Source: Candidatus Omnitrophota bacterium
Lineage (GTDB): Bacteria > Omnitrophota > Gorgyraeia > Aquiviventales > Aquiviventaceae
Assembly (NCBI GenBank): GCA_016206685.1
Contig: JACQRB010000056.1
Span: forward strand, 1-48,329
Direction of reading: 5' to 3'
Length of the DNA stretch: 48,329 nucleotides
Shown piece after piece: positions 1-48,329 of the stretch. The position numbers were made by a program, and so were the translations under genes. How positions within the stretch are numbered: the stretch's first letter is position 1; each line of letters opens with the position of its first letter. Under the pieces are notes generated by a model. It made no database searches, had not been told where the DNA came from, and saw nothing but the letters and a program-made list of their open reading frames with translations.

Positions 1-9086: not shown

Positions 9087-9782
9087 ATGGCCCTGCGTAA
9101 AACCCGCTTCATGTTCGTCTATCCCCTGGCGCTCGGGTTATTCCTGAGTATGCATCAGGATGCCCGTGCCATCCACCTCGGCATCTGGTTTGTCCTGGCT
9201 GGAGAGGCGTTGCGGCTCTGGGCCGCCGGCTACGTCGGGCATCGAAAAGTGAATCGCACCGGAGACCAGCCGGGCGCTCCGAAGATCGGCACCCTGATCA
9301 CCGCGGGCCCCTACGCCTATGTGCGCCATCCCCTGTACGTGGGGACGTTCCTGATCGGCCTGGGGTTTTGTCTCATCGCCAGGAATCCGTGGTTCGTCCT
9401 GGGAGCGTTGGTATTTTTCCTGGCCATCTATCCCAAGAAGGCTGCCGAGGAAGAGAGCGTGATCAGGGGGGAATGGGGGGAGCAGTTCGACGCGTACCGG
9501 CAGCGCGTGCGCGCCTGGTTCCCGCGGCTTCGTCCCCATCCCGATCGGGTCGGGCGATGGAGCTGGCAGGGGATCTACGCCAGCCAGGAGGCGAAGACGG
9601 TGGTGTGGCTCATCGTCGTGCTCACGGCCCTCTACCTGCGTGGAGAATGGTTTTTCGAGCACGAACCCTTAAATTGGAAGCACGCCCTGTTCCTGAGCGG
9701 GGCGGTGGGGCTGATCGGGTTTGATCTGGGCACGGAATGGATGCGCCTCGGCAGGCGCGCGGCCACGGGAGGGTCGGTCTAG
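9087..9782 (+). CDS. Isoprenylcysteine carboxylmethyltransferase (ICMT/PEMT, LmtA-like) family membrane methyltransferase
   Basis: GEALRLWAAGY, LITAGPYAYVRHPLYVG, EE..I...G..F..YR..V motifs. Confidence 0.85.
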   Translation: MALRKTRFMFVYPLALGLFLSMHQDARAIHLGIWFVLAGEALRLWAAGYVGHRKVNRTGDQPGAPKIGTLITAGPYAYVRHPLYVGTFLIGLGFCLIARNPWFVLGALVFFLAIYPKKAAEEESVIRGEWGEQFDAYRQRVRAWFPRLRPHPDRVGRWSWQGIYASQEAKTVVWLIVVLTALYLRGEWFFEHEPLNWKHALFLSGAVGLIGFDLGTEWMRLGRRAATGGSV

Positions 9783-9798
9783 CAGGGGGTGAGGTTGC

Positions 9799-10773
9799 CT
9801 ATCCGTACACCGCACTCCTCACCGGGTTGGGAATCGGCAGGCGCAGCCTCGACGGCCAGGGGCTGACGGCCGGCAATTGCGCCGGATTGCCTCTGGGCAG
9901 CCGAATCTCCGTCGCCAAACCCAACATGGCGAGCAGCCGGATCAGAAAGTAGGTCAGGTCCAGTTCCCACCAGCGCAGCCCATGCGCCGCGGAGCTGGGG
10001 TAGGCGTGGTGGTTGTTGTGCCAGCCCTCGCCATAGCTGATCAGCGCGACCCACCAGTTGTTGCGCGAGCCCTCGTTGGTTTGATACGACTGGTAGCCCC
10101 AGATGTGGGCGGCGGAGTTCACCAGCCACGTGCCGTGGTAGACGAAGGCCGTCCGCACGAAAATCCCCCAGACCACGAACGGCCACCCGCCCCAGGCGTA
10201 CAGGAGGAATCCCAGGAGAAACGTCTGGAGGGCGTGGGTCTTGGTGAGGAACTGGTGGACGGGGTCTTTGGCCAACTCGGGGACGAAGCGCAAATGCTTG
10301 GTCGGATGATCCAGGACCTCATCGTAGGCGAACAGCCAAAACACATGCGCCCACCAGAATCCGCGCTTGGGGCTGTGCGGGTCTTGGGGCCGGTCGGAGA
10401 ACGCATGGTGGACCCGGTGGGTCGCGACCCACTTGATGGGTCCCCCCTGCAGGGCGAGTGAGCCGCACAGGGTGACGACATACTCCAGCCACTTGGGCAC
10501 CTTGAAGCTGCGGTGCGTGAGGAGACGGTGGAAGCCCAGGGTGATCCCTAAGGCGGTGATGGCCTGAAGCGCGAGACAGACCCGGAACGCGGGCCAGGTG
10601 AACGTGGACGGGGCGAACACGAGCCCGGCGTGGATCGCCGCGATCCCCAGGAAGATGTCCCACTTCTTGAACTTCGGGAACCTCGGGGTGATCGTGTTGA
10701 GATCGGGCATCGACACGTCACCCGTGGTGAAACCGGCTTCTTGCACCCCGGCTTCTTGCACCGCGGTCGTCAT
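9799..10773 (-). CDS. Membrane fatty acid desaturase (delta-9, DesC/OLE1-like)
   Basis: Three His boxes HRLLTH, HRVHH, HNNHH; DPHSP; GGAGG RBS before ATG 10773. Confidence 0.95.
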   Translation of the reverse strand: MTTAVQEAGVQEAGFTTGDVSMPDLNTITPRFPKFKKWDIFLGIAAIHAGLVFAPSTFTWPAFRVCLALQAITALGITLGFHRLLTHRSFKVPKWLEYVVTLCGSLALQGGPIKWVATHRVHHAFSDRPQDPHSPKRGFWWAHVFWLFAYDEVLDHPTKHLRFVPELAKDPVHQFLTKTHALQTFLLGFLLYAWGGWPFVVWGIFVRTAFVYHGTWLVNSAAHIWGYQSYQTNEGSRNNWWVALISYGEGWHNNHHAYPSSAAHGLRWWELDLTYFLIRLLAMLGLATEIRLPRGNPAQLPAVSPWPSRLRLPIPNPVRSAVYG

Positions 10774-10835
10774 GTGACCTCCTTGTGCCTGCTGTGCATC
10801 CTCATGCCTCACGGCGGGCCGCTTAAAAACCCCTT

Positions 10836-10864
10836 AGCTTACGTCGTTTCCTGGAGCTTGTCAA
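10836..10864 (-). promoter_or_regulatory. Putative sigma70 promoter of desaturase (TTGACA-17-TAAGCT)
   Basis: Perfect -35, 17-bp spacer. Confidence 0.65.
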
Positions 10865-10884
10865 AGGAAAAACACCGTCGACCA

Positions 10885-11730
10885 TTAATAACGCTCGATC
10901 TGCCGCAGCAGGCAGTAGACGAGGCGGTGCTCAAGAAGCAAGGTCACCAAGCCTCGCCGGAGGGCGGCGCCGGTCTGCTCGACAGGCAGACTCGCCGCTT
11001 GGGCGGCGGCCTCCAGCTTCAGGAAATGCAGGAAGTAGGCGTCAAGGATCCGCCGCTCCTGTGGGGGGAGCGCGTGGAGAGTCCGGTGGACCAGCTCATG
11101 GTGATAGGCGTTGAGGAACTGATAAGGCGTGCAGCGCAGATAGCTGTAGGCGGTCAGCGTGCGTTGGCAGGGGTCCGGGGGATTCTCAAGCTCGCGATAG
11201 GCGCTCAGGACGGCGTTCCAGAAGTGCACGCGCACGTACCCGGTGAGGGACTGCTCGATGGACGTCCGGGCGCACGCCAGGACGCACTGCCGGAACACCC
11301 GGTGGAGGAGCCGCGAGTAATCCACGTCCGTCACCACGCGGTAATCGCCGCGATAACAGACCTTGTCGCCGGGGTGGCGCGGCAGAAAACGGCAGCCTTC
11401 TGTTGAGAGCAGGAAATCCCAACAGGCCATCCCCCAAGTAAAGAGCGGTTGGAACTCGTTGATGAGCGCCTGGTAGTCGGGCCCCAGCGCCGCGCGCTCG
11501 GCAGCGCGCGGCACTTCCTCGCCAGCGAGGACGGTGCCGGCTCGGTCGCCGGCGCGCTGATACAGGCGCGCGACCAGCCACTCGACGTGCGGGAGCTTGC
11601 CGCGCTGGAGGGTGGTGAGCGTCGGTTGGATAAAGACTTGGGGAAGGGCGATCTCCAGCGCAGGCTCGTCTTGCACCTGCACGAGCTCGTCAGCGTCGAG
11701 GTCGGAGTCTAAGACGACCAGGCCACTCAT
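10885..11730 (-). CDS. Divergent sigma70-family-like protein
   Basis: C-terminal region-4-like segment LHALPPQERRILDAYF...LEAAAQAASLPVEQTGAALRRGL; region-2-like YQALINEFQPL...SLTGYVRVHFWNAV; family call by eye only. Confidence 0.55.
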   Translation of the reverse strand: MSGLVVLDSDLDADELVQVQDEPALEIALPQVFIQPTLTTLQRGKLPHVEWLVARLYQRAGDRAGTVLAGEEVPRAAERAALGPDYQALINEFQPLFTWGMACWDFLLSTEGCRFLPRHPGDKVCYRGDYRVVTDVDYSRLLHRVFRQCVLACARTSIEQSLTGYVRVHFWNAVLSAYRELENPPDPCQRTLTAYSYLRCTPYQFLNAYHHELVHRTLHALPPQERRILDAYFLHFLKLEAAAQAASLPVEQTGAALRRGLVTLLLEHRLVYCLLRQIERY

Positions 11731-11739
11731 AACCGAAAT

Positions 11740-11769
11740 AGTCTAGCATACGGGATGAGCGGGCGGCAA
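11740..11769 (-). promoter_or_regulatory. Putative promoter of sigma-like gene (TTGCCG-18-TAGACT, extended -10)
   Basis: Minus-strand hexamers, TG extension, 9 nt before ATG. Confidence 0.45.
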
Positions 11770-11788
11770 GGAGAAACGCGGATGAGCC

Positions 11789-11796
11789 AATAAAAA
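11789..11796. repeat. Target-site duplication, left copy (AATAAAAA)
   Basis: Identical 8-mer at 15361-15368 directly abutting the other terminal inverted repeat. Confidence 0.85.
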
Positions 11797-11849
11797 GGGA
11801 ATTGTATACATGAGTCAGCAAAGGGGGTAAAATGTGCTGCTTGACCCCT

Positions 11850-12497
11850 ATGCTGACGCCTGACTACGAGAAAATCGTCCAGGGCGGCAAGTACCTCGCC
11901 TCAAATCCTCCTTCCAGTAGGATTCCGCACCTTTTAGCCGTAAAGCTCATGTTCCTTGCTGATCGTTACCATTTGCGGAAATATGGGCGGCTCATAACGC
12001 GGGACAGTTATTGGGCTCTTAGATGGGGGCCTGTTGGTTCAGACACTATGAATTTGTTCAAACAGGATAAAGATTGGATTAGTGATGAAAAGCAACTTGC
12101 TTATTCGGTTAAGCATTTACACTTTGAATCGCAACGTCTTGAGCCTAAAGGGAAAGTTGACCTCAATGTTTTTTCCGATACGGATTTAGAAGCCCTCGAT
12201 TTCGCCTATAAAAATTTTGGTCATTCTCCATTTCCCATAGGAGCAAACAAGTGGCAATTTGAACTAGCAGAAAAAGTCACCCATCTATTTCCTGAATGGT
12301 ACACGCATAGAAAAATTGCAGAAAAATCACGCGACCACATAGAAATTCGGGAATTTTTTGGGGACCCTGACCCAAGCGATTCGGGTGTAGATCAACAAGA
12401 TTGGGCTAAATACCACCAATACGTTGAAATTTTTCGAGAACATACGAATCCCCATGCGGAAGCCATTTTTGATGAGGAAAATGCACGGAAGGAGTAA
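11850..12497 (+). CDS. Panacea (DUF4065/SocA/GepA-like) antitoxin domain protein
   Basis: KLMFLADRYHLRKYGRLITRDSYWALRWGPV and later FSDTDLEALDFAYKNFG...THLFPEW; start 11850 or 11832. Confidence 0.85.
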   Translation: MLTPDYEKIVQGGKYLASNPPSSRIPHLLAVKLMFLADRYHLRKYGRLITRDSYWALRWGPVGSDTMNLFKQDKDWISDEKQLAYSVKHLHFESQRLEPKGKVDLNVFSDTDLEALDFAYKNFGHSPFPIGANKWQFELAEKVTHLFPEWYTHRKIAEKSRDHIEIREFFGDPDPSDSGVDQQDWAKYHQYVEIFREHTNPHAEAIFDEENARKE

Positions 12498-12965
12498 ATG
12501 TCGGACCGTCCCCTTGTTGAAAGGGTTCGAGCTTGCCTTCAGCCAGGTGCCATCCTTCGGTTTCCTTTCCGTGGATCAGGTCAACCGCACTACCATGTTT
12601 TGCTCCTCCTGCCTACAGACGAAGAACGTCTAATTTTTGTAGTTGCCTCCAGCAAAGTCGAAGAGAGAAAGAAAGCGCGTGATCTTCCGAACATTCCTAC
12701 CCATACCCTCGTTGAAATCAATATCAGGGATTTTGAATGGGTAACGAAGCCCACTATTTTCGACTGCAACAGTCCAGAACTAATCCATGAAGTTCAACTC
12801 CTCGAATGTATCCGTCCTTTTGATGAGCAAGGAAAAAAATGGGAATACGGAACCGTTGGAAATGGACTTCTCGAAAAGCTACTTAATGGAGTCCAAGACA
12901 GTCCAGTGGCAGATAAGAGGATAAGAGCTATGGTTAGGATGAGGCCGTTACTTAAAAGGGATTAA
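12498..12965 (+). CDS. Putative toxin partner of Panacea antitoxin, PemK/MazF-like fold
   Basis: TAA-ATG abutment with AAGGAG RBS; pattern PG.I....PH..V.L.....IFVVASS...KPTIFDCN...G.V...LLEKL recalls PemK-like RNases. Confidence 0.55.
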   Translation: MSDRPLVERVRACLQPGAILRFPFRGSGQPHYHVLLLLPTDEERLIFVVASSKVEERKKARDLPNIPTHTLVEINIRDFEWVTKPTIFDCNSPELIHEVQLLECIRPFDEQGKKWEYGTVGNGLLEKLLNGVQDSPVADKRIRAMVRMRPLLKRD

Positions 12966-13087
12966 CTTAGCATATGTGCGAGACGTGCTACTGAGGAGCG
13001 TTGGAGGAAATAATGCCATTAAAGGAATTGGAGGTGGTGGGTCAATTTGAATAACTGCTATTGCCGATTCTTGATATAATAGCCCTC

Positions 13088-13345
13088 ATGCGACTTAAAC
13101 TATTACTCGTTACTGGAATAGCCTTCATGGTAGTTGGATGCGCCACGCCATTTCTGGGGATGAGCCGTCAGGACTTTCTGACCACGACGGGGATTGTGGT
13201 GTGGGTAGATCGAATCACGCCCCAAGACATCGTGTACTATGACCAAAGCGGATTGTTTTACTACTTTGTGAATGATCGGTTAGTGAAAATAGACCGAGGC
13301 GTGCCACAGCAATTCCGCATCCAACAAGAGATTTTAAACCGATAG
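13088..13345 (+). CDS. Small lipoprotein (SmpA/OmlA-like motifs)
   Basis: Signal peptide with lipobox VVGC; LGMSRQDF and YYFVNDRLVKI; TGaTATAAT at 13072-13080. Confidence 0.7.
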   Translation: MRLKLLLVTGIAFMVVGCATPFLGMSRQDFLTTTGIVVWVDRITPQDIVYYDQSGLFYYFVNDRLVKIDRGVPQQFRIQQEILNR

Positions 13346-13387
13346 TTATTTGCTTGATTTTTCAGTGAATTGTGGCATACTAACCGT

Positions 13388-13627
13388 ATGCCAAAGCGCT
13401 CAAGCAAGAAGCCTCCCGCCGATCCCAACCAAGCCGCCACGTGGATTGTAGTGGCTGCGACGGGGCAGAACCCGCCTAAGCCAAAAGGTAAGAATCCCGC
13501 TGCCGTAGTACTGGGACGGCTTGGAGGGTTGAAGGGTGGAAAGGCGAGGGCAAAGCGACTCAGCCCCTCCAAGCGCCGCGCTATAGCTAGAAAGGCAGCG
13601 CGAATCAGATGGGAAAAGAAGTCTTGA
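13388..13627 (+). CDS. Small highly basic protein (KNPAAVxLGRLGGLKGGKARA family)
   Basis: MPKRSSKK...DPNQAA...GKNPAAVVLGRLGGLKGGKARAKRLSPSKRRAIARKAARIRW; TGgCATACT 6 nt upstream. Confidence 0.8.
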   Translation: MPKRSSKKPPADPNQAATWIVVAATGQNPPKPKGKNPAAVVLGRLGGLKGGKARAKRLSPSKRRAIARKAARIRWEKKS

Positions 13628-13661
13628 CAGACTGAGCCACTTATGGCACACTTGGTGTGCC
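13624..13661 (+). promoter_or_regulatory. Promoter (TTGACA-17-CACACT) with overlapping palindromic operator GGCACAC-TTG-GTGTGCC
   Basis: Perfect 7-bp IR at 13645-13661 covers the -10; typical of TA autoregulation. Confidence 0.7.
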
Positions 13662-13696
13662 TCTAGTGGGGCAGATACCTGGGAGGCGAGACTTAG

Positions 13697-13951
13697 ATGG
13701 CTACGACACTTCCACGGTTGAATGTTACGTTTGAGCGCCCTACCTACGAGGCGTTGCAGCACATTGCCGATGCCCAGAAACTCAGTCTCTCTGGATTGGT
13801 AGCTCGGCTCGTTGAGAGCGCTCTTGATCTTGCTGAGGACTTGTCGCTTAGTCAGATCGCTGAGGAGAGGCTTGAAGGCTTCCGTCGTGACGATGCTCTT
13901 TCTTCCAAGGAACTGCTTAGATGGAAAGCAGCGCGTGGCAAGAAAAAGTAA
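13697..13951 (+). CDS. Ribbon-helix-helix (CopG-like) antitoxin
   Basis: RLNVTFE beta strand then two helices; acidic C-terminus; GGGAGG RBS; upstream of RelE-like gene. Confidence 0.8.
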   Translation: MATTLPRLNVTFERPTYEALQHIADAQKLSLSGLVARLVESALDLAEDLSLSQIAEERLEGFRRDDALSSKELLRWKAARGKKK

Positions 13952-14280
13952 CAGAAGTATACACAGTTCTCTGGCATCATGAGATCAGACAGGATTTCGA
14001 AGAACTTTCAGAAAGTCTTTCAGAAAAGATTGTCAACGCCGTTCAACATCGCCTCTCATTAGCTCCCACCCTTGGAGAACCGTTAAAGGGAACACGCAGA
14101 CTAGTGTGGCGGCTTCGGTTTTCCGATTATCGAATTTTGTACACAGTGAACAGGAGATCGCGTGAAGTGTGGATTTTGTCGGTCAAACATCGAAGTGTGG
14201 TGTACCAGAATAACCATGTGCAAGAGTTAGTAAAGTGGGCGGTAGCACTTCAAGCGACTCATGAACAATCTGGAGAGTAG
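13921..14280 (+). CDS. RelE/ParE family toxin
   Basis: YTVLWH..., GEPLKG, WRLRFSDYRILY, ILSVKHRSVVY. Confidence 0.88.
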   Translation: MESSAWQEKVTEVYTVLWHHEIRQDFEELSESLSEKIVNAVQHRLSLAPTLGEPLKGTRRLVWRLRFSDYRILYTVNRRSREVWILSVKHRSVVYQNNHVQELVKWAVALQATHEQSGE

Positions 14281-14292
14281 CCTATTTTTTTG

Positions 14293-14322
14293 TTGACTTA
14301 TGCTTGAGCGCTTAAGTATAAT
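14293..14322 (+). promoter_or_regulatory. Transposase promoter (TTGACT-18-TATAAT) with palindrome in spacer
   Basis: -10 is 6 nt from ATG; spacer holds TGCTTGAGCGCTTAAGTA (14301-14318). Confidence 0.75.
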
Positions 14323-14328
14323 AGTCTC

Positions 14329-15219
14329 ATGAATCTAATGAGTGAAGATCAGACACGAGCTTACCTTGAAGAACTCCGCTGGCCGAACGGCGCACAATGC
14401 CCGTTTTGCACGCTTCACCAGGTTACAAAGCTCAACGGCAAACGGCCTGGCTTTTATCAATGCAATCGCTGCCGCAAGCAGTTTACTGTGCGAACAGGCT
14501 CGATCTTTGAGCGGTCGCACGTCCCGCTCTCCAAGTGGCTCCAGGCCGTCCACCTGCTATGCGCCAGTAAGAAGGGCATGAGCGCCTTGCAGGTGTCGCG
14601 GATGCTTGAGGTCAGCTACAAGACAGCCTGGTTTCTGTGCCACCGGATTCGAGAGGCGATGCGCTCACCTGGGGGCTTGCTGACGGGTACAGTCGAGGTT
14701 GATGAAACCTACGTTGGTGGGAAGGAAAAGAACGCGCAGCGAGGACGCAGCACCCGCAAGAAAACGCCGCTCGTCGCCGTCATTCAGCGCAACGGCAAGG
14801 TACGGACTCAGGTCGTGCGTTCGGTGTCTGCCGCCAACCTGATGCGTGTCCTCAAAGAGAATGTTGACGTGGAATCAACCCTGATGACAGATGATTTCAT
14901 GTCGTACCGCCACGTCGATGAAGTGTTCTATCAACATGAAGCGGTGGTTCACAGCAAGAAGGAATACGCGCGGGGCAATGTCCATGTGAACAACTGCGAG
15001 TCCTTCTTTGCCTTGCTCAAGCGTGGCCTCATGGGGAGCTTCCACCATGTCTCGCGTAAGCACCTGGGGCGTTACTCCAATGAGTTTGCGTTTCGGTGGG
15101 ATACACGCAAGATCACAGACGCCGAACGGGTAGAGGCGGCTTTACGGCTTGCAGAGGGGAAGAGACTGATGTATTGTGATCTCACCAATGGGGAAACGGC
15201 CAAAGCGCAAGCCAACTAA
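14329..15219 (+). CDS. IS1595-family (ISXO2-like) DDE transposase
   Basis: RWPNG-CPFC...CNRC zinc ribbon, KKGMSALQ...SYKTAW HTH, VEVDETYVGG, LMTDD, NNCESFFALLKRG, HHVSRKHLGRYSNEFAFR; no stops or frameshifts. Confidence 0.97.
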   Translation: MNLMSEDQTRAYLEELRWPNGAQCPFCTLHQVTKLNGKRPGFYQCNRCRKQFTVRTGSIFERSHVPLSKWLQAVHLLCASKKGMSALQVSRMLEVSYKTAWFLCHRIREAMRSPGGLLTGTVEVDETYVGGKEKNAQRGRSTRKKTPLVAVIQRNGKVRTQVVRSVSAANLMRVLKENVDVESTLMTDDFMSYRHVDEVFYQHEAVVHSKKEYARGNVHVNNCESFFALLKRGLMGSFHHVSRKHLGRYSNEFAFRWDTRKITDAERVEAALRLAEGKRLMYCDLTNGETAKAQAN

Positions 15220-15319
15220 GAAGGCTGAACGGTTCTCGCTGTACCCGCTCTCGCCTGAACAAGTCCTCAAGAAGTTGCTCTCCTTGCCTCCTGCCAAGCG
15301 TAAGAAATCCTCCAAGTAG
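15188..15319 (+). CDS. Possible 43-aa basic protein overlapping the transposase 3' end
   Basis: Manual translation MGKRPKRKPTKKAERFSLYPLSPEQVLKKLLSLPPAKRKKSSK; ends just before the right TIR. Confidence 0.5.
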   Translation: MGKRPKRKPTKKAERFSLYPLSPEQVLKKLLSLPPAKRKKSSK

Positions 15320-15360
15320 TCAGTCCGCGAAGTTATTGCTGACTTATAGTGATAATTCCG

Positions 15361-15368
15361 AATAAAAA
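15361..15368. repeat. Target-site duplication, right copy (AATAAAAA)
   Basis: Matches 11789-11796. Confidence 0.85.
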
Positions 15369-15375
15369 ATATCAT

Positions 15376-15404
15376 TTGACAATAACTGCTACATTTGCCA
15401 TACT
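15376..15404 (+). promoter_or_regulatory. Promoter of MerR-ExeA-secretin operon (TTGACA-17-CATACT, extended -10)
   Basis: Perfect -35, TG extension, AT-rich upstream tract. Confidence 0.7.
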
Positions 15405-15433
15405 AACAGGTTTTTTTCGAAGGTCCATCAAAA

Positions 15434-15694
15434 ATGAAGACGACGACCATCTTGCTCACCGCCGGCGACATCATCGAGCGCTACCGCCTGTCCTACCAGA
15501 CCCTCAACTACTACACCAACCTGGGGCTCTTGCGGGTGGCCAAACGCGACGGGCATCAGCGGCTCTACGACGGGCGCGATGTCCAACGCAACCTCCAGGC
15601 GGTTGCCCGGCTCAAGGACGAAGGCTATCCCTTGCGGCTGATCTCGCGGATGCTGACCCAAGGGCTCTCCGCGTTGAAGGTGAGCGTGGGATGA
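15434..15694 (+). CDS. MerR-type HTH-only regulator
   Basis: LSYQTLNYYTNLGLL...GHQRLY...LKDEGYPLRLI. Confidence 0.85.
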   Translation: MKTTTILLTAGDIIERYRLSYQTLNYYTNLGLLRVAKRDGHQRLYDGRDVQRNLQAVARLKDEGYPLRLISRMLTQGLSALKVSVG

Positions 15695-16563
15695 GCTACT
15701 ACCGGTTGCTCGGACTGGACCGCGAGCCCTTTTCGACCAATCCGGACCCGGCGTTTTTCTACCAGTCGCCGCAATACCGCGACACGCTGGCCAACCTCAT
15801 CATCGAGTTCCGGCTCAAGCGGGGCTTGAGCGTGGTCCTGGGCGACATCGGCGTCGGCAAGACCACGCTCGGGCGCAAGCTCATCCAGATGCTGCGGGAG
15901 CGCTCCAACTTTCTCTTCCACATGATCCTGGATCCCACCTATCCGTCTGAGGAGCTCTTCTTCCATGACCTCACCCGCACGCTGGGGATCGAGCTGCCCT
16001 GGCAGACCCCGACGCTGGTTGACTACCGGGATGCGCTGGAGCGGTTCCTGTTCCGCAAGGCCCTGCAGGAGGAGCAGACGATCGTGCTCATCATTGACGA
16101 AGCCCACAAGCTCAACGAGCTTTCCCTGGAAGTGTTGCGCCTCCTCCTGAACTATGAGACCAACGACGCCAAGCTCCTGCAGCTGGTGCTCTTGGGGCAA
16201 ATGGAGCTGCTGCCCCTCCTCATGGGCCTGCCCAACGTCGTCGATCGCATCAGCTTGAAGGGCACCTTGACACCGCTCACCTTGCTTGAAACCCACGAGT
16301 TGATCGCCTTCCGCCTGGAGGAGGCGGGCTACCGCTCGCACATCCCTCTGTTCAGCCCGGAGGCGGTTGAGACCATCTGCGCGTATACGGAAGGCTATCC
16401 CCGCCGGATCGCGATGGTGTGCCACCAGGCGTTGCGCCAGCTGGTCATGCGCCGGGAGCGATCGGTTAATGAGGGCTTGGTGGAGGAGCTGATTCAACAC
16501 GAGATGGAGTCGGGATGGGATCCGCCAAGAAGGGCAAGGAAACTCCAGCCGAGCAGTTGCTGA
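15691..16563 (+). CDS. ExeA/GspA-family AAA ATPase
   Basis: GLDREPFSTNPDP, Walker A GDIGVGKTT, Walker B IIDEAH, KLLQLVLLGQ, GYPRRI; ATGA coupling to MerR gene. Confidence 0.92.
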   Translation: MSYYRLLGLDREPFSTNPDPAFFYQSPQYRDTLANLIIEFRLKRGLSVVLGDIGVGKTTLGRKLIQMLRERSNFLFHMILDPTYPSEELFFHDLTRTLGIELPWQTPTLVDYRDALERFLFRKALQEEQTIVLIIDEAHKLNELSLEVLRLLLNYETNDAKLLQLVLLGQMELLPLLMGLPNVVDRISLKGTLTPLTLLETHELIAFRLEEAGYRSHIPLFSPEAVETICAYTEGYPRRIAMVCHQALRQLVMRRERSVNEGLVEELIQHEMESGWDPPRRARKLQPSSC

Positions 16564-17192
16564 GGATGATCGAAGGTCCGGCCGGCGCCGCCAACGTACC
16601 ACACGCGTCGGCCTCGCCATCGCTCAGGCAGCTGTGGGCCGGCTTGCAGGAGCTGCCGGGACGCCTCTTGTCTCGGCTGCGACCCGCCCGACGGGAGACC
16701 GACGCGTTCCTGTGGAACCTGACGATGGCGCAGCGGCTCCTCTGGGGCGTGCTGCTGGCGTTGGGGGCGTATGTCGCGTTCGATTTGGTCGTCGTGCAGC
16801 CCAGGCCGAAGCTTGGGCGCAGGGTCGCGACCGCCACTGTGGAGCCGGCGACGGAGTCCCCGGGAGCCTCCGGCAGTCCCGCGAGTGCGCTCAAGCCGCT
16901 TGCCGAGTATCTGGCCGTCGTGCAACAGGCCAGTCCGTTCGGCGGGGCCGCCTCGATCATCGCCGCCCCCGCCGCGCAAAGCACGAAACAGCGGCTTGCG
17001 GAGCTGGCACAGGGGCTGGTGGTGGTCGGGATCGACCGCAGCGCCAATCCAGAGGCGATCATCGAAGATACGACGCAAAAGCGCACGTATTTCATTAAGG
17101 TGGGTGATGAGCTCAACGGGATGGCCGTTAAGGACATCAGTGTCAAGGGGGTCATCGTCAGCTATGAAGGGGAAGAGCTCCTCGTCAAGTAA
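16515..17192 (+). CDS. GspC/PilP-like membrane-anchored protein
   Basis: One TM then LVVVGI...PEAIIED...YFIKVGD...VKDISVKGVIVSYEGE (T2SS-C HR domain-like). Confidence 0.7.
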   Translation: MGSAKKGKETPAEQLLRMIEGPAGAANVPHASASPSLRQLWAGLQELPGRLLSRLRPARRETDAFLWNLTMAQRLLWGVLLALGAYVAFDLVVVQPRPKLGRRVATATVEPATESPGASGSPASALKPLAEYLAVVQQASPFGGAASIIAAPAAQSTKQRLAELAQGLVVVGIDRSANPEAIIEDTTQKRTYFIKVGDELNGMAVKDISVKGVIVSYEGEELLVK

Positions 17193-17221
17193 GTGGGGCC
17201 TGTCGTGTCGCGCACCCGCTG

Positions 17222-17329
17222 GGCAGCGGGTGACGCGGAGCGGGGGCCCCCGCCGACCGCAGCCGACGACGCGCGCCGGCTGCGTCGGGGCGCGGACGGC
17301 GGGGTCGCGCAGCGGCAGGACCCGCTGCC
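17222..17329. repeat. Structured dispersed repeat, copy B
   Basis: 10-bp IR GGCAGCGGGT/ACCCGCTGCC; blocks 17228-17244, 17261-17269 and 17294-17319 are exact reverse complements of 7823-7839, 7792-7800 and 7740-7765; direct repeat ACCCGCTG at 17214-17221 and 17320-17327. Confidence 0.85.
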
Positions 17330-19023
17330 TCCTGATGGCCGTCTGGCTCGTCGGCGGCGGTGTCTGGTTGAGCCTGCCGGCGGCGGCCCGCTCGGAGGAT
17401 GCGCTCGAGGATGCCCTCCTGGAGACGGCCTCGGCCGAGCCCCCTACCACGTACCTGCGGGGCATGGAGGAGCGGGTGTCGCTGGATCTGCGCTCGACCG
17501 AGGCGACCGATGCGCTGAAATACCTGGCGACCAAAGGCGGCTTGAACATCGCGATCAGCAAGAACGTCGCGGGCCGCGTGAACCTGTTCCTGACGGATGT
17601 GCCGATCCGCGACGTCTTCGACTTGGTCCTGCGCAGCAACGAGCTCGCCTACGACAAGCAGGGCAACATCTACAACATCATGACCGAGGCCGAGTATCGC
17701 GCGCTCTACGGCAAGCGCTTCGCGGACCTGCGGCGCGTGGAGACCTTCCGCCTGAAGTACGCCATCCCAGAGCAGGCGTTCAACCTCTTGGATGCGCTCA
17801 AGAGCGAGATCGGCCGCTTGCTGGTTGACGAGGACTCCGGGACCGTCTCCGTCATGGATACGCCGGAGCGGTTGCGCCAGATGGAAGAGGCCCTCGGGAC
17901 CCTGGAGCAGGGCAACACCGTGCGCGTGTTCGATCTGCGCTACGCCAAGGCCAAGGACGTGGAGGAGCAATTGAAGGACCAGCTCGAATCCAAGAAGCTG
18001 GGCTTCATCAAGGCCGACGAGCGCAGCAACCAGGTGATCGTGCAGACCCTGCCCAACCGGATGAAGGACATCGAGCAGCTGGTCAAGGCCCTGGACCGCA
18101 AGACCCGCGAGGTGCTCATTGATGGCCGGATCGTGAAGGTCAGCCTGGTCAACGGCGCCGATACCGGCATCGACTGGGACAAGATATTCACGAACCTGAA
18201 ATTCCACGGGATTGACACGACGAACAGCTTCCGCACCACGACGACGGGCACGGCGCCGTCCGAGGTCCCCGGCGTCACCAAGATCCGGATTCCGGACATC
18301 AACCTGCCGGGAGTGAAAACCAAGTCCGGCACGGACCACGAACTGAAGTTGGGCCAGTTGGCGTTCGGGACCGTCGCGCGCGACGGCTATGAGCTGTTTC
18401 GCTACCTCCAGACTCTCGGCAAAACGAAGATCATGTCCAATCCGCGCATCCTGGTCACGGAGAACCAGGAAGCCCGCATCCATGTGGGCACGCGCGAGGC
18501 CTACGTGACGACGACCACGACGACCGGCCAGACCACGACGACCACCGCCGAAGAGGTCCAGTTCATCGACGTGGGAATCCAGCTCGTGGTGACCCCGAAG
18601 ATCAACGAGGATGGGTTCGTCACCATGAAGATCAAGCCGGAGATCTCCAGCGTGATCCGCACGCTCACCACGCCCAGCGGCAACGCGATTCCCATCGTGG
18701 ATACCTCCACCGCGGAGACGAACGTCATGGTGCAAGACGGGGCGACGGTGATCATCGGGGGCTTGCGCAAGGATGAGAAGAAAGTCACCGATAAGCAACT
18801 CCCGTATCTGGGTCGTATTCCGCTGATCGGGCCGGCCTTGTTCCGGGACCGCGACCAGGATGACGAGACCTCGGAGCTGGTGGTCTTCATCACCCCCCAT
18901 ATCGTCGCCGGCGATACCCTGGTGACGGGGGATGAGGAGGCGTTGGGTGGAGGCATCAAGCCGTACCGGGAGTATCAACCCCTGCTGGAAAAGCGCGCGC
19001 GCGTGGAGCCGCTGAAACCGTAG
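17230..19023 (+). CDS. Secretin (GspD/PilQ family); start codon uncertain
   Basis: N-domains (FRLKYA, FDLRYA, ADERSNQVIV), REVLIDGRIV, MSNPRILVTENQEARIHVG, DVGIQLVVTP, GATVIIGGL, LPYLGRIPLIG, ELVVFITPHIV. Confidence 0.93.
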   Translation: MTRSGGPRRPQPTTRAGCVGARTAGSRSGRTRCLLMAVWLVGGGVWLSLPAAARSEDALEDALLETASAEPPTTYLRGMEERVSLDLRSTEATDALKYLATKGGLNIAISKNVAGRVNLFLTDVPIRDVFDLVLRSNELAYDKQGNIYNIMTEAEYRALYGKRFADLRRVETFRLKYAIPEQAFNLLDALKSEIGRLLVDEDSGTVSVMDTPERLRQMEEALGTLEQGNTVRVFDLRYAKAKDVEEQLKDQLESKKLGFIKADERSNQVIVQTLPNRMKDIEQLVKALDRKTREVLIDGRIVKVSLVNGADTGIDWDKIFTNLKFHGIDTTNSFRTTTTGTAPSEVPGVTKIRIPDINLPGVKTKSGTDHELKLGQLAFGTVARDGYELFRYLQTLGKTKIMSNPRILVTENQEARIHVGTREAYVTTTTTTGQTTTTTAEEVQFIDVGIQLVVTPKINEDGFVTMKIKPEISSVIRTLTTPSGNAIPIVDTSTAETNVMVQDGATVIIGGLRKDEKKVTDKQLPYLGRIPLIGPALFRDRDQDDETSELVVFITPHIVAGDTLVTGDEEALGGGIKPYREYQPLLEKRARVEPLKP

Positions 19024-19025
19024 CC

Positions 19026-20108
19026 ATGCCTGAGCCAGCCCTCGTGCCAGGATCCCAGAAACCCGGCGGGCCGCTGGGAAGTGGGACCATGTGGCTCGTG
19101 GCCCTGCTGGTCATCGCCAGCGGGGGGGCGACCTACTTTGGCTGGCGCGCCCAACAACTGACCACCACCTTGCACCAGTTGACCCATCAGCGGGAGGGGG
19201 TTGAAGAGGCCCAGACGACGCTGCAAACTCGCTGGCAGACGATCCAGACGCAGTACGACGAGCTCACCAAGACCCACCAGGCGCTGAGCCAGGATCGTGA
19301 CAACCTCATCGCCCAAGTGGCGGGCACGAAGGAAACCTTGGAGCGCCAACGCGAGGAAACCGCTCGGCACGAGTCGGCGGCCCGGCAGACCGCGGCTGAG
19401 CGGGATCTGTTGGCGTCCCTGCTCAAGAAGGCCGCCCAGGAGCACCAGGCGTTGAGCGGCCAGGTGGGGCCGCTCCAGGAACAGCTCCAAGAGCTCGAGC
19501 GCGTCTACGACCAAGCTCTTCAGGAGCGGGATGCCCTCAAAGGCGACCTGGCCAAGGCGCTCCAGAAAACCCATGAGAAGCAGCTCAAACAAGACCTGGC
19601 CTCGCAGCGCAAGGAGCGCCAGGAGCTGGAGCGGCAGTTGCGCTCGGCCCAGCGAGAGATGGGAGAAATCCAGGGGCGCGAAACGCGCGTGAAGAAACAA
19701 TTGAAGTCGCTCCAAGAGGATTACGCGAAGGTGGCCGCCGACCGCAATCGGCTCAGGCGGCAGAACACCATGATTCCCAGCGACGTCAACCAACTGGCGC
19801 GGGAGCACCAGCGTCTGTTGAAGGAGACGGCCGACATGCACTACAACCTGGGGGTGCTCTTCAGCGAGCAAAAGCAGTATGCCCAGGCGGCGGCGGAGTT
19901 TGGCAAAGTCATCGAGCTGCGTCCCGATGACGCGGATACCTACTACAACCTCGGGGTGATCTATGCCGAGCATCTCCCGGACCGGGAGCGGGCGATCGCG
20001 CATTTCCGCCGGTATCTCAAGATCAATCCGCGGGCCCGAGATGCCAGTTGGGTCAAGCAGTACATCGCGTCCTGGCAAGCCTATGAGGCGAAAGAACGCC
20101 TGGAGTAG
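19026..20108 (+). CDS. Membrane-anchored coiled-coil protein with C-terminal TPRs
   Basis: N-terminal TM, Q/E/L heptads, ADMHYNLGV...ADTYYNLGVIY...AIAHFRRYL. Confidence 0.88.
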   Translation: MPEPALVPGSQKPGGPLGSGTMWLVALLVIASGGATYFGWRAQQLTTTLHQLTHQREGVEEAQTTLQTRWQTIQTQYDELTKTHQALSQDRDNLIAQVAGTKETLERQREETARHESAARQTAAERDLLASLLKKAAQEHQALSGQVGPLQEQLQELERVYDQALQERDALKGDLAKALQKTHEKQLKQDLASQRKERQELERQLRSAQREMGEIQGRETRVKKQLKSLQEDYAKVAADRNRLRRQNTMIPSDVNQLAREHQRLLKETADMHYNLGVLFSEQKQYAQAAAEFGKVIELRPDDADTYYNLGVIYAEHLPDRERAIAHFRRYLKINPRARDASWVKQYIASWQAYEAKERLE

Positions 20109-20112
20109 CGAC

Positions 20113-23100
20113 ATGAACAGCGGCACCTCCTCAGCATCTTGCGGGTTCAGAAACGGCGTGTGGGTCCGGGGATGGGTGGGCCTGATGCTGGTGCTTGGCC
20201 TGTCCGGGAGGCTCTTCGCCGATTCCCAGGACGCCCAAGGCACGTTCGAGAGCGCCTACAAACAAGGCCAGGCGCTCTACGAGCAGGGCAAGTACCAGGA
20301 AGCCACCGCCGCGTTCCAACGGGCGCTGCAGCTTATGGATCGCGATTCCTCTCATGGCGCTGCGGGGGGAGCGGCTCCTCCCCCCACGGCTGAGGAGTCC
20401 TCGGACTATCAGCAAGCCCTCAAGGAAGCTGTCGCCGTGCCAGTCCCGTCGGATGCCGTTGGGCATTCCCAGCTGACCTTCCTGGCGACCCAGATTGAAC
20501 AGTTCAAGACGGCCCTCGAGGTGAAAGAGGACGAGCTGCGACGATTCGCCCAGACGCTCGCCGAACGCGACCAGCAGGTGCAGCAAGCCGGCCGCGAGCG
20601 GGACCGGCAGGCCGCGAGGGTTTCTGAGCTGACAGGCAAGGTCCAAGCGATTCAAAGCGATAACCAGAATCTGCTGAAAGAGCGGGAGAGCCTCAAGCAG
20701 ACCAGCCATGAGCTTGAAGAGCGCGTGTCGGGCCTGCAAGAGGACCTGGCCGGGCTCAAGGGCCAATGGAGCACGGAGCTGGAGCAGACCAAACGCACGC
20801 TCGCGCAACGCGAAGCTGAGCTGGCGCTGGCCAGACAGGCGGACGTCAAACTCCAAGCGCAAACCGACCAACTCCGGACCCGCGACCTCCAACTGGCGCA
20901 ACTGCAGGAGCAGCTGCGCACCCTTCAGGACACGTACGCCGCGACCACGCGCGAGGCCGACGCGCTTCGGACGAACCTCTCGCCCATCACGGGCGAGTTC
21001 GAGCGGATGAAGCAAGCCTACGCGTCCGACCGGGAGGCGTTGAAACAGCTCACCAACGACCACGATCAACTGCAGGCCGAGCGCAACCAGTTGAAGGACA
21101 GTCTGCGCGTCGCGCAGCAGGCGAATGCGCAGCTCACCGATGACCTGGTGGGGGCGCGCTCCACGGCGAGCCAGCTTGAGGGGCAACTCGCGAAGCTGAA
21201 AAACGAGCTGGCGGGCCGTCAGCAAGACATGATGCGCACCCAGGACACGATGACGAAATCGGAAGGGCGCTTCACGCAGGCGACCCAAGAGCTTAAAACG
21301 CTCCGGGAGTCCAATGCGTCATTGCAGGCGCAACTCCGCCAGACCACGGATGAAGTCCTCGAGAGCCGGACGAAGCTGAAGGTCCAAGAAGAGCAGACCC
21401 AGCAGGCCCGCCAGGCCTTGACCCAAGCGCAGGAACGTCTCTCGAAGGTGAGTGTCGAGCGCGAGCAATCGCAGCAACAACTCAGCGCCCTGCAACAGGA
21501 GCAGGCCCAGACGCGGAATCAACTGGCTGGCCTGGCCCAGGAGACGGCGGCGGCGAAGGAGCGGGAGCGCAAGGCCACCGACCAACTGCAGTACGTGCGG
21601 GATCTGAACGCGCAACTGGCGAAGACCGGCGAACAGCAGGCGGCCAAATCCATGGAATCGGCCGCTCGTCTGCAGGCGGCGGATAGAGACCACCAGGCGC
21701 TGGCGAAGGAACTGGACCAGGCCAAACGCGCCAACCAACAGCTCGAAAAGCATCTGAAAACCGCCCAGGACGAGGCCACGCAGACCCGGGAGGGCTTTCG
21801 CAAGGAGCTGGACCAGGCCAGACAACTGCTCGGCAGCCGCGAAGAAGAGCTCGCCTCGGCGAAAGAGCAGGCCGCCCAGGCGCAGACGGCCGTGACTACC
21901 CTTGACCGGCAGCGGGCGGTCCTCGAGGGGCGCCTGACGTCGAAAGAGGAGGAGGCGCGGCGACTGACCCAGACCCTGGCCCAACACGATCAACAGCTCC
22001 AGCAGGTCTCACAGGAGCGGGATCAGCGGGACGTCAAGCTCGCTGAACTGGGTGCGCAGCTCCAAGCCGGCCGCAAGGATCAACAGACGACACTCGCCCA
22101 AGCGGAGGGCGCCAAGCGCGCCAACCGGGAGCTGGAGGAGCGTCTGCGGCTTGCGCAAAACGAGTTCACGCAGGCTCAAAGCCGGTGGAGTCGGGAGCTT
22201 GAGCAGGTGAATCGCACGCTCGCCAAGCGCGAGGCGGACCTGGCGACGGCCACGAAACAGCTCGAACAGGCGCAGGCCGACACCAGCACCCTGAAACAAC
22301 AGCAAGCCGTCCTCGAGCACCGCCTGCAGGAGCGCTCGACGGAGACACAGGAGCTGGAGCGCAAGATGGCCGCGCTGACCCAGCAGCTGCAACAAACCCA
22401 AAGCGACCTCACCGCCAATCAGCAGCAGGTGGCGGCGTTGCAGGAACGAGTCAATGAGCGCACGCAGCAACTCACAGGCCAGGGGGAAGAGCTCGCCCAG
22501 TCGCAGGCGCAGCTGCGCGACCTGGAACGCGCCTACGCGACCTCCAAGACCGAAGGGGAGCAGATGCGCACCACGCTGGCTTCGAAAGAAGAAGAGCTGC
22601 GGCGGCTCAGTCTCACCATGACGCAGGACCAGCAAGCGCTTCGGCAGGCGACCCAAGAAGCTACCGAGGCGCAGTTCCAGCGCAAGCATCTGGAAGAGCA
22701 GGTTCGGATCGCCAAAGAAACCCAGGGGGGATCGGAAGAGGAGTTGAAGTCCACGCGCCAGCAAGCCGCACGCCTGCAGGATCAACTGGTGGCCGCGCAG
22801 TCCGACCGGGACCGGTTCCGCAGCGGGATCGATCAGCGGGAGACGCAGCTGGGGCAACTGCAGGCCGAGTTGAGCGGCGTCCGACGGGAACTGGCCGGCG
22901 CGCAAGCCGAATCCAAGCAGGTCGAGCTCGGTGCCCAGGAGCGGGAGCAGCAGCTCGTCGTGGATCGCGAAGGCTACAAGTGGCAGGTTGATCGCCTGCA
23001 GCGCGAGCTGGAGCGCTCGCAGGCCGCTTACCGGCAACTGACCCAGGAGCGGGAGCAGCAGCTCAATGCCATCGCCCAGCGCACGGTCGGCAAGGAAGAT

Positions 23101-23652
23101 TACGACCGGGCTCAAGAAGCCTTAGCCGACGGCCGGACTCAGCTGGCCCGGCTCAACGCGGAGTTGACGGAGCGGGACCGCGTCATTGCGCAGCTTCGCA
23201 GCGATCTGGCCCAGCGGGAACGCGATGCCAAAGCCAGCCAACAAGCCCTGGGCAAGGCCCAGGAGCTGCTTCAGCTCTCGCCGTCGCTGCCGACGTCCGC
23301 CTCCGCATGGCCGAGGATGGGAGCGGGGCCTGGAGCCGGGACGGCGACGCCCGGCGCGGGATCCGCACAAGCGGTGGATGCGGCTGCTGAGGGAACCCAG
23401 GTGAGAGTCTATCGAGCGAACGAGGAGCACGGGTTCGTGGTCATCTCGGTCGAGGGGATGGCCAATCCTCAACCCGGCGATACCGTGCTGTTGTACGTCG
23501 GCAACCGGCCGGCCGCGGAAGTGCAGTTGGGGGACATTGACGACGACCGCATGGCGGTGGCGTATATCAAACGTAAGCTGGATCCCCACGCGACGATTCG
23601 CAAGGGCGACTTGGTCCTGGCGCGGCATTTTACCAAGCCCCAGGAAGAGTAA
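20113..23652 (+). CDS. Giant exported coiled-coil protein (1179 aa) with N-terminal TPR and C-terminal beta domain
   Basis: GGAG RBS; signal-like segment; TPR AYKQGQALYEQGKYQEATAAFQRAL; ~900 aa nearly Pro-free Q/E/L/A/R; C-terminal VYRANEEHGFVVIS...IRKGDLV. Confidence 0.88.
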   Translation: MNSGTSSASCGFRNGVWVRGWVGLMLVLGLSGRLFADSQDAQGTFESAYKQGQALYEQGKYQEATAAFQRALQLMDRDSSHGAAGGAAPPPTAEESSDYQQALKEAVAVPVPSDAVGHSQLTFLATQIEQFKTALEVKEDELRRFAQTLAERDQQVQQAGRERDRQAARVSELTGKVQAIQSDNQNLLKERESLKQTSHELEERVSGLQEDLAGLKGQWSTELEQTKRTLAQREAELALARQADVKLQAQTDQLRTRDLQLAQLQEQLRTLQDTYAATTREADALRTNLSPITGEFERMKQAYASDREALKQLTNDHDQLQAERNQLKDSLRVAQQANAQLTDDLVGARSTASQLEGQLAKLKNELAGRQQDMMRTQDTMTKSEGRFTQATQELKTLRESNASLQAQLRQTTDEVLESRTKLKVQEEQTQQARQALTQAQERLSKVSVEREQSQQQLSALQQEQAQTRNQLAGLAQETAAAKERERKATDQLQYVRDLNAQLAKTGEQQAAKSMESAARLQAADRDHQALAKELDQAKRANQQLEKHLKTAQDEATQTREGFRKELDQARQLLGSREEELASAKEQAAQAQTAVTTLDRQRAVLEGRLTSKEEEARRLTQTLAQHDQQLQQVSQERDQRDVKLAELGAQLQAGRKDQQTTLAQAEGAKRANRELEERLRLAQNEFTQAQSRWSRELEQVNRTLAKREADLATATKQLEQAQADTSTLKQQQAVLEHRLQERSTETQELERKMAALTQQLQQTQSDLTANQQQVAALQERVNERTQQLTGQGEELAQSQAQLRDLERAYATSKTEGEQMRTTLASKEEELRRLSLTMTQDQQALRQATQEATEAQFQRKHLEEQVRIAKETQGGSEEELKSTRQQAARLQDQLVAAQSDRDRFRSGIDQRETQLGQLQAELSGVRRELAGAQAESKQVELGAQEREQQLVVDREGYKWQVDRLQRELERSQAAYRQLTQEREQQLNAIAQRTVGKEDYDRAQEALADGRTQLARLNAELTERDRVIAQLRSDLAQRERDAKASQQALGKAQELLQLSPSLPTSASAWPRMGAGPGAGTATPGAGSAQAVDAAAEGTQVRVYRANEEHGFVVISVEGMANPQPGDTVLLYVGNRPAAEVQLGDIDDDRMAVAYIKRKLDPHATIRKGDLVLARHFTKPQEE

Positions 23653-23660
23653 CTGAAAAA

Positions 23661-48329: not shown

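Follow-up and report, generated by a model that had tools for sequence, protein, structure and literature searches.

The question raised by this locus is how a secretin gene is translated when a GC-rich hairpin lies at its 5′ end. The locus sits in a contig of a Candidatus Omnitrophota metagenome-assembled genome (MAG), and the window analyzed is the whole stretch of 48,329 nt. The initial annotation had started the secretin at GTG 17193 or 17205, regarded it as interrupted by a repeat copy, and offered as explanations a tolerated MITE insertion, an excisable DNA switch, or an intron-like or recoding RNA. We compared the locus with other copies of the repeat, with eight orthologous loci (67–75% identity to the window), and with two relatives of 90% identity that are free of the element. 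Features are collected in Table 1.

Table 1. Features of the secretin locus and of the second repeat copy in the window
Feature	Coordinates	Strand	Basis and remarks
Copy A of the repeat family	7729..7845	-	Profile match; outer stem of a different subfamily, still complementary
Upstream gene	16515..17192	+	ORF ending ..VSYEGEELLVK; stop TAA 17190-17192; coding-like GC3
Secretin gene from the conserved ATG 17164	17164..19023	+	Open frame, 619 codons plus stop; STN, Secretin_N and Secretin domains
Gene overlap, 29 nt	17164..17192	+	tATGAAGGGGAAGAG, read as YEGEE in the upstream frame and as MKGK in the secretin frame
Left flank	17193..17220	+	Poor alignment to the empty-site relatives; WGLSCRAPA against their RRARRAL
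Flank copy of ACCCGCTG	17214..17221	+	Local hairpin with 17224-17231
Copy B of the hairpin repeat	17221..17330	+	Profile match; 85% GC, ~110 nt; encodes GQRVTRSGGPRRPQPTTRAGCVGARTAGSRSGRTRC
5′ terminal arm GGCAGCGGGT	17222..17231	+	Pairs with 17320-17329; contains GTG 17230
3′ terminal arm ACCCGCTGCC	17320..17329	+	Core recurs in the 29-copy alignment; pairing with covariation; includes the second copy of the 8-mer
Hydrophobic core CLLMAVWLVGGGVWLSL and PAAA motif of the predicted signal peptide	17326..17388	+	Hydropathy windows
ATG 17335	17335..17337	+	Directly after the element; start of the public gene call P0001; lineage-specific

A hairpin repeat family and its copy at the secretin 5′ end

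A repeat copy is indeed present at the secretin 5′ end: an nhmmer profile built from 10 other near-full-length copies of the same MAG matches 17221-17330 (E = 7.7e-23). The MAG (0.97 Mb, 63% complete) contains 13 profile matches, 12 of them near full length. At E ≤ 1e-6, the family was found in 16/24 genomes of the same taxonomic family, which belong to sister genera, and in 0/16 genomes outside it; one genome (G002) had up to 21/21 scored matches, drawn from 117 first-look candidates. By this distribution, the repeat is confined to a single family of Candidatus Omnitrophota. The unit is GC-rich, multi-copy and hairpin-forming, ~110 nt long (range ~100–130 nt), and has no coding capacity of its own.

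The terminal arms always pair, yet their sequence differs from copy to copy, and the conserved part of the element is the asymmetric inner core, not the ends. In the 29-copy alignment, columns 9–14 and 127–132 show three to six pair types each, and one column is a G-U pair in 18/29 copies. The GGACCCG core of the 3′ terminal arm is present in nearly all copies, the bases outside it varying between copies and co-varying with the 5′ arm; the exact ACCCGCTG is common to a subfamily frequent in this MAG. The canonical closing pairs appear in the minimum free energy (MFE) structure of 20 of the 28 anchorable copies (29 in total), a count in which the anchors misregister some variants. Stop-free frames are frequent across the 29 copies (111/174), and copy B has no stop in five of its six frames.

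Most copies are intergenic and lie just after stop codons; copy A, for example, sits between a VTT-domain gene and a COX3-like gene, as named by Pfam. Relative to the gene ending beside them, about five copies have the same and nine the opposite orientation, in a crude GC3-based reading. A strand-specific RNA function was considered and set aside, and a DNA-level element is favored because copies lie in both orientations and one copy within a MiaB-like gene is reversed.

The initial annotation had described ACCCGCTG as a direct repeat at 17214-17221 and 17320-17327, with CAGCGGGT (17224-17231) complementary to both copies, and had proposed two exclusive folds. The repeat and the complementarity are as described, and both folds are found in silico, the flank hairpin (−100.9 kcal/mol) being more stable than the canonical element fold (−91.6 kcal/mol) for this copy. 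The 8-mer does not behave as a direct repeat flanking an insertion: its 3′ copy belongs to the element's own terminal arm and therefore is not a target-site duplication, and other copies have no matching 5′ flank. No general target-site duplication was found among 28 copies scanned; a direct flank repeat of 4 nt or longer was seen in only one (L100, 8 bp), with copy borders set by stem extension so that short duplications could be missed. Nor is the 8-mer enriched in the whole window (4 seen, 2.5 expected; 26/100 shuffles reach 4). At the place matching the flank 8-mer, the empty-site relative L061 has GGGCGCTG (aligned by eye), and part of the flank match (CGCTG) may thus be older than the insertion.

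A few dozen bases adjoining the element fail to align with L061, and the exact insertion borders cannot be read from the empty site. Within this stretch, the left flank showed only a nonsignificant reverse-strand likeness to the element's 3′ arm when compared with the family profile (E = 0.63), and we do not claim it as a partial second copy. Inspected by eye, 17207-17221 matches the 3′ arm if a gap of 9 nt is allowed; in the MFE structure, 17312-17325 is the pairing partner of 17193-17206.

The conserved start and the empty site

The secretin gene is under purifying selection (dN/dS = 0.165 against L061 over 554 codons). In the public call P0001, Pfam detects PF00263 (1.5e-47) and PF03958 (2.5e-23), with PF07660 (STN) at 28.0 bits, just below its cut-off of 28.4. 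The C-domain, the N-domains and an N-terminal signal peptide (the latter based on hydropathy) are those of a type II secretion or type IV pilus secretin. No Pfam family was matched by the upstream gene, described as gspC-like in the initial annotation, whose C-terminal ..YEGEE..L.. end is kept in the eight orthologous loci and in L061.

The initial annotation had limited the in-frame starts to GTG 17230 and ATG 17335. It overlooked ATG 17164, which lies 58 nt 5′ of the element, inside the last 29 bases of the upstream gene (..YEGEELLVK*), and is in the secretin frame with the element present. Five of the eight orthologs start at the same ATGAAGGCGA(A/G)G within the upstream YEGEE codons, in a sixth (L033) the overlapping ATG lies three codons further on, and the other two start at or just past the upstream stop. 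In L035 and L038, the conserved ATG is the only in-frame start, or the only one nearby. All eight encode a basic n-region followed by a hydrophobic core. Sequence comparison thus identifies ATG 17164 as the start kept by orthologs.

L061, a metagenome relative that is ~90% nt-identical and syntenic, has an overlap identical to that of the window and no element; P0002 (90% identical) likewise is free of it, as are all eight orthologs. L061 begins MKGKSSSSSSRRARRALDVWLAAWLVGGG, and public gene callers start L061/P0003 at MKGK. The distance from the upstream stop to TGGCTCGTCGGC is 41 nt in L061 and 152 nt in the window, and the 111 extra bases (37 codons) contain no stop in the secretin frame and keep that frame. 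In the protein alignment, the window differs from all eight orthologs by an insertion of 36–39 residues exactly at the element. The insertion is best read as postdating the split from the 90%-identical relatives. Of the options first offered, a tolerated MITE-like insertion is essentially right, with relatives that have an empty site and with the frame kept; the gene is not interrupted in the sense first proposed, for the frame of ATG 17164 runs through the element. At the level of sequence, the repeat family, the empty site, the conserved start, the retention of frame and the purifying selection on the gene are established.

Translation of the secretin leader

We consider it probable that this is a tolerated, recent in-frame insertion and that the secretin is read from ATG 17164 through the element, the gene most likely being intact. 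A mobile hairpin repeat of ~110 nt would have landed recently within the first 20 codons of the secretin gene, and translation would begin at ATG 17164, overlapping the end of the upstream gene as in the orthologs. The net gain, 37 stop-free codons, would preserve the frame of this ATG and would yield a longer, basic, Arg-rich n-region, then the unchanged hydrophobic core and AAA cleavage motif. The insertion would be tolerated because the leader is removed on export, leaving the mature secretin unaltered. Copy B lies in frame within the n-region of the signal peptide, and the h-region is kept in L061 and P0002. The signal peptide is predicted to be cleaved after AAA, a placement based on the −3/−1 rule. 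Counted from ATG 17164, the n-region has ~57 residues (~15–20 without the element), with 13 K/R and no D/E. We infer that ribosomes initiating at 17164 translate across the hairpin and that the lengthened leader remains functional.

Several observations count against this reading. An insertion has a one-in-three chance of being in frame, and stop-free frames are unremarkable in this family. Sec leaders seldom have an n-region as long as 57 residues, and a hairpin of about −80 to −100 kcal/mol could hinder ribosomes. The 29 nt to the left of the element align poorly and do not have the RRARR motif of the relatives. The public gene call begins at 17335. Both the loss of RRARR and the new ATG 17335 would agree with a start that has shifted to 17335 and with upstream sequence under relaxed constraint.

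In such a case the insertion would be the same and the start would have moved: ATG 17335 would have arisen once the element was in place and would now be the working start (MAVWLVGGGVWLSLPAAA|RS), and the element with its flanks would form an intercistronic hairpin that might alter the stability of the mRNA or the amount of one protein relative to the other, as is said of REP or ERIC-type elements inside operons. We regard such a shift as possible though rather doubtful. ATG 17335 directly follows the element and is missing from L061 (GAC GTC TGG), it is the start chosen by the public call, the former n-region codons (17193-17220) are much more diverged than the sequence around them, and the intergenic position of most family copies, just after stop codons, also fits. 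Against the shift, ATG 17335 is not followed by a basic n-region and no GGAGG-like Shine-Dalgarno motif was seen by eye in the 15 nt before it, nor was a promoter-like or terminator-like site found in a scan of 16900-17600. Moreover, ATG 17164 and its context are unchanged, because the overlapping upstream gene constrains them, and any ribosome starting there would in any case continue in frame into the secretin. The two starts could be used side by side, both giving the same mature protein, and ATG 17335, which is lineage-specific, may act as a second one.

An assembly artefact, in which a mis-join of metagenome reads placed the repeat at a site that is really empty, is in our judgment very unlikely. 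The family does break the assembly elsewhere: contigs C62 and C20 end in copies of it, and C23 and C43 in partial matches. Here, however, the element lies inside a 48-kb contig, flanked on either side by unique sequence in synteny, the bases immediately next to it depart from those of the relatives in a manner that no simple chimera would yield, and the net length is exactly divisible by three.

Midway along a MiaB-like gene (UPF0004, Radical_SAM and TRAM domains), the same repeat family is carried in frame in G000, G010 and G007 and, reversed, in G023. Seven genomes have only 18 nt at this site, and the same loop carries an unrelated repeat of ~200 nt in three genera and short perfect palindromes in four more. 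All 22 MiaB-like loci with this family or other inserts are in frame at the insertion site (22/22), and the translations read are stop-free, which argues that the sequence is translated, not removed. The elements inside the MiaB-like gene are evidently translated, since no alternative start could rescue the protein there.

These loci bear on the proposal that the secretin starts at GTG 17193 or 17205, that the element interrupts it, and that the 106 nt between the 8-bp repeats are removed by DNA excision, slippage, or an intron-like or bypass route. The arithmetic is correct: 17222-17327 is 106 nt, and its deletion joins GTG 17193 (frame 0) to the secretin frame (frame 1). Replication slippage is known to act on direct repeats that flank a strong hairpin, and the alternative fold exists in silico. 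We nevertheless find removal hardly credible. GTG 17193 is not kept in L061, the nearest relative, which has no GTG there, and the reconstructed N-terminus MGPVVSRTRCLL.. is absent from both empty-site relatives, which read MKGKSSSSSSRRARRALDVW.. (L061/P0003) and MTSSRRARWALDVW.. (P0002), the ortholog comparison that the initial annotation itself had named as able to refute it. The 3′ repeat copy is, as noted above, part of the element, without counterpart in the flanks of other copies. Removal would also put the conserved ATG 17164 out of frame, and the frame-0 ORF at 17193-17828 has GC1/2/3 of 0.92/0.65/0.51, a noncoding pattern. The frame and the freedom from stops seen in the MiaB-like loci would not be required if such inserts were removed before translation. 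No intron or ribozyme was detected by Rfam: at E ≤ 1, the sole match from a cmscan of 17000-17500 was a spurious one to snoR9 (14.3 bits; gathering score 90). The excisable switch and the intron-like and recoding options thus find no support, and excision, splicing or recoding is most likely unnecessary for secretin expression.

In this pilus or secretion locus, the secretin is then most likely intact, with no DNA switch, intron or recoding event to be invoked. For the annotation of GC-rich MAGs, the lesson is that both the public gene call at ATG 17335 and the initial annotation missed a conserved overlapping start.

Comparison with known elements

Translational bypass elements (T4 gene 60 and the mitochondrial 'byps') and self-splicing introns are similar in that a hairpin insert lies in a coding region with a short direct repeat. 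Inserts of these kinds need not keep the frame or avoid stops, whereas the Omnitrophota insert keeps the frame of the conserved start, has in-frame counterparts throughout the MiaB-like loci, and has no Rfam match.

REP/REPIN sequences are likewise GC-rich extragenic palindromes with no target duplications, often just 3′ of stops and in both orientations. REPs are described in PMC3733652 as 20–40 bp long with a GTAG or CGTC head; the Omnitrophota unit, at ~110 nt and with no GTAG/CGTC head seen, falls outside the REP/REPIN-RAYT class. A RAYT/Y1 transposase was rejected as the mobilizer, its presence being uncorrelated with the element: Y1_Tnp genes occur in 31/41 genomes, six element-bearing genomes have none, many element-free genomes have them, and no repeat copy flanks the Y1_Tnp gene of G000.

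Bacterial MITEs (Correia/NEMIS, ERIC, BOX/RUP) are characterized in PMC10969869 as small, noncoding, multi-copy elements that carry terminal inverted repeats and can form hairpins; most lie between genes, and some lie within genes and give in-frame fusions. The Omnitrophota repeat has the size (<~500 bp), noncoding nature and many copies of a MITE. It differs in having no fixed-length target-site duplication (1/28 copies), and in terminal repeats that co-vary rather than remain constant, the asymmetric inner core being conserved instead. No parent IS with matching ends was seen in the window by eye; the IS1595-family gene at 14329-15219 was rejected as a parent, since its ends appear AT-rich and unrelated.

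The Omnitrophota repeat also resembles the Rickettsia palindromic elements (RPEs), in that two conserved genes with element-free orthologs carry it in frame, the secretin gene within its leader and the gene for the MiaB-like enzyme. It differs in belonging to another phylum, in its 85% GC, its mostly intergenic copies and its varying outer stem, and it is likened to RPEs by description, not by sequence; RPEs are AT-rich. According to PMC10969869, citing Ogata et al. (2000, 2002), RPEs are palindromic repeats of ~100–150 bp, present in many copies, which lie in frame in unrelated protein genes and add a peptide without destroying the protein. Among the top-ranked papers of our literature search, none dealt with palindromic repeats of Omnitrophota, and two that mention both terms are unrelated to judge by their titles. 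To our knowledge, in-frame palindromic insertions in essential genes have been described mainly in Rickettsia.

A marked site preference at the MiaB loop would suggest a mechanism of insertion targeted to hairpins or palindromes. We tentatively raise the possibility that these repeats are 'protein-coding palindromes' of a class not described before, in which the asymmetric core is conserved while the closing stems co-vary freely. Such elements would lie in frame in coding sequence in either orientation, with marked site preference and with palindrome- or hairpin-targeted insertion by no known transposase, and would perhaps supply basic n-regions (..R-T-R-C) to signal peptides. A second, unrelated example beside the RPEs would allow one to ask how such elements pick permissive sites and whether they contribute to protein evolution, and the Omnitrophota would offer it in nanobacteria of small genome size, free-living or epibiotic, with the MiaB-like gene as a recurrent hot spot.

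The start of the secretin gene and the empty site in relatives

The reading frame of the secretin is open far 5′ of the element, the GC-rich hairpin repeat of about 110 nt in the secretin leader. We compared eight orthologous loci (67–75% identical, with the same upstream gene). In five of these, the secretin ATG lies within ..tATGAAGGCGA(A/G)G.., where the two frames specify YEGEE (C-terminal end of the upstream gene product) and MKAK (secretin N-terminus), respectively; in ortholog L033 the overlapping ATG is three codons downstream of this common start, and in L034 and L036 the secretin starts at, or just past, the stop codon of the upstream gene. Each of the eight encodes a hydrophobic core preceded by a basic n-region. 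The window shares the ortholog start context (agctATGAAGGGGAAGAG), and ATG 17164 opens a 29-nt overlap with the upstream gene and, element included, is in frame with the secretin. The initial annotation, which held that the element interrupts the secretin and that removing 106 bp restores a signal peptide from GTG 17193 or 17205, had missed this conserved, in-frame ATG in its list of starts. The protein from ATG 17164 runs from MKGKSSSSSKWGLSCRAPA through 36 element-encoded residues to LLMAVWLVGGGVWLSLPAAARSED, and, when aligned with each of the eight ortholog proteins, it has 36–39 extra residues precisely where the element lies.

Scanning metagenome contigs brought up a closer relative, L061 (about 90% DNA identity), syntenic over the ATPase gene, upstream gene, secretin, and TPR gene. 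Its gene overlap is identical to that in the window, and it reads MKGKSSSSSSRRARRALDVWLAAWLVGGGVWLSLPAPAHA. The distance from the upstream stop to TGGCTCGTCGGC is 41 nt in L061 vs. 152 nt in the window, a net difference of 111 nt, or 37 codons; the right border of the inserted DNA is uncertain by a few bases, and the left perhaps by up to about 28 nt. A second relative (P0002, 90% identity) starts MTSSRRARWALDVWLAAW.. and also lacks the element. Neither element-free relative (L061, with protein P0003, or P0002) shows the reconstructed N-terminus MGPVVSRTRCLL, the very outcome that had been named as refuting the proposal, and L061 has no GTG at the place corresponding to 17193. Judged from the frames, removing 106 nt would shift the conserved ATG 17164 out of the secretin frame. 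The public gene call for the window secretin (P0001, 562 aa) begins at ATG 17335 and that for P0003 (580 aa) at the overlapping MKGK; the N-terminus annotation is inconsistent between near relatives.

L061 does not align to the window 5′ of about 15333. A window segment of lower GC (13921–15300) adjoins, on the 5′ side, the gene for the ExeA-like AAA ATPase at the secretin locus, and holds an IS1595-family transposase gene (14329–15219; PF12762, PF12760) and a small ORF (13921–14280). The IS1595-family gene was rejected as a parent of the element, its flanks, compared by eye, being unrelated to it.

The 8-mer ACCCGCTG is repeated, and its complement placed, as originally described (see table), and deleting 17222–17327 (106 nt) does join GTG 17193, which is in the upstream-gene frame, to the secretin frame. 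The 8-mer is not enriched across the window (4 found vs. 2.5 expected), and three of the four copies are packed into 114 nt at the secretin 5′ end. The 153-nt region folds at −100.9 kcal/mol (z = −2.27 against dinucleotide shuffles, 4/200 of which are equally good). The pair does not stand as a target duplication, because the second copy is part of the element's own 3′ terminal arm, with a GGACCCG core recurrent across the family alignment, and other copies of the element lack a matching 5′ flank: a flanking direct repeat of ≥4 nt was found in only 1 of 28 copies, so target duplication is not general.

Coordinates of the 8-mer and of further element copies
Feature	Position	Strand	Basis or context
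ACCCGCTG copies	17214-17221 and 17320-17327		direct reading of sequence
ACCCGCTG complement	17224-17231		direct reading of sequence
Second element copy in window	7729-7845	minus	BLAST/profile match
Element inside MiaB-like gene	L131 (G000 C64:269-385); L124:912-1043; L126:2146-2277; L125:2317-2442		four genera

A family of hairpin repeats

BLAST and profile searches of the window's own assembly (G000; 0.97 Mb, 65 contigs, 63% complete) found 13 copies of the element, 12 of them near full length. A profile built from 10 of these copies, excluding that in the secretin leader, matched the excluded copy over 17221–17330 (E = 7.7e-23). At E ≤ 1e-6, 16 of the 24 other genomes examined from its taxonomic family had matches, and none of 16 genomes from other families of the class did; copy numbers per genome in this comparison are lower bounds, limited by how many candidates were scored. 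The element usually lies just past stop codons, and in some cases its own TGA is the gene stop; its orientation relative to neighboring genes, in a crude GC3-based reading, is the same in about five cases and opposite in nine. The element thus behaves like a mobile DNA hairpin: multi-copy, in both orientations, and mostly after stop codons. A Y1 transposase as mobilizer was rejected, there being no link between the two: Y1 genes occur in 31 of 41 genomes, with or without the element.

In an alignment of 29 copies from nine genera, a conserved asymmetric core is common to all, and the outermost 6–14 bp vary between copies with complementarity kept. RNAalifold predicted 32 pairs, 14 with compensatory changes (at one column pair, for example, 15 copies have CG and 11 have GC). 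The element has no Rfam match. Two copies in genome G007, near-identical along with their flanks (L102:98-222 and L099:548-672), show a T-to-G difference in the 5′ arm and its A-to-C counterpart in the 3′ arm, either a clean compensatory change or hairpin-templated correction. Only one copy (L100:1488-1613, G010 C19) is clearly flanked by an 8-bp direct repeat (ACACAAGC); its outer stem is unusually long, and it perhaps sits within, or is joined to, a different inverted-repeat element. Elsewhere in the window's assembly (locus L011, C55:9228-9348), a reversed copy is read through by a coding-like ORF (8328–9353) that stops 3 nt past the element, its last ~40 residues being element-encoded; judged from its sequence, this ORF resembles a uroporphyrinogen-III synthase. 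A second coding-like ORF, which resembles a HemB-type gene by the same kind of reading, restarts directly after the element.

In-frame inserts in a MiaB-like gene

Two copies (G000 C64:276-386 and G010 C36:934-1039) are each flanked on either side by coding-like GC3 within a single open frame, which encodes a MiaB-like methylthiotransferase (UPF0004, Radical_SAM, and TRAM domains); they lie between ..DFPQLLRL.D.. and RIRFTTSHP. We surveyed 23 MiaB loci from relatives, 22 of which have both motifs. The spacing between motifs is 18 nt in 7 loci, 48–213 nt in 14, and 0 nt in 1 (probably an alignment oddity); the site is in frame in 22/22, and those inserts whose translations were read are stop-free. 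The family profile matches four of the loci (forward in G000, G010, and G007, reversed in G023). At the same site lies an unrelated ~200-nt repeat in G018 (L136:2260-2469), G019 (C45:6337-6531), and G012 (C50:1444-1625); the first two are 96% identical, and that in G012, a genome with three further copies elsewhere, is opposite in orientation relative to the gene. Short inserts of 48–63 nt in L132 (G015), L130 (G014), L138 (G016), and L143 (G011) are perfect or near-perfect palindromes, the last three with common arms (AATGGGGACAG..CCCCATT-like). Hairpins seem to have landed at this site repeatedly.

The frames indicate that the MiaB-site elements are translated as protein, because a different start codon could not rescue an enzyme that carries its insert mid-sequence, and an insert removed before translation needs no frame. 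These inserts therefore argue for read-through of the element in the secretin as well, and against the intron-like and recoding options raised initially.

Consequences for the secretin leader

By the usual signs in its sequence, the secretin gene appears functional: it encodes Secretin, Secretin_N, and STN domains, has no internal stops, and has dN/dS = 0.165 against L061 (554 codons). Frame retention alone proves little, since an insertion has a one-in-three chance of being in frame and stop-free frames are common in the element family (111/174). From ATG 17164, a 57-residue stretch up to and into the hydrophobic core contains 13 K/R and no D/E; the core downstream is unchanged and is followed by a PAAA motif, with probable signal-peptide cleavage after AAA. 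Because the signal peptide is removed during export, lengthening its basic n-region should not alter the mature secretin, which would explain tolerance of the insertion.

The secretin start may instead have moved to ATG 17335, or both starts may be in use. This ATG, directly after the element, is new (L061 has GAC GTC at the corresponding place), and the 29 nt that precede the element align poorly and no longer have the RRARR motif of relatives; however, no Shine-Dalgarno-like motif was seen before ATG 17335. Neither a sigma-70-like promoter nor an intrinsic terminator was found in 16900–17600. The secretin is followed by a TPR/coiled-coil protein (19026–20108) and a 1229-residue ORF (19963–23652) with many internal repeats (families D1–D3).

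A diverged copy in the same assembly (C6:1296-1405) is followed immediately by the hydrophobic core of a second putative signal peptide, with the sequence ..WLRVTRCL/LAGFVLWLLCLSVVTAAEP, a junction (slash) that echoes ..GRTRC/LLMAVWLV.. in the secretin; the element end, read outward, encodes R-x-T-R-C in both orientations.

Our search of open-access text found no paper on palindromic repeats of this kind in Omnitrophota. In structure the element is a MITE- or REP-like palindrome, yet it fails strict tests for both. In behavior it comes closest, among known systems, to the Rickettsia palindromic element, described in a review as inserting in frame in many genes (PMC10969869).
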